DNA from: an uncultured Acidobacteriota bacterium
GTDB lineage: Bacteria; Acidobacteriota; Thermoanaerobaculia; Gp7-AA8
Length of the DNA stretch: 64,000 nt
Reading direction: 5' to 3'
NCBI GenBank assembly: GCA_963822445.1
Contig: CAWGHO010000001.1
Location: 992,001 to 1,056,000 of the forward strand
Both the position numbers and the translations under genes were made by a program. The notes beneath the pieces are model-generated. The model was not told the DNA's origin. It saw nothing but the letters and a program-made list of their open reading frames with translations, and ran no database searches. The stretch's first letter is position 1. Every line of letters starts with the position of its first letter. Positions 1 to 64,000 of the stretch are shown piece after piece.

Positions 1-2
1 AT

Positions 3-686
3 CTCGTCAACGAAGGCATCGTGGCCTCTCTGCCGCTGCTGCAGGAGCTCTCCGCGGAGCTTTCCCACGAAGCGCAGCAGCTCTACCGGATCCGCTCGCC
101 GTTCGGCGCGTACGTCGGCTTCGCGCCGGCGATCAAAGACATCGACTACATCGGCGTGCGCCACCTGGGCATGGTGCAGCTCAAGGGGCTGGACAACATC
201 GAGGTCGGCGAGATCGTGCCGTTCGGGCAGGGCGAGGCGGAGGAAGTCGTCCCCCTCGATCCGCAGGAGTCGTTCGTAACTCTGCTGCGCCAGGACTTCC
301 ACATCCGCAAGGAAACCTCGGGCGCCTATCGCGCGGTCACGCCGGCATTCGACACGACCACCGAGCACCTGCTGGTGAACGAGATCGTGATCTGCGTGAA
401 GACGATGTCGAGCGATACCGACGATGAGGTCCTGATCGGCGAATGGGACCCGCGCTCGGACGATGTCAAGCGCCCCCTGCGCCTGCCCCGCGGCGACTTC
501 CAGCGCCTGTTCTCGCTGAAAGGCGAGCTCAGCGCGGAAGTGCTCGACGAGAAGAAGGACAGCGTTCGGGAGATGTACGAGCGCCTGTCCCTGAAAACCC
601 TTGCCCCCGCCACCGCTCTCGCCCCTTATCGCGAAGACGCCGAATACGAGGCGTACGTGCTGGGGGCGGTGGTGGAGAAGCTGTAA
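3..686 (+). CDS. Hypothetical protein, 5'-truncated by window edge
   Basis: Frame open from window start to TAA at 684-686; no recognised motif. Confidence 0.6.
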   Translation, partial: LVNEGIVASLPLLQELSAELSHEAQQLYRIRSPFGAYVGFAPAIKDIDYIGVRHLGMVQLKGLDNIEVGEIVPFGQGEAEEVVPLDPQESFVTLLRQDFHIRKETSGAYRAVTPAFDTTTEHLLVNEIVICVKTMSSDTDDEVLIGEWDPRSDDVKRPLRLPRGDFQRLFSLKGELSAEVLDEKKDSVREMYERLSLKTLAPATALAPYREDAEYEAYVLGAVVEKL

Positions 687-687
687 A

Positions 688-788
688 GGAGGGCGGGCCG
701 CCCCGGCCGCGCTCGCCGGCCACCCTGGCCGGCGATCAGGGCCGGGCGAGGCGCCCGGTCCGAGCCGAGCGAGGCGCTCGGCCTCCGG
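688..788. repeat. GC-rich intergenic REP-like palindromic element
   Basis: Nested hairpins (cgccggcca..tggccggcg; ccgggcgaggcgcccgg; gccgagcgaggcgctcggc). Confidence 0.5.
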
Positions 789-805
789 TGATTTAAAATA
801 ACCCC

Positions 806-3247
806 ATGCGCGTCGACCACGAGAAGAAGGAGATCGTCTGTTCCGTCGGCGATCTCGTGCATCAGTCGACGTATCGCCGCATCGGCGTGGAGCGCGGCGA
901 CGGCTTCCGGCGGATGTGGATCGGGCAGGACATCCACACTCGCCGCGCGGAGCAGCGCGCCAACGACGATCCGAATTACAGGGCTGAAGTTCACGTCATG
1001 CACCGGATGCAGATCGGCGCATGGGCGATCACCATCACCGGACGCATCGACGGCCTTTCCATCGACAAAGAGGCGAAGCGCGTCTCCATCGAAGAAGTGA
1101 AGTCGATTCACTTCGACCTCGAGCTCGAGGCGCTGTCGCGATCGGACAAGCTGCAGCGCCACCTCTATCAACTACTGCTCTACGCGTACTTCCTCTCCGG
1201 GCAGCCGGAGCTGGAAGGCTTCACCTTCGCGCCGCAGCTCGCGCTGATCGACCTCGTCTCCGGCGAGGCGAAGATCATCGACACCGAGTTCGAGCGCGAG
1301 AAAGTCGCGGCCACGCTCGAAGCGCATCTCACGCGGATCATCGAAGAGATCGACGTCGCCAGCGCACTGCGCGTCGCCAAGCGCGCGTTCGCCGACGCGC
1401 TGGAGTTTCCATTCGACGGCATGCGTCCGGGGCAGGAAGAGATCGTGTCCTCGGTCGCGCGGGCGATCTGGCAACGCGACGCGCTCCTCGTGTCCGCGCC
1501 GACGGGCATCGGCAAGACCATGGCCGTGCTCTATCCCGCGGTCCGGCAGTCGCTGAAGCTCGGCAAGAAGCTCTTCTTCCTCACCTCCAAGACGCTCCAG
1601 CAGGACGCGGCCGTCGAAGCATTGCGGCGGCTGAACGACGGATCGTTCCGTGTGCTGCGCATCCGCGCGAAGCAGAAGATGTGCGCGCACACCGAGATGA
1701 TCTGCCACGAGGACTTCTGCCCGTTCGCCGCGCAGTACTCGGCGAAGATGCAGAAGAGCGCGCTGCTCTCGCACCTGGTGACGTCGATGAGCTACTTCGA
1801 TCCCGACATCACCTTCGAGCTCGCCCGCGACACGGAAGTCTGCCCGTTCGAGGTCTCGCTCGAGCTCATCGAGCAGGCCGACGTCATCATCTGCGACTAC
1901 AACTACATCTTCGATCCGTACGTCGGCCTGAAGGCGTATTCGCAGGAGAACGACTACGGCGATTGCGTGCTGGTCGTCGATGAAGCCCACAACCTCGTCG
2001 ACCGCGGCCGCGGCTATTACTCGCCGGACCTGCACGAGAAGCAGTTCGACGAGATCAAGCATCACCTGATGACGCGCAACTGCTGGCTCGATGGCTGGGA
2101 AGAGCTGCTGGGCATGCTTCGCGACCACTTCAAGGAGCTCGCGGAAGTGCTCGATGGCCCGGCGGGTATCAACCAGGCTCTCTGCTCGCCGAATCGCGAG
2201 CTATTCCTCGAGCAGCGCGTGGAATGGGAGCGGCTCGTCCTCGAATACATCGGCTGGAAGATCGACAACCGCATCGCCGAGGAAGAAGACCCGCTGATCG
2301 ATTTCTACTTCAAGCTGGTCAAGCTCACGAATCTCCTTTCCGAGGAAGGCGAGGAGATCGCTCACATCATCGAGCGGACGAACGAAGGGCTGCGGCTGAA
2401 GATCTTCTGCAAGGACCCCTCGCGGTTCCTCGGCAAGATCTTCGAGTCCGCGCACGCGACCATCGCCCTCTCCGCAACGCTCGAGCCGTTCGACTTCTAC
2501 CGCAAGACCCTCGGCTTTCCCTCCGAGCGCACGGCCGAGCTCTCACTCCCCTCGCCGTTCCCGCGCGAGAACCGGAAGATCGTGGTGATCTCAGAAGTCG
2601 ACACAACGTACAAGAAACGCGCGGATCACTACGATCGCATCGCCGCGAACGTCGCCGAGATCTCCGACGCCGGCGACGGCAACTTCCTCGCGCTCTTCCC
2701 CAGCTACGCGTTCCTGCGCGAGATCGCCGACCGCATGCCGCCGATCACCAAGCGGGTGATGGTGCAGCGCAACGACATGACCGATTACGAGCGGAACGCG
2801 ATCCTGGACATCCTCCGCGACAAGCCGCGCCGCGGAAATCTGATCATGGCCGTCTCGGGCGGGATGTACGCGGAAGGCATCGACTACCAGGGCGATATGC
2901 TGTCCGGCGTGATGGTCGTCGGTCCGGCGTTGCCGCAGGTGAGCTTCGAGCAGGAGCTGCTCAAACAGTATTACGACGAGCAGTACGGCTCGGGATTCGA
3001 GTTCGCGTACCTGATCCCGGGCATGACCCGCGTCGTGCAGTCGGCAGGTCGCGTGATCCGCAGCGAAACGGACATCGGCGTGATCGCGTTGCTGTGCAAG
3101 CGCTTCACGCAGGAGAGCTACACGCGCTACTTTCCGATGGATTGGTATGAGGAATCGCCGCGCGAGCTGGTCACGCGAAAGGCGGCCGCGGATGTGCGCT
3201 CGTTCTTCGAAGCGAAAAACGCGCCGCAATTGAGGATGTTGTTTTGA
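806..3247 (+). CDS. DinG/XPD(Rad3)-family Fe-S ATP-dependent DNA helicase with N-terminal PD-(D/E)XK nuclease-like domain
   Basis: Walker A APTGIGKT, DEAH, Cys cluster (CAHTEMICHEDFCP..CPFE), QSAGRVIR; N-terminus GRIDG..IEEVK..QLLLY. Confidence 0.88.
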   Translation: MRVDHEKKEIVCSVGDLVHQSTYRRIGVERGDGFRRMWIGQDIHTRRAEQRANDDPNYRAEVHVMHRMQIGAWAITITGRIDGLSIDKEAKRVSIEEVKSIHFDLELEALSRSDKLQRHLYQLLLYAYFLSGQPELEGFTFAPQLALIDLVSGEAKIIDTEFEREKVAATLEAHLTRIIEEIDVASALRVAKRAFADALEFPFDGMRPGQEEIVSSVARAIWQRDALLVSAPTGIGKTMAVLYPAVRQSLKLGKKLFFLTSKTLQQDAAVEALRRLNDGSFRVLRIRAKQKMCAHTEMICHEDFCPFAAQYSAKMQKSALLSHLVTSMSYFDPDITFELARDTEVCPFEVSLELIEQADVIICDYNYIFDPYVGLKAYSQENDYGDCVLVVDEAHNLVDRGRGYYSPDLHEKQFDEIKHHLMTRNCWLDGWEELLGMLRDHFKELAEVLDGPAGINQALCSPNRELFLEQRVEWERLVLEYIGWKIDNRIAEEEDPLIDFYFKLVKLTNLLSEEGEEIAHIIERTNEGLRLKIFCKDPSRFLGKIFESAHATIALSATLEPFDFYRKTLGFPSERTAELSLPSPFPRENRKIVVISEVDTTYKKRADHYDRIAANVAEISDAGDGNFLALFPSYAFLREIADRMPPITKRVMVQRNDMTDYERNAILDILRDKPRRGNLIMAVSGGMYAEGIDYQGDMLSGVMVVGPALPQVSFEQELLKQYYDEQYGSGFEFAYLIPGMTRVVQSAGRVIRSETDIGVIALLCKRFTQESYTRYFPMDWYEESPRELVTRKAAADVRSFFEAKNAPQLRMLF

Positions 3248-3756
3248 GACATTTGCCGGTTCTGCTTCTTCTTCTCGCCGCCTGCGCTTCCACCACTCCC
3301 CCACCCGCACCGCCTCCCGTCCCGGCGTGGGAAGCGGTTCCGGCGGGAATCAGCGGAGCGCTTTGTCAGCGGCTGCAGCTGGACGGCATCGGGACGATCG
3401 GTGCCGAGGTGGGGATGGTGAAGATCACCCAGCCGATCGCGTCGCCGCAGATCCTGGCTTCACTCGGCAAGCCGAAGCGCAGCGTGAACATCGTGCATCG
3501 CGCGCTTCCGATCGCCACGGCGACGACCGGAACCGGATCGTGCGCGTGGAGGCTGATCGACGCACTCGATCCGCAGCGGCACCGCGACGCGATGGTCGTC
3601 GAGCTTTCCTCGCCCGTCCCCAATCCCTCGAAAAACGCCGCCGGCCTGGTCGCCCGCGTCTCCCTCGGCGGCACGCATCCGACCTGGTACTGGATCGAGC
3701 TGATCCCGCGCGGCGAAGGGTGGTCGGTGGGGCGGATTCTGCCGCTGGGGTTTTAG
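3244..3756 (+). CDS. Putative lipoprotein, hypothetical
   Basis: Lipobox-like LLLAAC followed by Pro-rich linker; 4-nt overlap with helicase stop. Confidence 0.6.
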   Translation: MRHLPVLLLLLAACASTTPPPAPPPVPAWEAVPAGISGALCQRLQLDGIGTIGAEVGMVKITQPIASPQILASLGKPKRSVNIVHRALPIATATTGTGSCAWRLIDALDPQRHRDAMVVELSSPVPNPSKNAAGLVARVSLGGTHPTWYWIELIPRGEGWSVGRILPLGF

Positions 3757-5555
3757 GCCCAGTTCTCCAACCAGTACTGCAGCATGATCACCGCCCACAG
3801 CGGTTTGGCGTGATTGGCAGTGCCCGCGCGGTGCTCATCCAGTAGTCGCCTGACGTACGCCTCATCGACGAGTCCATGCAGCCGTTCAGGCGCGAGCAAC
3901 CGATCGACTTCCGATCGCAGCCCGCGATTGATCCAGCTCGCCACCGGCACACTCAAACCGCGCTTGCGGCGATAGATGACGTCGCGCGGCAACCACTTCT
4001 CCGCGGCTTTCTTCAGCACCCATTTCGTGGTCAGTCCGCGAACGCGCAGATCGGCTGGCAGCGACAGCGCGTACGCAGTGAGGAAGCGATCGAGATACGG
4101 CGCGCGCGCTTCGACTGACGAAAGCATGGTCGCGCGATCGACTTTCACGAGCAGGTTGTCGCGCAGGTAGCTTCGGTAGTCGAGCAGCATCGCGCCCGTC
4201 AGCGCGTTCTCGCCATGCGCAACGACGTCTGGGAGCGCACGCGCGGGCAGGCCGGTGCCGAACCAGGCCAGATGGCGCTCGATCCAGGGGCGCTCGGCGT
4301 CGGTGACGAACTTCTTCAGCAGATATTCGAGCGTGACCTTCTTCCCCGAGGGCGGAAGCGCGAACGCGAGCTTGCGCAGAGCCGTACGCGCGAAGGACGG
4401 CATGGAGTCGTACAGCGGCGCGACTTTGTGTCCGAGGTACGTCGGGTAGCCGCCGAACAGCTCATCGGCACCTTCGCCGCTGAGGATCACCTTCACATGC
4501 TCGCGAGCGGTGCGGGCCAGCAGGAACGTCGGAAGAATCGCCGGATCGGCGAGCGGTTCGGCGACGCGCCTCGTGACGTGGCGCAGAGCCTCGAGCAGCG
4601 TCTCCTCGTCCGCGCGCACCGGCACGTGGCGCGTGCGCATGTGTCTGGCCAGCTCCGCCGCATCCGCACTCTCGTCATAAGACTCCTCGGCGAACTGCGC
4701 CGAAAACGTGTGCACCTTGTCGACGCCGATCGCCTTCGAGGCGAGCGTGGCCAGGAGCGAGGAATCGAGTCCGCCGCTGATGAAGACGCCGACCGGGACG
4801 TCGGACATGACCTGCTTGGTCACCGCGTCCTCGATGAGCCGCTGCGTCGTGGCGATCGCCTCGCGGGCATCGCGCGGCTCGATCGTGAATCGCTCCGGAT
4901 CCCAGTAACGGATGGTCTCTTCGCCGCCGTCTTTGAAGAGCATCAGCGTTCCCGCCGGAACGCGGCGGATCGCCGCAAACGGGGTGCGCGGCTCGGGGAT
5001 GTAGCCGAGGGTCAGGTATTCGTCGATGGCGACACGATCGAGATCGCGCGAGATTTCGGGATGCCGCAGCAGACATTGCAGCTCCGAGGCGAAGAGCACT
5101 TCGTCGCCGGAGCGCATGTAGAACAGCGGCTTCTCGCCGGCGCGGTCGCGCGCGAGGAGCAGCGTGCGCGTGCGGTTGTCCCAGATCGCCAGCCCGAACA
5201 TGCCGTCGAGCATCTCCACGGCCTTCGGACCCTGATCGAGGTACAGCGGCAGGATCGTCTCGACGTCGGAGTGCGAGCGGTACGGGTAGTCGCGATAGCG
5301 CGCGCGGATCTCGGCGGCGTTGTAAATCTCGCCGTTCGCCTCGAGCCACACCGAACCGTCAGGCGATGCGAACGGCTGGTCGGCGCGCTCGTGCAGGTCG
5401 ATGATCCGCAGCCGCTCCGTACCGATGCGGGCGTTCGGATGCGTGAGCACCGCCCGCCCGTCCGGACCGCGATGACGCAGGGCCTCCCCCATCTCGTCGA
5501 GGACGTGGGGGAAGCGGAGCGCGTTCGCGCCGATCATTCCGTAGATGCCGCACAT
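3753..5555 (-). CDS. asnB: Asparagine synthase (glutamine-hydrolysing) family amidotransferase
   Basis: True start MCGIYG at 5555; HRGPD, NGEIYN, RDRAGEKPL, SGGLDSS, SGEGADELFGGY. Confidence 0.9.
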   Translation of the reverse strand: MCGIYGMIGANALRFPHVLDEMGEALRHRGPDGRAVLTHPNARIGTERLRIIDLHERADQPFASPDGSVWLEANGEIYNAAEIRARYRDYPYRSHSDVETILPLYLDQGPKAVEMLDGMFGLAIWDNRTRTLLLARDRAGEKPLFYMRSGDEVLFASELQCLLRHPEISRDLDRVAIDEYLTLGYIPEPRTPFAAIRRVPAGTLMLFKDGGEETIRYWDPERFTIEPRDAREAIATTQRLIEDAVTKQVMSDVPVGVFISGGLDSSLLATLASKAIGVDKVHTFSAQFAEESYDESADAAELARHMRTRHVPVRADEETLLEALRHVTRRVAEPLADPAILPTFLLARTAREHVKVILSGEGADELFGGYPTYLGHKVAPLYDSMPSFARTALRKLAFALPPSGKKVTLEYLLKKFVTDAERPWIERHLAWFGTGLPARALPDVVAHGENALTGAMLLDYRSYLRDNLLVKVDRATMLSSVEARAPYLDRFLTAYALSLPADLRVRGLTTKWVLKKAAEKWLPRDVIYRRKRGLSVPVASWINRGLRSEVDRLLAPERLHGLVDEAYVRRLLDEHRAGTANHAKPLWAVIMLQYWLENWA

Positions 5556-5580
5556 TGGCGGCGCGCATTGTGCCAGACCA

Positions 5581-5701
5581 CGAGGGGCCTCCGGCGGGCG
5601 GCCCCGGGCCGCCGCGCTGGTTGTGCCTTCTGCCGGGATCGCGCTGGATGCGCGAATCGCGTTCACGCCAACACTAACGCAGCGGCCCGGGGCCGCCCGC
5701 C
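5581..5701. repeat. REP-like long palindrome interrupted by IS110 (remaining right-arm bases at 7241-7254)
   Basis: Left arm cgaggggcctccggcgggcggccccgggccg; its complement is split into ..cggcccggggccgcccgCC (to 5701) and CCggaggcctctcg (7241-7254). Confidence 0.85.
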
Positions 5702-5711
5702 TATAGCTTGT

Positions 5712-5955
5712 CCGGCCGTCTCTCCGCTTCTCCCTCAGCCCTCAGAGAAGTACCCGTTGGGTGGCAATCGGGAGAATCGGGTTCAGGCGGCGCGATACTG
5801 AGAGGAAGGGTTCGTCCCGCTACGAATTCCGCCCGTGTTCGGATCGACGAATCCCTCCGGACTTTCGAGCGGGACGAAGTGCTTTGGCCCGAAACGCATT
5901 CTCAGATGCTGTCGGAGCACGACTCGACTATAGGCCTTGCGCGCGGCCAAAGCCA
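5712..5955 (+). ncRNA. Predicted IS110 bridge RNA (target-binding loop about 5811-5878, donor-binding loop about 5881-5953)
   Basis: Stem ttcgtcccgct/agcgggacgaa encloses ccgcccg (left target) and cctccgg (reverse complement of core+right target); stem gctttggcc/ggccaaagc encloses ctcagatg (left donor) and ctatagg (reverse complement of core+right donor); 5' end approximate. Confidence 0.82.
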
Positions 5956-5973
5956 ACCCGAAGGGAGGGTGTG

Positions 5974-7218
5974 ATGAGCGAGTTCGAGTTTGGGGCGTTG
6001 GTGGGACTGGATTGGGGTGACACATCGCACGAGGTGGCTCTTTGGGACGAGCAGCAGCAGACGTGCACGAACGAGCGCATCGAGCACACGCCTGCGGCTC
6101 TGCGCGCATGGATCGAAGCGCTGCAGGCGCGCTTCGGCGGGGCACCGATCGCCGTGGCCATCGAGCAGTCCCGCGGCGCGGTCTTCGACGCGCTCAGCGG
6201 CTATCCGTTCGTCACGTTGTATCCGATCAACCCACGCAGTGCAGCCCGGTATCGTGAGGCGTTTCATCCGAGCCTTTCGAAAGACGATCCGACCGACGCG
6301 GCGTCCTTGCTCGACCTGCTCCGTAAGCACCGCAACGAGCTGCGCCCGTTCATCGCCGACGACGCTTCTACGCGGCTGCTGCGGCTTCTGACCGAGGATC
6401 GGCGGGAGCTCGTCGATCAGAGGACGCAACACGTCCAACGCATGACCGATCGGCTCAAGACGTACTACCCGCAGGCGCTCCGGTGGGCCGGCGCGTTGAT
6501 TACGGCCCAGGCCTGTGACTTCCTCGAACGCTGGCCGACGCTCGAGGCCATCCAAAGGGCTCGGCCGTCCGCGATACGGAGGTTCTATGCGGGTCATCAT
6601 CACGCGGCCGCGTGGATCGACCAGAGGCTCGCCGAGATCCGTTCAGAGGTCGCGTTCCACGACGACCAGGTCACCACTGACGCTGCCGTGCTGCTGATCG
6701 GAAGCGAGGTTGCGCAGATCCGGGCCCTCAACACGAGCATCGCCACGTACGACCAGAAGATCTCGGCGGCGTTCGCCGCCCACCAGGACGCGTCGATCTT
6801 CGCGAGCTTCCCTGGCGCCGGCCAACAGCTCGCGCCGCGGCTCGCCGCCGCCTTCGGGACCGATCGCAAGCGCTTCGGCAGCGCCGTCAACGTCGCCACC
6901 CGAAGCGGCATCGCCCCGGTTCTCCGCCGGAGCGGCAAAACGGCGGTCGTGCACATGCGCTGGGCTTGTCCGAAGTTCCTGCGTCAGACGTTCCATGAGT
7001 ACGCGCGAGTCTCGATCGGTCAGTCCGAATGGGCTCGAGCCTTCTACAAGCAGCAACGCGCGCGCGGACACAGCCACCACGAGGCTATCCGCACGCTCGC
7101 TTACCGCTGGATCCGCGTCCTTTACGCCTGCTGGAACAATCGCACCGTCTACGACGAAGCTCTCTATCTGCGGCAGCTCGCCACCCGAGGCTCAACCCTC
7201 GCCACAGCTGCTGCCTGA
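5974..7218 (+). CDS. IS110-family transposase/recombinase (DEDD RuvC-like + Transposase_20 domains)
   Basis: GGAGGG RBS then ATG at 5974; GLDWG, AIEQSRG, KDDPTDA, FPGAG, SGIAPVLRRSG, LRQTFHEYA motifs. Confidence 0.93.
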   Translation: MSEFEFGALVGLDWGDTSHEVALWDEQQQTCTNERIEHTPAALRAWIEALQARFGGAPIAVAIEQSRGAVFDALSGYPFVTLYPINPRSAARYREAFHPSLSKDDPTDAASLLDLLRKHRNELRPFIADDASTRLLRLLTEDRRELVDQRTQHVQRMTDRLKTYYPQALRWAGALITAQACDFLERWPTLEAIQRARPSAIRRFYAGHHHAAAWIDQRLAEIRSEVAFHDDQVTTDAAVLLIGSEVAQIRALNTSIATYDQKISAAFAAHQDASIFASFPGAGQQLAPRLAAAFGTDRKRFGSAVNVATRSGIAPVLRRSGKTAVVHMRWACPKFLRQTFHEYARVSIGQSEWARAFYKQQRARGHSHHEAIRTLAYRWIRVLYACWNNRTVYDEALYLRQLATRGSTLATAAA

Positions 7219-7219
7219 C

Positions 7220-7225
7220 TTGACA
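7220..7225 (+). promoter_or_regulatory. -35 box TTGACA in IS right end; pairs with TATAGC (5702-5707) at 17-bp spacing in the circular form
   Basis: Joined ends read TTGACA-ggaaggctcagatgtCC-TATAGC. Confidence 0.8.
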
Positions 7226-7232
7226 GGAAGGC

Positions 7233-8849
7233 TCAGATGTCCGGAGGCCTCTCGTCGTTCCCGTTCGCGTACGCCACGTGATGGGCGCCGGCAGCGACGT
7301 TCGTCCAACCGCGAGCTTCGAGCAATGCCCGCCGCGGCTTGTCGTTGTTCCGGACGATGTAGACCCGTGGATTGGCTGCGGCGAGCGAGCGCTCGAAGTA
7401 CGGCAGCGGCTTGAGCGGCGACGCGGGATTGGTCGTGAACTTCTCGTAGCGACGCACGAGGTAATTGCTGGTCATCTCGCTCGCGTCTTCGGTCACGACC
7501 ACGATCGGCCTCTGGAGATAAAACGCCATCGATCCGGTGAAGGCCTCGACGCCGATGATCTCCGTGTCCGGACGCACGTGCGGCGCGAGTCTCGCCACGA
7601 ACGAGCGCGTCGAGCGCCGTTCGCCGATCGCCTTCATCAGCGGATTGGTGATCAGCGGCATGAGCAGCACGGGCAACGACAGCGCGATCAGCACCAGCTC
7701 TTTCCGTTTCGCGAAAAGCGCGACCAGACCACCCAGCGCGAAGGCGCCGCCGAGGAAGAGCGCGGTGTCGTCGGCGACCGCGGCGATCTCCGGCTTCATC
7801 TTCGTCCGATGAAACACGAACGGCGCGACGAGCAGGATGCCGCCGAAGATGGCGAACACGATCGCCGCCGCGCGCGTCCGCGCCTCTTCCCAGATGCGCG
7901 CGATCACCAGCGCGATGGCTGGCATCAGCGGCAGGATGTACTGCGGCCGCTTCGACTGCGAGATCGAGAAAAAGACCAGCGGAATGGCGATCCAGAGCGC
8001 GAGAAACAGCAGGTCCCGCCGCTTCAGCGAGCGCCAGCTGAAGATCGCCACGAGCGACCAGGGCATCGCCCCGGCGAGCAGATACGGCAGGAAGTACCAG
8101 GGCGGTCCGGTGCGCTGCAGCTCTTTCGTGGCCATGCGCGTGGCGGTCTCGGTCACCAGCACGTAGTGCAGAAACTCAGGCACGACCTGGGTCACGCCCC
8201 ACAGCCACGGCGCGATAACCGCGGCGAACAAAACGATCCCGAGAATCGGGAAGAGCACGCGCACCGCTCGCTGAATGAGCGCGTACGGAATGACCACGAA
8301 CAGCACCAGCACGAACGTGACCGGGCCCTTGGTAATCATGGCCAGGCCCATCGCCGCCCAGGCCAGAATCGACCATCGCGAGTTACGCTCTTCGATCGCG
8401 AAGTAAAACGCGACCAGCGCGACGGTGCAGAAGAACATCAGCGCGCTGTCGAAGATCACCGTCCGGGCGAAAGCAACGGTCAGCGGCATCGCCAGGAACG
8501 TGATCGCCGCGATGTACGGCGCGTCTCCACCCCACACGCGCCGCGCGAACCAGAAAATCACCGCACCTGTGGCAATCGTGAAGAGGTACGCCGGCAACCG
8601 CGCCGCGACTTCCGTAGGTCCGAGGACCTCCATCGCCGCGGCTTCGGCCGCGAAATAGACCACGGGCTTATCGAGATACGGCAGCCCGTTGAGACGCGGC
8701 ATGACGTAGTCGTTCGTCTCCGCCATCTCCCGCGCCACTTCCGCGTTGCGGCCTTCATCGGCGTCGAGAAGCGGAAAGCCGCCGAGGTGAATCGCGAGGG
8801 CGATCACCGCGGCGGCTGTCCAGAATTTGAGGAGAGGTGAAGCGGTCAA
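7233..8849 (-). CDS. ArnT/GT83-like (PMT_2) membrane glycosyltransferase
   Basis: DADEGRNAEVAREM, YLDKP, KGP, SKRPQYILP, many TM segments; TTG start overlapping upstream TGA. Confidence 0.85.
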   Translation of the reverse strand: MTASPLLKFWTAAAVIALAIHLGGFPLLDADEGRNAEVAREMAETNDYVMPRLNGLPYLDKPVVYFAAEAAAMEVLGPTEVAARLPAYLFTIATGAVIFWFARRVWGGDAPYIAAITFLAMPLTVAFARTVIFDSALMFFCTVALVAFYFAIEERNSRWSILAWAAMGLAMITKGPVTFVLVLFVVIPYALIQRAVRVLFPILGIVLFAAVIAPWLWGVTQVVPEFLHYVLVTETATRMATKELQRTGPPWYFLPYLLAGAMPWSLVAIFSWRSLKRRDLLFLALWIAIPLVFFSISQSKRPQYILPLMPAIALVIARIWEEARTRAAAIVFAIFGGILLVAPFVFHRTKMKPEIAAVADDTALFLGGAFALGGLVALFAKRKELVLIALSLPVLLMPLITNPLMKAIGERRSTRSFVARLAPHVRPDTEIIGVEAFTGSMAFYLQRPIVVVTEDASEMTSNYLVRRYEKFTTNPASPLKPLPYFERSLAAANPRVYIVRNNDKPRRALLEARGWTNVAAGAHHVAYANGNDERPPDI

Positions 8850-10159
8850 ACAGCGTTCGAGGTTAGCACGCGGGCCTCGTTCAGGCAGCGATCGAAGATC
8901 TCCACGGCGCTGTCGATCTGCGCCTCGCTGTGCGAAGCCATGACCTGGAACCGGAAGCGCGCCCGCTCGCGCGGAACCGCAGGAAACTCGACGAGGTTCG
9001 CGATCAGGCCGTTCTCTTCGAGCAATCGCGACGTCCACTTGGCCACGGTCTCGTCGCCGCACATCACCGGAACGACGTTGCTGGGATTGCCGAGGCACTC
9101 GATACCGCGCGACTCGTAGCCCACGCGAAGGCGCAGGATGTTGTCGAACGCGCGCGTCCGCAGCTCATCGCCTTCCTCGCTGCGCACGATCCGCAATGCC
9201 TCCAGCGCCACCGCCGACTGCACCGGGGAGATGCCGTTCGAGTACATGTGCGAGCCGCCGTAGATGCCGAGGAACTGGCGCACCGATTTCTCGTTCGTGG
9301 CCACGAAACCGCCGTTGCTCGAAAACGTCTTCGAGAAACTGCCCATCACCAGATCGACTTTCCCGAGCATCTTCTGGATGCCGATCTGCCCCGTGCCGCC
9401 GGGACCGGTCGCGCCGAAGTCGTGGGCGACGTCCATCATCAGCACCGCGCCGAATTCATGCGCGACCTGCTGCAGACGCTCGATGTCGGGGCTGTCCGAG
9501 TCCATCGAGAAAAGGCCTTCCGACACGACCAGGATCGCGTTCTCCGTGTCTTTCTCGCGGATCTTCGACAGCCGATGCCGCAAGGCGTCGGCGTCGTTGT
9601 GCCGGAACATCCAGACGTTCTGCGTGGCCGCGCGTGCGCCCTGCAGAAGACAGGCGTGGGAGAGCTGATCGATCACGATCGTGTCCTGCGGCCGCACCAG
9701 GCCGGTGATCAGTCCGAAGCCGGCCGCCCATCCCGTCGGAAACAGGAGCACATGTTCCATCTGCAGCATGTCGCCCAGGGCACGCTCGAGCGCGCGGCCG
9801 GGAATGGTGTTGCCCTGCAGCATCGGCGAGGCCGCGGCATGCGGGCCGTACTGGCGGAGCGCGGAGATCGCGGCCGAAGTGATGTCGGGATGCGCGGAGA
9901 GGCCGAGGTAGTCCTGCGAACCGAAATTCAATCCAGTCACGCGGCGGCTGTTCTGGCTCGACAGCTCCGTGGTCGTGCCCGGCTTCGCATGCAGCGTGCG
10001 CGCATACGGCCAGGTGTTCAGCTCGGCGCGAAGGTCGAGCCACTCGCCCAGCGGACGCGTCCGATTGAGCAGGTGCGATCCTTTCGGACTCGCGAACAGA
10101 CCAAGGTGTTTGGTGAACGCCGGTGATTCGATCGAAGACACGTCGGGCAGAGAAGTCAA
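8846..10159 (-). CDS. PLP-dependent alpha-oxoamine synthase (BioF/Kbl/SPT family)
   Basis: SQDYLGL, FRHND, EGLFSMD, DVAHDFG, GSFSKT, FPAVP. Confidence 0.85.
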   Translation of the reverse strand: MTSLPDVSSIESPAFTKHLGLFASPKGSHLLNRTRPLGEWLDLRAELNTWPYARTLHAKPGTTTELSSQNSRRVTGLNFGSQDYLGLSAHPDITSAAISALRQYGPHAAASPMLQGNTIPGRALERALGDMLQMEHVLLFPTGWAAGFGLITGLVRPQDTIVIDQLSHACLLQGARAATQNVWMFRHNDADALRHRLSKIREKDTENAILVVSEGLFSMDSDSPDIERLQQVAHEFGAVLMMDVAHDFGATGPGGTGQIGIQKMLGKVDLVMGSFSKTFSSNGGFVATNEKSVRQFLGIYGGSHMYSNGISPVQSAVALEALRIVRSEEGDELRTRAFDNILRLRVGYESRGIECLGNPSNVVPVMCGDETVAKWTSRLLEENGLIANLVEFPAVPRERARFRFQVMASHSEAQIDSAVEIFDRCLNEARVLTSNAV

Positions 10160-10296
10160 TCAGGCTCCTTCGGACTCAGTAGTTTTGGACCGCACTCCAC
10201 AACGCGTCTCCGATACGTCGATTCCAGAAGGAGGGCATTCCACTATTCCAATTCATATGTGATGGATGAACGTGCACCGGTCTGTACAATTCGCGC

Positions 10297-13053
10297 ATGG
10301 CCCTGCAAGCGAACGAGATGCTCGGCCCCTATCAGATCGCCGGTCTCATCGGCGAAGGGGGCATGGGCGCGGTCTATCGAGCAAAAGACACACGCCTCGG
10401 CCGCGACGTCGCGATCAAAGTCCTGACCAACGTCACGCTCAGCGATCGCGAGCGCCTGCTGCGCTTCGAGCAGGAAGCGCGCGCGACGGGGATGCTCAAT
10501 CATCCCAACCTGCTGACGATCTACGACGTCGGCCGCGACAGCGAGGGCTCGCCGTTCCTGGTCAGCGAGCTGCTGGAAGGGGAAACGCTCAGCAACCGGC
10601 TCATTCGCGGAGCGCTTTCACCGCGCAAGGCCGTCGACGCCGCGCTGCAGATGGCCAACGGACTCGCGGCCGCGCACGACAAAGGGATCGTTCATCGCGA
10701 TCTCAAGCCGGACAATCTCTTTCTCACGCGCGACGGCCGTCTGAAGATCCTCGACTTCGGCATCGCCAAACTGAACGCGACGAAGTCCGGTGAAGGTCCG
10801 GCCTTCGAAGTCGCAGCGACCGAGCCGGGCATGGTCCTGGGCACGGTCGGCTACATGTCGCCGGAACAGGTCCGCGGCGAGCTCGTCGACCACCGCTCGG
10901 ACATCTTCTCTCTCGGCGCGATCTTCTACGAGATGCTCACCGGGAACCGCGCCTTCAAGCGCAACTCCGGCATCGAGACCCTCGGCGCGATCCTCAAGGA
11001 AGATCCGCCCGAGCTCACCGAAGTGCTGCCGAACGTTCCGCCGGCCGTCGAGCGGCTGGTGCGGCGATGCCTGGAGAAGGATCGCGAGCTGCGCTTCCAG
11101 TCGGCGCGCGACCTCGGCTTTCACCTGGAAACGCTGTCGTCGATGTCGCAGTCCAGTGGCACGTTGTCGAGTGTTGCGCGGCCGGCAGCGACGAATGCGT
11201 CGACGGCGATCCGTTCCTCGACGGAGATGCCGACGACGCGGACGCCTGTGCCTTCGGCCGCCGCGCCGACTGCGCGTACTTCGGCCGTGCCGGCGCCGAC
11301 TGCCGCGCGGCGGCCGTTAACGAAGCCGAAGCCGCGGGTCTCGCCGGTGCTGCTCACGCTGCTGTTCATCGCCGCGGTGGCCGGTGCGGCGTACGGCGGA
11401 TGGAAGTTCGCGCAGCGCGAGACCGAAGTGATCGTGGAGCCGAAGTTCCACCGGATGACCTTCCGGCGTGGCGACGTGCGCTCGGCGCGATTCACGCCGG
11501 ACGGTCAGACCATCATCTACACGGCGGCGTGGGACGGGCAGCCGTCGGACATTTACGCGGCGTCGGGTCGCGCGGCCGAGGCGCGGCAGCTCGGGATTCC
11601 GGACAGCGAGGTGCTGGCGGTTTCGAAAGGCGCGGAGCTGGCGATCCTGCTGCGCCGCGATCGCATCACGCGCGTGGGCACTCTCGCGCGCGTACCGCTG
11701 GGTGGCGGCATGCCGCGCGAGCTCGCGGTCGACGTACAGCAGGCGGATTGGTCGCCGGACGGCACGAACCTCGCCGTCATTCGCGTGGTCAACGGCAAGA
11801 CGCGCGTGGAGTATCCGCTCGGGACCGTGAAATACGAGAGCACCCATGAAGTGCGGAACATGCGTGTGTCGCCGGATGGAACGAAGCTGGCCCTCCTGGA
11901 GCGAATCCGCGGCGCGTACGACGTGGTCATCATCGGCAGCGGTGCGCCGGATCCGATCGCGCGAGGCTGGTCGAATGGCGCGAGCGGCCTGGCCTGGTCT
12001 CCGGACGGCACACAGATCTACGTTTCCGGCACGAACACGACCGCGCCGCCGTCGCTGTACGCGATCGCTGTCGATACCGGCGCGATCCGGCTCGTCTCGC
12101 GGCTGACCGGATTCGTCGCGCTGTTCGACGTGTCCCCGAACAATGAATTTCTGCTGGCGACGGGAAGCCTGCGCGCAGCGTTGGTCTGGAAAACGCCGGA
12201 TCCTCCTCAGCAACCCAGCGACCCGGCAACGCAGCAAGCCGGCAACCCGGTTCCCGCTCCTGAGAAAGACGCCTCCTGGTTCGACTGGTCGATCCTTGCG
12301 GACCTGTCGGCCGACGGACGCACGATCCTCTTCAGCGAGACGCGTGAAGGCGGCGGTGCGAAGTCTGCCGTGTACATCCGCCGCGATCACGAACCGGCGC
12401 CGGTGCGGCTGGGCGACGGCATGGGCGACGCGCTTTCGCCCGACGGCAAATGGGTGCTCATGCATCAGGGGCAGAAGCTGGTGCTCGTTCCCACCGGCAC
12501 CGGCGACGCGCGCGAGCTGAAAATCGAAGGCACGTTCGAATCCGGCGGCGCCTGGTTGCCCGACTCGCGCCGCGTGGTCGTCGGCGGCGCGACGGGCGAG
12601 CGCAAGTATCAACTGCACGTCATCGACACGCTCGACGAATCGATCAAGCCGATCTCGCCGGAGGACATCTGGTCCGGAGGCTCGCGCGCATTCGCGGTCT
12701 CGCCCGACGGCCGTTTCGTGGCCGGCATGACGAAGGAAGAGACGATCGCCATTTACCCGGTCGATGGTGGTGCACCGACGCCGGCCAGCGGCGTGGAGAA
12801 AGGCGAGATCCCGATTCAATGGTCCGCCGACGGCGCGTCGCTGCTCGTTCACCGCCCGACCGGCCTTCCCGCGCGCGTACATCGCGTGACACTGGCAACG
12901 GGCACGCGTGAGCTCCTGCGCGAGTTCGCCCCCGCCGATCCCGCCGGCGTCTACAAAATCGCGCCGGTCCTGGTCACGCCGAACGGCGACGCCTGGGCGT
13001 ACAACGCGATGCGGACGCTGGCTGATTTGTACGTGGCGGAGGGGATCAAGTGA
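10297..13053 (+). CDS. Ser/Thr protein kinase with TM segment and PD40/TolB-like beta-propeller
   Basis: [29 protein letters not shown]; repeated WSPDG/SPDG. Confidence 0.92.
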
Positions 13054-13132
13054 AGGCGCAAAGGCGCAAAGGCTCAAAGGCTCAAAGAAAAAGCGCCTTT
13101 GCGCCTTTGAGCCTTTGCGCCTCTGAGCCTTT
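13054..13132. repeat. Inverted array of 8-bp tandem units (AAAGGCKC / GMGCCTTT)
   Basis: About four units on each arm forming a hairpin directly after the kinase stop. Confidence 0.8.
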
Positions 13133-13150
13133 CTCCGTGGCGGCAAGCCG

Positions 13151-13912
13151 GTGACTCTCGCGAATCTCGTGATCTTCACCGCCGGCATCGCCGCCGGCGC
13201 GATCAACGCGATTGCCGGCGGCGGCACGCTGATTTCCTTTCCGGCGCTGCTCTGGATCGGCCGCGACGCCATCGTCGCCAATGCCACGAATACCGTCGCC
13301 ATCTGGCCGGGATCGCTGGCCGGAGCGTATGGATTTCGGCGCGAACTCGCGACCGCGCGCCGCTGGCTGCTGTTGCTCATCGCTCCTTCGCTCGTCGGCG
13401 GCGCGCTCGGCGCGTGGTTGTTGCTGCGCACGCCGACGACGACCTTCGAGCGGCTGGTGCCGTTCCTCATCCTGGCGGCGACGATCCTCCTCGCTGCACA
13501 GGAAATGGTCACTACTCGTCTCGGCCTCGTCGCGAAATCGCACGAGAATCCCGGCGCGGGCTGGCTGACCTTTGTGCTCATCTTTCAGTTCATCGTCGGC
13601 GTTTACGGCGGCTACTTCGGCGCGGGTATGGGCATCCTCATGCTCGCCGCCCTCGGCCTGATCGGCATGACCGACATGCACCAGATGAACGGCGTGAAGA
13701 ACGTCCTGGCCGTCTTCATCAACGGCATCGCCGCGATCTACTTCGCGCTCTCGAACGCCGTAGCCTGGAACGACGTCCTGGTGATGACCGTCGGCACGAT
13801 CATCGGCGGATACTTCGGCGCGCGCGTCGCGCGGCGGTTCGGACGGGTCTTCGTCAGGCGCGCCGTCGTTGTTATCGGGATCGTGATGAGCGTGGCGTTG
13901 TTCCTCGGGTAG
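13151..13912 (+). CDS. TauE/SafE (TSUP) family membrane transporter
   Basis: NAIAGGGTLISFP, ANATN, YGGYFGAGMG. Confidence 0.88.
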   Translation: MTLANLVIFTAGIAAGAINAIAGGGTLISFPALLWIGRDAIVANATNTVAIWPGSLAGAYGFRRELATARRWLLLLIAPSLVGGALGAWLLLRTPTTTFERLVPFLILAATILLAAQEMVTTRLGLVAKSHENPGAGWLTFVLIFQFIVGVYGGYFGAGMGILMLAALGLIGMTDMHQMNGVKNVLAVFINGIAAIYFALSNAVAWNDVLVMTVGTIIGGYFGARVARRFGRVFVRRAVVVIGIVMSVALFLG

Positions 13913-13921
13913 TCTCGCGCC

Positions 13922-15676
13922 ATGCGCCTGCTGTACTCCTACATCCTCCGTTACAAGCGCCTGGCCGTCTCCGCGCTGATCCTGGCCACGATCAATCAGG
14001 TCTTTTCGCTGCTCGACCCGCAGGTCTTCCGGCTGATCGTCGACCGCTACGCCGTCAACGCCGGCAAGATGCCCCGCGACGAGTTCATGAGCGGCGTGGC
14101 CCTGCTGCTCCTGGCCTACGTCGGCGTGGCCATGGTGTCGCGCATCGCCAAGAACTTTCAGGATTACTTCGTCAACGTGATCTCCCAGCGCACCGGCGCG
14201 GCGTTGTACGAGCGGAGCGTCAGCCACTCCTTCTCACTGCCCTACGCGGTCTTCGAGGATCAGCGCTCCGGCGAGATCCTGCAGAAGATGCACAAGGCCC
14301 GCGCCGACGCGCAGTCGCTGATCAACAACTTCATCAACTTCCTGTTCATCGCTCTCGTGGGCATGGTCTTCGTGACCATCTACGCGTTCACGGTGCACTG
14401 GTCGATCGGCATGGTCTACCTGCTGCTCGCGCCGTCGCTCGGCACGCTGATGTTCTTCCTCAGCCGGCGCATCAAGACCCAGCAGAAAGTGATCGTGACG
14501 CAGACCGCGGAGCTGGCCGGATCGATGACGGAAACGCTCCGCAACGTCGAGCTGGTGAAATCACTCGGCCTCGAAAATCAGGAGATCGCGCGGCTCAACA
14601 CCGTCAACGCGCGCATCCTCGAGCTCGAACTCAAAAAAGTCCGTTTCCTGCGCTTCTACAGCTTCCTGCAGGGCACGATCATCAATAGCACGCGGGCGAG
14701 CATCCTCTTCCTCACGCTCTGGCTTCTCTACAACCGCCAGCTGACCCTCGGCGAGTTTTACGCGCTGTTTTTCTACTCATTCCCCATCTTCTCGCCGCTC
14801 GCCGAGCTCGGCGCGATCATCGCGCAGTACCAGGAAGCGCGGGCAAGCATGGAGAAGCTGGAGGAAGTGCTGGCCATCCCGCCGGCACCGAAGCCCGCGG
14901 AACCGGTCGCCGTTGGCGCGTTGATGCGCGTCGCGTTCGAGAACGTCGGCTTCACCTATCCGTCGGCGAGCACGCCGTCGCTCGAGGCGATCGATCTGGA
15001 AATCCGCGGCGGCGAGACCGTCGCGTTCGTGGGACCGTCGGGATCGGGAAAAACGTCACTGGTGAAACTGCTGGTCGGCCTCTATCGCCCGAGCAGCGGC
15101 AACCTGACCGTCAACGGGATCGACATCGAGAAAATCGACTCCGACGAGCTTCGCGGGCGCATCGGATTGGTTACCCAGGACACGCAACTCTTCGCCGGCA
15201 CGATTCGCGACAACCTGCTGTTCGTCAACCCCACGGCGACGGATGCGGAATGCATCGAAGTGCTTCGCCAGGCCGCGGCGCTGCCGATCATCGAGCGCGG
15301 CGGCCTCGGCCTCGACACGAAGATCGGCGAAGGAGGCATCAAGATCTCCGGCGGTGAGCGTCAGCGGCTGGCCATCGCCCGCGCGCTGCTGCGCGAGCCG
15401 GAGCTGATGATCTTCGACGAGGCCACGTCGAGCCTCGACTCGATCACGGAGAAGTCGATCACCGAGACCATTCGCGAGCTGACGACGAACGGACATCGCC
15501 GCATGACCGTGCTCGTCGCCCACCGCCTGTCGACGATCGCCCACGCCCAGCGCATTCACGTGCTGGCGAAGGGAAAGATCGTGGAGACGGGAACGCACGA
15601 CGCGCTGCTGGCGATGCATGGGTTGTACGCCGCACTGTGGCGGGAGCAGAGCGCGCGCCGGGAGGAAGCGGCTTAA
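13922..15676 (+). CDS. ABC exporter, fused permease/ATP-binding protein
   Basis: N-terminal TM domain; GPSGSGKT, ISGGERQR, DEATSSLD. Confidence 0.92.
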   Translation: MRLLYSYILRYKRLAVSALILATINQVFSLLDPQVFRLIVDRYAVNAGKMPRDEFMSGVALLLLAYVGVAMVSRIAKNFQDYFVNVISQRTGAALYERSVSHSFSLPYAVFEDQRSGEILQKMHKARADAQSLINNFINFLFIALVGMVFVTIYAFTVHWSIGMVYLLLAPSLGTLMFFLSRRIKTQQKVIVTQTAELAGSMTETLRNVELVKSLGLENQEIARLNTVNARILELELKKVRFLRFYSFLQGTIINSTRASILFLTLWLLYNRQLTLGEFYALFFYSFPIFSPLAELGAIIAQYQEARASMEKLEEVLAIPPAPKPAEPVAVGALMRVAFENVGFTYPSASTPSLEAIDLEIRGGETVAFVGPSGSGKTSLVKLLVGLYRPSSGNLTVNGIDIEKIDSDELRGRIGLVTQDTQLFAGTIRDNLLFVNPTATDAECIEVLRQAAALPIIERGGLGLDTKIGEGGIKISGGERQRLAIARALLREPELMIFDEATSSLDSITEKSITETIRELTTNGHRRMTVLVAHRLSTIAHAQRIHVLAKGKIVETGTHDALLAMHGLYAALWREQSARREEAA

Positions 15677-17601
15677 CGCACGTGTTTGTCGAACAACTCC
15701 ACGTTCCGGCGCATCACATCCATCTTCAGTTTCGGCTCCGGCACGCCATGTCTGCTTCGCGGATAAACCACCATCGTCACGTCGACTCCAAGCTCGTCGA
15801 GTAACCGGTACAGCAGCGTCCCCTGCGAAAGCGGAACACGATCGTCATTCTCGCCGTGCTGGATCAGCACCTTCGCGGGCGTCGGTTTGAGGTGCCAGGC
15901 CGGCGATTGGGAACGCAGAAGCTCGACGGACAGCGGCGGATGACGCATTTCGTCGAGTGATGAATCGGGTGTTTCACGCTGATCGAAGTAGTGCGGAAGG
16001 AAATCGCGGATGTCGGCGGTGCCGTGATAGCTCAGCAGGTCCGTGACCGCGGCGCCGATGCTGTACGCGCGGAAACGATCGCTGTGGCCGAGAACCCATG
16101 CCGCGAGATAGCCGCCGTAGCTCCAGCCCATGATGCCGAGGCGTTTGGGATCGGCGATGCCGTCGGCGATGAGCTTGTCGATGCCGGACTCGATGTCCAT
16201 CCACGGCATGACCGCCCAGTCATTGCGATTCGCGCGATGGAATGCGCTGCCGTAGCTGCCCGTGCCGCGCGGATTGGGCCGCAACACCGCGAATCCGCGC
16301 GCGGCAAGGACGTGCGGCGCATAGGTCAGGCCGTGATAGCCGAGAAAACCCTGATCGAAGTTCGAGGCCGGACCACCGTGAATGAAGGTCAGCAGTGGCA
16401 CGCGCTGACCGGGTTTGTAGCCGACGGGCAATGTCAGCAGGGCCTCGATCTCCAGGTTGTCTTTCGGGTTCTTCCAGCGGATCACCCGGGTCTCGCCGAG
16501 GGTGCGGTTGCGATAGGCGGCGTTGTGGTTCGTGACCCGCTGGCCTTCGACGAAGATCTCCGGCGGCTCGGTGAGCGACTGCTGCACGAACGCGACGCGG
16601 CCGCCCTGCATGTCCACGTCTCCGACGACGCCATCGATTTTCGTCGTGTTGGTGAAGCCCGTCCCGTCGACATTCACGCGAAAGAGCTGCGCGGTCGTGT
16701 TCCAGGAGCCCTCGAAGAAAACCGAGCGCGAGTCGTCGCTCCAGAGAATCGCCTCCGGCGTCCGGTCGTACTCCCTGGAGATGTTCCGCGGCGTGCCTCC
16801 GCTGCTGGGAACGACGTAGACCTCATGCTCGAGCAACCAGTCATGCGCGCCGGTGCTGGTGAAGGCGACCCACTTCCCATTCGGCGAGAACACCGGACCG
16901 CGATCGAGTCCGGGTCTGGTGACGAGCGGTTTGAGCGCACCGCCGCGTGTCGAGACGAGATAGATGTCCGAACGGAACAGATCGTCGAGGCCATTGCCCG
17001 GCGCGCGATCGATGGCGATCCACTGCCCATCGGGCGACCAGGAGAAGTCTCGCCAGATCGAGAACGCGCCATTGGTGAGCTTGCGCACCGTACCGCTGGC
17101 GACGTCGACGATGTAGAGATGCACGTATTTGCGTGCGCCGACGATCTTCGGGTCGTCGCGCTCCTTCGCGCGCCGCTCCTCGTCGGCCGTCTGTTCGTCG
17201 AGGCGCAGAAAGGCGATCGATTTGCCGTCCGGCGACCACTGATATTCGCGGACCGGAGTCGGCTCGTTGGTCAGACGGCGAGCTTCGCCGCCGTCAGGAT
17301 CGATGAGCCAGATCGCGTGCTTTCCGCCATCGCGATCCGACAGAAACGCGATCCGCTTGCCGTCCGGCGACCACTGCGGATTGACATCCGACGCTTCGTT
17401 GCGCGTGAGCTGGCGGTCACTCGATCCATCGGCGCGGACGATCCAGATGTCGGTGTCGTACACGCTCCGCTTGAGGTCCGCGCGGCTCACGACGTACGCG
17501 ACGCGCGTGCCGTCCGGCGACAGCCGGGGCGTCGATAGCCCCGGCATGGTCGCGTAGTCTTCGATGGTCAGCGTGCTGGCGAGGATGAGCGCGAGAAGCA
17601 T
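15673..17601 (-). CDS. S9 family (acylaminoacyl/prolyl oligo) peptidase
   Basis: Signal peptide, WSPDG propeller, HGGP, GWSYGG, DDRVP, catalytic His region. Confidence 0.9.
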   Translation of the reverse strand: MLLALILASTLTIEDYATMPGLSTPRLSPDGTRVAYVVSRADLKRSVYDTDIWIVRADGSSDRQLTRNEASDVNPQWSPDGKRIAFLSDRDGGKHAIWLIDPDGGEARRLTNEPTPVREYQWSPDGKSIAFLRLDEQTADEERRAKERDDPKIVGARKYVHLYIVDVASGTVRKLTNGAFSIWRDFSWSPDGQWIAIDRAPGNGLDDLFRSDIYLVSTRGGALKPLVTRPGLDRGPVFSPNGKWVAFTSTGAHDWLLEHEVYVVPSSGGTPRNISREYDRTPEAILWSDDSRSVFFEGSWNTTAQLFRVNVDGTGFTNTTKIDGVVGDVDMQGGRVAFVQQSLTEPPEIFVEGQRVTNHNAAYRNRTLGETRVIRWKNPKDNLEIEALLTLPVGYKPGQRVPLLTFIHGGPASNFDQGFLGYHGLTYAPHVLAARGFAVLRPNPRGTGSYGSAFHRANRNDWAVMPWMDIESGIDKLIADGIADPKRLGIMGWSYGGYLAAWVLGHSDRFRAYSIGAAVTDLLSYHGTADIRDFLPHYFDQRETPDSSLDEMRHPPLSVELLRSQSPAWHLKPTPAKVLIQHGENDDRVPLSQGTLLYRLLDELGVDVTMVVYPRSRHGVPEPKLKMDVMRRNVELFDKHVR

Positions 17602-17631
17602 GGCGCGAGTATGCCACCCGCGACACAACTA

Positions 17632-19599
17632 CTACTGCACGAGAACGCTGTTGCTCAGCTCCGACGTATTCACGCCATACGGCAGCGACCCGAAGTCGCT
17701 GAAGTGCGTGCGGGTCCAGGTCGCATTGATCCACTTCCCGCGATGGTCGCCCGGAACGGTGATGGTGATGGTCTGGTCCCTGATCGACGAAGTGCTTCCC
17801 GATCCGATGAACCACTCGCCGTCGCCGTCAGGACCGTCATTGGTGAAGAAATCGAACGCGCCGCTGTTCGAGTCCGGTCCCAGCGGCTTCGAGTTGACCG
17901 TCACGGTGATGCTGGTCATGTTGCTCGCCGCGTCGTACTGAGCCGACAGCAGCACGGGCGCGTTCGAGGCCTTGTCGCGATCGTCCGTGTCGACGGGCGA
18001 CACGCCGTCCAGGCCCCAGTCGATGCCGATTCCGAAGTTGTTCCGCATCGAATTGCGGCGCATCTCCACGACGTCCGCGGCTTCCGCGGCGCGCGCGACC
18101 GCGATTCCCATGTGACCGTGGTCGCGGATCACGTTGTCGTTCACTTTCGCGAAGAAGATCTCCGGCCCGAGGAAGATGCCGCTGGCGCCGTTCTGGCCGA
18201 TGAAGTTGCTGGTGATCGTCGCCGATCCCCGCCACATCCAGATTCCGCTGAACTGGTTGTTGGCGATCACGTTCTGCGACACGACCACGCCCTCGGCGAA
18301 GTCGAGGCGCAGCCCACGCTGATTGGGCATGGGATCGAAACCGTCGGCTTTCGCGCCGATGTGGTTGTTCTTCACCTCGCGGCGATCGGGCCGGCCGCCG
18401 CAAGACCCGCCGGTTGCGAACCACAGTCCCTGATCCTCATCGAAGTTGCCGATCGCCAGTCCGTTGACGACGCCTTCGCACAAGGCGAGCATCCGGATCC
18501 CTCGACGCGCGAGGCGGCCGTCGATGGCGATCTCCGGCCCGCGCTGATTCGTGTTGCCCGTGAATGTCGTCTGGCGATCTCCCTCCAGCGTCACGCGGTC
18601 AGCGGTAATGGACGGCAGCGGCGTGAGCGGGGTGATCGTGAACCAGCCTTCCGCCGGGACCGGCTTCGGAATCTCGAAGACGATGCGGCAGGGACCGGGC
18701 GTGCATCCCGCGTTCGCATCGGTGATGGCCTGGCGCAGCGAGCCCGGGCCGTCGTCGGCGGTGCTGTCGACGGTGATCCAGCGATAGACCGGAACAGCGT
18801 TGATGTTCTCGTTGTCCGATGAATCGGGATCGGCCAGATCGCCGGACACGCGGGCCATCAATTTCACCTCGCCGCCGCGGCGGTCGGAGCTCGCGCGGAC
18901 GCCGATCCGGAACGGCTCGCCCGAACAACCGTGCGGGAGCTCGGCTCGCGTGCAAACCGCGGCCGACCCTTCGATCCGGCAGGTGTAACCCGAGGCGGGA
19001 GTGATGGACGTGACCGTGCCGCCGGCCGCGGTGAATTCCGCGCGGACGGTTGGCGGACGATTGTCGCGGGTCTCGTTGCAGACGTTTGCGGTGAACGTCG
19101 CGCTTTCACCCGGATCGATGCGCTCGGTTCGCGCGGAGATGAAGATGTTGAGATCCGCTTCGATCCTGGTTTCCCAGGAAAAGCTGTGGGAGTTGTTGGC
19201 CAGGCTGGGATCGGGTGTCTCCGAGAGTAGCGATCCCTTGACCGTGTAGGTCGCGTTGGCGATCGGCGCCCGCAGCTCGATGCTGCCGTAGTGGAAGGGC
19301 GCGCCGACGTGCATGTCGCCGACTTCGCAGCGGATCGGGCGCTGCATGGAGTCGCATTGCTTGATCACGTCGCCCGCTCCATAGCCGAGGCGGGTGACGG
19401 TGACACCTTCCGGGACCTCGAAGGTGAGCACGGCGTTGCGCGCCACGTCCGGCCCGTGATTGACCATGGCGAACGTGACGTCGACGCGATCCGGATAGCG
19501 GTTCGCGCTCATCGAGAACAGCAGGTTCGCGTCGGCGAGCGCGGCGGAGGAGACGAGAAGGGAGAGAAAGAGGAAGAGAGTCCGGGAAAGTTGGGTCAT
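17632..19599 (-). CDS. Secreted protein with DUF11-like Ig repeats and right-handed beta-helix
   Basis: Signal peptide; N.GPD.A, DP...NN repeats; DDGPGSLRQAITDAN; parallel beta-helix repeats; GIGIDW..DGV. Confidence 0.75.
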   Translation of the reverse strand: MTQLSRTLFLFLSLLVSSAALADANLLFSMSANRYPDRVDVTFAMVNHGPDVARNAVLTFEVPEGVTVTRLGYGAGDVIKQCDSMQRPIRCEVGDMHVGAPFHYGSIELRAPIANATYTVKGSLLSETPDPSLANNSHSFSWETRIEADLNIFISARTERIDPGESATFTANVCNETRDNRPPTVRAEFTAAGGTVTSITPASGYTCRIEGSAAVCTRAELPHGCSGEPFRIGVRASSDRRGGEVKLMARVSGDLADPDSSDNENINAVPVYRWITVDSTADDGPGSLRQAITDANAGCTPGPCRIVFEIPKPVPAEGWFTITPLTPLPSITADRVTLEGDRQTTFTGNTNQRGPEIAIDGRLARRGIRMLALCEGVVNGLAIGNFDEDQGLWFATGGSCGGRPDRREVKNNHIGAKADGFDPMPNQRGLRLDFAEGVVVSQNVIANNQFSGIWMWRGSATITSNFIGQNGASGIFLGPEIFFAKVNDNVIRDHGHMGIAVARAAEAADVVEMRRNSMRNNFGIGIDWGLDGVSPVDTDDRDKASNAPVLLSAQYDAASNMTSITVTVNSKPLGPDSNSGAFDFFTNDGPDGDGEWFIGSGSTSSIRDQTITITVPGDHRGKWINATWTRTHFSDFGSLPYGVNTSELSNSVLVQ

Positions 19600-20351
19600 G
19601 AGAGTTGGCGATCGTGCTCGTGCTGGAGGAAGGCGCGGGTGGCCGGATGTTGCGGTCGTGTCAACACTTCGCGGGCGTCGCCCTCTTCGGCGACCTCTCC
19701 TTCCGCGAGGATGACCACGCGCGTTGCGAATTCGCGGGCGAAGTCGTCGTCGTGCGTCGTCACGACCAAAGTACGGCCCTCGGCGGTGAGTTGTCGCAGG
19801 GTCTGGCCCAGCTCGAAGCGCCGCGCGGGATCGAGCGACGCCGTCGGCTCGTCCATGAGCAGCAGAGGCGGATCCATGGCCATGGCCCGGGCGATGGCCA
19901 CGCGCTGGGCCTCCCCGCCGGACAACTCGCGCGGATACGCGTTGCGCCGATGCGCGACGCCGAGCGATTCGAGGAGCTGCGTGGCCTTGCCGTCGGCATC
20001 CTCGCGTGACACCCGCGCGACCTGCACAGGCGCGAGCGTCACGTTGTCCAGCGCGGTCAGGTGCTCGAACAGCGAATGATGTTGAAAGACAAGCCCGACG
20101 CGGCGGCGCAGATCGCGCAGCGTTGCAGGCGACGGCGCACGACCGGAGTGCAGGACGACTCCGTCGACGTCGATCGTGCCGCCGTCGAACGGCTCGAGGG
20201 CCGTGACGGCGCGAAGGACCGTGGTCTTGCCGCCGCCGGAGAGTCCCATCAACGCGACGATCTCTCCGCGTGCGGCGGTGAAGGTGACTCCGCGGAGGAC
20301 TTCGGTCGCCCCGCGATTGAGGCGGAGGTCGTCGACGCGGAGCACGCTCAT
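19596..20351 (-). CDS. Polar amino acid ABC transporter ATP-binding protein
   Basis: Start MSVLRVDD at 20351; GLSGGGKTT, LSGGEAQR, DEPTASLDP. Confidence 0.9.
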   Translation of the reverse strand: MSVLRVDDLRLNRGATEVLRGVTFTAARGEIVALMGLSGGGKTTVLRAVTALEPFDGGTIDVDGVVLHSGRAPSPATLRDLRRRVGLVFQHHSLFEHLTALDNVTLAPVQVARVSREDADGKATQLLESLGVAHRRNAYPRELSGGEAQRVAIARAMAMDPPLLLMDEPTASLDPARRFELGQTLRQLTAEGRTLVVTTHDDDFAREFATRVVILAEGEVAEEGDAREVLTRPQHPATRAFLQHEHDRQLS

Positions 20352-21832
20352 GGGGTCGCTGCCCTCCAGCGCATTTCCAACGCCCGCGCCGCGCGTGCGA
20401 GCGGCAGGGACATGCAGAGGTAGAGCAGCGCGCAGAGGATTCCGGGGATGACCCAGCTTCCGATGTTCGCGGCGAAGATCTGCGTCTGCTTGGTCAGCTC
20501 GACGACGGTGATGACGGAGACGAGCGACGAATCTTTGAGCAGGGCGACGAAGTCGTTGGTCATCGGCGCGAGCGCGAGGCGGAAGGCCTGCGGTCCGCGG
20601 ATGAAGCGGAAGACCTGAAACTCGCTGAGCCCGAGCGTCCGCGCGGCTTCGAGCTGTCCTCGGCCGACGGCTTCCATCGCGCCGCGATAGATCTCGCTCT
20701 CGTACGCCGCGTAGTTGAGTCCCAATCCAACGAGAGCGGCGACGAACGCCGGCAGGCGGATGACCGAGGAAAGGCCGTAATAGATGACGAAGAGCTGCAG
20801 GAGGACCGGCGTGCCGCGGGTGATCTCGACGTACGTCGTGAGAATCGCCCGAACGAGACCGTTTCCGTAGACGCGGCCGGTCGCGACGAGCACGCCGAGG
20901 ACGATGGCCAGGGCCATGGCCAGGCAGGAGAGAACGATGGTGATTGCAGCGGCGCGCAAAAGCGCCGGGAGATAGCGCAAGGTCGCGTTCGCGACCGGTT
21001 GCGGGGTTTCGGGGTTTCGAGGTTGCGGAGTGGTTTCGGGTTCGACGACCTGGGCGAACAACTTTGGCTGGAACTCGTCCCAGATCTCCCACTTTTTGTA
21101 AATCCGCTCGAGCGTTCCGTCCTTCATCCGCGCTTTGAGAATCGCGTTCACTTCGTCGCGGAGCTTCGTGTTTTCTTTGGCGAGGACGGCGATGTAGTGG
21201 CCGGTGGCGATCGGTTTGTCGAAATGCGTGTAGAGGCCGGGCGTGCGGCGCATCGAGCGCATGGCGATGATGTTGTCGAGGAGGACGGCGTCGAGGCGGC
21301 CGGAGACGACGTCTTCGTAGGGATGCACGTCGTCGTCGTACGAAACGGCGGTGATGCCGTGCGTTTTCTCGGCGGCCAGGAGGATGTCGTAGGCGATCGT
21401 GCCGCCGAGGGTGCCGATGCGGCGATTGCGGAGATCGTCGAGGGTCTTGAAACGGTCCTTGTCCGCCTCGCGCACGGTCAGCGCCTCGGTGAACTGGTAG
21501 TACGGAATGGTCGCGGCCAGAGCGGCCCGTCGCGCCGGCGTGTCCTCGACGCCGCTCATGCCGATGTCGAAGTCGCCGCGCTGCACGGACTGATCGATGG
21601 ATGCGAAGGCAACCTGCACGAACTGCGGTTTGCGTCCGAGGCCTTTCGCGATCTCCTCGGCCACCTCGACGTCGAAGCCGGTGACTTTCGAAGGATCGTT
21701 CGGGTCCGCTTCGACGAACGGCGCGCCGCCTTCGGAATCGCCGCCCCAGCGAAGGATCTCCTGCGCGCGCGTGTCAGTTGCGAACAGGAGCAACGCGGCT
21801 GACGCGGCCGTTGCGAATTTCCCAGCCCTCAT
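20348..21832 (-). CDS. Polar amino acid ABC transporter, fused substrate-binding/permease protein
   Basis: SBP family 3 (GFDVEVA) plus permease RGTPVLLQL, AAYESEIYRG, LLKDSSL. Confidence 0.9.
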   Translation of the reverse strand: MRAGKFATAASAALLLFATDTRAQEILRWGGDSEGGAPFVEADPNDPSKVTGFDVEVAEEIAKGLGRKPQFVQVAFASIDQSVQRGDFDIGMSGVEDTPARRAALAATIPYYQFTEALTVREADKDRFKTLDDLRNRRIGTLGGTIAYDILLAAEKTHGITAVSYDDDVHPYEDVVSGRLDAVLLDNIIAMRSMRRTPGLYTHFDKPIATGHYIAVLAKENTKLRDEVNAILKARMKDGTLERIYKKWEIWDEFQPKLFAQVVEPETTPQPRNPETPQPVANATLRYLPALLRAAAITIVLSCLAMALAIVLGVLVATGRVYGNGLVRAILTTYVEITRGTPVLLQLFVIYYGLSSVIRLPAFVAALVGLGLNYAAYESEIYRGAMEAVGRGQLEAARTLGLSEFQVFRFIRGPQAFRLALAPMTNDFVALLKDSSLVSVITVVELTKQTQIFAANIGSWVIPGILCALLYLCMSLPLARAARALEMRWRAATP

Positions 21833-22934
21833 TGAGCGTGAGAGTGTAGCCGTCGCCGCTCGCCGGCACCGTCAGCTTTTTGAAATCGGGCGACATCAGC
21901 GCGCCGCCGGTCACGACAATTTTTCCCCACGTGTCGCGCACTTCCATCGACGGATAGACCGTGCCGTGCTCGCCGAAGGGCTGGACGTTGTTCGGGTCGA
22001 AGGTGAATTGCATCTGATCGAATTCGATGAGCAGCACCGGACCGTCGATGAATTTCGCCTGCAGCTCGGCGAACATCTTCCGCTTCTTCTCGGCCCGTGC
22101 ATCTTCGTCGGCACGTACGACTGCGCCGTCGTACTTTTCAGGATGGAGCGGCGTGTCGGCGATCTTCCAGGCGCGACGCGCGAGCTCGCCGAGGTCGTCC
22201 GCCGCTTTGACGCGGCGGGTCCAGTGCCGATCGCGCGTCTCGATGAGCGCGCCCCACGCCGCGCCGCTGACGTACGCGAACGAACGCGCGAGACGCTCGC
22301 TCCTGTCCGCGGAATTGAGCCGGCGCACGAGCGGGGCGATGCGCTCGGCGAGCTGTGGAATGGCCATGGCGTAGCCGGTGTGCTCGCTGAGGCCTTCGTT
22401 CATCTCCAGCAACCGCTCTTCTTCTGCGGCTCGAGGAAACAGCGATCGGCGCTGCGCGCGAAACGCAAGCGCATCCGCGACGGCATCCGCATCGCCGGTC
22501 GCGAGCGCCCGCGCCAGCGCGCGGAATTCGAGGCGCATCCAGTAACGCGCGTCGGCGGTGTCGAGATGCGCGTTCGCGGGATTCGAGCTCGGCAGGCCGA
22601 GGGCGGGTTGCAGGCGATGGAAGGACTCGTGCGCGAGCAGAGTGCGGCGCGAGATCACGTTCTCCGGCAGAGGCCACATCACCATCGTCCAGCGCTTGCC
22701 ATTCCACTCGACCGCGGTGTTGGCGATGCCAATGGAGTCGGGAATCGTGGCCGGTCCTTCCTTCGTCATGGCCTCGCGCGTGCGCGGGTCGGCGAAGACC
22801 AGCGGACCGCACAGCGAGCGGCCCCACAACCGTCCGTTGTCGCGCGCACACATCGCTTCGAGCTCGGTGAAGGCGCGCTGCGCGCTGCCAACGTCGATGG
22901 ACGCGAGAAGAGCAACCGCGAGCAGTGCCTGCAT
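21774..22934 (-). CDS. Secreted hypothetical protein with HExxH motif
   Basis: Start MQALLAV at 22934; LLAHESFH, MNEGLSEHTG. Confidence 0.7.
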   Translation of the reverse strand: MQALLAVALLASIDVGSAQRAFTELEAMCARDNGRLWGRSLCGPLVFADPRTREAMTKEGPATIPDSIGIANTAVEWNGKRWTMVMWPLPENVISRRTLLAHESFHRLQPALGLPSSNPANAHLDTADARYWMRLEFRALARALATGDADAVADALAFRAQRRSLFPRAAEEERLLEMNEGLSEHTGYAMAIPQLAERIAPLVRRLNSADRSERLARSFAYVSGAAWGALIETRDRHWTRRVKAADDLGELARRAWKIADTPLHPEKYDGAVVRADEDARAEKKRKMFAELQAKFIDGPVLLIEFDQMQFTFDPNNVQPFGEHGTVYPSMEVRDTWGKIVVTGGALMSPDFKKLTVPASGDGYTLTLNEGWEIRNGRVSRVAPVRN

Positions 22935-22967
22935 GGCGATTGGACGATGGCTCGCGGCCGAGGTTAC

Positions 22968-23028
22968 GTGTGGTGCAGGCCTCCGGTCTGCCCTTGGGCG
23001 GGAGGCAGGCCAGAGGCCCGCACCACAC
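22968..23028. repeat. REP-like palindrome
   Basis: gtgtggtgcaggcctccggtctgcc..ggcaggccagaggcccgcaccacac. Confidence 0.75.
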
Positions 23029-23043
23029 CGATACACTACCCCC

Positions 23044-23802
23044 ATGGAACTGCCCGACCTCCGGCTCGCGCTCGAGCTGGCTGAAGCCGCCGACGAGATC
23101 ACCATGAAGCACTTCCGCCTGGCTTCACTGGAAGTGCGCACGAAATCCGACGCGTCGCCGGTCACCGAAGCCGACGAGGCCGTGGAGCGCATGATCCGCG
23201 ACCGCCTCTCGCGCGAGCGCCCCGACGACGGCATCCTCGGCGAGGAATTCGGAACGTCCGGCAGTGCCGCGCGGCGCTGGATCATCGACCCGATCGACGC
23301 CACGAAGAACTACATCCGCGGCATCCCCATCTTCGCCACGCTGATCGGGCTCGAGGAAAACGGCCAGATCGTCACCGGCGTCGTCTCCGCCCCCGCCCTC
23401 GGCCGCCGCTGGTCGGCATCGAAGGGCAATGGCGCGTTCTGCAACGGCATGGCCATTCGCGTCTCCGAGGCAGCCACGCTCGAGGAAGCGCAAATCGGCT
23501 ACGACGGTCCCACGGACTTTGATCCGTTCGAAACGACGGACAACTTCATGAAGCTCGTCCGCCGCTGCGGCCGTGCGCGCGGATTCGGCGACTTCTGGAT
23601 TCACATGCTCGTCGCCGAAGGGGCCATCGACATCGCCATCGAGCCGCGCGTCGCACCGTGGGACATGGCCGCGGTGCAGGTGATCGTCGAAGAAGCCGGC
23701 GGCCGTTTCAGCGATCTGCGCGGCGACGCTCGTTACGATGGCGGCAACGCGCTCTCGACGAACGGGGCGCTGCACGGTGCGGTGCTGGAGCACTTCCGAT
23801 GA
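23044..23802 (+). CDS. hisN: Histidinol-phosphatase, inositol monophosphatase family
   Basis: KSDASPVTEAD, GEE, WIIDPIDATKNY, PWDMAA. Confidence 0.75.
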   Translation: MELPDLRLALELAEAADEITMKHFRLASLEVRTKSDASPVTEADEAVERMIRDRLSRERPDDGILGEEFGTSGSAARRWIIDPIDATKNYIRGIPIFATLIGLEENGQIVTGVVSAPALGRRWSASKGNGAFCNGMAIRVSEAATLEEAQIGYDGPTDFDPFETTDNFMKLVRRCGRARGFGDFWIHMLVAEGAIDIAIEPRVAPWDMAAVQVIVEEAGGRFSDLRGDARYDGGNALSTNGALHGAVLEHFR

Positions 23803-24368
23803 CCGAACAGGTGATGGTCGTGGAGCGCGAGCACATCGCGGACTATCTCGTGGAACGCGGTCTGATCACCGAGCACACGGAAGTCCTGCTCGACACGATT
23901 TACGACCGCCACTTTTTCATCGATCGCCCGACGGCCGAGGTTTCGCCGCAGTACAAGCAGATCATCCCGTACGTGCTGATCCGTCGCGGGCAGTCGTGGT
24001 ACCTGCTGCAGCGCACGCAGAAGCAGACCGAGGCCCGTCTCCATCACAAGCTCTCCCTCGGCATCGGCGGTCACATCAACCCCGACACGCCGGACCTCAT
24101 CGACGGACTACAGAAAGAGTTGGAAGAAGAAGTCGGCGTGAGCGGCGACTACGAGCTGACATTCATCGGTATCCTCAACGACGACACCACCGAGGTCGGC
24201 AGCGTGCACCTCGGCGCGGTGTTCGTGCTCGATCTGGAGCAGGGGGACGTCGAAGTGCGCGAGACGGAAAAGATGAGCGGGCGGTGGGTGGCGCACGACG
24301 AGCTGGCGTCGCTGCGCGAGCAGATGGAGACGTGGACGCAGATCGTTTATGACGAGTACGTGGCATGA
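23799..24368 (+). CDS. NUDIX-family hydrolase/phosphoesterase
   Basis: YKQIIPY, SLGIGGHIN, KELEEEVG, VGSVHLG. Confidence 0.8.
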   Translation: MTEQVMVVEREHIADYLVERGLITEHTEVLLDTIYDRHFFIDRPTAEVSPQYKQIIPYVLIRRGQSWYLLQRTQKQTEARLHHKLSLGIGGHINPDTPDLIDGLQKELEEEVGVSGDYELTFIGILNDDTTEVGSVHLGAVFVLDLEQGDVEVRETEKMSGRWVAHDELASLREQMETWTQIVYDEYVA

Positions 24369-24889
24369 CGGACAACATCCTCTGGCGCTGGCTCGATCGT
24401 GAAGGCCACGAAGCGGCGAAGCTCGACGGCCGCATGCTGCGCGGCGCGGCGGCGCTGAAGAACGGCGGCGACGGATGCGCTCTCGTCTACACGATCATTT
24501 GCGATGACCAGTGGCATACCCGGAGCGCGCAGGTCGGCGGCTTCGTCGGCGAACGCGATCTCACGATCCAGATCAGCGCGGAGAACGGCCGCTGGACGAT
24601 GAACGGCGAGCACGTCCCGGCGGTCGATGGCTGCATCGACATCGATCTGAATTTCAGCCCATCCACGAACCTCTTGCCGATTCGCCGATTGAACTTGAGC
24701 GTCGGGGAGGAGGCGAGCGTCCGCGCGGCATGGCTGCGTTTTCCCACGTTCACGCTCGAGCCGCTCGATCAGAGTTACCGCCGTCTCACCGAGAACACCT
24801 ACCGATACAAAAGCGCCTCGTTCACCGCGGAGATCACGGTGAACGAGGCGGGGTTGGTGCTCGAGTACGGCGTCTGGAAAGCGGTTTAG
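24365..24889 (+). CDS. Putative glycolipid-binding domain protein
   Basis: GCIDIDLNFSPSTNLLPIRRL, QSYRR, GLVLEY. Confidence 0.8.
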   Translation: MTDNILWRWLDREGHEAAKLDGRMLRGAAALKNGGDGCALVYTIICDDQWHTRSAQVGGFVGERDLTIQISAENGRWTMNGEHVPAVDGCIDIDLNFSPSTNLLPIRRLNLSVGEEASVRAAWLRFPTFTLEPLDQSYRRLTENTYRYKSASFTAEITVNEAGLVLEYGVWKAV

Positions 24890-27800
24890 CGGCCGGCGAA
24901 GAACACCGGGTCGCCGGAGAGGTTGTCGACCATCGAGCCGTAGGCGAAGAGCTTCGCGTTGCCGTCGCCGCGCAGAGCGAGCGTGAAGTTGCCGGTCGAC
25001 TGCGAGAGGTTCGGGAACAGGCTGCTGATCGAAGCCTGGGCCTGGCCGCCCGCGGCGAGCGTGTACTGCGTCGACGCGAGCTCGGTTCCGGACGGCGAGA
25101 GCACGATCACCGAGAACGTCTCGGTAGCACCGCCGCCGTTCACGAAGCCGACGTTCGAGCGATAGCTGCCGTCGGAGCGCAGGCCGGGCACGAACACTTC
25201 GTTCGCGAAGGACGCGACCGGGTCGATCGACTGGCCGAACGTGCCATGAGTCTCGGTGGAGGTGTAGGTGCGGCTGGTGACGATGGGACCGGTGTCGCCG
25301 TTGGTCCAGGTCATGGTCAACGCGCCCTGGCCCGAGGTCAGACCGAACTCGGAGAGCACGTCATCGAGGACGGCGGTGTCGCGCGAGCCGAGAGCAAACG
25401 ACTTCGTGTCGCCGCCGTAGCCGACAGTCAGAGTCAGGCTGCCGGACGTCGGATTGAAGACCGAGACGTCGCTGCGCCAGAACGTGCCGTTTGCGCCGGG
25501 CGAGCGGCCGACGATGGGAAGGGTCAGCGATCCGTCCGTCGACGTCGGCACGGCCTGCACGTAAATCGGATCCTGCGTGTCGTTGTCGATCACGGACGCG
25601 TACGCGCTGATCGAATCCGCCGACGCGGCCACGAGCCGCATCGAGAGCACGTCGTACGACCGATCGGCGATGTCGGGGAAGAACGACGCCAGCGGTGCCT
25701 GCTGGAAGTTGTGCGCCGGCACGGTGACGTTCGCCGTGCCGAGGATCGTGCCGTTGGGGCTGTAGAGCGTGAGCGTGGTGGCCATGTCCGACGCGCCGCG
25801 GTTCACGAGCCCAACGTTCGTGCGGAAGCGCGCGTTCGACTGCATGCCGGTGATGTAGAGCGTCTTGTCGAGCGAGACCACGTCCGGTACGGCCTGACCG
25901 TACGTGCCGCGCGAGCCGTTGGTGTAGGTGCGGCTGCTGACGCGAAGCTGCGCGCTCGTGCTGGCGCTGGTGGCCTCGATGGCCACCGCTCCGGCGCCGT
26001 TGGGAACGCCGAACAGCTCGAGGAGCGTGTTCGCGTACGTAACGGACTGATTGGGCGACAGGAAGATGTCGCGCGAGATCGCAGTGCCGCCCGCGCCGGG
26101 GATGAAGAGCAGGGTCACGTTCGCGCCCTGCGTACCGGCGTTGAAGACGCTCAGCTCCGTGCGCCAGGCCGTCCCGCCGACGCCGTTCGTCTGCGTGGTC
26201 ACCGAGACCAGCGAGCGATGCGGCGTGTTCGCGGTAACGGAAACCTGCTTCGAGATCGTGCCCGAGTTGGCGCCGTTCGACGCGGTCAGGCTGACGGTGT
26301 ACGTGCCCGGCGACGCGAAGGTGATGGCCGGATTCCGCGAGGTGGACGTGCGTCCGTCGCCGAACGACCACGACCATTGCGTCGGGTCGCCGGTCGAGCG
26401 ATCGGTGAAGCTCACGCTCGAGCCGACCGTCGGCCTCGCCGGCGAGAAGTCGAAGTCGGCGACGACAGGCGGCGTGACCGGCGCGGGATTGTTCACGGTG
26501 ATGGTCTTCGTGACCGTCGCCGACTCGGCATTGCGGAACACAGTCAGGGTGACGGTGTAGGTCGACGCGGTCGAGTAGCTCTTCGACGGATTCTGGCCGT
26601 TCGCAGTCTGGCCGTCGCCGAACACCCAGCGCCACGAGGTCACACCGCCCGTCGATTCATCGACGAAGTTGACGGTGTCGTTCGTGGTCGGATTCGCCGG
26701 CGTGAAGCTGAACGCGGCCTCGAGCGGGCCGGTGACGTTGATGGTCTGCGAGGTTTCGAGCGTGCTTCCGCCGCCGGTCACGGTCAGCGTGACGGTGTAG
26801 CGGCCGGACCGCGCGTAAATCTTGTTCGCGACGGCGGCCGTCGAGGTCGTGCCATCGCCGAAGTTCCAGAGCCGCGAGGAAGCGCCGCGCGATTCGTCGT
26901 AGAACGTGAAGGTCGTGACGCCGGCCGTTCCCGTTTGCGGCGTGAAGCTGAAGCCGACGGTGAGCGTCGTGCCGGTGATGGTGACCGTGGCGGTGTTCGA
27001 CTGTCCCGAGGCGCCATTCGCGTTGAATGCCGTGACGTAGAGGCGATGCGTGCCCGCGCCGATGCCGTTCAGCGTCGCGCGGGTCGAGTTCGCGGCGACG
27101 TCGGTGACCTTCGTGAAGGCGGCGTTGTTCGTCGACAGATAGATGGAGAAGCCGGTCTCGTTGTTGGAGTTGTCGAACCATTCCACGGTGATGGAGCTGG
27201 CCGAGGATGTGGCACCGACTCCCGACGGCGCGGCCGGCACCTGCGGTGGCGGCGGCGTAACGCTGCCGTTCGGATAGAGCCAGCGCGCGGCGATCTGATC
27301 GTCTTCCTTCAGCGAAGGACCGCGGCCGGTGACGTTCGCGTACATGAGCGCCGTTGCATCGGGGCTGTGTCCGAATCCGAGGGTGTGGCCGAATTCGTGG
27401 GAGATGATTTCGGCGAGACGGCTCGAGCCGATGCCGTTCGTTGGCGTCACGCCGTCCTGAATGGTCAGGTTTCCTTCGATGATGCTGACCGCGCGCATCG
27501 TTCCCTGCGGATGCGCCGCATCGAAGGCAAACGGCGAGGTCCAGTTTGCGCTCCCGCTGATGCCGTTGAATCCGCCCGTGCCGACCACGCCGCCCGCTCC
27601 ACGCGAAAAGGTCCCGGCAATCTCGCTGAGCGGATCGTCGAAGAGCACTTCATTGGCGCTGTTGCGGCTGGACAGTCCGCCGAACGAGCCGCTGCGCGTT
27701 CCGGCGTAGTTGTAGAGGATTTTGGCCTGCTCGTAACTGGTCCAGGCTTCCATCGCCGTCCGCAGCTCGTTGACGCCGCCGCCGGTGTAGCCGGTCTGCG

Positions 27801-28500
27801 TTCCGCCGCTGTACCAGTTCGCGGTGTTGCCGCTGTCGAACATCGCCCAGCGGTAAACGGTCGGCTCGGAGAGCAGGGTGAAGTTCGATTCGATGCCGCG
27901 GCCGGAGGTCTCGCGCGCGAGCACGGGGTTGGCGATGCCGTAGTTCTTGAGACCTTCGCGGCCGGCGACGCGCTCCTTGATGAACTGCTCGAACTTCGTC
28001 GCTTCGCGCTGCACGTTCGCGGCGACGATCGGCTGGAAGTCGTGATCGAGAAGTGTGACCGGCTCCGCGGCGTCGTTCCGCAGCCAGAGCTGGCGGCCAT
28101 CGGTCATCGCGGCCCTGACGAACTTGCCGACGAAGAGATCCATCGTGCGATAGCCGCCCTGCGGCGCCGGCTCGAGAAAGAGCAGCACGCGCTCGCCGTC
28201 TTTGAATTCAGGCGTTCCGAAGACTCTCGTGATTTTTCCGTTCAGCTCGCCGCCGATCTCGCGGACGACGATGGTGGTTTCGGCAGTGCCCTTCAGCGTG
28301 CGCTCGACGGCGACCACGGTCTCCGTCCAGATCCGTCCGTCGCGCTCGATGGCTGACGTGGAAACGACGCGCCCTTCGACGATGACCGGTGTCTTGCCGA
28401 TGAGCTGCTCGTCGGCGGGCATGACGATGGTCGTCGCGTTAGCGAGCGCGGCAAACAGGAAAAGGGCACACGTCAGCCCGTACACCTTGAATCGTTTCAA
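24886..28500 (-). CDS. Secreted matrixin-type zinc metalloprotease with FN3, three PKD domains and a repeated C-terminal domain
   Basis: HEFGHTLGFGHS..ALM; APS..W.DNS.NETGF (FN3); W.FGDG three times. Confidence 0.85.
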   Translation of the reverse strand: MKRFKVYGLTCALFLFAALANATTIVMPADEQLIGKTPVIVEGRVVSTSAIERDGRIWTETVVAVERTLKGTAETTIVVREIGGELNGKITRVFGTPEFKDGERVLLFLEPAPQGGYRTMDLFVGKFVRAAMTDGRQLWLRNDAAEPVTLLDHDFQPIVAANVQREATKFEQFIKERVAGREGLKNYGIANPVLARETSGRGIESNFTLLSEPTVYRWAMFDSGNTANWYSGGTQTGYTGGGVNELRTAMEAWTSYEQAKILYNYAGTRSGSFGGLSSRNSANEVLFDDPLSEIAGTFSRGAGGVVGTGGFNGISGSANWTSPFAFDAAHPQGTMRAVSIIEGNLTIQDGVTPTNGIGSSRLAEIISHEFGHTLGFGHSPDATALMYANVTGRGPSLKEDDQIAARWLYPNGSVTPPPPQVPAAPSGVGATSSASSITVEWFDNSNNETGFSIYLSTNNAAFTKVTDVAANSTRATLNGIGAGTHRLYVTAFNANGASGQSNTATVTITGTTLTVGFSFTPQTGTAGVTTFTFYDESRGASSRLWNFGDGTTSTAAVANKIYARSGRYTVTLTVTGGGSTLETSQTINVTGPLEAAFSFTPANPTTNDTVNFVDESTGGVTSWRWVFGDGQTANGQNPSKSYSTASTYTVTLTVFRNAESATVTKTITVNNPAPVTPPVVADFDFSPARPTVGSSVSFTDRSTGDPTQWSWSFGDGRTSTSRNPAITFASPGTYTVSLTASNGANSGTISKQVSVTANTPHRSLVSVTTQTNGVGGTAWRTELSVFNAGTQGANVTLLFIPGAGGTAISRDIFLSPNQSVTYANTLLELFGVPNGAGAVAIEATSASTSAQLRVSSRTYTNGSRGTYGQAVPDVVSLDKTLYITGMQSNARFRTNVGLVNRGASDMATTLTLYSPNGTILGTANVTVPAHNFQQAPLASFFPDIADRSYDVLSMRLVAASADSISAYASVIDNDTQDPIYVQAVPTSTDGSLTLPIVGRSPGANGTFWRSDVSVFNPTSGSLTLTVGYGGDTKSFALGSRDTAVLDDVLSEFGLTSGQGALTMTWTNGDTGPIVTSRTYTSTETHGTFGQSIDPVASFANEVFVPGLRSDGSYRSNVGFVNGGGATETFSVIVLSPSGTELASTQYTLAAGGQAQASISSLFPNLSQSTGNFTLALRGDGNAKLFAYGSMVDNLSGDPVFFAGR

Positions 28501-28529
28501 CTGGTCTGGCCTCCCGAAAGTTATTCGGT

Positions 28530-29378
28530 CTAACGAGCCGCCTCGGACAACTCATTCCGCACGCGATCCTCGAAGCGTCTCTCGGCGGCCGTGACGAACC
28601 GGTGATAACCCTCACTGTCGATGAAAGGGTTCACCCTTTGGTACGGGCCGAGGGACTTCATCTTCCCCGCCAGGTCGAAGAAGTTGCCGTGGGAGGCCAG
28701 GAAGATATCGCAGCGGAGGGCGTGGAGCGTCGCGAACTGGCGCCGGTAGTCCTCCACGGCGTTGGGATAGCGGGGATTGTCGGTCAGGCGGTACTCGGAA
28801 GGGACGCTGGGACTGCCGAGGAAGACCACGTCGAGGTCGCCGACGCGCATGGTCCAGCTCGTACAGCCGCGGGTGTGGCCGGGAGTGATGTGCGCGGTCA
28901 GGGTCGTGCCGCCCAGGGAGATCTGCTGCTTGTCATCGAGGATCCTGTCGGCGCGGACGGGCGGGAAGGGGAACCGGTTGCCGAACTGCGGATCGTCGAG
29001 CCCGCCGCGCGCGAGCATCGGCAGATCGCCCGCGGTCGCGTAGAACGTCGCGCCCGTCACGCGCTTGAGCTCGGCAAGGCCGCCGGCATGATCGTAGTGA
29101 GCGTGGCTGCTGAGGAGGATCTTCACGTCCTCGACTTTGAATCCGAGGCTGCGGATGTTCGCCATGATCATCGGAGCCGTCTCTTCGAATCCGCCGTCGA
29201 GCACGATGTGCCCTCCGGGCGTGGTGACGAGGTACGAGGTGACGTCCGACGCGCCGACGTAATAGAGGTTGCCGGCGATGCGGAATGGTTCGACGGGCTG
29301 GTTCCAGGATCGCGAGACGGGGTCTTTCTGCGCGAGGAGCGGCGCGGCGATCAGGAGCAGCGGAAGGAAGCGGCGCAT
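28530..29378 (-). CDS. Subclass B3 metallo-beta-lactamase
   Basis: Start at 29378; PFRIAGNLYYVG, SHAHYDHAGG, TPGHTRGCTSW, FLASH. Confidence 0.88.
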   Translation of the reverse strand: MRRFLPLLLIAAPLLAQKDPVSRSWNQPVEPFRIAGNLYYVGASDVTSYLVTTPGGHIVLDGGFEETAPMIMANIRSLGFKVEDVKILLSSHAHYDHAGGLAELKRVTGATFYATAGDLPMLARGGLDDPQFGNRFPFPPVRADRILDDKQQISLGGTTLTAHITPGHTRGCTSWTMRVGDLDVVFLGSPSVPSEYRLTDNPRYPNAVEDYRRQFATLHALRCDIFLASHGNFFDLAGKMKSLGPYQRVNPFIDSEGYHRFVTAAERRFEDRVRNELSEAAR

Positions 29379-29379
29379 T

Positions 29380-31905
29380 TCACTCCGTCGGAATGGTGAA
29401 GGTGAACATCGCTCCCCCACCCGTCGCGTTCTGCGCCCAGACCTGGCCGCCGTGCGCGTCGATGATGCCTTTGACGATGGCCAGGCCGAGGCCGGCGCCC
29501 ATGTGCGCGGTCTTCTTGGCCTGCCAGTAAGGCGTGAAGACCTTCGACAGATCCGCCTCGGGGATCCCCGGACCGGTATCGCGCACGACGAACTGCACCG
29601 CGTTCCTCGCGGGAACGGCCTCGACGGTGATCGTTCCCCGCTCCGGCGTGAACTTGATGGCGTTGCCGATCAGATTTCCGAAAACCTGCACCAGGCGATC
29701 GCGATCGGCGCAGATGCGCGGCAGTTCGCCGATCTCGCAGACGATCTTCTGTTTCTTCTGCAGCGCGATCGCGGCGTGGGTATCGCAGACTTCGCGCACG
29801 AGCGGACCGGCGTCCATGAGCTTCGCGTCGACGGAGAAGCGGCCCGCCTCGAGTCTGGCGACGTCGAGGAGATCCTGAATGAGGCGCTCCATCTGGCGCG
29901 CCGACGAGCGGATGGTCTCGATCAGATCGCGTTGCTCCTCGGGCGGCGAGTCGGTGAGCAGGTCCGCGCTCAAGGCGATCTTGGTCAGCGGATTTCGAAG
30001 ATCGTGCGAAACGATTCCCAGCGTTTCATCGCGCACGCGCACCGCCGCCTCGGCCTTCTCCTTCGCTTCGCGCTCTTCTTCCATCAACCGCACGCGGCGC
30101 AACGCCAACGACGTCAGATCGCCGAGCGTTCGCGCGCGAACGACGTCGGTGTCGCGAAACTTGCGGCCGGAGGATGCGCTGTTGAGCAGCACCAGCGCGC
30201 CGAGAGGCTCGTTCTCAGCGATGAGCGGCGTGACCAGCACTTCGCAGTTGCCACAGGTGTCGGCGAGATAGGGAGCCATCTCCCGTCCGAAGCCGCTCAT
30301 CTCCGCGAGGACGACCGGCGCACCGCCCCGCATGATCTCTTCGGTGAGCGATCCCGGAAATCCGACCCGCAATCCACGCGGCGGCGTGCCCCGGCCGGCC
30401 GATGAAACCACTTCGACCGTGCGCGCGCTGTTGACGATGCGCTCGACGTAAACGCCATCGGCGCGCGTGACATGCGTCGCGCGGTTGGTGATCTCGTAAA
30501 GCACCTCGGTCATCTCGACGGCGCCAGTGAGAGCACTGGCCAGATGGCGGAATGCCGACTCTTCATCCGCGCGCCGCTCGAGCTGCGCCCGCGCCGCCTG
30601 GGCTTCCGCGCGCGCCTGCTGTTCCTGTTCGAGGCTCTGCTGCAGATCGAGTCGCGCGCGCTGCCGCTCGGTGATGTCGCGCGCGAAACCGGTGAACACG
30701 GTCTGTCCGTCGGTGCTCCATTCGCCGAAAGAGATCTCGCATGCGACTTCATGTCCGTCTTTGTGCAGCGCCGGCAGCTCGATGCCGTCCCAGGGGATGT
30801 GTTTCTCCTTCGTGCGGAGATAGCGCTGCACACCACGTCTGTGCGCGTCGCGCAGACGCTCCGGAACGATGACGTCGAGATTCCGGCCCAGCAGCTCTTC
30901 GGGTTTGTAGCCGAGGATGCGCTCGACGGCGGGGTTGCAGAAGGTGATGACGCCGCGCTCGTTCATGGTGAAGATCGCGTCCTGCGCGGTCTCGGAAACG
31001 ATGCGGTAGCGGGTCTCACTTTCGCGCAAGGCCTGCTGGGTGCGGCGGCGCTCGATGAAGTCCCCGATCTGCGCGCCGATGAGCGTCATCACCGGAAGCA
31101 ATGCCTGTTCAGGCTCGCGGTCAACGCCGCTGAAGAACTCCATCGCCCCGATGACCCGTCCCTGGGTGACGATCGGGAACGCGAAGGCCGCGACCATGCC
31201 CGCGTCTTTCGCCAGCGGCGCACGCGGATAGCGCACGGAATCGCCGAAGTCGGGGACCCAGACCGCGCGGCCGGTGTCCCACACTTCGCCGATCAATCCG
31301 ACTCCGCGGCGCATGTCGCGGGTGTCGCAGAGACCGAGTACCGCGCTGCTGTCGATGGCCGGCGCATGCCAGAAATCGACGCAGCGGATGGCGTCGCCGT
31401 CGACTTCCCAGAGCGCGCCGATGTCCCAGCCGAGGTTTTCGCAGATGGTCTGCATGACCTGCCGGGCCGCGGCCTCGAAGTTGAGCTCCTGGCTCAGCAC
31501 ATTGGTCAGGGCAAGCTGCGCGGCCAGGCGCTGCTCGGCGCGATAACGGTCGGTGATGTCGCGCGCGAACTTGGAGAACCCGCCTTCTCGCAGTTTCGTG
31601 GTCACGCCGTCGACGAACACGCGCCGGCCGTCTTTGCGCATGTGCCAGCGGGTGTCGTCAGCCCGTCCGGTCTCCCGTGCTCGGGCGATTTCTTTCTCGG
31701 GAATGCCGAGACGGCGGTCTTCGGCAGTGAAGAGGACGTCGAAGTCGCGCCCGACGATCTCGTTGGCGGACCAGCCGAAGGTCCGTTCCGCGCCGATGTT
31801 CCACAGCTCAATCAGGCCCCGTTCGTCGAGGACGAAAATCGCGAGATCGCGAGCTTCCTCGACGATCTGACGGAACATGCCACCTGCCACGGCGGATTCG
31901 TTCAT
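29380..31905 (-). CDS. PAS/GAF sensor histidine kinase
   Basis: Two PAS and two GAF domains; SHDLRNPL, NLIGNAIKFT, DTGPGI, GAGLGL. Confidence 0.92.
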   Translation of the reverse strand: MNESAVAGGMFRQIVEEARDLAIFVLDERGLIELWNIGAERTFGWSANEIVGRDFDVLFTAEDRRLGIPEKEIARARETGRADDTRWHMRKDGRRVFVDGVTTKLREGGFSKFARDITDRYRAEQRLAAQLALTNVLSQELNFEAAARQVMQTICENLGWDIGALWEVDGDAIRCVDFWHAPAIDSSAVLGLCDTRDMRRGVGLIGEVWDTGRAVWVPDFGDSVRYPRAPLAKDAGMVAAFAFPIVTQGRVIGAMEFFSGVDREPEQALLPVMTLIGAQIGDFIERRRTQQALRESETRYRIVSETAQDAIFTMNERGVITFCNPAVERILGYKPEELLGRNLDVIVPERLRDAHRRGVQRYLRTKEKHIPWDGIELPALHKDGHEVACEISFGEWSTDGQTVFTGFARDITERQRARLDLQQSLEQEQQARAEAQAARAQLERRADEESAFRHLASALTGAVEMTEVLYEITNRATHVTRADGVYVERIVNSARTVEVVSSAGRGTPPRGLRVGFPGSLTEEIMRGGAPVVLAEMSGFGREMAPYLADTCGNCEVLVTPLIAENEPLGALVLLNSASSGRKFRDTDVVRARTLGDLTSLALRRVRLMEEEREAKEKAEAAVRVRDETLGIVSHDLRNPLTKIALSADLLTDSPPEEQRDLIETIRSSARQMERLIQDLLDVARLEAGRFSVDAKLMDAGPLVREVCDTHAAIALQKKQKIVCEIGELPRICADRDRLVQVFGNLIGNAIKFTPERGTITVEAVPARNAVQFVVRDTGPGIPEADLSKVFTPYWQAKKTAHMGAGLGLAIVKGIIDAHGGQVWAQNATGGGAMFTFTIPTE

Positions 31906-32036
31906 GCGGAAGCTGGTTGGGCCTCTCGGTCTTCATGGAGCACACGACGTGCCCGTCTCTTGCTAGACTTCGCGCCCCGCAATGCAGCGCCGGGTGCGTA
32001 TGTTCTGACGGATTCGCGCAATCGCGACGCCAGTGA

Positions 32037-32107
<71 letters not shown>

Positions 32108-32108
<1 letters not shown>

Positions 32109-32148
32109 GCGGGCGGGCACGGCCCGCCGCGCTGGTTGGCCTAGCCAG
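32108..32148. repeat. Single-arm fragment of the REP family seen at 5581 and 50483
   Basis: ggcgggcgg..cgccgcgctggttggcctagcc shared with both copies. Confidence 0.6.
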
Positions 32149-32198
32149 AGGGGCAACTGCGGTCCCGCTGTCGTGTGAGTTAGGAGAGGGGTGAACGG

Positions 32199-32495
32199 TC
32201 AGCTCGTTTTCAGAGCGACGATTGCGGCGGCACCCAGCAAGCCGGCGCAGCAGGAGTGGCAATCCCCCGAGCGTCTGGATGGCGCTCCCACGGCGTTGAC
32301 GATGAGCGTTCCGGTCAGCGTCACCAACCCAGTCACTTGAACCGGTGCGACGTTGCCGGGCGATGCGCTGGAGACCGTCACGGTGAGGCTCGTGGTGATT
32401 GTGAGGTCATGGACGACGATCTGGTCACGGACGGAGGTGCCGTCGACAGTGAGCGAGGCGCTTGCAACGCCGGCGGCCAGAAGTAGAAACAGACC
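32199..32495 (-). pseudogene. Degraded secreted-protein remnant ending in an IPTL-CTERM-like sorting signal
   Basis: Signal-peptide-like GLFLLLAAGVASA, Thr/Val-rich body; frame-switched AIQTLGGLPLLL / AGLLGAAAIVALKTS*. Confidence 0.4.
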
Positions 32496-32592
32496 AGCAG
32501 CACGTGCGCGCCTTGGGGACGCGGATCCTATCAGAGCCGCGCGCAGTCTCCGCCGGCCAGGCAGCGATGCGCCGCCGCGATAAAGTGGGTCC

Positions 32593-34545
32593 GTGCACGA
32601 GCAGCGCTTTCTCATCGACGTCGCCATCGTTCTCGGCGTCGCCTTTCCGGTCCTCGTCGTCGGGAAGATGCTTCGCGTTCCGGAGCTGATCAGCTATCTC
32701 CTCACCGGCATTGCCATCGGGCCGCACGCCATCGGGTTGATTCGCGATCCGGCCCAGGTCGAGGCGATCGCGGAGATCGGCGTGGCGCTGATCCTCTTCT
32801 TCATCGGCCTGCACGTTCCGCTGGAGCGATTGCGGACGCTCGGCAAAACGACGTTCGTCTCCGGCTCGCTGCAGATGTTGTTCACCGTGGCGGGCGTGGT
32901 CGCGATCGGATTGGCGACGGGGATCGACATCCGCCTGGCGAGTTTCCTCGGCGTGCTGATCGCGCTCGGATCGACGTCGGTGGTCATGCCGGTGCTGGCC
33001 ACTCGGGAGGAAACCGGTGCTCCGTTCGCGGGCCGCTTCCTCGGCGTCTCGATCTTCCAGGACTTTGCCGTCATCCCGCTGATGCTGCTCGTCCCTGCAT
33101 TCGCCTCGGGACGAAACGCGCCGCCGATGATGACCGTAGCCACGCGCGTGCTCCTGGCCGTCGTCGGCGTCGTGCTGCTGGTCGTCGTCGCACGGATGGT
33201 CGTGCCCCAGCTCTTCATGCGCATCGCCCGGCTCGGAAGCCGTGAGGCGTTTACTGCCGCGGCCATCGTGCTGATCGTCGCGACGATCGCCATCGCCGAC
33301 CGGCTGGGCATCTCCGCGGCGCTGGGCGCTTTCGCGGCAGGGATCGTAGTCGGAGACACGGAGTTCATTCACGAGGTCGCGGGGATCCTCAGGCCGTTCC
33401 GCGACTTCCTGTCGGTTCTCTTCTTCGCGTCGATCGGGATGCTGCTCCAGCCGCGTTATCTGCTCGAGAACCTGCCGCTGGTGCTGGGTGTGTTCACGCT
33501 CGTGCTGATGGTGAAGGTGATGGCCGCGTACCCGGCCTTCCGAATGTCCGGCGCGCTGCCGCGCACTTCGATCCGGGCGGCGTTCGCGGTGGCACCGATC
33601 GGTGAGTTCTCGTTCCTGCTGGCCCTGGAGGCCCGGAAGCACGGGATTCTGTCGGAGGCGAACGAACAGCTTTTCATCTCAGTGGCTGTGCTGACTCTCG
33701 CCGCCACTCCCCTGCTCCTCGTCGGCGGAAGCCGCTGGGCGCAACGGCTGCGCGGCGCGCAGGAAGGGGAAGGGGTCGCCGAGGAAACAGCGCGGCCGCA
33801 GCAGATCATCATCATCGGCTACGGTCTGAACGGTCAGAACGTCACCCGCGTCCTGAACGAGACCGGCGTCGCCCACGTGGTCCTGGAGGAGGATCCCCGC
33901 CGCGCCGACGTCGCGCGCCGCAACGGGAGCCGCGTGATCGTCGCCGACGCCTCCGATCCAGACGCACTGATCGCCGCGGGCATTCGCACGGCTCTCGCCG
34001 TGGTGGTCGCGATCTCCGACGCTGAAGGCACGCGGCGGATCGTCCAGCGCTGCCGGCGGATGAATCGCGAGCTTCGCATCGTCGTCCGCACCCGGTACAT
34101 CTCTGAAGTGGAGCGATTGCGGGAGCTCGGCGCGAATGAGGTCATCCCCGAGGAGTTCGAGACGTCGCTGGAGATCGTCACCAGACTTCTGCGAATCCTC
34201 TCCGTCCCCGGAAACATCGTTGCGGCGCAGTTGCGCATCCTTCGCGACGAGGGCTATCGCATCCTGCGCGACCCGGCCATGCGGGCCGCGGAAGGGCGCC
34301 GGCTGTCGGCCGTCCTCACCGCGGGGACGTCGCAGACCTTTCTCGTGTTGCCGGACAGCAAGGCCGAGGGGAAGACTCTGGTCGAGCTCGCTGTGGCGGA
34401 TGACCATGTCGCGGTCCCGGCCATGCTTCGCGACGGCAAACCGATCTCCCCTCCCTCCGTCAACGAGCCGCTCATGGCCGGCGACACCTTGTTCCTGGTC
34501 GGCGCCCACGAGGACCTGCTGCGCGTGCTCGACCGTATGGAGTAG
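32593..34545 (+). CDS. CPA2 cation:proton antiporter (Kef-like) with TrkA-N/TrkA-C domains
   Basis: AEIGVALILFFIGL, IFQDFAV, GEFSFLL, IIIGYGLNG, VIPEEFETS. Confidence 0.9.
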   Translation: MHEQRFLIDVAIVLGVAFPVLVVGKMLRVPELISYLLTGIAIGPHAIGLIRDPAQVEAIAEIGVALILFFIGLHVPLERLRTLGKTTFVSGSLQMLFTVAGVVAIGLATGIDIRLASFLGVLIALGSTSVVMPVLATREETGAPFAGRFLGVSIFQDFAVIPLMLLVPAFASGRNAPPMMTVATRVLLAVVGVVLLVVVARMVVPQLFMRIARLGSREAFTAAAIVLIVATIAIADRLGISAALGAFAAGIVVGDTEFIHEVAGILRPFRDFLSVLFFASIGMLLQPRYLLENLPLVLGVFTLVLMVKVMAAYPAFRMSGALPRTSIRAAFAVAPIGEFSFLLALEARKHGILSEANEQLFISVAVLTLAATPLLLVGGSRWAQRLRGAQEGEGVAEETARPQQIIIIGYGLNGQNVTRVLNETGVAHVVLEEDPRRADVARRNGSRVIVADASDPDALIAAGIRTALAVVVAISDAEGTRRIVQRCRRMNRELRIVVRTRYISEVERLRELGANEVIPEEFETSLEIVTRLLRILSVPGNIVAAQLRILRDEGYRILRDPAMRAAEGRRLSAVLTAGTSQTFLVLPDSKAEGKTLVELAVADDHVAVPAMLRDGKPISPPSVNEPLMAGDTLFLVGAHEDLLRVLDRME

Positions 34546-34592
34546 GTCGCGGCCCACCCCTTGCAAATAACTTTGCAACTGGAGGTACAACC

Positions 34593-35330
34593 ATGCGAAA
34601 AACACTCGCGGCCGCTTTGTTCGCCGCGGTATTGATTCCCACGCAGAAGGCACAGGCGCTCGATAACGAAGCGCTGCTCGCGCTCGTGGCTATGCCGCTC
34701 GCCGTAGCGGCTGTTTCGGAAGTAACCGACGTCCCGATGAACGACCTCATCGACGTCGTCACGCTGATGAACGATGCCCTCGTTCCGCCGGCGCAGTTCA
34801 TCGAAGTCGTCAGGTACGCGCCCGTGGCGCTGGTCGTCGACACGCAGGTACCTCGCTTTCCGGAGTACGTTCGCGTTCAGTTCGACAGCGGTCTCCGCGG
34901 TACGGAGCTGGTGAGCTCGATCGAGGATCGCTATCACATCTATGGAGTGGAAGGCGTCAACTTCGACGTCGTGGCGCCGCGGGTCGTGGACATCGAGGAC
35001 GACTTCGTCCCGCAGATCGTTCACACACGCATCGCCGAGCGGAAAGCCCACCCTCACGGCGGGCCCCCGGGACAGCTCAAGAAGTCGATGGGCGTGCAAA
35101 CCGGAGCGGAAGTCGTTCACGGAACGCGGAAGGGCAAGAGCAACGACCGCGTCGTGACGCGTGTCGTCGAGGACCGGCCTGCGAAGGTCGCGAAGGAACA
35201 CAAGGTCAAGCATCAGGACAAGCCCGTGGTGGCCAAAGCGAAGGGCCGCGGCTCGTCGGATGACCACAAGAACCAGGGTGGCGGCCATGGCGGCGGTCAC
35301 GGCAAAGGCAAAGGAAAGGGCAAGGGATGA
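34593..35330 (+). CDS. Secreted hypothetical protein with PPGQLKK motif and G/K/H-rich tail
   Basis: GGAGG RBS, signal peptide, HPHGGPPGQLKK. Confidence 0.7.
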   Translation: MRKTLAAALFAAVLIPTQKAQALDNEALLALVAMPLAVAAVSEVTDVPMNDLIDVVTLMNDALVPPAQFIEVVRYAPVALVVDTQVPRFPEYVRVQFDSGLRGTELVSSIEDRYHIYGVEGVNFDVVAPRVVDIEDDFVPQIVHTRIAERKAHPHGGPPGQLKKSMGVQTGAEVVHGTRKGKSNDRVVTRVVEDRPAKVAKEHKVKHQDKPVVAKAKGRGSSDDHKNQGGGHGGGHGKGKGKGKG

Positions 35331-35632
35331 GAGCACGTACATTCGCACTCGTTCTGATGCTGGCGCTCGCCGCCGCGTGCAGTAACGAGCAGAAAGCCAC
35401 GAATACGACCGAGGCCACGACTCCGCAGGCGACGGCGAAGGCCGCCGACCTGACGCCGGAGCAGCTGGGCGAGCTGGGTGCGCAGATCCGGAAGGAGCCC
35501 TCGCGCGCCGACGAGTTGCTTGCCCAGAAGGGGCTGAATGCAGCCACGTTCGAGAAGGCGATTCGCGACGTAACCGAGAATCCGGAGTCGTCGAAGCGGT
35601 ATGCCGAGGCCTATCGGAAGGCCAGCGCCTGA
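35327..35632 (+). CDS. Small lipoprotein, hypothetical
   Basis: LALAAAC lipobox; ATGA overlap with upstream gene. Confidence 0.7.
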   Translation: MRARTFALVLMLALAAACSNEQKATNTTEATTPQATAKAADLTPEQLGELGAQIRKEPSRADELLAQKGLNAATFEKAIRDVTENPESSKRYAEAYRKASA

Positions 35633-35700
35633 CGCTGTCCTTCGTGCAGGACAGAATACGGGTGTAGGGACGCCTATGCGTTCCTTCATGAAAAAATCGC

Positions 35701-35729
35701 TTGCGGCGAGCTATCTTGCCGTCGATAAT
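35701..35729 (+). promoter_or_regulatory. Putative sigma70-type promoter for the TPR gene
   Basis: TTGCGG-N17-GATAAT ending 10 nt before ATG 35740. Confidence 0.45.
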
Positions 35730-35739
35730 CCGGATCGGA

Positions 35740-37083
35740 ATGTCGCATTACGACGACGAAGCGCTGTTTCAGTACGCGGAAGGCACATCGCCTATCTCGA
35801 CAGAGATCGCGTCTCACGTCGCGGCGTGTGACCGTTGCTCCTCGGAGCTCGGCACGCACCGCGACGTCGTCGAGGCGCTCCGAAGCGACGACATGTGGCA
35901 GGATCCTGCACCAGCGCCGCGGCAGTTCGTCGTCGACGTAGTGGAGTTCGCCGACCGCGCCCGGGCCGAGGATCTGCAGGCGGCCGAGCTGTGTACGGAC
36001 GTTCTTTCCGGTCCGGCCTCCTGGTGGCCGCAGCGCCTCCGGAAGCACGACAACTTCCGGACCGCTGGCATGGTCCGCCAGCTCCTCGAGCGGATGCGCG
36101 AGCTACTGGGCAGTTCCCCCGCGAACGCGTTGCAGGTCACGGCGATGGCCATCGACATCGCCAACTCCCTTCCGGTGACCGAGTATCCCTGCGACTACGT
36201 CGTGAAGCTTCGGGCCCAGGCCTACCGCGATCACGCGTACGTCCTGTCGTTCATGGGCCGCTATCCCGAGGCATTGGAGATCGCGGACCGGGCCAAGAGG
36301 CTGTTCGATCAGGTGCCCCTGCCGGAGTACGACCTCGCGCGACTGGCGCAGGTCCGGGCGTCGATCCTTCGATGCATCGACCGCGTCGACGAATCCGTAA
36401 TCCTCGCCCGCCAGGCAGCCGAAACATTTCTGAAGTTCGGCGATCACTCCCGCTACGCGAACGCGCGAGTCATCGAAGCGGCGATGGTGTTCGAGACCGG
36501 TGACCTTCGTTCCGCGCTCGAAATCTGGCACGGCATCGAGAACGATCCCGGGCTCGACAGCGTCACCCGCATCGGCGTCATTCAGAACATCGGCGTCTGC
36601 TATCGCGATCTTGGGGAGCTCGATCGCGCCGTGGAACATCTGCGCCGTTGCGCGGACGAATACGAAATTCTGGGCATCCACACCGACCGAACACGATCCC
36701 GCCGGAATCTCGGCCAGACCCTGGTGCGCGCCGGCCGTTACGCGGACGCCATCCCGGTTCTGCGGCAGACCTGGCAGGAGTTCGAGAAACTCGACCTCGT
36801 CGCCGATGCTGCGTTGTCGGCGCTCGAGCTGGCCGAGGCCCTGCTGTTAGATGGCAAGCCGTCGGAAGTACCGGCCATCTGCCGAGAAATCGTGGCTCAG
36901 TTCACGCGCGCGGGAATGACTTCGCGGGCGATCACTGCCCTGTCCTTTCTGCGCGAGGCAGTCGCGTTGGGGCAGGCGAACCCGAGCCTCGTTCGTCATG
37001 TGCATGACTTTCTGCGAGAGCTCCCAGCCGAGCAGCCTCGCCTGTTCGCACCGCCTCCCGGCGGCGGCAGCTACGACCAGTAG
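35740..37083 (+). CDS. TPR-repeat protein with N-terminal zf-HC2 (anti-sigma-like) zinc finger
   Basis: MSHYDDEALFQY..HVAACDRC; TPR-like helices (MGRYPEALEI, NIGVCYRDLGELDRAVEHL, NLGQTLVRAGRYADA). Confidence 0.8.
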   Translation: MSHYDDEALFQYAEGTSPISTEIASHVAACDRCSSELGTHRDVVEALRSDDMWQDPAPAPRQFVVDVVEFADRARAEDLQAAELCTDVLSGPASWWPQRLRKHDNFRTAGMVRQLLERMRELLGSSPANALQVTAMAIDIANSLPVTEYPCDYVVKLRAQAYRDHAYVLSFMGRYPEALEIADRAKRLFDQVPLPEYDLARLAQVRASILRCIDRVDESVILARQAAETFLKFGDHSRYANARVIEAAMVFETGDLRSALEIWHGIENDPGLDSVTRIGVIQNIGVCYRDLGELDRAVEHLRRCADEYEILGIHTDRTRSRRNLGQTLVRAGRYADAIPVLRQTWQEFEKLDLVADAALSALELAEALLLDGKPSEVPAICREIVAQFTRAGMTSRAITALSFLREAVALGQANPSLVRHVHDFLRELPAEQPRLFAPPPGGGSYDQ

Positions 37084-37218
37084 CCGCGCCCTACGCCGCC
37101 GCCATCCCGAAAACTGTCTGCAGCGGCAAGCCGCTGAAGGGTCACTTAAAGATCAGGGGGATCTATGCGTCCATCGTCCGTCGATCAATCACTCAACCGT
37201 TCACAGAAGGAGAAAGTC

Positions 37219-37416
37219 ATGCGTAAATCATTCGTCGCCAGCGTCGCCATCGTCACCATCCTCGCCATTGCCACCCCTGCCGCCGCCGCGTCCCGCGATC
37301 GTGATCGCGATTCCGTGTCGGTCGTCAAGTTCCTAAAGAGCGTGGCGAAGAAGGTCTTCGGAATTCAGCCGTCAGCCGACATCGTCATCCCCATCCCCGC
37401 TCCGGATAAGCCGTAA
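37219..37416 (+). CDS. Small secreted propeptide (65 aa)
   Basis: AAGGAG RBS; Sec signal MRKSFVASVAIVTILAIATPAAAA; mature part ends ADIVIPIPAPDKP. Confidence 0.75.
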   Translation: MRKSFVASVAIVTILAIATPAAAASRDRDRDSVSVVKFLKSVAKKVFGIQPSADIVIPIPAPDKP

Positions 37417-37425
37417 CTCGCCTCT

Positions 37426-37457
37426 CGTCCGCCGGCGCAATGACGCGCCGGCGGACG
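37426..37457. terminator. GC hairpin between convergent genes, possible bidirectional terminator
   Basis: cgtccgccggcgc-aatgac-gcgccggcggacg; no clear U-tract. Confidence 0.5.
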
Positions 37458-37466
37458 GCCGTTCGT

Positions 37467-38291
37467 TCATGCCTGTCTGCCCCGGAATCGCCGGGCGACG
37501 GTCCAAACCGCCGCCAGCAGCAGCGCCATCATGCCGCAGACCGGGACCACGTAAATCACGATCCAGATCGCCGCGGCCGCGAAAGTCCGCAAGGCGCCGA
37601 CCAGCGCACGGCTGGCGTCCTTGACGATGACGATCGGCTGCCAGGCCTTTTCGACGACCGGTTTCGTCACCGCGTCGGGGATGACTTCGAGGCCGATGTG
37701 GGACATGGCCACGGTGTGCCCGAGGTGCTGGATGCGGCCTTTGGTCTGCTCGATCTCGCCGCGGATGGCGGTGAGCTGCTGATGGACTTCGAGGATCTCC
37801 GCGGCCTTGCGCGCGTTCTGCCGGACCGTCGTCAGCAGCTCGCGCAACTCGACTTCGGTCGCCTCGAGATTCCGCAGCCGCCCTTCGAGGTCGACGTACT
37901 CCTGGGTGACGTCCTCGCTGGACATGGTCTCGTTGTCGACGCGCCGCGCGACCTTGCGGATCGCCGCCAGCGCGGGAGTCATCGACTTGCTGGGAACGCG
38001 CAAGGTGAGGCGCGCGCGGAGCAGCTCTCCTTCACGCCAGACTTCCGAGCCGGCCACGTATCCGCCCAGGCCTTCCACGGATGCGGTGACGTCGTTCACG
38101 GCTTTGGCCGTGTCGGCCACGACGATCCGCATCGTGGCGTTGCGGACGATCTTTCGTTGCGGCGGCTGCGCGACGTTCAACGCGACGGCCGCTGAATCGG
38201 CCCGTTCTGCGACGGCGGCCGAGCGTTCCTCGGCCTTACAAGAAAAGAGAAAGATGAGAACGAACAGCGTGGCGATCTTTTTCACGCCCAT
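37467..38291 (-). CDS. DUF4349 domain lipoprotein
   Basis: LFSC lipobox; RKIVRNA, LRVP, EDVTQEYVDL, IRGEIEQ; C-terminal TM. Confidence 0.85.
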   Translation of the reverse strand: MGVKKIATLFVLIFLFSCKAEERSAAVAERADSAAVALNVAQPPQRKIVRNATMRIVVADTAKAVNDVTASVEGLGGYVAGSEVWREGELLRARLTLRVPSKSMTPALAAIRKVARRVDNETMSSEDVTQEYVDLEGRLRNLEATEVELRELLTTVRQNARKAAEILEVHQQLTAIRGEIEQTKGRIQHLGHTVAMSHIGLEVIPDAVTKPVVEKAWQPIVIVKDASRALVGALRTFAAAAIWIVIYVVPVCGMMALLLAAVWTVARRFRGRQA

Positions 38292-38321
38292 TGGACGCGC
38301 GCCGGCGTCAGGACGAAACCG

Positions 38322-38693
38322 TCAATCGCAATCGCAATAAGCCAGGGCACGCGTGGCCACGTACTGCGGATCGACCGGCTTCAGCAGCGTTTCGTCCGCC
38401 CATGCCGCCAGTGTGCGGATCTCCGGGTCAGGATCGCCGAGGATGATCAGGCCGCATTTGACGGCTTCCCGCCGCTCGCGAAGAAAGTCGAGCGACTCGA
38501 TGCCGCGTTTCGTCGCCAGATTCACGCCCAGGAGGACGACGGAGAAGCGGCGGGCCTTCAGATGATCGATTGCGCTCCCGCCATCCGCGGCGAACGTGAC
38601 GGAGAAGTTCTGTTGGTCGAGCGTGGCGATGAGCTTCTTGCGGAACTCGTCGTCATCGTGAATCAGCAAAGCAGGACAGCTCGGTCGGACCAT
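38322..38693 (-). CDS. Stand-alone atypical receiver (REC) domain protein
   Basis: LLIHDDD, AADGGSAI, VVLLGVNL (no phospho-Asp), LLKPVD. Confidence 0.7.
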   Translation of the reverse strand: MVRPSCPALLIHDDDEFRKKLIATLDQQNFSVTFAADGGSAIDHLKARRFSVVLLGVNLATKRGIESLDFLRERREAVKCGLIILGDPDPEIRTLAAWADETLLKPVDPQYVATRALAYCDCD

Positions 38694-38696
38694 CGC

Positions 38697-39197
38697 TCAC
38701 TCCCCGCGCAAAGCCCGCGCCAGAGCCGCGCAGACCTCGTCGCCGAAGCAGGTCAGGATCACCTGTTCGATGGAAGGAGCGTCGAAGGCGCGGATCTCCC
38801 GCACGGCGATCTCCGCCGCGGCATCGATCGGGTAGCCGTACACGCCGCAACTGATGGCCGGAAAGGCGATCGTGCGCACGCCGTTCTCGACCGCGAGCCG
38901 CAGGCTGGAGCGATAGCAGGACGCCAGCAACTCCGCCTCCCCTTCCGTCCCGCCCCGCCAGACCGGCCCGACCGTGTGAATGACGAACCGGGCCGGCAAC
39001 CGATATCCACTGGTGATCCGCGCCTCGCCAGTCGGACATCCGCCGATGCGTTTGCACTCTTCGAGCAGCTCCGGACCCGCCGCACGATGAATCGCGCCGT
39101 CGACTCCACCACCGCCGCGGAGACCTTCATTGGCCGCGTTGACGATGGCGTCGACCTGCAGTTTGGTGATGTCGCCGCGGTGTACCTCGAGCTTCAC
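38697..39197 (-). CDS. ymdB: Macro domain O-acetyl-ADP-ribose deacetylase (YmdB-like)
   Basis: [38 protein letters not shown]. Confidence 0.88.
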
Positions 39198-39610
39198 CTC
39201 TTCTTCCGCCCGAGCTTCACGACGATGTCGTACTCCGCCTTCGTCACCGGCTGAATCGACAGGCGCGAGCCTTTCTTCGTCACCACCATCTCCTCGAGGC
39301 CGCGCGTGTTTTTCAGAGTCTCCAGCGAAACGGTCTCCGGAAACTTCTCCACGAAGCGGATGTCCACCATCGACCAGGTCGGGTCCTTCGGCTCCGGCCG
39401 CCCTTCGACGCTGACCTCGGCCAGCCCGGTCACGCCCGACGGGTCAGCGTTGGACGCATAAAAAAGCACCTTGTCGCCGACGCGCATCTCATCCCGCATA
39501 AAATTGCGGGCCTGGTAATTTCGAACGCCTTCCCAACTCGTCGTGCCGTCGCGCTCCAGCCTGTCGATGCTGTACGCGCTCGGTTCCACTTTCATCAGCC
39601 AGTACTTCAT
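39194..39610 (-). CDS. EVE domain protein
   Basis: [34 protein letters not shown]. Confidence 0.9.
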
Positions 39611-39636
39611 GGCGCGAATCATAGGATGTCGACGCC

Positions 39637-40653
39637 ATGGTGAGCTTCGAAAAGGCACCCCCCGAAGCGCGCCAGCTCCTCCCCGTTCGCATCCGCGATC
39701 TCGGCCTCTCGCTGGAAAACTCCCCGGTCGCCGATCTCGTGCGCCGCCTCTACGAAGAGCTCGACGCCAAGGGGCTGAAGCACTTCCGTCCGCTCTGTTA
39801 TCTGTCCGACGAATGGGGCTCGCCGGCCGGTGAGCCTGTCATCGGCATCCCCTTCTACCTCGGCGATCCCCGCGTGGCGAACCTCGAGGACGCGCTCAAC
39901 GACGTCGAGACCGAGCGCGAGGTCATGATGTACCTCCGCCACGAGGCCGGCCACGCGTTCAATCACGCGTACGAGCTCTATCGCACCGACCAGTTCCGCG
40001 GCATCTTCGGTTCGGTGCGCAAACCGTATCGCGACGACTACCCGTTCATCCCCTTCTCCCGCGACTACGTCCGCTACGTCCCCGGCTGGTACGCGCAGAA
40101 GCATCCCGACGAAGACTTCGCCGAGACCTTCGCAGTCTGGCTCGATCCGCATTCGCACTGGCAGTCGCGTTACTCGCGGTGGGGAGCGATCAAGAAACTG
40201 CAGTACGTCGACCGCATTGGCCACGAATGCAGCGACGTCGTGCCGAAACATCGCGGCCGCACCGACATCACCGTCGACGAGATCGACAAGACCGTTGAAG
40301 AGATGCTCCGCGAGTACCACGTCGACGAGTCGCCGATGGTCGCCGATCTCGCGCTCGACGCGGATCTGGTCGATATCTTCTCGGCGCGCAAAGGCGAGTC
40401 CTATCCTGCTTCCGAGTTTCTTCGCGAGCGCCGCCGGGAGATCGTCGACAAAGTTCACTACTGGACCGGCGTGCGGCGTACCCTCGTACGTGCGCTGGTC
40501 GTGTCCATCGAAAAGCAACTCGAAGAACTGGAGCTGGTCGCCATCCGCGAGCGCGCCCGCCAGCAGACCGTCGAGATGACGGTCTACATCACCACACTGT
40601 CGATGACGTTCCTGATGGGCAAGAAACGGCTCCGGCACCGGAGAACGAAATGA
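39637..40653 (+). CDS. Putative zinc-binding metallopeptidase
   Basis: LRHEAGHA, YAQKHPDEDFAETFAVWL. Confidence 0.8.
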   Translation: MVSFEKAPPEARQLLPVRIRDLGLSLENSPVADLVRRLYEELDAKGLKHFRPLCYLSDEWGSPAGEPVIGIPFYLGDPRVANLEDALNDVETEREVMMYLRHEAGHAFNHAYELYRTDQFRGIFGSVRKPYRDDYPFIPFSRDYVRYVPGWYAQKHPDEDFAETFAVWLDPHSHWQSRYSRWGAIKKLQYVDRIGHECSDVVPKHRGRTDITVDEIDKTVEEMLREYHVDESPMVADLALDADLVDIFSARKGESYPASEFLRERRREIVDKVHYWTGVRRTLVRALVVSIEKQLEELELVAIRERARQQTVEMTVYITTLSMTFLMGKKRLRHRRTK

Positions 40654-41669
40654 AGGTGGCCATCCTCTACAACACGTTCGAGGGGTACGAGGAGTATCCC
40701 GGCGCGAACGCGGAAGCAGCTTCGGCTTCGACGAAGAAACCGAAGAAGAAAAAGAAGACCGATCTCGAAGCCATCAGCGACGCGCTGCGCGAGCTCGGTC
40801 ACGAGCCGGAGACGTTTCCGATCGACGGACGGCGGCAGACGCTGACCACGCTCGCCCGCGCGGACATGGATCTCTGTTTCAACCTCGTCGAGTCGTATGC
40901 CGGCGAGGACTCGATGGAGATGCATTTCGCCGCGTTTCTCGATCTGGTCGGGAAGAAGTACACCGGCGCGGGGCCGCACGGGTCGTTCCTGGCGATGGAC
41001 AAGAGCATCGCCAAAAAGATCATGCGCTACCACGACATCCACACCCCTTTCTCCGCGGTCGTCGATCGCGGCCGCCTCGAGCACGCGCAGGACATCGCCT
41101 TTCCGGTCATCGTGAAGCCCGCGGCCGAGGACGCATCGAAAGGCATCGACGCGAGCTCGGTGGTGAGCTCGATCAAGGAGCTGTTCGAGCGCATTTCCTA
41201 CATTCACGACGAGTTCGACTCGGCGGTGCTGATCGAGGAGTACATCGAGGGCCGCGAGATCTACGCCGCAGTCCTCGGCAACGCGAAGCCGGAAGCGCTG
41301 CCGCTGGTCGAGCTCGATCTGTCGAAGCTTCCCGAGGGCATGCCCAGGATCGCCGGGTACGAAGTGAAGTTCGACGTGAATACCGAGGCCTACCGGAAGA
41401 CGAAGTCGGCGCCGGCGCGGGATCTCGATGAGGAGACCACGTCACGCATTCACGAAGCCGCGATCGGCGCGTATCGCGCGCTCAAGCTCCGCGACTACGG
41501 CCGCATCGATCTGCGTCTCGCGGCGAACGGCAAGATGTACGTGATCGAGGCGAACCCGAATCCCTGGCTCGATCCGGCCGCGGAGTTCACCATGGCCGCG
41601 AAGGAAAGCGGCCGGTCGTACACGCAGTTGATCGGGGAGATCGTGGAACTGGCGATGGCGCGGTATTGA
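40650..41669 (+). CDS. D-Ala-D-Ala ligase-like ATP-grasp protein
   Basis: YTGAGP, MDKSIAK, FPVIVKP, IEEYIEGRE, YGRIDLR, IEANPNP. Confidence 0.85.
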   Translation: MKVAILYNTFEGYEEYPGANAEAASASTKKPKKKKKTDLEAISDALRELGHEPETFPIDGRRQTLTTLARADMDLCFNLVESYAGEDSMEMHFAAFLDLVGKKYTGAGPHGSFLAMDKSIAKKIMRYHDIHTPFSAVVDRGRLEHAQDIAFPVIVKPAAEDASKGIDASSVVSSIKELFERISYIHDEFDSAVLIEEYIEGREIYAAVLGNAKPEALPLVELDLSKLPEGMPRIAGYEVKFDVNTEAYRKTKSAPARDLDEETTSRIHEAAIGAYRALKLRDYGRIDLRLAANGKMYVIEANPNPWLDPAAEFTMAAKESGRSYTQLIGEIVELAMARY

Positions 41670-41737
41670 ACGTAGAGCAGACACTCCTGTCTGCTCCGTT
41701 TGCCTTGAACGCAGACAGGAGTGTCTGCTCTACGTTC
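41668..41737. repeat. REP-like perfect inverted repeat between convergent genes
   Basis: gaacgtagagcagacactcctgtctgc..gcagacaggagtgtctgctctacgttc. Confidence 0.85.
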
Positions 41738-42965
41738 GAATCCGGCCCGGATACTTCTGCAAAGCCGCACGCAACACTTCGATCGACGCGCGCAGGTCGT
41801 CCTCTTTGAGCACGTACGCGATCCGCACTTCGCTCTTTCCGAGCGGCGACGCGTAGAACCCGCTGGCCGGCGCGAGCATCACCGTCGCCTTCTCGTGCTC
41901 GAACTCGGAAAGCAGCCAGATCGCGAAATCGTCCGCGTCCGCGACCGGCAGTTTGGCCACGCAGTAAAACGCCCCTTCCGGTTTCGAGAGGAAGACGCCG
42001 GGGATCGACGTCAGCCCTTCGTAGAGCACGTCGCGGCGGCGCTGATACTCGGTGACGACGCCGCTGGTGTATTCGTCGCCGAGGGTTTCGGCGCCGACGG
42101 CGATGAACTGGGCGAGCCCCGGCGGTGAGAGTCGCCCCTGGGCCATGCGCAGCGCGGAGTCGTAGATCTCGGCATTGCGGGTGACGAGCGATCCAAGTCG
42201 GATGCCGCAGGCGCTGTAGCGCTTGGAGAGACTGTCGACGACGACCACCAGGTCGTCCATGCCCTGCAGTTCCAGCGCGCTGACGGCCTTGCGCCCGTCG
42301 TAGACGAACTCGCGATACACCTCGTCGGACACGAGAAAGAGTCCATGCTCGCGGCAGAACGCGGCCACCATCTCCAGCTCTTCACGTTTGAAAACGGTCC
42401 CCGTCGGATTGCTCGGATTGCAGACGATGACGATGCGAGTGCGCGGCGTGAGCGCCCGCTCCCAGACGTCGCGCGGCGGCAGATGGAAGCCGTCGCGGCC
42501 GCGGCTCGTGACCGGGACGATGTTGAGTCCGGCCATGGTCGCGAAGGCGCGATAGTTCGCGTAAAACGGCTCGATGACCAGCACGTCATCGCCTTCGTTC
42601 GCGCAGGCGATGAAGGCGAAGAGGATCGCTTCGCTGCCGCCGGTCGTGGCCAGGATCTGATTCGTTTCGAGGTTCAGCCCGACCCGCTTTTCGTAGTAGC
42701 GCTTGAGCGAGCGGATGAACTCCGGCGTTCCGGTGGAAGGCGAATATTCGAGCACCCGCGAGTCGATCTGCTTGAGCCGGTCGCGGATGCAGGCCGGCGT
42801 TTCGATGTCCGGCTGGCCGATGTTGAGGTGGTAGACGCGCGTTCCCCGCGCCTTGGCCGCTTCGGCCAAAGGCGCGAGTTTACGGATGGGCGAGGCAGGC
42901 ATGGCCAACGCGCGCCGGGACAGCATCGGCGCGCGGCCGGTCTCGAGCTCGTGAAGCGACGTCAT
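41730..42965 (-). CDS. Class I PLP-dependent (aspartate-type) aminotransferase
   Basis: LNIGQPD, NPSNPTG, SDEVYREF, DSLSKRYSACGIRLG. Confidence 0.9.
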   Translation of the reverse strand: MTSLHELETGRAPMLSRRALAMPASPIRKLAPLAEAAKARGTRVYHLNIGQPDIETPACIRDRLKQIDSRVLEYSPSTGTPEFIRSLKRYYEKRVGLNLETNQILATTGGSEAILFAFIACANEGDDVLVIEPFYANYRAFATMAGLNIVPVTSRGRDGFHLPPRDVWERALTPRTRIVIVCNPSNPTGTVFKREELEMVAAFCREHGLFLVSDEVYREFVYDGRKAVSALELQGMDDLVVVVDSLSKRYSACGIRLGSLVTRNAEIYDSALRMAQGRLSPPGLAQFIAVGAETLGDEYTSGVVTEYQRRRDVLYEGLTSIPGVFLSKPEGAFYCVAKLPVADADDFAIWLLSEFEHEKATVMLAPASGFYASPLGKSEVRIAYVLKEDDLRASIEVLRAALQKYPGRIRT

Positions 42966-43139
42966 CTATTTCTTTTTGGCCGATCGTTTGACCGCGGGAT
43001 GGTCCTTCTTGTCGTTCTGCGGGAGAGGGTCGCGGTCCTGCCCGAGGTTGTTCCCCAGCGCGTCGCCACGGTCGGGCCCGTCAGTCTGGCTGCGGCCGCC
43101 AATCTTGTAAAAGTCCTGGTTTGGATTCTGTTTGCTCAT
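42966..43139 (-). CDS. Small hydrophilic protein (57 aa), absent from the ORF track
   Basis: MSKQNPNQDFYKIGGRSQTDG..RSAKKK; TAG directly abuts the aminotransferase ATG. Confidence 0.6.
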   Translation of the reverse strand: MSKQNPNQDFYKIGGRSQTDGPDRGDALGNNLGQDRDPLPQNDKKDHPAVKRSAKKK

Positions 43140-43166
43140 GGGGCTGGATGGTGCGAAGGATGTGCC

Positions 43167-43260
43167 GTTACGGGGTCGCGGGGTTACGGGGTTTCGAGGT
43201 ATCGGTCTCGCGACGAGACAGCATCACCTCGTAACCCCGCAACCCCGAAACCCCGTAACC
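43167..43260. repeat. Inverted array of 8-bp tandem units (CGGGGTTN / NAACCCCG)
   Basis: About four units per arm with an inner hairpin gtctcg/cgagac. Confidence 0.8.
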
Positions 43261-43261
43261 G

Positions 43262-45454
43262 TCACTTCAGCAACTCCCTCCTGATGAAATCCAGCATCAA
43301 CCCCTGCAGATGAAACTGCGTCTTCTTGTTCGTCACCGAATGCCGGGTTTTCGGATAGATCATCATCTCGAACGGTTTGCCGTGTTGCACCAGCTCGTGC
43401 GCGAACTGCATCGTGTTCTGTACGTGCACGTTGTCGTCGGTCGCGCCGTGAATGAGCAGCAGCTTGCCGTGGAGATTCTTCGCGGCGAAGCGCGGTGACG
43501 CGTTCTCATAGCCGTCGGGGTTGTTCTGGGGCGTGAGCATGTAGCGCTCGGTGTAGATCGAGTCGTAATCACGCCAGTCGGTGACCGAGCCGCCGGCGAT
43601 TCCCGCCGAGAACGAAGTGCTGTGGGTCATCGCGTACGTGACCATGAATCCGCCGTAGCTCCAGCCGCTGAGCATGAAGCGGCTGCCGTCGACATACGGT
43701 TGCTGCTTCAGCCAGGCGGTCGAGTCTTCGAGATCGCGCAGCTCGCTCGCGCCGAGGTTCTTGTACGCCTCCCAGGTCGAGGCCGCGCCCTTGCCACTGG
43801 CCGTGCGGTTGTCGCACACCCAGACGATCACCCCCTGCTGGGCGATGAGCTGGTGAAACATGCCGCGCGTGCTGCCCCAGGCGTTGCGCACGCTCTGCGC
43901 GTGCGGACCGCCGTACAGGTACTGATAGACGGGGTACTTCTTCGACGGATCGAAGTTCGGCGGCTTGATCATCATCGCTTCCATGACGAAGCCGTCGCGG
44001 GTCTTGACCTGCATGAACTCCGCGTTCGCGAGCTGGTATTCGGCGAGCGCGGGTACGCGGTTTTCCTCGACGACGTGCACGACCTTGCCGTCGTTGCGAT
44101 GCACGCGGACCTGATCGGGCGTCCGGATGTCGTTCCACTTGCCGACGTAATGCGTCATCGACGCGTTGAACGTCGCCGAATTCGTCCCAGCCTCGGAGGA
44201 AAGCCGCTGCAGCCCTGTTCCGTTGAGGCGGATGCGATAGATGTCACCGCCGATGTGCGACCGCTCGGTGCCTGAAAAGTAGGCGTATGTTCCGTCGGTT
44301 CCGTGGAGGTCTCGCGCTTCCCACTCGCCGTTCGTCACCTGGCGGATCAGCGTGCCGTCGGCTTTGTAGTGGTAGATGTGCCGCCAGCCGCTGCGCTCGG
44401 ACAGCCAGAGGAACGTGCCGTCTTTGAGCCAGACCGGATTGCCGAGGGCTTCGACCTGGGCTTTGGTGGTTTCGCGGAAGAGCGTGCGGGATTTTCCGTC
44501 AGCATCCGCGGCGACGAGATCGAGCCAGCTCTGTTCGCGATTCTGAACCTCATACACCAGCGTCTTTCCGTCGGCGGTCCAGGCCACGTTGACGATGAGG
44601 AACTCGCCGCCGTCGTAGCGCGCGAGATCGACGTCGACGATCTTGCCACCCGCGGCCAGCGCGACCTTGAGCGCGACGCGCGGATTGGGATCGCCCGCTT
44701 TCGGATAGGGATAGACATTGAGGTCCGCGCGATACGGGATGTCGTCGACGACCGTGTACTCCGGCACCGGCGTCTCATCGAGCTGCAGGAAGGCGATGCG
44801 CGTCGAATCGGGACTCCACCAGTATCCCTTCCACGTTCCGCGGCCGTAGATCTCCTCCTGGTAAACCCAGTCGAGCTTTCCGTTGAGCTTCTTCGCGCTG
44901 CCGTCCGTGGTCAGCCGCCGCTCCTGGCCGGCGAGATCGGTCACGAACAGGTCGTTGTTTCGCACGAACGCCACGCGCTGCCCGTCGGGACTGAAGGTCG
45001 CCTCTTCCTCTTCACCCGGCGTGGATGTGAGTCGCCTGGCCGTGCCGCCGGTGAAGGAGTACAGATAGATGTCGTCGGCGATGTCGAGCAGCACCGCGGT
45101 CTTCTTCGCGTCGAACACCAGGTCGCTCGACTCTGCCGCTTCCATGGCCGCCTTCGTGGCCAATCCCGTTCCCTCCAGCGCTTGGGCAACCTTGGCGCGA
45201 TTGATCAAGGGCCGCTGTTTGCCGGTGGTGACGTCGAACAGCCGCCACTCCACGAATGTCCCCTGCTCGTTCTTTTTCGGCCAGATGAACGTGGTGTCGT
45301 CGATCCAGTCGAAACCGCTCTGAATGGCGCCGCTGAAGAGCACTCTCGTGGTGGGGTCGTAGACCGCCTCGAGGGTGATCTCCTTTTTCTGAGCGGCGAG
45401 CGGTGTGACGAGGAGGAGGAGGAAGAAAAGAGGTGCAATGGTCGGTCGGCGCAT
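43262..45454 (-). CDS. Dipeptidyl peptidase IV (S9B) family peptidase
   Basis: DWVYQEEI, YPKAGDPNP, YGGP, GWSYGG, DDNVH. Confidence 0.92.
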   Translation of the reverse strand: MRRPTIAPLFFLLLLVTPLAAQKKEITLEAVYDPTTRVLFSGAIQSGFDWIDDTTFIWPKKNEQGTFVEWRLFDVTTGKQRPLINRAKVAQALEGTGLATKAAMEAAESSDLVFDAKKTAVLLDIADDIYLYSFTGGTARRLTSTPGEEEEATFSPDGQRVAFVRNNDLFVTDLAGQERRLTTDGSAKKLNGKLDWVYQEEIYGRGTWKGYWWSPDSTRIAFLQLDETPVPEYTVVDDIPYRADLNVYPYPKAGDPNPRVALKVALAAGGKIVDVDLARYDGGEFLIVNVAWTADGKTLVYEVQNREQSWLDLVAADADGKSRTLFRETTKAQVEALGNPVWLKDGTFLWLSERSGWRHIYHYKADGTLIRQVTNGEWEARDLHGTDGTYAYFSGTERSHIGGDIYRIRLNGTGLQRLSSEAGTNSATFNASMTHYVGKWNDIRTPDQVRVHRNDGKVVHVVEENRVPALAEYQLANAEFMQVKTRDGFVMEAMMIKPPNFDPSKKYPVYQYLYGGPHAQSVRNAWGSTRGMFHQLIAQQGVIVWVCDNRTASGKGAASTWEAYKNLGASELRDLEDSTAWLKQQPYVDGSRFMLSGWSYGGFMVTYAMTHSTSFSAGIAGGSVTDWRDYDSIYTERYMLTPQNNPDGYENASPRFAAKNLHGKLLLIHGATDDNVHVQNTMQFAHELVQHGKPFEMMIYPKTRHSVTNKKTQFHLQGLMLDFIRRELLK

Positions 45455-45485
45455 GCGCGCGCGAGTCTATCTATACTGAGCTGCC

Positions 45486-46205
45486 ATGCGGAAACTCGCC
45501 GTCATTGCCTTGCTCTGGGCGTCTCTGGCCCACGCGCAGATCTCGCAGAAGCCGCCCGATCTGGTCGTGCCGATCGTCGGCTCGACCGCGGGGCAGTCCG
45601 GCGCGAGCTTCAAGACGGAACTGCAGCTTGCGAACGCGACCGACACCCCGATCGAAGGGTGGCTGGTCCTGCAGCCCACGAATACCGCGCGCCGCTACGA
45701 GCTTCCGCCCGGCGCCACGCTTTCCTTCGCCGACGTGGTCGCGGAGATGGGCGTCACCGGCCTAGGGTCGCTGGACATCCTCGTCGACCGCGGCGCGCTT
45801 CCCATCGTGGTCGCCCGCGCGTACGACGATCAGCCTTCCGGCACGACCGGCGTCACCGTTCCGGCGATCCGGTCCATCGATATCCTCTCCCGCAACGACG
45901 TCTCCGCGCTGATCGTGCCCCGTGACCTGACCCGCTATCGCTTCAACATCGGCGTCCGCGCCCTCGGCACGGGCACATCGATCGACATCGCCGTTCGCAC
46001 TCCCGCCGGAACCGAGCGGCATTACGCGAGCTTCGTCCTGCAACCGAATCACTTCGCGCAGACGCCCGCCGACCTCTTCACCGGAACGACGCTGAGCGCG
46101 AACGAATCGATCGAGGTAAAGATCACCGCCGGCAGCGCGATCGTGTACGCGACGACGGTCGACAACCGGACGAACGACTCGTCGATTCAGGTGTTGAGGA
46201 AGTAG
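45486..46205 (+). CDS. Secreted hypothetical protein; single copy of the domain repeated at the C-terminus of the 24886-28500 protein
   Basis: Signal peptide; PIVGSTAGQSGASFKTELQL..RAY..YRFNIG..YATTVDNRTND. Confidence 0.7.
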   Translation: MRKLAVIALLWASLAHAQISQKPPDLVVPIVGSTAGQSGASFKTELQLANATDTPIEGWLVLQPTNTARRYELPPGATLSFADVVAEMGVTGLGSLDILVDRGALPIVVARAYDDQPSGTTGVTVPAIRSIDILSRNDVSALIVPRDLTRYRFNIGVRALGTGTSIDIAVRTPAGTERHYASFVLQPNHFAQTPADLFTGTTLSANESIEVKITAGSAIVYATTVDNRTNDSSIQVLRK

Positions 46206-46206
46206 C

Positions 46207-46515
46207 GTGGAGACGCATCAGGACATCGACCGGCGAAGCCTGGAGATGGCGCGCCAGATCGTTGCGAAGATCGACGGCGACCCGCATCGGGCCGGGCTCG
46301 AGCGTGCGAAGCGCGTCTGCCAACGATGGGTCGAGATTGGCAATGTTCCGGCGAGGGAGTGGCTGAAGCTTCTCGAACGGCCGTGGGAAGAAGTGCGAGC
46401 GATCCTTCTGGATGAAAGTGATGAGGGACAGAGGCTTCGCCAGAATGATCCTTTCTGCGGCATCCTCACCCCCATCGAGCGGTGGCAAATTTATCGGAAG
46501 GCATCGGGCAAATGA
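46207..46515 (+). CDS. Small protein, putative antitoxin partner
   Basis: DRRSL..LRQNDPFCGILTPIERW; ATGA overlap with next gene. Confidence 0.6.
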   Translation: METHQDIDRRSLEMARQIVAKIDGDPHRAGLERAKRVCQRWVEIGNVPAREWLKLLERPWEEVRAILLDESDEGQRLRQNDPFCGILTPIERWQIYRKASGK

Positions 46516-47048
46516 AGCGGAGTGAGCTCGAGCATGTCTTGCGCGCCGCAGGTGCGATCACCGGCATAAACGAGTGGGTAGTCATCGGCAGTCAGGCAAT
46601 CCTCGGCGCGCGCCCGGACGCGCCTGAAGAAGTCGTCGTGTCGCAGGAAGTCGACCTCTACGCCCCCGACGACGAAAGCGCGAGTGATCTCATCGACGGA
46701 TCGATCGGAGAAAAATCGCCTTTCCACGACACGTTCGGCTACTACGCGCACGGCGTAGGTCCGCGAACGGCCGTGTTACCTCGGGAGTGGCGCAGCCGTG
46801 CGAGCGTGATTCGCTCGGACGAGACACGCGGCGTCACCGGTCTCTGCCCCGATCCGGCGGACCTCGCGGTGAGCAAACTGGCGGCTTGGCGCGAGAAGGA
46901 CCAGTCCTTCGTTCAAGCCCTGTTACGTCATCGGCTCACTACTTCACACGAGATCGAATCGCGCCTCGGCGAGCTTGATCCCGGAACGGCCGCACGGGTA
47001 CGCCCCCGCCTCGCTTCCGCCATCGCCGGCGTTCAAGGCCTCCGCTAA
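46512..47048 (+). CDS. DUF6036-like nucleotidyltransferase, putative toxin
   Basis: Start MKRSELEHVLRAA at 46512; VIGSQAILG, S.EVD, FHDTFGYYAHGV, KLAAWREKD. Confidence 0.7.
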   Translation: MKRSELEHVLRAAGAITGINEWVVIGSQAILGARPDAPEEVVVSQEVDLYAPDDESASDLIDGSIGEKSPFHDTFGYYAHGVGPRTAVLPREWRSRASVIRSDETRGVTGLCPDPADLAVSKLAAWREKDQSFVQALLRHRLTTSHEIESRLGELDPGTAARVRPRLASAIAGVQGLR

Positions 47049-47092
47049 CCTTTCCCACCCACCCGCGTATTGACTGTTCGGGAGACCTCCGA

Positions 47093-47584
47093 ATGCGCAC
47101 GCTCGTCCTGATCCTCTGTTCGATCCTCATCGCTCTGCCGGTCGCGGCGGGCACGACCTCGCTGCAGATCACCCGTAACGACGAGGACAGCTTCGCGAAG
47201 TGGGAGCGGAACGGCGTCCGCTACATCACGCACGACCAATCGGTCCTCGCCGCGATCGACCGTCTCGTCGAGCAGCGGCGCGCCCACGCCGACCTGGGCC
47301 GCAGACACGCCGACCTGGGCCGCGACTACGCCGCACACGGCCGCGAGCACGCCCGCCTTGCGCGCGAACATGCTCGTGCAAGCAATGGCCGGAAGAGCGA
47401 GATCGAAGCTGACCTGCGCGCGATCGAGCGCAAACAGCGCGAGCTCGAGAGCCGCCGTAACCGGCTGGAGCTGGAGCGAAAGCAGCTCGAAAAGACGCGC
47501 GACTCGTCCCGCGACACCTTCGACGACAGGATGGACGAGCTCTTCGAGCGCGCCGTTCGCGAAGGCAAGGCCAAGCGGCGTTAG
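47093..47584 (+). CDS. Secreted coiled-coil hypothetical protein
   Basis: Signal peptide; heptad repeats HADLGRR, LE.E..QLE. Confidence 0.65.
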
Positions 47585-47600
47585 CGGGAAGCGGCGGCCG

Positions 47601-50466
47601 TCAGGCCGCCGCCATCAATTGCCGCAACACGAACGGCAGAATCCCGCCGTGCTCGTAGTAGTCGACCTCGATCGGCGTATCGATCCGCACGATCACCGGC
47701 ACCTCGTCCGTCGTGCCGCCACTGCGGCGGATGCGCAACGTCGCCGTCTGCCGCGGTTTGAGTACGCCCTCGATCCCCACGACGTCGAACATCTCCGTCC
47801 CGTCGAGTGAGAGCGTAGCCGCGCTGGTCCCATCCTCGAACTGCAACGGCAAGACGCCCATCCCCACGAGATTCGAGCGGTGGATCCGCTCGAAACTTTG
47901 CGCGACGACGGCGCGGACGCCGAGGAGTTTCGTGCCTTTCGCGGCCCAGTCGCGGGAACTGCCTGTGCCGTACTCGTGGCCGGCGATGACGATCAGCGGA
48001 ATGCTCTCCGTCGCGTACTTCGTCGCGGCGTCGAAGATCGACAGCTGCTCGCCTTGACGGGTAATGCACCGTCACGCCGCCTTCCACGCCGGGCACCATC
48101 AGGTTCTTGATGCGCACGTTCGCGAACGTGCCGCGGGTCATGACCCGGTCGTTGCCGCGGCGCGAGCCGTAGCTGTTGAAGTCCTGCGGATCGACGCCCT
48201 GTTCGACCAGATAGCGGCCCGCCGAGCTCGAGGCCTTGATCGAGCCGGCCGGGCTGATGTGGTCCGTCGTCACTGAATCGCCGAAGATCGCCAGCGGCCG
48301 TGCGTTCACCACGTCCGCCGCTTTTCCGGCGCTCATGCCGAAGTTCTCGAAGAACGGCGGTTCCTGGATGTACGTCGACTTGCCGTCCCAGTCATAGAGC
48401 AGGCCCGTCGACGACGGAATCTCGTTCCAGAGCGGGTTCTGATCGGCGAAGCTGCTGTACATGCGGCGGAAGTCATCCGGCGAAAGCGCGGTGCTCATGG
48501 CCTCGCGGATCTCGTCCATCGACGGCCAGATGTCGCGCAGGAAAACGTCCTCGCCGTTCGATGCCTTGCCGAGCGGCTCGCTGGTCATGTCGATGTCGAT
48601 GCGGCCGGCGATCGCGAAGGCCACCACGAGCGGCGGCGACATCAGGAAGTTCGCCTGGATCGACTGATGCACGCGGGCCTCGAAGTTGCGGTTGCCGCTG
48701 AGCACCGACACGCCGATCAGATCGTGCGCGGTGATGGCCTCCTCGATCGACGGATCGAGCGGACCGGAGTTGCCGATGCAGGTCGTGCAACCGTAGCCGA
48801 CGGTGTTGAAGCCGATGCGGTCGAGGTACTCCTGCAGGCCGGCCTTGCGCATGTACTCGGTGACGACGCGCGAGCCGGGCGCGAATGAAGTCTTCACCAC
48901 CGGCTTGATGCTCAGGCCGCGCTCGATGGCCTTCTTCGCCAGCAGACCCGCGCCGAGCATCACTGACGGGATTCGAGGTGTTCGTGCAGGACGTGATGGC
49001 GGCGATGAGCACGTCGCCGTGGTGCAGTTCCGCGCTCGTCGTCGGAATTCCATCCGCGAGCGCCTGGGCCACGACCCGGTCCGGCGTCGGGCGGTTGTTG
49101 ACCATCTCGTACTCGGTCACTTCGCTCGTGTTGCGCGTGTCCTTCGGATGCGGCAGCGCGCCCATCTCCTGCTTGCCGCCGCCGCCGACCATGGCCTCGC
49201 GGGCGACGCCGATGACCGTCTGCACTTTCCGCTCGATCTCGCCGGCCGGTTTGCCGTAGCCGTTCGGCTGCTCGGCCTGGAGCATGTTGATGAACGTCGG
49301 CTTGAGCACGTCCAGCTCGATGCGGTCCTGGGGCCGCTTCGGACCGGCCACGCTGGCGCGAACCGTCGACAGGTCGAGCGCCAGCTCTTTCGTGTAGCTG
49401 ACCTCCCCTTTCTTCGGGATGCCGAACAGCCCCTGCGCTTTGTAGTAGTTGCGGAACGTCGCGATCTGCTCCTCGGTGCGCCCGGTGAGCGCAAGGTAAC
49501 GGCAGGTCTCCTCGTCGATCGGGAAAGTAGCCCATCGTCGCCCCGTACTCCGGAGCCATGTTGGCGATGGTCGCGCGATCGGCGACGGCCAGCGACTCCG
49601 CGCCTTCGCCGAAGAACTCGACGAATTTGCCGACCACTTTCGCGTGACGCAGGAGCTGCGTGATGGTGAGCACGAGATCGGTCGCGGTCACGCCTTCCTT
49701 CAGCGAGCCGGTGAGATGCACGCCGACTACGTCCGGCGTGAGGAAGTAAACCGGCTGGCCGAGCATGCCCGCCTCTGCCTCGATTCCGCCCACGCCCCAG
49801 CCGACGATGCCCAGGCCGTTGATCATGGTGGTGTGGGAGTCGGTGCCGACGAGCGAGTCGGGATACCAGACGCCTTCCTTCTCCAGCACGCCGCGGGCGA
49901 GATACTCGAGGTTCACCTGGTGAACGATGCCGATGCCGGGAGGCACGACCTGGAATCCGTTGAACGCCTGCGTTCCCCATTTCAGAAACTGGTAGCGCTG
50001 GGCGTTGCGCTTGAACTCGATGTCCATGTTGAGCTGCAGCGCGTCGGGACGATTCGAGAAGTCGACCTGCACGGAATGGTCGATGACCAGGTCGACGGGG
50101 ACGAGCGGCTCGATGATCCGAGCGTCTTTGCCCGCGCGCTGCGCCGCGGAGCGCATGGCCGCGAGATCGACGAGCAGCGGGACGCCGGTGAAGTCCTGCA
50201 GGAGGACGCGCGCGACCATGAACGGGATCTCGTCGGTGCGCTCGCCATTGCAGGCCCAGTTCGCAAGGGTGCGTACGTCCTCTTCACGTGATCTTCTTGC
50301 CGTCGACGTTCCGCAGGACGGATTCGAGAACGATGCGGATGCTGACCGGCAGCCTGGAGATGGCCCCGATGCCGGCCTGCTCGAGTTTGGGGAGCGAGTA
50401 GAACTGGCCGCTGGAGCCGTTGCCGAGTTGAAAGGTCGAGAGAGTGTTGAAAGCGTTGTGAGGCAT
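47601..50466 (-). pseudogene. acnA: Aconitate hydratase AcnA split by four +1 frameshifts (probable sequencing error, or pseudogene)
   Basis: [57 protein letters not shown] spread across five frame segments. Confidence 0.88.
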
Positions 50467-50482
50467 CGGGCGGACTTTATCA

Positions 50483-50658
50483 AAAGGGGGACTCGAGGGG
50501 CCTCCGGCGGCCGGGGCCACGGGCCCCGGACCCCGCTGGTTGGCCTAGCCTCCGCGACACAGTGTCGTGCTGGGAGAAACCGTCGCGGAGGCTAGGCCAA
50601 ACCAAACGGGTCCAGGGCCCGTGGCCCTGGCCGCCGGAGGCCTCCCGTCGTCCCCTTT
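50483..50658. repeat. Long (about 175 bp) palindromic REP/MITE-like element, same family as 5581
   Basis: gaggggcctccggcggccggggccacgggccc..ggcctagcctccgcgac / gtcgcggaggctaggcc..gggcccgtggccctggccgccggaggcctc. Confidence 0.85.
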
Positions 50659-50675
50659 CGGTTAAACTTCGCCCC

Positions 50676-51323
50676 ATGAATCTCGACGCACGCATTGCCG
50701 ACAAGCACCTCCTCGACCACCCCTTCTATCAGCGCTGGACCTGCGGCACGCTCACCAAAGCAGAGCTCCAGGACTACGCGCGGAACTACTTCCATTACGC
50801 CATGGCCTTCCCCACCTTCATCTCGGCCATGCACCAGCACACCGACGACATCGCCACGCGGCAGATGCTCCTCGAGAATCTCATCGAGGAAGAGCGCGGT
50901 CCCGAGAATCACCCCGAGCTCTGGCTTCGCTTCTGCGAATCCCTCGGCCTCGACCGCGATGACGTCAAAGCCGGCTCGCCGAACGACGCCACCCGTTCCC
51001 TCATCTCGACGATGAAGTCGCTGGCGCGCGAAGGCGCGCTGCATGAAGGTCTGGCCTCGCTCTACGCGTACGAGTCGCAGATCCCCTCGGTGGCCAAGGC
51101 CAAGATCGAAGGGCTGGCCAAGTGGTACGGCATCTCCTCCGATCGCGACATCGCCTTCTTCTCCGTGCACATGGAAGCGGACGTGAACCACTCCGCGACC
51201 TCGCGCGAGATCCTGGGCAACCTCTGCGACACGCCGGAGAAAGCGACGCAGGCTGAACAGGCCGCGGGGCGCACGCTCGACGCGCTCTATTCGTTCCTGG
51301 ACTCCGTTACCGCCACCAACTGA
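50676..51323 (+). CDS. CADD-family heme-oxygenase-like diiron protein (PqqC/TenA fold)
   Basis: HLLDHPFYQRW, NLIEEE..HPELW, LYAYESQ, FFSVH..AD..H. Confidence 0.82.
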   Translation: MNLDARIADKHLLDHPFYQRWTCGTLTKAELQDYARNYFHYAMAFPTFISAMHQHTDDIATRQMLLENLIEEERGPENHPELWLRFCESLGLDRDDVKAGSPNDATRSLISTMKSLAREGALHEGLASLYAYESQIPSVAKAKIEGLAKWYGISSDRDIAFFSVHMEADVNHSATSREILGNLCDTPEKATQAEQAAGRTLDALYSFLDSVTATN

Positions 51324-51327
51324 CCTC

Positions 51328-52593
51328 ATGACGCGAGCGATCGCGTTTCTCCTCGCAATCACGATCTCCCTTCCGGCCGTTGCGGCGCCCCGGCGCCGCG
51401 CGGTCGCGAAGCCGGTCTTGGACACCTCGACGGTCCGCGGCTGGCTCGAGAAGCACGCGTACCCGCTCACCGCGACCGAGCTCACGCCGTATTCGTACGA
51501 CCTCGAGCCGCTGCGCTCGATGATCGGCGATGCGACCCTCGTGGGCCTCGGCGACGGGACGCACGGAACGCACGAGTACTACACCGTCAAGCTGCGGCTG
51601 ATCGATTTCCTCGTGCGGGAGATGGGTTTCACCGCCATCGGGTTCGAGGCGCCTTATCCGATCTTCGAGCGCCTGAATCAGTACGTCCTGGGCGGCCCTG
51701 GCGACCCGCGGGCCATTCTTCGCGAGGCGCGCGTGCGGCTGTTCTACGTTTTCTGGGATGTCGAAGAGCTGCTGGCCGTCATCGAGTGGGCGCGTGACTA
51801 CAACCTGCACCGCGGCGGCAAACCGCCTGTTGAGATCAACGGCTTCGACATCTTCGACTGGCCTGCTGCAGCCGACGCCATCGTCGCCTACCTGCGGACG
51901 GTGGATCCCGCTGCCGCGGCGACTGCCGAAGCCGATTACGCTTGCGCACGGGGCGGAGCAACCAACGACACCTGCCGCGCGAAGGTGGAGGGCGCCAACG
52001 ACCGTCTGCGAGCGAACCGCGACGCGTACTCCGCTTCCGGCGCGCGAGCGTACGCCGATGCGCTCCGCCACGCGGAGATCCTCGAGCAGTATTTCAAGCT
52101 CACCCGCGACCGGTTCGACCGCGACCATCTCATGTCGCTGAACGCGCTCTGGTCTCTCGAACATCGCGGCAAGACCATCCTCTGGGCCCATCAGGAGCAC
52201 CTCGGCAACAGCCCGGCTTCGAATTTCCTGCAAGGCGGACGGCCGATGGGCCACCGCCTCGCCGAAGCACTGGGCGACGACTACTTCACCATCGCCACGC
52301 TCAGCAGCAACGCGCGCTTTCTGCTGTGGTCCGTGCCGGGCAACAACGCATACGTCGAAACGTTCGCCGCGCCGCCGGAGAGCTCGTACGAGTGGTACTT
52401 CAGTCAGCGCGGCCTGCCGGCGCTGCTCATCCCGTTGCGAGGCGCGCTCCCCTCGTGGCTCATCGGACCGGCGCAGTACCACACCGTCGGGACGAACCTG
52501 CTCGTGGCGCCGCAGGTCGTGGAATCGCTGCCGGCGAAGTTCGACGCCGTCATTTACATCGAGACCACTACGCCGACGAGGCCTTTACCTTAG
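51328..52593 (+). CDS. Erythromycin esterase family protein, secreted
   Basis: VGLGDGTHGTHE, GFTAIGFE, RD..M..N, LWAHQEH, FDAVIYI. Confidence 0.82.
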   Translation: MTRAIAFLLAITISLPAVAAPRRRAVAKPVLDTSTVRGWLEKHAYPLTATELTPYSYDLEPLRSMIGDATLVGLGDGTHGTHEYYTVKLRLIDFLVREMGFTAIGFEAPYPIFERLNQYVLGGPGDPRAILREARVRLFYVFWDVEELLAVIEWARDYNLHRGGKPPVEINGFDIFDWPAAADAIVAYLRTVDPAAAATAEADYACARGGATNDTCRAKVEGANDRLRANRDAYSASGARAYADALRHAEILEQYFKLTRDRFDRDHLMSLNALWSLEHRGKTILWAHQEHLGNSPASNFLQGGRPMGHRLAEALGDDYFTIATLSSNARFLLWSVPGNNAYVETFAAPPESSYEWYFSQRGLPALLIPLRGALPSWLIGPAQYHTVGTNLLVAPQVVESLPAKFDAVIYIETTTPTRPLP

Positions 52594-54007
52594 TCGGCCA
52601 GCCTCGCTGCCTCACCTCTTCGAACGGCACCAGCGCGTTCGCGTAGTAATCGCGCAGCAAACGCTCGTTGGGATTCCATTGCCACGCGTCTTCGAGGGTC
52701 GGCATGCCGCCCTGATCGAACAGCTCGTCGTGCCATTGCTCGACCGGTACGAGAAGGTGCCTTAGCTCGAGGACGAACCGCGCGGCCTTCCAGATTTCCA
52801 CGGGCGTCTTCTCGCGCAGCAGCCAGGTGCGCTCGCGCCATTCCTCGCGAAGGCGCGTGATCTCGGCGAGCATCTGTTGCTCGGTCAGCACCTCGCGGCG
52901 GGTGAAGGCCGTGGCCACGAGCGTCACCGGCGTCACCGGCAGCGCGTTCGAGATCTCCGACATCACCAGCTCCGCCAGCCGCTGCACTTCCGGCTTCCGG
53001 GTCGCGAACGCCTCGGACATCACATCCGGATGCGCGCGCGCGAACTCGTCGACCGAGATCGGCTCGCCGAAGGTCACGATCGCGTAGCCGTACCGCTTGA
53101 ACCGCTTGAACAGACCGCGAAAGAAATTCCGGAAGAGATAGTCGAACGTCGTTTTGAGCTTCTCTCCTTTGGTGGAGCGGTCTTCCTTGCCGAGGAGCTC
53201 TTCGGTTAGGTTGCGGTCCTCGAGGACCCGGTCGTAATTGACGGCGGTGGGGATGATGTACAGCGGCGCGGTGAACGTCGGATCGCGCTTCGCTGAGACC
53301 AGATAGTCGAGCATGCCCAGCTTCGGCTTCTGAAACGCGCCGTCGCGGGACAAGCCGCCCTCGATGAAGATCCCCTGCGTCACGCCGTGCTTGGTAATCG
53401 TCTGCACAAACTTCGAGAGAATCGCGTGATACAGCGGCTCGCGATGATTGCGGCGGACGAAGTAGCCGCCGAACCATTTGAAGACGTGATTCAGCGGCCA
53501 CACCCTCGCCCACTCACCGATCGCGTAGGACAGGGAAATGAACTTGAAGAGCATGTGCGCGACGAGGACGTAGTCCGCGTTCGAACGATGGTTGATGACG
53601 TAGACCACCGCCGCGCCTTTCCTGCGCTCGGTGAAATCGCGGATCGGTTTCCGCTCGACGACCACGCGGTAGAGGAAGTGCATGATCGCCCGGGCGATCG
53701 GCGCGCCGATGCGGTAGTACGCCAGCAGGTTGAACTTCGGAACGATCTCCCGCAGATACGCCTTGGCCTGGCGCGTGGCCTGTTCGATCGAGACGTGATG
53801 GTCGCGCGCGTAGTTCTGCACGGCCTCGACGATCTCCCGGCTTCCGAAGACTTCCAGCTCGATCTCGGCGTGGCGGCGCTTCAGTTTGAAGCGGTCGACG
53901 CGGATGCGGCGCTCGCGCTGATACCGGCGCGCGTGACGCTTTCCGAATGCCACGGCCGCAACGACGGCGATGGCCAGAACCACCGCGGCTAGAATGACTG
54001 AATTCAT
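52568..54007 (-). CDS. Glycerolipid acyltransferase (PlsB/PlsC superfamily)
   Basis: NHRSNADY, GGYFVRR, FIEGGLSRDG, NYDRVLED. Confidence 0.85.
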   Translation of the reverse strand: MNSVILAAVVLAIAVVAAVAFGKRHARRYQRERRIRVDRFKLKRRHAEIELEVFGSREIVEAVQNYARDHHVSIEQATRQAKAYLREIVPKFNLLAYYRIGAPIARAIMHFLYRVVVERKPIRDFTERRKGAAVVYVINHRSNADYVLVAHMLFKFISLSYAIGEWARVWPLNHVFKWFGGYFVRRNHREPLYHAILSKFVQTITKHGVTQGIFIEGGLSRDGAFQKPKLGMLDYLVSAKRDPTFTAPLYIIPTAVNYDRVLEDRNLTEELLGKEDRSTKGEKLKTTFDYLFRNFFRGLFKRFKRYGYAIVTFGEPISVDEFARAHPDVMSEAFATRKPEVQRLAELVMSEISNALPVTPVTLVATAFTRREVLTEQQMLAEITRLREEWRERTWLLREKTPVEIWKAARFVLELRHLLVPVEQWHDELFDQGGMPTLEDAWQWNPNERLLRDYYANALVPFEEVRQRGWPTKVKASSA

Positions 54008-54025
54008 GATGGAGGCGAAAAGTGT

Positions 54026-55759
54026 ATGACGGTCACGACTTCCGTATCACCCGCGCTTAACACACTGGTCTACCCGTCCGCACCGCAGCCGCAGTATCCC
54101 GAGCTGTCGAATCCGCGCTACAGCCCGACCACGCATCCGCTGGGCGTGTGCTTTTCCGGCGGCGGTCCGCGGTCCTTCGCGGCGTCGATCGGACAGATGC
54201 GCGCGCTGCGCAGCTCGAAGCTTTACGACCTGATCGGCGCGATCTCCGTCGTCTCGGGCGGAAGCTGGTTCGGCTCGCTCTTCACCTTCGCCGATCCCAC
54301 GATCGGCGACGACCTGCTCCTCGGCCCGCTCGTCAAGCCGGGCGACATCAAGCTGAACGCCATCGCCTCGGTCCCTCACACCTGCATCGGTTTCGGTCTG
54401 ACCCAGGCCAACAACAAGCGCATCTTCGACTCCATCGCCGGATCGTTGCTTCGCGGCGTAGCGTCGAATCGCCTCTACGCGCGGATTCTCAACTCGGTCT
54501 ACTGCAATCCCTTCAACATCGATGACGAGAACCGCTTCTTCTCCCTCGACGCGGCTTCGGTGGCGGCGGTCATCGCCAACAACACGCCCGGTTTGACTGC
54601 TGATGATTTCTACGTCGTGCGCGACAACCGGCCGTACATGATCGCTGGGGCCACGCAGGTCTATCCGGTCGACAAAGAGATCGTCATGCGGCACTTCGAA
54701 TACTCGCCGCTGTACGCCGGGACCGAACAGCTCTTCCAGAACGCGACGCCGAAAGGTCCGTTCGGCGGCGGATTCGTGCAGAGCTTCGCCATGGATTCGA
54801 GCGCGCCGCAGAAACCGAATGCGAACGGATTGATCACCGTCGACGCGCCGCTGCATCGCTTCACCATCTCCGACCTCATGGGCTCGAGCGGCGCCGCTCC
54901 CGGCTCGGTGCTGGACATGCTCGGCCTGCCGTCGCTCTTCGCCGAGTTCCACTACTGGCCGCCGCAGAGCGCCGGGGCGACGCCCGACCCGACCGTGCAG
55001 AAGATGAGCATCGTCGACGGCGGCGATCTCGAGAACACCGGCATCGTCGCGCTGCTGCGCCGCCAGTATCCGGTGATCGTCTGCTGCGTGAATACGTCCA
55101 CGCCGATGGATCCCGACTGGCAGAAGAACCCGAAGGACAAAGGCACCTACCAGGGCGTCGATGCACAGATCTCTGCCTTGTTCGGGTTCGAAGCCGCGGA
55201 GACCACCGCCACGCGCGAGGTGCGCATGCGCGCGGTCGAGGCGATGGCCGGCCCGGCACCGGCGGCGATGATGTCCATGGCTCCCGAGCTCCAGACTCCG
55301 AAAGCTCTGCGGATCAGCATCCCCCAGCAGCCGATTCAGGTCTTCCCGTCGGAGGACTGGACCGCGGTGCAGCAGGGCCTCATGAAAGCGCTCGCGAGTG
55401 GCGGACCGGTCTGGTACGCGAGCCAGCACACGATCTTCCCCGGCAATCCATTCGGCATCCCGCCCTATCCGAACGACGGCAAGGTCACGGTGATCTGGCT
55501 GTACAACCAGAAGATCGCCCAGTGGGTCTCCGCGCTCCAGCCCGACGTCCGCACGTTCCTCGGCAACACGTCCAAGCGGAACAGAATGACGAACTTCCCG
55601 AACTACGACACGGTCTTTCAGAACCGCGATCTGATCGGGATCCCGGAGCTGCTCCTGCTCACGCCGCAGCAGGTGAATCTGCTCGCGGACATGTGGAGTT
55701 GGGCGGTGCTGGAAATCGAGGACGCGATTCAGAAGGTGGTCGACGCCGCCGGGAAGTGA
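54026..55759 (+). CDS. Patatin/cPLA2-like phospholipase
   Basis: CFSGGGPRS oxyanion motif, SVVSGGSW nucleophile elbow, VDGGDLEN. Confidence 0.72.
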   Translation: MTVTTSVSPALNTLVYPSAPQPQYPELSNPRYSPTTHPLGVCFSGGGPRSFAASIGQMRALRSSKLYDLIGAISVVSGGSWFGSLFTFADPTIGDDLLLGPLVKPGDIKLNAIASVPHTCIGFGLTQANNKRIFDSIAGSLLRGVASNRLYARILNSVYCNPFNIDDENRFFSLDAASVAAVIANNTPGLTADDFYVVRDNRPYMIAGATQVYPVDKEIVMRHFEYSPLYAGTEQLFQNATPKGPFGGGFVQSFAMDSSAPQKPNANGLITVDAPLHRFTISDLMGSSGAAPGSVLDMLGLPSLFAEFHYWPPQSAGATPDPTVQKMSIVDGGDLENTGIVALLRRQYPVIVCCVNTSTPMDPDWQKNPKDKGTYQGVDAQISALFGFEAAETTATREVRMRAVEAMAGPAPAAMMSMAPELQTPKALRISIPQQPIQVFPSEDWTAVQQGLMKALASGGPVWYASQHTIFPGNPFGIPPYPNDGKVTVIWLYNQKIAQWVSALQPDVRTFLGNTSKRNRMTNFPNYDTVFQNRDLIGIPELLLLTPQQVNLLADMWSWAVLEIEDAIQKVVDAAGK

Positions 55760-56193
55760 ACGGCGACGTTCGCGACGCCGTCCGCCTCCTGCCGCTCGAA
55801 TCGCCACTGCTTCACCGCGGAGACTGCCGCTTCCGACAACCCGCAAGGGAGCGTCTTGAGGACGCAGACGCCGCCGACCGTGCCGTCGCGCCGGATGCCG
55901 GCCTGCACGATCACCACGCCGGCGATCTTGTGCTTGCGCGCGGCGGCCGTCAGCCGCGGCTCGACGCGACGGATGACGACCGGATTGGCAATCCGTCGCA
56001 ATCTCGCGTCGCCCTGAAATTCAGGACATTTTTCACCTGACTCGGGACACGGCGACGGAGGTGTCGGAAACTCCGGCGGCGCCGCGAGCCGCGATACCTC
56101 GAACAGCGTGTCGCGGCGCTCCTGATACCCGGCCAGGACGACGGCGATGATGAGGATCAGCACCGCCAGGATGAGAACGAATGCGGACTTCAT
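55729..56193 (-). CDS. TonB family energy transducer (short)
   Basis: N-terminal TM, Pro-rich linker, GVVIVQAGIRRDG..AAVSAVKQWRF. Confidence 0.75.
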   Translation of the reverse strand: MKSAFVLILAVLILIIAVVLAGYQERRDTLFEVSRLAAPPEFPTPPSPCPESGEKCPEFQGDARLRRIANPVVIRRVEPRLTAAARKHKIAGVVIVQAGIRRDGTVGGVCVLKTLPCGLSEAAVSAVKQWRFERQEADGVANVAVHFPAASTTF

Positions 56194-56627
56194 GGCCGTC
56201 CGAGCTCCATCTGGAGCACACGGCCCCGCGGCGGCGTGTGCACGAGCATGGGCGCCATCACCAGCATCGCGCCCTGCGGGAGCGTGAGATCGGCGATCGG
56301 CCCCGAAGCCGCGAGACGCGCGATCTCATCGTCGGTCAGCTTGCCCTGGCGATGGCTCATCGGAATCACGCGCATCCCTCCGCCGCCGGGATCGAGAGGC
56401 ACTCGCACGATGGTCACCTCACCATTCTGAAACCAACCCTCGGCATCGCCATCGAGGACGCTTGCATTGGCGACGACCAGCCCCGGCTCGCCGATTTCAG
56501 CCTGGAAACGGGGATCGCGAACCATGGCGTCGACCGTGGGCCGGATCGACTCGACGATCCGCTCGCAGGCACTGTCGGAGAGGACCAGGTCCGCGATGCT
56601 GTAGCCGTGGCGGTGAAGGTCGGGCAT
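56190..56627 (-). CDS. Degenerate/short phytanoyl-CoA dioxygenase-like protein
   Basis: GGMRVIPMSHRQG, GAMLVMAPMLVH; HxD motif not evident. Confidence 0.45.
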   Translation of the reverse strand: MPDLHRHGYSIADLVLSDSACERIVESIRPTVDAMVRDPRFQAEIGEPGLVVANASVLDGDAEGWFQNGEVTIVRVPLDPGGGGMRVIPMSHRQGKLTDDEIARLAASGPIADLTLPQGAMLVMAPMLVHTPPRGRVLQMELGRP

Positions 56628-56633
56628 CGATCG

Positions 56634-56717
56634 AGTGGCTAGTCGTTAGTAGCTAGTCGTTAGTAGCCCTGACGTTCAGCCGTTCTACTAACGACTAACG
56701 ACTAATCACTAGCGACT
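56634..56717. repeat. Inverted array of 7-bp tandem units (TAGTCGT / ACGACTA)
   Basis: agtggctagtcgttagtagctagtcgttagtag..ctactaacgactaacgactaatcactagcgact. Confidence 0.8.
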
Positions 56718-56720
56718 TGA

Positions 56721-56954
56721 TCACACCTTGCTCAACTCGTCATCGAGAAACCGCAGCGCGTTCTCGAGGGCCGTCTTGTGCACCGTCGAGCGCGCCGCCT
56801 TGAGCTCGCCTTCGACGCGCCGCCGGGACATTTCCAGCGACTCCCGTTTCGACCGCCGCTCGATCTCCTGAGGGGACTCGCGTTCCCGCGTGCCCCGCTC
56901 GAATACCTCGGCCTGCTGCGACTCGACCGACTTGCTCTCGAATCCGCGCGCCAT
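56721..56954 (-). CDS. Small hypothetical protein
   Basis: MARGFESKSVESQQ; AGGAGG RBS upstream. Confidence 0.7.
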   Translation of the reverse strand: MARGFESKSVESQQAEVFERGTRERESPQEIERRSKRESLEMSRRRVEGELKAARSTVHKTALENALRFLDDELSKV

Positions 56955-57036
56955 GGGAATCCCTCCTGCGAGAATAACGCCCGACCCCTTCCCGTTGCGG
57001 TAGGGCCAGCTAAATCCAATTACAGAAAGAGTTTAA

Positions 57037-58263
57037 ATGCCATTCAGTACCCTCGGACTCGGTCCGAAGCTTCTTCAGGCCGTCCGCGAGACCGGCTACA
57101 CAACGCCGACTCCCATTCAGTCCGCCGCCATCCCCCACGTGCTCGGCGGCCACGATCTCATCGGAATCGCTCAGACCGGCACCGGAAAAACCGCTGCCTT
57201 CGTCCTCCCCCTCCTCGAGAAAATCGGCCACGCGCAGCCGAATGCCGGCCCGCGCGTCCTCATCGTCGCTCCGACCCGCGAGCTCGCCGCCCAGATCGAC
57301 GAGACCGTCCGCGATCTCTCCAAACACCTGCGCGTCCGGCGCGTCACCGTCTTCGGCGGCGTCGGTGAGACCCCACAGATTCAGGCCCTTCGCCGCGGCG
57401 TCGACGTCGTCGTCGCGACCCCCGGCCGGCTCCTCGACCTCATGGGCGCGGGCCGCGTCTCGCTCCAGCATGTGAAGCACCTCGTCCTCGACGAAGCCGA
57501 TCGCATGCTGGACATGGGCTTCCTTCCGCAGATCAAGCGGATCGTCAACGCCGTTCCGCGCGAGCGCCAGACGCTGCTCTTTTCGGCCACGCTCTCGCGT
57601 GACATCGAGAAGATCACCGCCGAGTTCCTGCGCGAGCCGAAACTCGTCGAGATCGGACGCCGCGCGAATCCTGCCGAGACCGTCGAACAGTTCCTCTACC
57701 CCGTCAGCAAAAGCCGCAAGATCGATCTTCTGCTCACGCTCCTGCGCGATCAGTCGCTCGACAGCGTCCTCGTTTTCTCACGCACCAAGCATGGCGCCGA
57801 CAAGATCTCCCGCAAGCTGCAGGCGGCGAAGATCGAGACCGCGACCCTGCACTCGAATCGCTCCCAGAGCCAGCGCACGCAGGCCCTGGCCGCGTTCAAG
57901 ACCGGCCGTTGCCGCGTGCTCGTGGCGACGGACATCGCCGCGCGCGGAATCGACGTCGCGGCCATCTCTCACGTCATCAACTTCGATTTCCCGATGCACC
58001 CCGAGGATTACGTTCATCGGATCGGGCGGACGGGACGGGCGGCTGCGGAGGGAGATGCGATCAGTTTCGTGACACCCGACGACGAGCCGAGCGTCCGCGA
58101 TCTCGAGAAGATGATCGGCCGCAAGGTCGCCCGGAAGAAGGTCGCCGGCTTCGACTACTCGGACGCGCCGGCGATCGTCTCCTACCACCACAACGCCAGC
58201 CACCGTGCCCCGCAGCAGCGCAATTCGCGCCCGCCGCAGCGCCAGGAGCGCCGCCGGGCGTAA
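57037..58263 (+). CDS. rhlE: DEAD-box RNA helicase (RhlE-like)
   Basis: PTPIQ, AQTGTGKT, PTRELA, DEAD, SAT, ARGID, HRIGRTGR. Confidence 0.88.
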   Translation: MPFSTLGLGPKLLQAVRETGYTTPTPIQSAAIPHVLGGHDLIGIAQTGTGKTAAFVLPLLEKIGHAQPNAGPRVLIVAPTRELAAQIDETVRDLSKHLRVRRVTVFGGVGETPQIQALRRGVDVVVATPGRLLDLMGAGRVSLQHVKHLVLDEADRMLDMGFLPQIKRIVNAVPRERQTLLFSATLSRDIEKITAEFLREPKLVEIGRRANPAETVEQFLYPVSKSRKIDLLLTLLRDQSLDSVLVFSRTKHGADKISRKLQAAKIETATLHSNRSQSQRTQALAAFKTGRCRVLVATDIAARGIDVAAISHVINFDFPMHPEDYVHRIGRTGRAAAEGDAISFVTPDDEPSVRDLEKMIGRKVARKKVAGFDYSDAPAIVSYHHNASHRAPQQRNSRPPQRQERRRA

Positions 58264-58298
58264 GGTTCGCAACGCCGTCTCCGCATATGGCGCGAGCA

Positions 58299-58964
58299 AT
58301 GCCAGCGGAGGCGGCGGAATCGATTCTCGAGCACGGCTCGGCAACGTTTTTCTATCGTCCGCGAGTCGAGGAGCAGCATGCGGATGAGCTCGACGACGTC
58401 CAGCGGCTAATCATCGTCTTCGCGCCGCAGGGCGGGACGTTCGAGCGAGCCATCTCCATCGGCCGCAAGCGCCTTCCCCGGTCAGCGCGCCGCGATCGTT
58501 TCTGGGGCTTCGTCGACCTCGTCCTCACCCCGTACGACATGAACGCCGCCCTCGGCGCCCAGGTCTACGGAACCAAGACCCGCGGATTGCGCCACCTTCC
58601 CGCCGCGCAGCAGTTCGCGGACGGTGCGTACGAGCTCGCCTGGCACGGCGCGCACGCGCACCTGCGCTGGCAGATCGATCAGTTCGACGGCGAGGATCCC
58701 GTGGCCGCGAAGATCGAGCTCGAACGCGACGCGGACTACATCCTCACGGTCATGAACCCCGACCCGACGGTCTGGGGCCTCCTCGAGACACCCGATCTGC
58801 AGGCCCAGCTCTTCGACGACCTCGAGCTGCACGTCACCATCCCCACCCCGTTCCCGCCCGCCCTCCAGCAGCGTTTCGGCAACCGCAAATACGCGCAGGT
58901 CGATTCGCCGGAATGGCTCGACCACCCGGGCGCGGAGCTGGTGTTCGTCGGCGCCGGCGAGTAA
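58299..58964 (+). CDS. Conserved-type hypothetical protein
   Basis: G..FFYRPRV, IGRKRLP, FWGFVD, LDHPGAELVFVGA; start could be 58287. Confidence 0.65.
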   Translation: MPAEAAESILEHGSATFFYRPRVEEQHADELDDVQRLIIVFAPQGGTFERAISIGRKRLPRSARRDRFWGFVDLVLTPYDMNAALGAQVYGTKTRGLRHLPAAQQFADGAYELAWHGAHAHLRWQIDQFDGEDPVAAKIELERDADYILTVMNPDPTVWGLLETPDLQAQLFDDLELHVTIPTPFPPALQQRFGNRKYAQVDSPEWLDHPGAELVFVGAGE

Positions 58965-58988
58965 CTTAGTCGCCTTCGGGAGGGGTCC

Positions 58989-59447
58989 ATGAATCGTCTG
59001 CAAGTCCAGTTGGGCTTCGTGCTGATCCTGTTGGCGCTGCTGACCGGCTTCGGCATGCCGCTGTTCACCAATCCGCGCCTCGGTCTCGCCGCCCACATCG
59101 TCGGAATCACCGGCGGCCTCGTCCTGATCGCGCTCGGCGCGCTCGCCGCCTCATTCAACCTCGGCCGGCGCTCATCGAAGGTGATGATGTGGTCCTGGGT
59201 CTACGCCGCCTACGCGAACTGGGTCGCGTCCGTGCTCGGCGCGATCACGGGAGCGAGCCGGCTCACGCCAATCGCCGGCGCAGCAACCACCGGCAGCTCA
59301 GCGGCCGAATCAGCCGTGGCGTTCCTGCTCGAAAGTCTCGCGGTCGCGGCGGTCGTGGGGACTGTGCTCGCGGTTTGGGGATTCCGGAAGGGGGCGGCGG
59401 TGCGGGCGGAGCAGCCGTTGACGGCGGGTTTGGCGCCCGAGGGGTGA
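58989..59447 (+). CDS. Small four-TM membrane protein (styrene oxide isomerase StyC-like)
   Basis: NPRLGLAAH, YANW, GASRLTPIAG; GGAGG RBS. Confidence 0.6.
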   Translation: MNRLQVQLGFVLILLALLTGFGMPLFTNPRLGLAAHIVGITGGLVLIALGALAASFNLGRRSSKVMMWSWVYAAYANWVASVLGAITGASRLTPIAGAATTGSSAAESAVAFLLESLAVAAVVGTVLAVWGFRKGAAVRAEQPLTAGLAPEG

Positions 59448-59498
59448 TGATCGTTATACGCACGGTTGCTGGACTGTGCGTATAACGCCGAGCGTTGC

Positions 59499-59604
59499 CT
59501 CTCCCCCGTGTCATCCCGAGCGAAGTCGAGGGACCTGGGCGGCTGGGTGGCGCGCCGCCCGTGCCACTGGGTCCCTCGACTTCGCTCGGGATGACACGGG
59601 AGAG
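59499..59604. repeat. REP-like palindrome (GTCATCCCGAGCGAAGTCGAGGGAC family) between convergent genes
   Basis: cccgtgtcatcccgagcgaagtcgagggacc..ggtccctcgacttcgctcgggatgacacggg. Confidence 0.88.
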
Positions 59605-60519
59605 TTACTCCAGTTCCGCCAGCACATTCCTCGTAATCGTCGGGATCAGGGTCTTGTCCCCTTCCGCGCCGCCGCTGCCGCGGGTGAAGATCACCAGGAT
59701 CCACTTCCGTCCGTTCGGCAGTTCGATGTACGCCGCGTCGTGGCGGACTTCGCTCGTCCAGCCGGCTTTCGACCAGAGCTTCGCGTCCGCCGGCAGCGCC
59801 TCGCCGATGAATTCCTTGATCTGATTCTCGTCCTCGCGCGGCGGTGCCAGCGGACGGTGAAGAAAATTCATCATCGCGTCGGCGCCCGGCGCGCGGCGCC
59901 GGACGATCCACAGCAACAACGACGCGGTCGCGTTCGCGGTGAGCTTGTTGCGATTCACGCGGTTCTCGCCGAGGACCTGGCGATCGACGCCGTAGGGGCC
60001 GAAGCTCCAGGGCTTCATCATCGCGCTGACGTTGTCGGTGTAGCCGAGGCGCTGGAAGCGGCGGTTGATCTCGCGGCGCTTCTCGATGTAGCGGCGCAGC
60101 GCGCGGCCTTCCAGTGACACACCGCCCGCCGTGCCGGCCAGGATGTCGACGATGTAGGCCGTCGCGTCGTTGTCGGAGACGACGATCATCTCCTTCATCG
60201 CCCGCTGCATGTCCGGCACGTTCGCGTTGCGCGTCGCGAAGACATCGGCGAGGAAGAACAGCTTGATCACCGAAGCGGGATAGAACGGCGCGTCGCCGTT
60301 CACGTCGCCGCGGGAGGTGATCCCCGGCTTGCTCACGTCGATCGCGCTGATGGCCAGATCCTCGGCCTTCAACTTCGGATACGCCTTCAGCGTCGCCTCC
60401 GCGGCGAGGCGGAGCTTCGCGGCGATCGCGGGATCGCGCGCGACGTCGGTGAACTCGCGAAAATCGGCGTGAGCCGCGATCGGAACGATCAGCCCAAGCA
60501 GCAGGAAGAGTCGGCGCAT
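59605..60519 (-). CDS. Class A beta-lactamase-like serine hydrolase
   Basis: PASVIK (SxxK), SDN, SKAGW, HDAAYI. Confidence 0.82.
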   Translation of the reverse strand: MRRLFLLLGLIVPIAAHADFREFTDVARDPAIAAKLRLAAEATLKAYPKLKAEDLAISAIDVSKPGITSRGDVNGDAPFYPASVIKLFFLADVFATRNANVPDMQRAMKEMIVVSDNDATAYIVDILAGTAGGVSLEGRALRRYIEKRREINRRFQRLGYTDNVSAMMKPWSFGPYGVDRQVLGENRVNRNKLTANATASLLLWIVRRRAPGADAMMNFLHRPLAPPREDENQIKEFIGEALPADAKLWSKAGWTSEVRHDAAYIELPNGRKWILVIFTRGSGGAEGDKTLIPTITRNVLAELE

Positions 60520-60523
60520 CGGC

Positions 60524-61624
60524 CTACTGTAATTTGAAATTGATGGTGAGGTTGAACAGGACCGGAATCGGCTTCCCGTCGCGCATCGCCGGCTTGAACT
60601 TCCACTTCTTTACCGCGTCGATGGCGGCAACGTCGATCGCCGGCCCGAGACTCTTGAGCACCGCGAAGTTCTCGGGCGCACCCGTTTCGGAAATGGCCAG
60701 CTCCAGGATCACGATTCCGCTGATCCGCGCCCGGCGGTAACCCTCGGGATACTCCGGCTCCACGCGTTCTGTGACTACGGGCGCGGTGATCGATTTGTCG
60801 AGGCGCGTCCATTTGATGTTCGGCAGATCCCGCAGGACACGATCGGGCGGCTGCCGGATCGGCTCGGCGGTCATGTTCGATCTCTCGATCAGATCCATGA
60901 AATCGATCTGCCGCGTGAACCTGCCGTTCTCGAACACGATGTCCTCGGCAGGATCACGCGATGGCGGAGTGGACCATGTTCCCGGATCGAACCTGCGATC
61001 AGCACCGGCGCTGATGATTCGATAGTCGTTCCTGTCGATCACGACCCGCAGCGGTGTTTTCCATGCATCGATGGCGTCAGGCGGCGCGAAGAAACCTGCG
61101 AGCGTGCCGTTGTCGGCGCGGTGCTTCTCGATGACCTTCGCGAAATTCGCCATGATCGCGCCGGTCATCTGCGGTCCGATCGCGGCCCGCATCCCCTCGC
61201 TGCGCATCGCCAGCAACATCATCTCGGCTTCGCGCATCGCCTTGACCGCCGGTGCATCCGCAGAAACGCGGTCGCAAAGCCAGTTGTGATTTGTGCGGAT
61301 GAACTTGCCGTCGTCGTAAACCACGTCGCCTTCGGTTCCCGTGAATTGCTCCGGCGTCTTCCAGCTCGCTTCGTCGAACTGCCGGTCGCTGCCCGCGGAG
61401 ACGATGCGAAGCCCGTCGATCCGATAGGCCGTGCCCCACGGGTCGGGGATCGGTACCTCGGCCGGCATCGTCGTGCCCAGCGCGCGGTGGATCTCCAGCA
61501 CGTGGGCGATGCCGAAGATTTTCTGGAGATTCTCGAGGCCGCTCGCGATGTCCGAATGTTCAGCGGCGCCCACCGGCGCGATGAAAATCAGAAGTGCCGC
61601 GAGCGCGGTTCTCACGTCCGCCAC
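60524..61624 (-). CDS. TonB C-terminal domain protein with two GspG-C-like repeats
   Basis: DPWGTAY..SAGSD and DAWKTP..SAGAD repeats; [19 protein letters not shown]. Confidence 0.72.
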
Positions 61625-63735
61625 TCCCGGATTCGCGCGACCACCTTTGCCGGCGTGAACCCGAGCTCCTCCGCGATCCGCTCGTACGGCGCGCTCGCGC
61701 CGAAGCGGTCGATACCGATCACCAGCGCGTCACGATTCACATACTTGTACCAGCCGTCGGAGCGGCCCGCCTCGATGCAAACGACGCGGCTGCGATCGCC
61801 GAGCACTTCGTCCTGATACGACGCCGGTTGCCTGTCGAACAGATCGAGACACGGCGCCGAGATTACTCGCGCATTCGTCCCTTCGCTCTTCAATTGCTCG
61901 GCGACCTTCACCGCCAGCGACACTTCCGAACCGGTGGCGATGATGGAGATGTCACCCTCCGCGTAAGCATCGAGCACATACGCGCCGCGCTCGATCTTCT
62001 TCGGATCGAACTCGAGCGGATGCGGAAGCGCGTCGACTTTCTGCCGGGTCAGCACGATCAGCGTCGGGCCATCGCTCTGCTTCAGCGCATGCGCCCAGGC
62101 CATCGCCACTTCGGGACCATCGGCAGGACGGAAGACGGTCAGGTTGGGGATCAACCGCAGCGCCCACAGATGCTCGACCGGCTGGTGCGTCGGCCCGTCT
62201 TCGCCGAGGAACACCGAGTCGTGGGTGAAGACGAAGATCGAGGGGATGCCCATCAGCGCCGCGAGACGGACCGACGGGCGCATGTAGTCGGAGAAGATGA
62301 GGAACGTCGCACCGTACGCGCGCCAGGCTCCGTAGAGCGTGATGCCGTTCACGATCGCGCCCATGGCGTGCTCGCGAATGCCGAAGTGCAGGTTGCGGCC
62401 TTTGAACACGTCGTCCGCGGGCAACGCTTTCTCGTGGCCCTTCGCCCGCTCGATGCTCCCCGCCTCTTTCATCAGCGTGTTCGTCGACGGTGCGAGATCC
62501 GCGGAACCGCCGATGACGAACGGCGCGATGTTGGCGATGTTCTGAATGACCTGGCCGGACAGCGCGCGCGTGGCCACGGCCTTGTCCGACTTCGCGGCCG
62601 CGAGCAGCGCCACTTCGTATCCATCCGGAAGAGAAGCGGTCCAGTAGCGATCCCACTCCTCGGCGACCTGCGGATGCCGCGCGCGCCACGCCGACATCTC
62701 CTTCTCCCACTTCTTGCGCTCGCGCGCGAGCTTCTTCGTCCGCTTGGTGAACTCCTCGCGGACGTCGTCCGCGACGAAGAACGTCGGCTCTTCCGGCCAG
62801 CCCAGCGCGGCCTTGGTCGCCTTCACTTCATCGCCGCCCAGAGGCTCGCCGTGCGCGCGCGCGGTGCCGTGATACTTCGGGCTGCCCCAGCCGATGATCG
62901 TCCTGGCGATGATCAGCGAAGGACGCGTGCCGTCCTTCTGCGCTTTCTTGATGGCCTTGCGAATGGCGGCGCGATCGTGACCGTCGATGGTCTGCACCTG
63001 CCAGCCCACGGCCTCGAACCGCTTCTTCACATCCTCGGAAAACGCGAGGCGCGTCTCCCCTTCGATGGAGATGTTGTTGTCGTCGTAGAGGTAAATGAGA
63101 TTGCCGAGGCCGAGGTGGCCGGCGATGGATGCGGCTTCGGAGCTGATGCCTTCCATCAGATCGCCGTCCGAGCAGATCGAGTAGACGAAGTGATCGACGG
63201 GCTTGAACGCGACCTCGTTGTTGAAGCGGGCCGCGAGCATCTTCGCGGCCAGGGCCATGCCCACGCCGTTCGCGAAGCCCTGGCCCAGTGGACCGGTCGT
63301 GACTTCGACGCCGGGCGCGTGTCCGAATTCGGGATGACCGGCGGTGCGCGATCCCCATTGCCGGAAATTCTTCAGCTCCTCCATGGTCATGTCCGGATAG
63401 CCGGTCAGATGGAGGAGCGAGTAGATGAGCATCGACGCGTGGCCGGCGGAGAGGATGAAGCGGTCGCGGTTTTTCCAATGCGGGTCGAGCGGATCGTGGC
63501 GGAGGAAGTCCGTCCAGAGCACGAAGGCCATGTCGGCCATGCCCATCGGCGTTCCGGGATGGCCGGACTTTGCTTTCTCGACGGCGTCGACGGCCAGGAA
63601 GCGGATCGTGTTGACGCAATCCTCTTCGAGCTTGTCTTTCCTGCCGACGGCGGGCTGGTTGCTTTGTTCGGCGATCGCGATCGCCGCCGCGCCTTCGGCG
63701 GCGGCAGAGCCGGGCGCCGGCGTTTTTTCTTCCAT
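61612..63735 (-). CDS. tkt: Transketolase
   Basis: Start MEEK at 63735; [36 protein letters not shown]. Confidence 0.95.
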
Positions 63736-63833
63736 TGAAAACCTCCTGCGTGGCGCTCGCGGCGCGTGGGGCGGGCGGATTATACTCGGCGCACGGTCAG
63801 CGACTTCCCGGCACAATCGAATCGGAGCGAGTG

Positions 63834-64000
63834 ATGGTGGACGATAGCGTCACGGTCAAAGGATCTCCCGTTCGCAGCTTGCAGAAGTTCATCGATGCGG
63901 AGCTCAACCCCGAGCAACGCGAGGTTGTTTTCCGGGCTCTGCCGGCCGAGTACGCGTCGCGTTTCGGCGCGCCGGTGCTGGCGACCGAGACCGTGCCGGT
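63834..64000 (+). CDS. Hypothetical protein, 3'-truncated by window edge
   Basis: GGAG RBS; [19 protein letters not shown].. open to window end. Confidence 0.55.

Follow-up and report, generated by a model that had tools for sequence, protein, structure and literature searches.

IS621 of Escherichia coli is an IS110-group bridge recombinase with a bridge RNA of 177 nt (PMC11208158, PMC11208160). In IS621 and related orthologues the second letter of the core is described as an almost invariant T (PMC11208158). ISCro4/IS622 of Citrobacter rodentium follows the same guide and handshake scheme as the locus described below, uses CT or GT cores, and has been tested in human cells (10.1101/2025.05.14.653916). 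ISPpu10 of Pseudomonas putida is an IS110 element that inserts into one repeated intergenic (REP) sequence, the left side of which forms a GC-rich stem-loop; it duplicates CT, and its sites often form convergent pairs less than 200 bp apart (10.64898/2026.03.19.712850). The IS1111 group with its seekRNAs shares the recombinase family and the guide-RNA principle, but has its RNA in a long right end and carries long sub-terminal inverted repeats (PMC11208160).

The locus studied here lies in a stretch of 64,000 nucleotides (the window; positions refer to it and to the plus strand unless stated otherwise). Positions 5702-7242 hold a mobile element that belongs to the known IS110 type and in which a small RNA addresses the insertion site as well as the element's own ends. 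We regard these 1541 bp as an insertion sequence of the IS110 group that is probably active and operates in the manner of IS621, and put the probability of this reading at about 0.9. A preliminary description of the same DNA had reported an IS110 element at a CC core in a host REP, with a two-loop RNA in its left end. Every coordinate it gave for ends, guide words and stems was confirmed when the sequence was reread and the positions were recomputed, and its main claims are borne out by the evidence presented here. Its emphasis on a new ortholog was overstated, since large computational surveys already predict bridge RNAs, more than 32,000 of them (10.64898/2026.10.21.760802). In contrast to ISCro4/IS622, the present element is known from sequence alone.

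The boundaries of the element were defined precisely. The left flank reads ccgcccg (5693-5699), followed by the left copy of the CC core at the crossover point (5700-5701) and by tatag, which starts the element at 5702. The right end reads ctcagatgt (7232-7240) and CC (7241-7242), and is followed by ggagg (7243-7247). Accordingly, one CC is counted inside the element and the other lies outside it. Nine full-length copies with 96-100% identity have identical boundaries; CC is present at both junctions in all nine, the core is the same at 10/10 occupied sites, and 41 empty sites hold a single CC, as the claim of a CC core demanded. Because CC alone is common to both junctions, the core is exactly 2 nt long. 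When 5702-7242 is taken out, the reverse complement of the joined site equals the upstream arm 5581-5612 with one mismatch (strings compared by eye), which upholds the earlier observation that removal restores a palindrome.

With its precise ends, a short core that occurs once in the empty site, a long left end (272 nt, longer than in IS621) and a short right end (24 nt past the stop codon), the element has the layout of the IS110 group. The CT core that is a feature of IS621 and its close orthologues is replaced here by CC. The IS1111 group is distinguished by a long right end that holds the guide RNA and by sub-terminal inverted repeats spanning 7-17 bp. Membership of that group was rejected, as the right end extends a mere 24 nt past the stop codon and all matches of the covariance model described below lie 5' of the gene.

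The recombinase gene (5974-7218) encodes 414 amino acids and is preceded by a ribosome-binding site, ggGAGGg, at 5963-5969. The product matches PF01548, the N-terminal DEDD, RuvC-like domain, over the whole profile (E 1.6e-28), and PF02371, the C-terminal Tnp domain (E 1.3e-11). The candidate catalytic residues D13, E64, D105, D108 and S320 were invariant in 20/20 aligned relatives. In a second alignment the four acidic residues were conserved in 33-34 of 34 relatives, and S320, which lies in an RSG motif and aligns with the SG serine of ISCro4, in 33/34. Judged from their spacing, D13, E64, D105 and D108 probably correspond to D11, E60, D102 and D105 of IS621. The gene is intact in all nine full-length copies, and in each copy synonymous differences are at least as numerous as non-synonymous ones.

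An AlphaFold model of the recombinase (pLDDT 88.8, pTM 0.82) had IS621 and ISCro4 chains as its top 10 PDB matches, with E-values from 1.7e-12 to 3.4e-11 and TM scores of 0.74-0.76 by target. Thus the DEDD domain, the C-terminal Tnp domain with its conserved serine and the fold of the solved bridge recombinases are all present, and Pfam domains and fold together support the original assignment to IS110. The likeness to IS621 in fold and in DEDD and Ser residues is accompanied by considerable distance in sequence. Identity to IS621 and ISCro4 is 17% over the fold alignment, and phmmer reaches IS621 only with E 3e-4 and in the C-terminal domain only. The best phmmer match in the PDB is ISCro4 (E 1.8e-5; TM 0.76 by target; 17-18% identity). 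The protein is also about 90 residues longer than the IS621 PDB chain of 328 residues. Its nearest relatives occur in metagenome-assembled genomes of Thermoanaerobaculia and Vicinamibacterales, and the clade is deep-branching.

The left end contains a conserved predicted bridge-RNA body (5806-5958) with a target-loop module (5809-5880) followed by a donor-loop module (5881-5953). The position of the RNA in the long left end and the order of the loops are as in IS621, and two stem-enclosed internal loops are the arrangement found in the IS110 group. The enclosing stems, 5811-5821/5868-5878 and 5881-5889/5945-5953, are perfect complements and were seen in the single-sequence fold as well as in the alignment fold. 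Folding of the left end, which the preliminary description had suggested as a check, thus returned both stems, but the fold energy was barely more favorable than that of its own shuffles (z = -1.56). It is thus the comparison with relatives, and not folding energy, that supports the structure, and the 5' leader of the left end has no structural support.

A covariance model (R1) built from homologous left ends, another of the suggested checks, matched 61 of 72 related loci with E-values from 1e-39 to 6e-5, always just 5' of the gene; the 11 loci without a good match are mostly truncated contigs. At stem positions 92.2% of cells were paired compared with 66.9% in shuffles, and changes on both sides of a pair, and hence compensatory, were seen in 34/40 pairs. 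The covariation score was 0.595, against 0.175 in shuffles and less than 0.1 in slid controls. None of 500 shuffles matched the observed values for pairing and compensation, which were taken from an alignment fitted to the covariance model and are therefore biased towards the structure. Among the nine copies in this genome no site varies within 5805-5942, compared with 83 variable columns over the 1541 bp (columns counted by eye).

All four guide words occupy the places that had been proposed for them, and match both target halves and both donor halves. In the target loop, the left target guide (LTG) ccgcccg (5829-5835) repeats the left target (5693-5699) in the same sense, while the right target guide (RTG) cctccgg (5854-5860) is the reverse complement of CC plus ggagg (7241-7247). 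In the donor loop, the left donor guide (LDG) ctcagatg (5901-5908) repeats 7232-7239 of the right end in the same sense; its partner, the right donor guide (RDG) ctatagg (5928-5934), is the reverse complement of CC plus tatag, the first 5 nt of the element. This is the strand pattern of IS621, with left guides in top-strand sense and antisense right guides that include the core. It differs in the length of the target guides, as RTG has 7 nt instead of 4, and LTG 7 nt instead of 9 including the core. When the left end was shuffled 20,000 times with its dinucleotides preserved, the single guide words occurred in 7.3%, 7.4%, 0.3% and 0.2% of the shuffles; 99 shuffles had two words at once, and no shuffle had three or four.

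The same agreement of loop 1 with the target and of loop 2 with the donor was seen in the relatives, where the loop words vary with the flanks of each element. LTG matched its own flank over at least 6 nt in 18/27 distinct loops, compared with 43/702 cross-pairings, and RTG did so in 24/27, compared with 83/702, so that the covariation of guides and flanks, which the preliminary description had proposed to check, was indeed found. In 9/27 relatives, however, the LTG match was shorter than 6 nt and the fit was poor. The LDG word occurs 3' of the gene in most relatives, the RDG word locates their left end, and TATAG is the start of the element in nearly all of them. The core implied by RTG equals the core located by RDG in 24/26 relatives, and the two right guides change in step at the letters that pair with the core. 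The core types in this RNA family were CT (13), CC (7), AT (3), AA (1), GT (1) and TT (1).

We applied the published handshake rule (PMC11208158) to the two letters that follow each right guide. The predicted handshake guide of the target loop, ac (5861-5862), complements donor positions 7 and 6 (t7240 and g7239) and does not complement the target's own g5699 and c5698. The first letter of the predicted donor-loop handshake guide, cc (5935-5936), complements target position 7 (g5699), as does the corresponding letter in 17/26 distinct relatives. Before exchange only the c at 5936 pairs, with donor g7239. Counted in this way, one pair before and three pairs after exchange would form, which favors the exchanged state and equals the tally of wild-type IS621 (PMC13626964).

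The ends also appear to carry the two halves of a promoter, by the split-promoter logic of PMC11208158 and PMC11208160. A -35 box, TTGACA, lies in the right end (7220-7225), and the left end opens with TATAGC (5702-5707), a -10-like box whose first 5 nt double as right-donor sequence. On joined ends the boxes are 17 nt apart and oriented towards the bridge RNA and the gene. IS621 would share this arrangement, as its -35 box likewise belongs to the right end and its -10 box to the left, and TTGAC was present at the same place in 26/39 distinct right ends of relatives.

Taken together, these features suggest the following cycle. The element would excise as a circle, and the junction promoter created by the joined ends (TTGACA, 17 nt, TATAGC) would drive transcription of the left-end bridge RNA and then of the recombinase gene. 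In the target loop, LTG would pair to the left of the core, on the bottom strand, and RTG would pair on the top strand, with CC plus ggagg. The donor loop would address the circle junction, LDG representing the left donor and RDG pairing with CC plus tatag. A recombinase tetramer with DEDD and Ser residues would then exchange strands at the CC core, with the handshake guides presumably contributing 1 bp before and 3 bp after top-strand exchange.

The genome holds nine intact copies and one rearranged copy, and within a GC-rich palindromic repeat that lies between genes all of them occupy the identical point. A guide function would have been contradicted had the same loops occurred at unrelated sites, but the loops are identical and so are the sites. 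Empty 12-nt target sites number 41, compared with 8.3 expected, and 40 of them belong to a single repeat family, in which they mostly form inverted (convergent) pairs about 110 bp apart; in all, the target site of the repeat occurs in about 50 arms of the genome. One unoccupied copy of the 14-nt target lies in the other arm of the palindrome at this locus, at 5588-5601 on the minus strand (site C1:997587). As a short, GC-rich, imperfect palindrome with many intergenic copies, often in inverted pairs, the repeat is of the REP type, although it may alternatively be described as a longer palindromic unit that measures about 0.17-0.19 kb. Within this repeat, the target sits at the foot of a GC-rich hairpin, in line with the REP target named earlier, and a repetitive palindrome as target is again shared with IS621.

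At the locus shown, the hairpin spans 5682-5699 (stem 5682-5687/5691-5696, 3-nt loop), and the left target overlaps its 3' arm. Hairpins with 6-9 bp and a 3-nt loop, which stop 3 nt short of the core, are present at 40/41 empty and 10/10 occupied sites, and arm variants preserve the pairing. It is a serious possibility, though one we hold to be somewhat less probable than its opposite, that the RNA words are needed while the hairpin to the left acts as a further determinant of site choice that is read as a DNA structure. Dual recognition of this sort has been reported for ISPpu10 (10.64898/2026.03.19.712850). The sequences upstream of two close relatives from other genomes (L015 and L016) differ from those here and are also pairable (by eye), and a single LTG mismatch (cggcccg vs ccgcccg) is tolerated at 7/10 occupied sites. 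Moreover, the convergent pairs about 110 bp apart and the hairpin at 50/51 sites resemble the published description of ISPpu10 (10.64898/2026.03.19.712850), the host of which belongs to a different phylum. However, the hairpin is the repeat's own part and would be expected at every site even if the element did not select for it, and distant relatives, for example those of the Vicinamibacterales group, adjoin flanks without an obvious GC hairpin (by eye, not by folding). Recognition of this kind would extend the RNA-guided model rather than replace it.

The left guides stop short of the core, as had been noted before. The letters 3' of LTG (5836-5837) are ug and match none of the two core letters, and the cug after LDG does not match tCC, so that UG again stands at the core positions (0/2). 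Whereas IS621 includes the core in all four guide pairings and strongly prefers pairing of both core strands (PMC11208160), only RTG and RDG include the CC here. These UG letters could represent decay of a weakened or relic guide RNA, with copies that move poorly or reflect past activity. The preference of IS621 and the CC found at the left-guide core positions of the close relative L016 would fit such decay, but we judge it improbable. The same UG is present in all 10 copies, although these differ elsewhere by up to 3.6%, and the gene is intact in every full-length copy. In addition, LTG covers both core letters in 6 of 23 distinct relatives, one in 8 and none in 9, so loss recurs in multi-copy elements. 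Since coverage ranges over 2, 1 and 0 letters, the missing pairing reflects drift within the clade and not a fixed new rule. The notion that the left-end words are recombinase binding sites in DNA (sub-terminal repeats), with the host repeat recognized by protein alone, is already disfavored and very unlikely: donor words by nature repeat the element's own ends, but the target words reproduce host DNA and differ from relative to relative along with the host flank, the stems keep pairing through two-sided changes that this notion does not predict, and the recombinase has the fold of IS621 and ISCro4, which are RNA-guided enzymes.

The IS621-like, RNA-guided reading therefore describes a clear but fairly ordinary new example of its type, whose main oddity is a CC crossover instead of CT. 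Text searches of the literature returned no paper with the phrase 'CC core' together with IS110, and supplementary tables may list such cores. The clade has natural CC, AA, AT and GT cores, two right guides that change in step, and left guides that often ignore the core. It is a tentative and rather doubtful proposition that the clade accepts cores with a second letter other than T (natural CC and AA) and at the same time does not need left guides that pair with the core. If this were true, pairing of the bottom-strand core would be dispensable and the core would be set solely by the two right guides, and the clade would offer a natural starting point for bridge editors that lack the preference for T at position 9.

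Given surveys with more than 32,000 predicted bridge RNAs, the finding adds to knowledge and does not change it, and neither its bearing on biology nor that on tools alters the known mechanism. What it provides is a predicted bridge-RNA element of textbook quality in a poorly studied lineage. Since its address code can be read and about 40 sites are still free beside its ten copies, it is a clean natural system for the study of spread within repeats. If confirmed, the variety of cores in this clade and its core-ignoring left guides would be relevant to the restricted choice of cores in current bridge editors.

To define the element at the nucleotide level, we re-read and recomputed its ends and guide words. 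The left junction reads ccgcccg-CC at 5693-5701 and the right junction ctcagatgt-CC at 7232-7242, followed by ggagg; the element thus spans 5702-7242, and CC is the only sequence common to both junctions. As the preliminary description had claimed, removal of the element restores a host palindrome, with the joined site mirroring the arm at 5581-5612 apart from one mismatch. All guide-word and stem coordinates proposed there were likewise reproduced. Specifically, the left and right target guides (LTG, 5829-5835; RTG, 5854-5860) lie in a first loop closed by the perfect stem 5811-5821/5868-5878, and the left and right donor guides (LDG, 5901-5908; RDG, 5928-5934) in a second loop closed by the perfect stem 5881-5889/5945-5953. 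Both stems were also present in the single-sequence fold and in the alignment fold. When the left end was shuffled 20,000 times with its dinucleotides preserved, no shuffle contained more than two of the four words; a chance origin of the guide words is excluded.

The folding energy of the left end relative to shuffles (z = -1.56) was unconvincing on its own, and an Rfam search of the left end matched no family. The weak Rfam matches obtained at 5595-5699 had E-values of 0.06-0.1, scored well short of the gathering thresholds and are due only to the palindromic repeat of the host. In the single-sequence fold, a long hairpin formed in the 5' leader (5702-5805), which separates the -10 box from the conserved body of the RNA. 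We do not put this hairpin (5709-5797) forward as a real structure: it is unsupported by the close relatives, in which many of its pairs are broken, and its covariation term amounted to a penalty of +2.2. Among relatives the leader is roughly 50-200 nt long.

The sole long gene of the element (5974-7218, 414 aa) has a GGAGG-type ribosome-binding site just upstream and encodes the domains PF01548 (1.6e-28) and PF02371 (1.3e-11), the pair that defines IS110 transposases. Because phmmer against PDB sequences gave marginal matches that reached the C-terminal domain only (ISCro4 1.8e-5, IS621 3e-4), the recombinase was subjected to structure prediction and a fold search. When the confidently predicted structure (pLDDT 88.8) was searched against the PDB, all ten top-ranking matches were chains of IS621 or ISCro4 (E 1.7e-12 to 3.4e-11), with target-normalized TM scores of 0.74-0.76 at 17% identity. 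Residues D13, E64, D105, D108 and S320 were invariant in 20/20 aligned relatives and kept in 33-34 members of a wider set (n=34), the exceptions being two truncated or frameshifted genes.

Next, the putative bridge RNA was studied by comparison. Scanning one genome per species yielded 72 related loci; the closest relatives were found in three Thermoanaerobaculia MAGs (83-89% protein identity), followed by Vicinamibacterales (about 52%). A covariance model built on the window together with these three close relatives, with the guide loops left unpaired, matched 61 of the 72 loci with E-values between 1e-39 and 6e-5; every match lay immediately upstream of the gene and on its strand. In the alignment fitted to this model, on which all pairing statistics were taken, 92.2% of cells were paired versus 66.9% in shuffles, both sides had changed in 34 of 40 base pairs, and the covariation score was 0.595 versus 0.175 for shuffles and <0.1 for slid partners.

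The preliminary description had proposed covariation between guides and flanks as a check. The ends of the relatives were located by their donor words alone, and the target loops were then compared with the resulting flanks, counting matches of 6 nt or more. For 27 distinct target loops, the LTG matched its own flank in 18/27 cases and flanks of other elements in 43/702; for the RTG these numbers were 24/27 and 83/702. The loop words follow the flanks of their own elements.

Within the host assembly (6.0 Mb, 3 contigs) the element is present in nine full-length copies of 96-100% identity. The recombinase gene is intact in all nine, and synonymous codon differences at least equal non-synonymous ones in every full copy (e.g. 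16 versus 4, 22 versus 16). Variation among copies comprised 83 alignment columns (counted by eye), none of them in 5805-5942, where both loops lie. Identical loops at unrelated sites had been named as evidence against RNA guidance. Instead, all ten copies, including the rearranged one described below, sit at one point of one repeat, g[c/g]gcccg-CC / element / ggagg, which favours the bridge-RNA model. A covariance-model scan of the host genome for further RNA copies or relatives returned only the ten known copies, and a search of a plasmid collection with the element gave three short partial matches only (70-77% identity).

The tenth copy (G000:C3:469301-470841 on host contig C3; L010, L012, L014) is inserted at a target site of the usual kind. 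Inversion of an internal segment of 161 bp (element positions 415-575) has broken its recombinase gene; its bridge-RNA region is intact and has a model score equal to that of the other copies. At G000:C1:940357-941431 on host contig C1 (L011, L013), a head-to-head junction links two fragments that retain the right end of the element (positions 847-1541 and 1161-1541). The usual right-target sequence lies beside the outer end of each fragment; they may stem from a rearrangement between two copies, one in each arm of a single palindromic repeat. In the window, a minus-strand PMT_2/ArnT-like gene (Pfam) terminates within the element (7233-7244). Because its final two codons and stop codon (7233-7241) derive from the right end of the element, the insertion has replaced the C-terminal tail of this gene.

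The 12-nt joined site occurs unoccupied 41 times in the host genome, against 8.3 occurrences expected from base composition, and 40 of these 41 empty sites belong to a single family of intergenic palindromic repeats. The majority form inverted pairs with a spacing of about 110 bp, and each repeat unit therefore offers two landing sites. A GC hairpin with a stem of 6-9 bp and a loop of 3 nt precedes the core, the crossover dinucleotide, at a distance of 3 nt in 40/41 empty and 10/10 occupied sites, and its arm variants preserve pairing. This layout of hairpins and pairs agrees with the geometry that a 2026 preprint gives for ISPpu10, a REP-targeting IS110 element of Pseudomonas putida, and its target (10.64898/2026.03.19.712850). 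A raw tally of occupancy gave no clear difference between sites matching the LTG perfectly (3/11) and those with one mismatch (7/39). One free site with a perfect match is located on the minus strand at 5588-5601, in the other repeat arm and some 100 bp away from the element; if another copy were to insert at this site, an inverted pair of elements would result.

The core implied by the RTG equalled the junction core located by the RDG in 24 of 26 cases. Core types in this set were CT (13), CC (7), AT (3), AA (1), GT (1) and TT (1). Since the two right guides agree across these types, the core varies within one RNA family with both right guides tracking it. RTG-implied and RDG-located cores conflicted in two loci, L032 (AT versus TT) and L034 (TC versus CT), the latter probably reflecting an alignment register problem due to an extra letter in the loop. 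In six loci of Colwellia-like gammaproteobacteria (L043, L044, L045, L056, L065, L070), CT precedes TATAG at the left junction while the right junction has GT where the RTG expects CT. The two core copies are thus unlike in their first letter, which may have arisen when cores of unequal sequence recombined, or may mean that the end is misplaced by one register.

That the left guides stop short of the core, as had been suspected, held up: LTG and LDG both have UG where CC would be needed, leaving the core unpaired on that side, a departure from IS621. Among relatives with a secure register (n=23, after dropping three cases of unsure register and one truncated alignment), coverage of the core by the LTG was complete in 6, limited to one letter in 8 and absent in 9. 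Since coverage varies in this way, and the close relatives alone show CC (L016), CA (L015) and UG (L017), these letters appear to drift.

Further differences from IS621 concern guide lengths (RTG and LTG of 7 nt each here, 4 and 9 in IS621; PMC11208160), the recombinase, which is larger and only 17% identical, and the CC core itself. The second core letter of IS621 and related orthologues has been described as an almost invariant T that the main chain of the protein recognizes (PMC11208158). Searches of article text for natural non-CT cores returned no statement on CC cores, nor any paper in which the term 'CC core' occurs together with IS110; supplements, among them the Supplementary Data and Tables of Durrant 2024, may list such cores and orthologues.

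Other features resemble IS621. We applied the rule for handshake guides, the two letters after each right guide, from work on that element (PMC11208158). The target-loop letters a and c (5861-5862) can pair with donor positions 7 and 6 (t7240, g7239) and not with the letters of the target itself. In the donor loop the letters are c and c (5935-5936); the first can pair with g5699 at target position 7, and the second (5936) pairs with donor g7239 before exchange. Judged from these letters, the number of handshake pairs would rise from one to three when the top strands are exchanged, the tally likewise given for wild-type IS621 (PMC13626964). A -35 box TTGACA (7220-7225) directly follows the recombinase stop codon and, on a circle, would lie 17 nt from the -10-like box TATAGC (5702-5707), the split junction promoter arrangement described for IS621 (PMC11208160, PMC11208158). 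Among the relatives, 26 of 39 distinct right ends have TTGAC at the corresponding position. From the literature on IS621 and ISCro4 we infer that the element would be excised as a circle and transcribed from this junction promoter, that the RNA would be bound by a recombinase tetramer, and that strands would be exchanged at the core, top strand first. On the same grounds, its guides may be reprogrammable.

Bridge RNAs were described in 2024, and the targeting of REP sequences by IS110 elements was known earlier. In a 2026 preprint, 86 models were used to predict the guides of 32,190 bridge RNAs (10.64898/2026.10.21.760802). The present element is a well-resolved further example of this kind, clean and complete, and it offers a modest starting point for work on flexible cores and on left guides that leave the core out.

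Follow-up and report, generated by a model that had tools for sequence, protein, structure and literature searches.

What is the gene for a small exported peptide doing next to the gene for a soluble tetratricopeptide repeat (TPR) protein in an acidobacterium? The question is raised by a locus in the genome of an uncultured member of the Acidobacteriota (Thermoanaerobaculia; Gp7-AA8; assembly GCA_963822445.1). The DNA analyzed is positions 992,001-1,056,000 of the forward strand of contig CAWGHO010000001.1, a stretch of 64 kb that is called the window here and from whose first letter all feature coordinates are counted. A first-pass annotation had read the two genes as an RRNPP-like quorum-sensing module, with sequestration of an ECF sigma factor as its possible output. 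In the parts of the RRNPP literature consulted, such pairs (Rap-Phr, PlcR-PapR, NprR-NprX, and AimR-AimP) are described for Firmicutes and their phages, and neither Acidobacteria nor sigma factors nor diderm bacteria come up in the main-text passages of PMC10075063 and PMC9765709.

The larger gene (35740-37083, forward strand like every other stranded feature given with coordinates below) encodes a putative cytoplasmic anti-sigma factor and peptide sensor. It has 447 amino acids when counted from its ATG, and the longest form of the ORF opens at a TTG at 35701. The N-terminal segment (residues 1-54; 35740-35901) contains four helices in the AF2 model (6-14, 20-29, 31-48, and 50-54) and bears the sequence HVAACDRC at residues 26-33, a match to HxxxCxxC. 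The full zinc motif consists of H3, H26, C30, and C33 (H-x22-H-x3-C-x2-C), each at least 90% conserved in an alignment of 40 sequences (A6). It is followed by a TPR superhelix (residues 67-427; 35938-37020), which is modeled with a mean pLDDT of 88.2 and matches Pfam TPR_12 with an E-value of 3e-18 and eight further TPR models above their cut-offs. The highest 19-residue Kyte-Doolittle mean of the protein is only 1.41, so it has neither a membrane segment nor a signal sequence. The protein is therefore built as first described, and it is soluble as judged by hydropathy.

Anti-sigma factors of ZAS class I are defined by a zinc motif of the form H/C ... H-x3-C-x2-C. They include RsrA, ChrR, and RslA, in which the sensor is a cupin, a membrane anchor or missing altogether, and RsrA is soluble. 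The present protein resembles them in carrying H-x22-H-x3-C-x2-C on an N-terminal helical bundle and in being soluble like RsrA. It differs in that its C-terminal sensor would be a 360-residue TPR superhelix with a dedicated peptide gene, and in that the similarity lies under the curated cut-offs. The NCBIfam ChrR anti-sigma model aligns with residues 3-102 at a sub-threshold 17.6 bits (E 0.0025; cut-off 124.5), ChrR from the PDB aligns with residues 3-40 at an E-value of 0.28, and no Pfam anti-sigma model matches. Neither Pfam nor NCBIfam finds a helix-turn-helix in the protein.

The fold of the superhelix provides another clue. In a Foldseek search of the PDB the best matches are the peptide-binding TPR domains of LGN/Pins (3sf4, 4a1s, and 6hc2), with target-normalized TM scores of 0.72-0.79, whereas Rap proteins reach only about 0.46-0.51. 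The LGN/Pins domains consist of eight repeats, coiled into a superhelix whose inner groove encloses long peptides in extended form. However, they are eukaryotic polarity proteins with 14-17% identity, and the likeness is one of fold only.

The second gene (37219-37416) encodes 65 amino acids, MRKSFVASVAIVTILAIATPAAAASRDRDRDSVSVVKFLKSVAKKVFGIQPSADIVIPIPAPDKP. The strong ribosome-binding site claimed for it is indeed there, a GAAGGAG (37206-37212) positioned 7-13 nt ahead of the ATG, and a GGAG-type Shine-Dalgarno sequence with an ATG occurs in all 30 homologous peptide genes of the first-round loci. Residues 1-24 (37219-37290) are a predicted signal sequence in which a 15-residue hydrophobic window scores 2.51 and cleavage after AAA was judged by eye. 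In every row of the peptide alignments A3 and A7 the N-terminus is basic, a hydrophobic core follows it, and the spacer is preceded by small residues. The predicted mature peptide of 41 amino acids starts with a charged RD spacer (residues 25-32), continues with a basic amphipathic helix (residues 33-49; 37291-37365 with the spacer) and ends in a tail with the core D54/P58/P60/P62, which runs directly into the stop codon (residues 50-65; 37366-37416 with the stop). All of the parts that had been claimed, from Sec signal to Pro-rich tail, are thus present where they had been placed.

The tail, not the helix, is the best conserved part of the peptide in A3 and A7. P60 is invariant in both alignments, and conservation reaches at least 90% for D54 and P62 in A3 and for P58 in A7. 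In A3, 27 of 32 peptides end in a proline right at the stop codon. At the same time, tails vary from locus to locus. Tandem copies occur as well: at locus L040 three diverged copies have one common eight-residue tail core while the helix drifts, and at L034 two copies have an identical tail. In the orthologue group of the present locus, long variable tails often extend beyond the P-x-P core, and for this reason stalling of termination at a C-terminal proline was not adopted as a general explanation. Searched as a single protein, the 65-residue peptide matches only itself; its paralogues surfaced only with profiles. Two RNA runs gave about 6% of sampled words, and the contig pieces recovered from them were short, divergent, derived from relatives and uninformative on expression, with no piece that covers the peptide gene.

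What if the peptide is simply a product? It could be a Sec-exported, cationic, amphipathic effector with a proline tail, either membrane-active and bacteriocin-like or an envelope factor, whose gene rides beside a regulator pair that controls or accompanies it, while the TPR protein senses something else. Its sequence would suit such a role, with a helical hydrophobic moment of up to 0.58 (residues 35-49) and eight K+R against five D+E, properties that would fit a Sec-dependent bacteriocin or antimicrobial peptide. A pattern of conservation that favors the tail over the helix counts against it. Further evidence on the matter, from promoters and neighboring genes, is considered below.

The next issue is whether the two genes belong together at all. 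Nearly all of the genomes compared are metagenome-assembled. Among 35 genomes of the genus, 129 of 134 peptide-gene matches adjoin a homologous TPR gene (86 scored by coordinates, six from the first-round loci and 37 among 40 fetched regions). This confirms that the pairing exceeds chance. The 86 coordinate-scored peptide genes without exception flank the TPR gene at its 3' end, 48 in the same direction and 38 convergent, tail to tail. Linkage therefore holds even where co-transcription is impossible, which fits the expectation for a cognate pair. For one regulated target among many, such strict 3'-end placement in both orientations would also be less typical than for a cognate pair, another point against a mere product. 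The linkage spans paralogue groups whose TPR proteins are only about 30-41% identical, and five further genera of the same family show it as well (L053, L054, L056, L057, and L139). Nevertheless, the TPR family can function without a peptide gene, because a peptide gene is detectable nearby for only 78 of the best 150 TPR homologues listed.

A closer view is offered by orthologues of the present locus. At all 12 assessable loci there is a downstream ORF with a signal peptide, a helix and a P-x-P core, and by eye a Shine-Dalgarno-type sequence precedes its ATG. These peptides share only 20-40% identity with the present one. That ORF, Shine-Dalgarno sequence, signal and P-x-P core are all kept despite such divergence argues for selection on the translated product. 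The earlier proposal, that a small ORF with an IPxP-like tail would be conserved beside homologous genes, is thus strongly upheld.

A hint of what the TPR protein does comes from its paralogues. In 24 of 27 peptide-linked paralogous loci a gene for an ECF-type sigma factor, with Sigma70_r2/r4 domains, is located directly 5' of the TPR gene, as for ZAS class I anti-sigma factors. Therefore, the usual unit is a sigma factor, a putative ZAS-TPR anti-sigma factor and a predicted exported peptide. Together with the at least 90% conserved zinc motif, this backs the earlier suggestion that the output may be sequestration of an ECF sigma factor. The present copy does not follow this arrangement. There is no ECF-like sigma gene in the 64-kb window (the first-pass annotation had remarked that none is adjacent), and the matches to sigma profiles on the contig all lie outside 992001-1056000. 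The genome as a whole has four sigma factors of this family. None of the 13 orthologous loci has a sigma gene either. Its absence is a derived and conserved trait of this orthologue group, and the present copy represents a sigma-less variant, itself conserved, that appears to have a sigma-70-like promoter of its own.

That promoter (35686-35717) consists of a -35-like block and a -10-like block, GCTATCTT, the latter conserved among orthologues, as seen by eye when the 150 nt ahead of the TPR gene are aligned for 12 orthologues. Since a strict consensus scan called no sigma-70 promoter at the locus, we infer it from this alignment. Directly 5' of the TPR gene is the gene for a 101-residue putative lipoprotein (35327-35632) with a hydrophobic segment that ends in a cysteine; its matches to lipoprotein models are weak, and a similar ORF of about 100 residues is found upstream at L039, L043, and L048. 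It is preceded by a gene for a 245-residue protein with a signal-like N-terminal segment (34593-35330), which has no match in Pfam or NCBIfam and is a conserved upstream neighbor in part of the orthologue group, with homologous ORFs ahead of the lipoprotein and TPR genes at L041, L043, and L048.

Does the loss of the sigma gene mean that the two genes have no direct tie in the present copy? The TPR protein might have become a scaffold with some other role, beside an ORF that encodes a conserved yet unrelated secreted protein or is not translated. The lack of a sigma gene in the window and at 13 orthologous loci fits this, as does an anti-sigma similarity that stays below threshold. However, the orthologues keep the zinc motif, the peptide ORF has its Shine-Dalgarno sequence, signal and P-x-P core at 12 of 12 orthologous loci, and nearly all peptide matches (129 of 134) are linked to a TPR gene. 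We regard this explanation as very improbable.

Promoters bring the idea of a regulated product back into focus. A lineage-specific promoter of an alternative-sigma type precedes 34 of the 86 peptide genes. The same motif is found ahead of one sigma-TPR operon of the family (L138) and ahead of some TPR genes of the present type (L044 and L049), which would fit control by the sigma factors of the family. At the peptide genes of groups A and B the motif reads GGTAGG-N17-CACTCC. Could GGTAGGGA...CACTCC simply be the housekeeping promoter? This was rejected because none of 54 tRNA upstream regions has the motif; by eye, many of them have TTGACA/TAnAAT-like boxes. In addition, 13 of the 30 first-round loci have the gene of a DrrA-like ABC-2 exporter 3' of the peptide gene. 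All 13 belong to the co-directional group A, and the arrangement is as would be expected for immunity or export. Arguing the other way, the motif occurs in none of the 22 upstream regions of sigma operons inspected in groups A and B. Furthermore, the present orthologue group keeps the peptide with neither this promoter (0 of 15) nor the exporter; the exporter is linked in a single orthologue group only and is absent from the present locus. Taken with the placement and the conservation of the tail, a regulated product is a rather unlikely reading. As a separate observation, the alternative-sigma promoter and the group A exporter fit a regulated product as well as they fit a signal.

We tentatively favor a reading in which the gene pair acts as a peptide-gated anti-sigma switch, comparable in its working to an RRNPP system but outside the RRNPP family. 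It starts from the anatomy of the module, its conserved linkage and the sigma-gene link of its paralogues, all of which are observed; that the peptide is exported, processed, taken up again and bound, and which way this acts on the sigma factor, is inferred. The 447-residue protein would remain in the cytoplasm, with its zinc-type anti-sigma domain holding an ECF sigma factor, which is encoded directly upstream for most paralogues and would be encoded elsewhere for the present copy. The TPR superhelix would be the sensor, and its cognate ligand would come from the adjoining gene, made first as a pro-peptide for export by Sec. Once this has been exported and trimmed, a fragment with the conserved P-x-P tail, and possibly the basic helix too, would re-enter the cell and bind in the TPR groove. 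This would alter how tightly the sigma factor is held. In other words, the module would function much as RRNPP receptor-pheromone pairs do, with release of a sigma factor replacing a DNA-binding domain as the output.

Is there any sign that the two partners interact? A co-fold of the full TPR protein with peptide residues 26-65 scored 0.52, compared with 0.00 for the best of three controls. At least 87% of contacts agree between runs, and the pLDDT of the partner is at least 58. In the calibration of the tool, 116 of 157 solved complexes attained the mark, compared with two of 215 mismatched pairs. However, only 18 of the 157 solved complexes passed with scores of 0.60 or less, and so did both of the passing mismatches, which makes 0.52 a weak result. 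A co-fold had been suggested as a check, and by this calibration it gives weak support to binding of the predicted mature peptide by the TPR protein.

Another aspect is how the peptide would return. Export and re-uptake are assumed to cross an envelope that is presumably diderm, with a predicted mature peptide of 41 residues. Six OppA-type peptide-binding proteins are encoded in the genome, so a route for short peptides exists. An importer of the SbmA/BacA type was not found in this genome, which is 94.7% complete.

What if the peptide never has to come back? The TPR protein might bind it in the cytoplasm before export. Stalled export would then leave the precursor occupying the TPR protein and change sigma sequestration, whereas efficient export would leave the TPR protein free. 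Only as a precursor is a signal-peptide protein certain to be in the same compartment as a soluble TPR protein, and neither re-uptake nor processing is required. The linkage and the weak co-fold support fit equally well. A similar logic is known from secretion-coupled regulators whose TPR chaperone becomes free when the secreted partner has left the cell. Moreover, in the sigma-linked groups the peptide mRNA appears to be tightly controlled by a leader complementary to its Shine-Dalgarno sequence. RNAalifold predicts an anti-Shine-Dalgarno helix for 16 group A leaders, although it is not proven because none of its 11 pairs shows a compensatory change. Rfam finds no known RNA family in the four leader-bearing loci or in the present locus (E-values up to 1).

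Secretion monitors such as SecM, MifM, and VemP provide a related precedent. In these, a small ORF begins with an export signal, has proline in a motif at its C-terminus, and lies upstream of a gene for a Sec or YidC component that it controls. The present peptide has such a signal and such a motif. However, the gene next to the peptide encodes neither Sec nor YidC where this was assessed (the present locus, and groups A and B in genome G000). Here there is a hairpin followed by a convergent DUF4349 gene, and in group A there is the ABC-2 exporter. The frequent long variable tail behind the P-x-P core in the present orthologue group is a further difference. Up to nine peptide genes and up to 41 TPR paralogues per genome, with differing tails, are hard to square with a single housekeeping read-out of export, and the signal sequences look ordinary. 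Sensing of the precursor before export is unlikely in our view.

Returning to the peptide-gated switch, how close is it to known systems? As in RRNPP pairs, the gene of a putative cytoplasmic TPR receptor adjoins one for a small, presumably exported pro-peptide, there are several pairs per genome that have diversified, the propeptide gene can be on either strand, and there is a conserved element near the C-terminus of the peptide. Unlike them, it has an anti-sigma-type zinc domain and neither a helix-turn-helix nor a phosphatase output, its peptide is longer and includes a basic helix, its TPR fold is nearer to LGN than to Rap and matches only generic TPR models in Pfam, and its host is an acidobacterium of the Thermoanaerobaculia. 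The RRNPP-like layout proposed at the outset thus stands, but the pair does not belong to that family. In the portions of the ECF classification by Casas-Pastor et al. consulted, some ECF groups have tetratricopeptide parts and undescribed soluble anti-sigma variants are considered probable. TPRs act there too as a regulatory part of an ECF system, although those described are fused to a sigma factor or a FecR-like protein and not to a ZAS-type domain, and the main-text passages mention no companion peptide.

We found no description of a ZAS-TPR anti-sigma factor with a companion peptide in the abstracts consulted or in the main-text passages of PMC7826278, PMC10075063, and PMC9765709. A sensor that resembles a sigma inhibitor, linked to an exported peptide, points to a peptide-controlled gene switch that was previously undescribed. 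This might even be the first pheromone system with an intracellular TPR receptor and a neighboring propeptide outside the Firmicutes, wired to ECF sigma factors by a zinc anti-sigma domain, with several pherotype-like P-x-P pairs per genome and many peptide genes on a lineage-specific alternative-sigma promoter that would close an auto-induction loop. That larger claim is a doubtful one.

Pairs of ECF sigma and anti-sigma factors are a major signaling device of bacteria. To our knowledge, the inputs of soluble anti-sigma factors are mostly undefined. A genetically hard-wired peptide partner would supply one ECF family with a defined, testable input. Cell-cell signaling through cytoplasmic TPR receptors has so far been reported, in the literature excerpts consulted, only from Firmicutes and their phages. 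Were the peptide to act as a signal, such signaling would reach a diderm soil phylum that is abundant and almost uncultured, and it would have a new output in the release of a sigma factor. Should one of the other explanations be true, the family would nonetheless stand for something new, either a secretion-coupled regulator or a class of exported peptides that have regulators dedicated to them. With many pairs per genome, short conserved tails and compact proteins, binding tests with synthetic peptides are feasible even without culture.

Two RNA elements frame the peptide gene. The closing hairpin noted earlier is correct. It (37427-37456) separates the peptide gene from the DUF4349 gene that converges on it, has a G+C-rich stem of 12 bp and folds with -33.9 kcal/mol (z = -3.8, or -3.79 unrounded), which none of 200 shuffled sequences equals; it has no T tract, and the terminator scan gave no call. 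The other is an inverted repeat, CAGCGG-N4-CCGCTG (37121-37136), in the spacer between the TPR and peptide genes, where it is part of the centroid fold. By eye, the repeat is present with a loop of 4-7 nt in nine of 12 orthologous spacers (eight exact and one with a single mismatch), and it also occurs upstream of the first of the two peptide genes at L034.

The module at the window locus consists of two co-directional genes. The first (35740-37083, + strand) is an ORF whose translation is the 447-aa TPR protein, with the motif HVAACDRC at residues 26-33 and generic TPR matches (TPR_12, E 3e-18). The second (37219-37416, + strand) translates into a 65-aa peptide and is preceded by the Shine-Dalgarno sequence GAAGGAG. 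From its hydrophobic N-terminus, the peptide runs through the spacer SRDRDRDS and a basic amphipathic helix (hydrophobic moment 0.58) to a tail with the prolines P58, P60 and P62. A 12-bp G+C hairpin at 37427-37456 (-33.9 kcal/mol, z = -3.8) closes the ORF. No ECF-like sigma gene was found within the 64-kb window. The first-pass annotation had described both ORFs, the zinc motif, signal, spacer, helix, tail and hairpin, and the lack of an adjacent sigma gene, and it was right in every part.

An inverted repeat, CAGCGG-N4-CCGCTG, lies between the two genes at 37121-37136. By eye, 9 of the 12 orthologous spacers compared share its stem, one of them with a mismatch, but differ in the length and sequence of the loop. 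Possible roles are those of an attenuator, a processing site or an operator. A gene convergent with that of the peptide encodes a DUF4349 protein (37467-38291, - strand; E 7e-43), which begins with a signal-like stretch and has a hydrophobic segment at its C-terminus. Beyond it follow a stand-alone response-regulator receiver domain (38322-38693, - strand; E 1.6e-11) and a macro-domain-like ORF recognized by eye (38697-39197, - strand).

The link between the two genes is strict when read from the peptide side. The window's own genome carries six paralogues of the TPR protein. A first peptide profile, built on the window peptide plus one look-alike ORF, yielded a third copy there, and each of the three peptide genes adjoins the 3' end of a TPR paralogue, two in the same direction and one tail-to-tail. 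The resulting three-sequence profile matched 30 of the 34 other genomes of the genus. A TPR homologue lies directly beside the peptide gene in 29 of 30 fetched loci, 19 co-directional and 10 convergent; the single exception is a weak match with an in-frame stop, from another class. A 32-sequence profile (alignment A3) then gave 134 matches in 34 of 35 genomes, including the sequences from which it was built. Eighty-six of these lie at most 800 bp from one of the best 150 of 341 TPR matches, and every one of the 86 adjoins the TPR gene at its 3' end, in 48 cases co-directionally, with gaps of 81-392 nt, and in 38 convergently, with gaps of 7-563 nt. Six further matches adjoin a TPR gene in first-round loci. 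Of the remaining 42, 41 were examined in 40 fetched regions, and 37 have a TPR homologue beside them; two regions, holding three matches, end at a contig edge, and one gene (L119) is a true orphan. Thus 129 of the 134 peptide matches are TPR-linked, and the proposal that homologues keep an adjacent peptide ORF is borne out. The converse is looser, since a detectable peptide gene lies near only 78 of the best 150 TPR genes.

Three genomes in the genus and phylum tallies of TPR, peptide and promoter-motif counts (G002, G025 and G042) may be published only with their depositors' permission. Unpublished genomes account for 8 of the 134 peptide matches and supply loci L017, L063, L073, L100, L105, L111 and L120, with one row (L017) each in A3 and in A7, the peptide alignment that includes the window orthologues. 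Without G002 and G025, whose 8 matches are all adjacent, the linkage is 121 of 126.

The pairing also holds among orthologues of the window gene itself. Thirteen orthologous loci (59-66% identity) come from metagenome-assembled genomes titled Acidobacteria gp7 or Thermoanaerobaculia, and metagenomes contain more than 120 others with an identity of at least 60%, named only "tetratricopeptide repeat protein". A signal-peptide ORF with a helix and a P-x-P core is present in all 12 orthologous loci that have downstream DNA; nine were found with the profile and the rest by eye, followed by script extraction. L040 has three tandem peptide copies with differing helices and an identical eight-residue tail core, and the two copies in L034 share one tail. 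By eye, a putative sigma-70-like promoter is conserved ahead of the orthologous TPR genes. Part of the group also shares two syntenic upstream genes, one for a predicted secreted protein and the other for a putative small lipoprotein.

The peptides themselves are divergent, with only 20-42% identity to the window peptide. Each of the 30 first-round genes has a GGAG-type Shine-Dalgarno sequence ahead of an ATG start. Among the A3 sequences P60 never varies, conservation of D54 and P62 reaches at least 90%, and proline directly precedes the stop codon in 27 of 32. P60 is constant in A7 too, with P58 conserved to at least 90%.

What kind of protein is the partner? The TPR protein has no hydrophobic segment (highest 19-residue mean 1.41). 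Among 40 sequences, every one of its zinc ligands (H3, H26, C30 and C33) shows conservation of at least 90%; by eye, they are missing from three of the six own-genome paralogues. A ChrR anti-sigma model aligns with residues 3-102 at a sub-threshold E of 0.0025. In the AF2 model (pLDDT 88.2), four N-terminal helices are followed by a linker disordered at residues 58-64 and then by a TPR superhelix. Its closest PDB folds are the TPR domains of LGN/Pins (target-normalised TM 0.72-0.79), which wrap long peptides, whereas Rap proteins rank below them (TM about 0.46-0.51). Co-folding with peptide residues 26-65 gave "weak support", with runs at 0.52, 0.53 and 0.45 against a best control of 0.00, contact agreement of at least 87% and partner pLDDT of at least 58. 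In calibration, 116 of the 157 solved complexes reached the mark, as against 2 of the 215 mismatched pairs; at or below 0.60, only 18 of the 157 passed, together with both passing mismatches. These counts hold only roughly, because the co-fold was run on alignments made in this analysis.

The sigma factor looks like the older partner. In the own genome, a sigma gene lies directly upstream of four TPR paralogues, and the sigma proteins of such pairs carry Sigma70_r2/r4 domains. In other genomes the family sigma profile matched upstream of 24 of 27 peptide-linked TPR genes; of the other three, one region is truncated by the contig edge, and no match was found in L030 or in L034, the latter belonging to the window group. 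None of the 13 orthologous loci has a family sigma gene within the fetched DNA. Sigma-TPR pairs in other families of the class (L058-L062) have no detectable peptide adjoining, and peptides are present in further genera of the window's own family (L053, L054, L056, L057 and L139). This distribution suggests that the peptide was added to a sigma/anti-sigma pair that already existed. At L057 (G141:C51:297934-302145), a single peptide gene lies between two converging TPR genes, one with a sigma gene upstream.

Taken together, strict and orientation-independent linkage, its retention across old paralogues and in a sigma-less lineage, and locus-specific tails are best fitted by a cognate receptor-ligand pair that would feed into sigma sequestration. 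The weak co-fold signal and a TPR fold of the kind that binds peptides agree with this. A literature search found no published description of such a sigma/ZAS-TPR/peptide module. Where would the two meet? Tentatively, the peptide may reach the TPR protein after export and re-entry, as a signal. That the TPR protein instead binds the precursor before export, so that an export stall alters sigma sequestration, seems improbable.

A different role is raised by the sigma-linked groups, in which peptide genes are co-directional (group A) or convergent (group B). Their leaders are far more conserved than the peptides and contain a bipartite motif, GGT(A/G)G(G/C)..-N14-CAC(T/A)CC, which reads as promoter-like: a -35-like GGTAGG, a 17-nt spacer and a -10-like CACTCC. 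It lies within 170 nt upstream of 34 of 86 peptide genes and of none of 15 in the window group; none was found in the window, nor in 22 sigma-operon upstream regions of groups A and B. It does precede one sister-genus sigma-TPR operon (L138) and two window-type TPR genes (L044 and L049). In group A, an exporter made of a DrrA-like ATPase and an ABC-2 membrane domain in one fused protein is encoded about 50 nt past the peptide gene; it was seen in 13 of 30 first-round loci, all of them group A. Examples are L064 (G000:C1:955856-958260(-)) in the own genome and L013, L014, L018-L020, L022, L023, L025, L028, L029, L033 and L035. This promoter class, the exporter and the physico-chemical character of the peptide leave some room for a regulated membrane-active product, a reading we consider rather unlikely. 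In the own-genome exporter the 5' Walker-A part is in another reading frame than the rest, which implies a frameshift or an assembly error.

Some leaders also hold a G+C palindrome, AGGGCGC(GC)GCCCTCC (L013:1690-1806(-), L016:1683-1775(-) and 24 further leaders); the sequence of its 3' half is complementary to that of the Shine-Dalgarno region, GGAGGGC(G). Both elements occur together in 24 of 86 peptide genes, and a 7-bp helix is predicted between palindrome half and Shine-Dalgarno region. The leaders gave no covariation in this helix and no Rfam match.

The motif extends beyond the module. In the form GGTAGGGA(A/T)-N13-15-CACTCC it occurs genome-wide in the own genome (e.g., C1:958599(-) and C3:1071052(+)). 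A relaxed pattern has 52 matches there, many just upstream of an ATG. In some cases only 0-20 nt separate the two, which points to mRNAs with a short leader or none. Exact matches number 5-32 per genome in 33 of 34 genus-mates and 17 in one sister genus. There are none in 23 genomes from other families of the class, the twelve families without a match, and the reversed control pattern gives 0-1 matches. The motif is lineage-specific, and the set looks like the regulon of an alternative sigma factor. G015, a genome of the same genus (99% complete), has one TPR match, no peptide match and no motif occurrence, and retains one family-like sigma gene (E 1e-42), a pattern that points to the modules and the motif regulon having been lost together. 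The motif is absent from all 54 tRNA upstream regions, many of which have ordinary sigma-70-like boxes instead. Several own-genome tRNA genes are flanked by short tandem-like repeats with 7-8-nt units (such as TTTTCAA or GCAGAAT) in inverted arrays, for example upstream at C2:1378746, C2:1396715, C3:620543 and C3:1470445.
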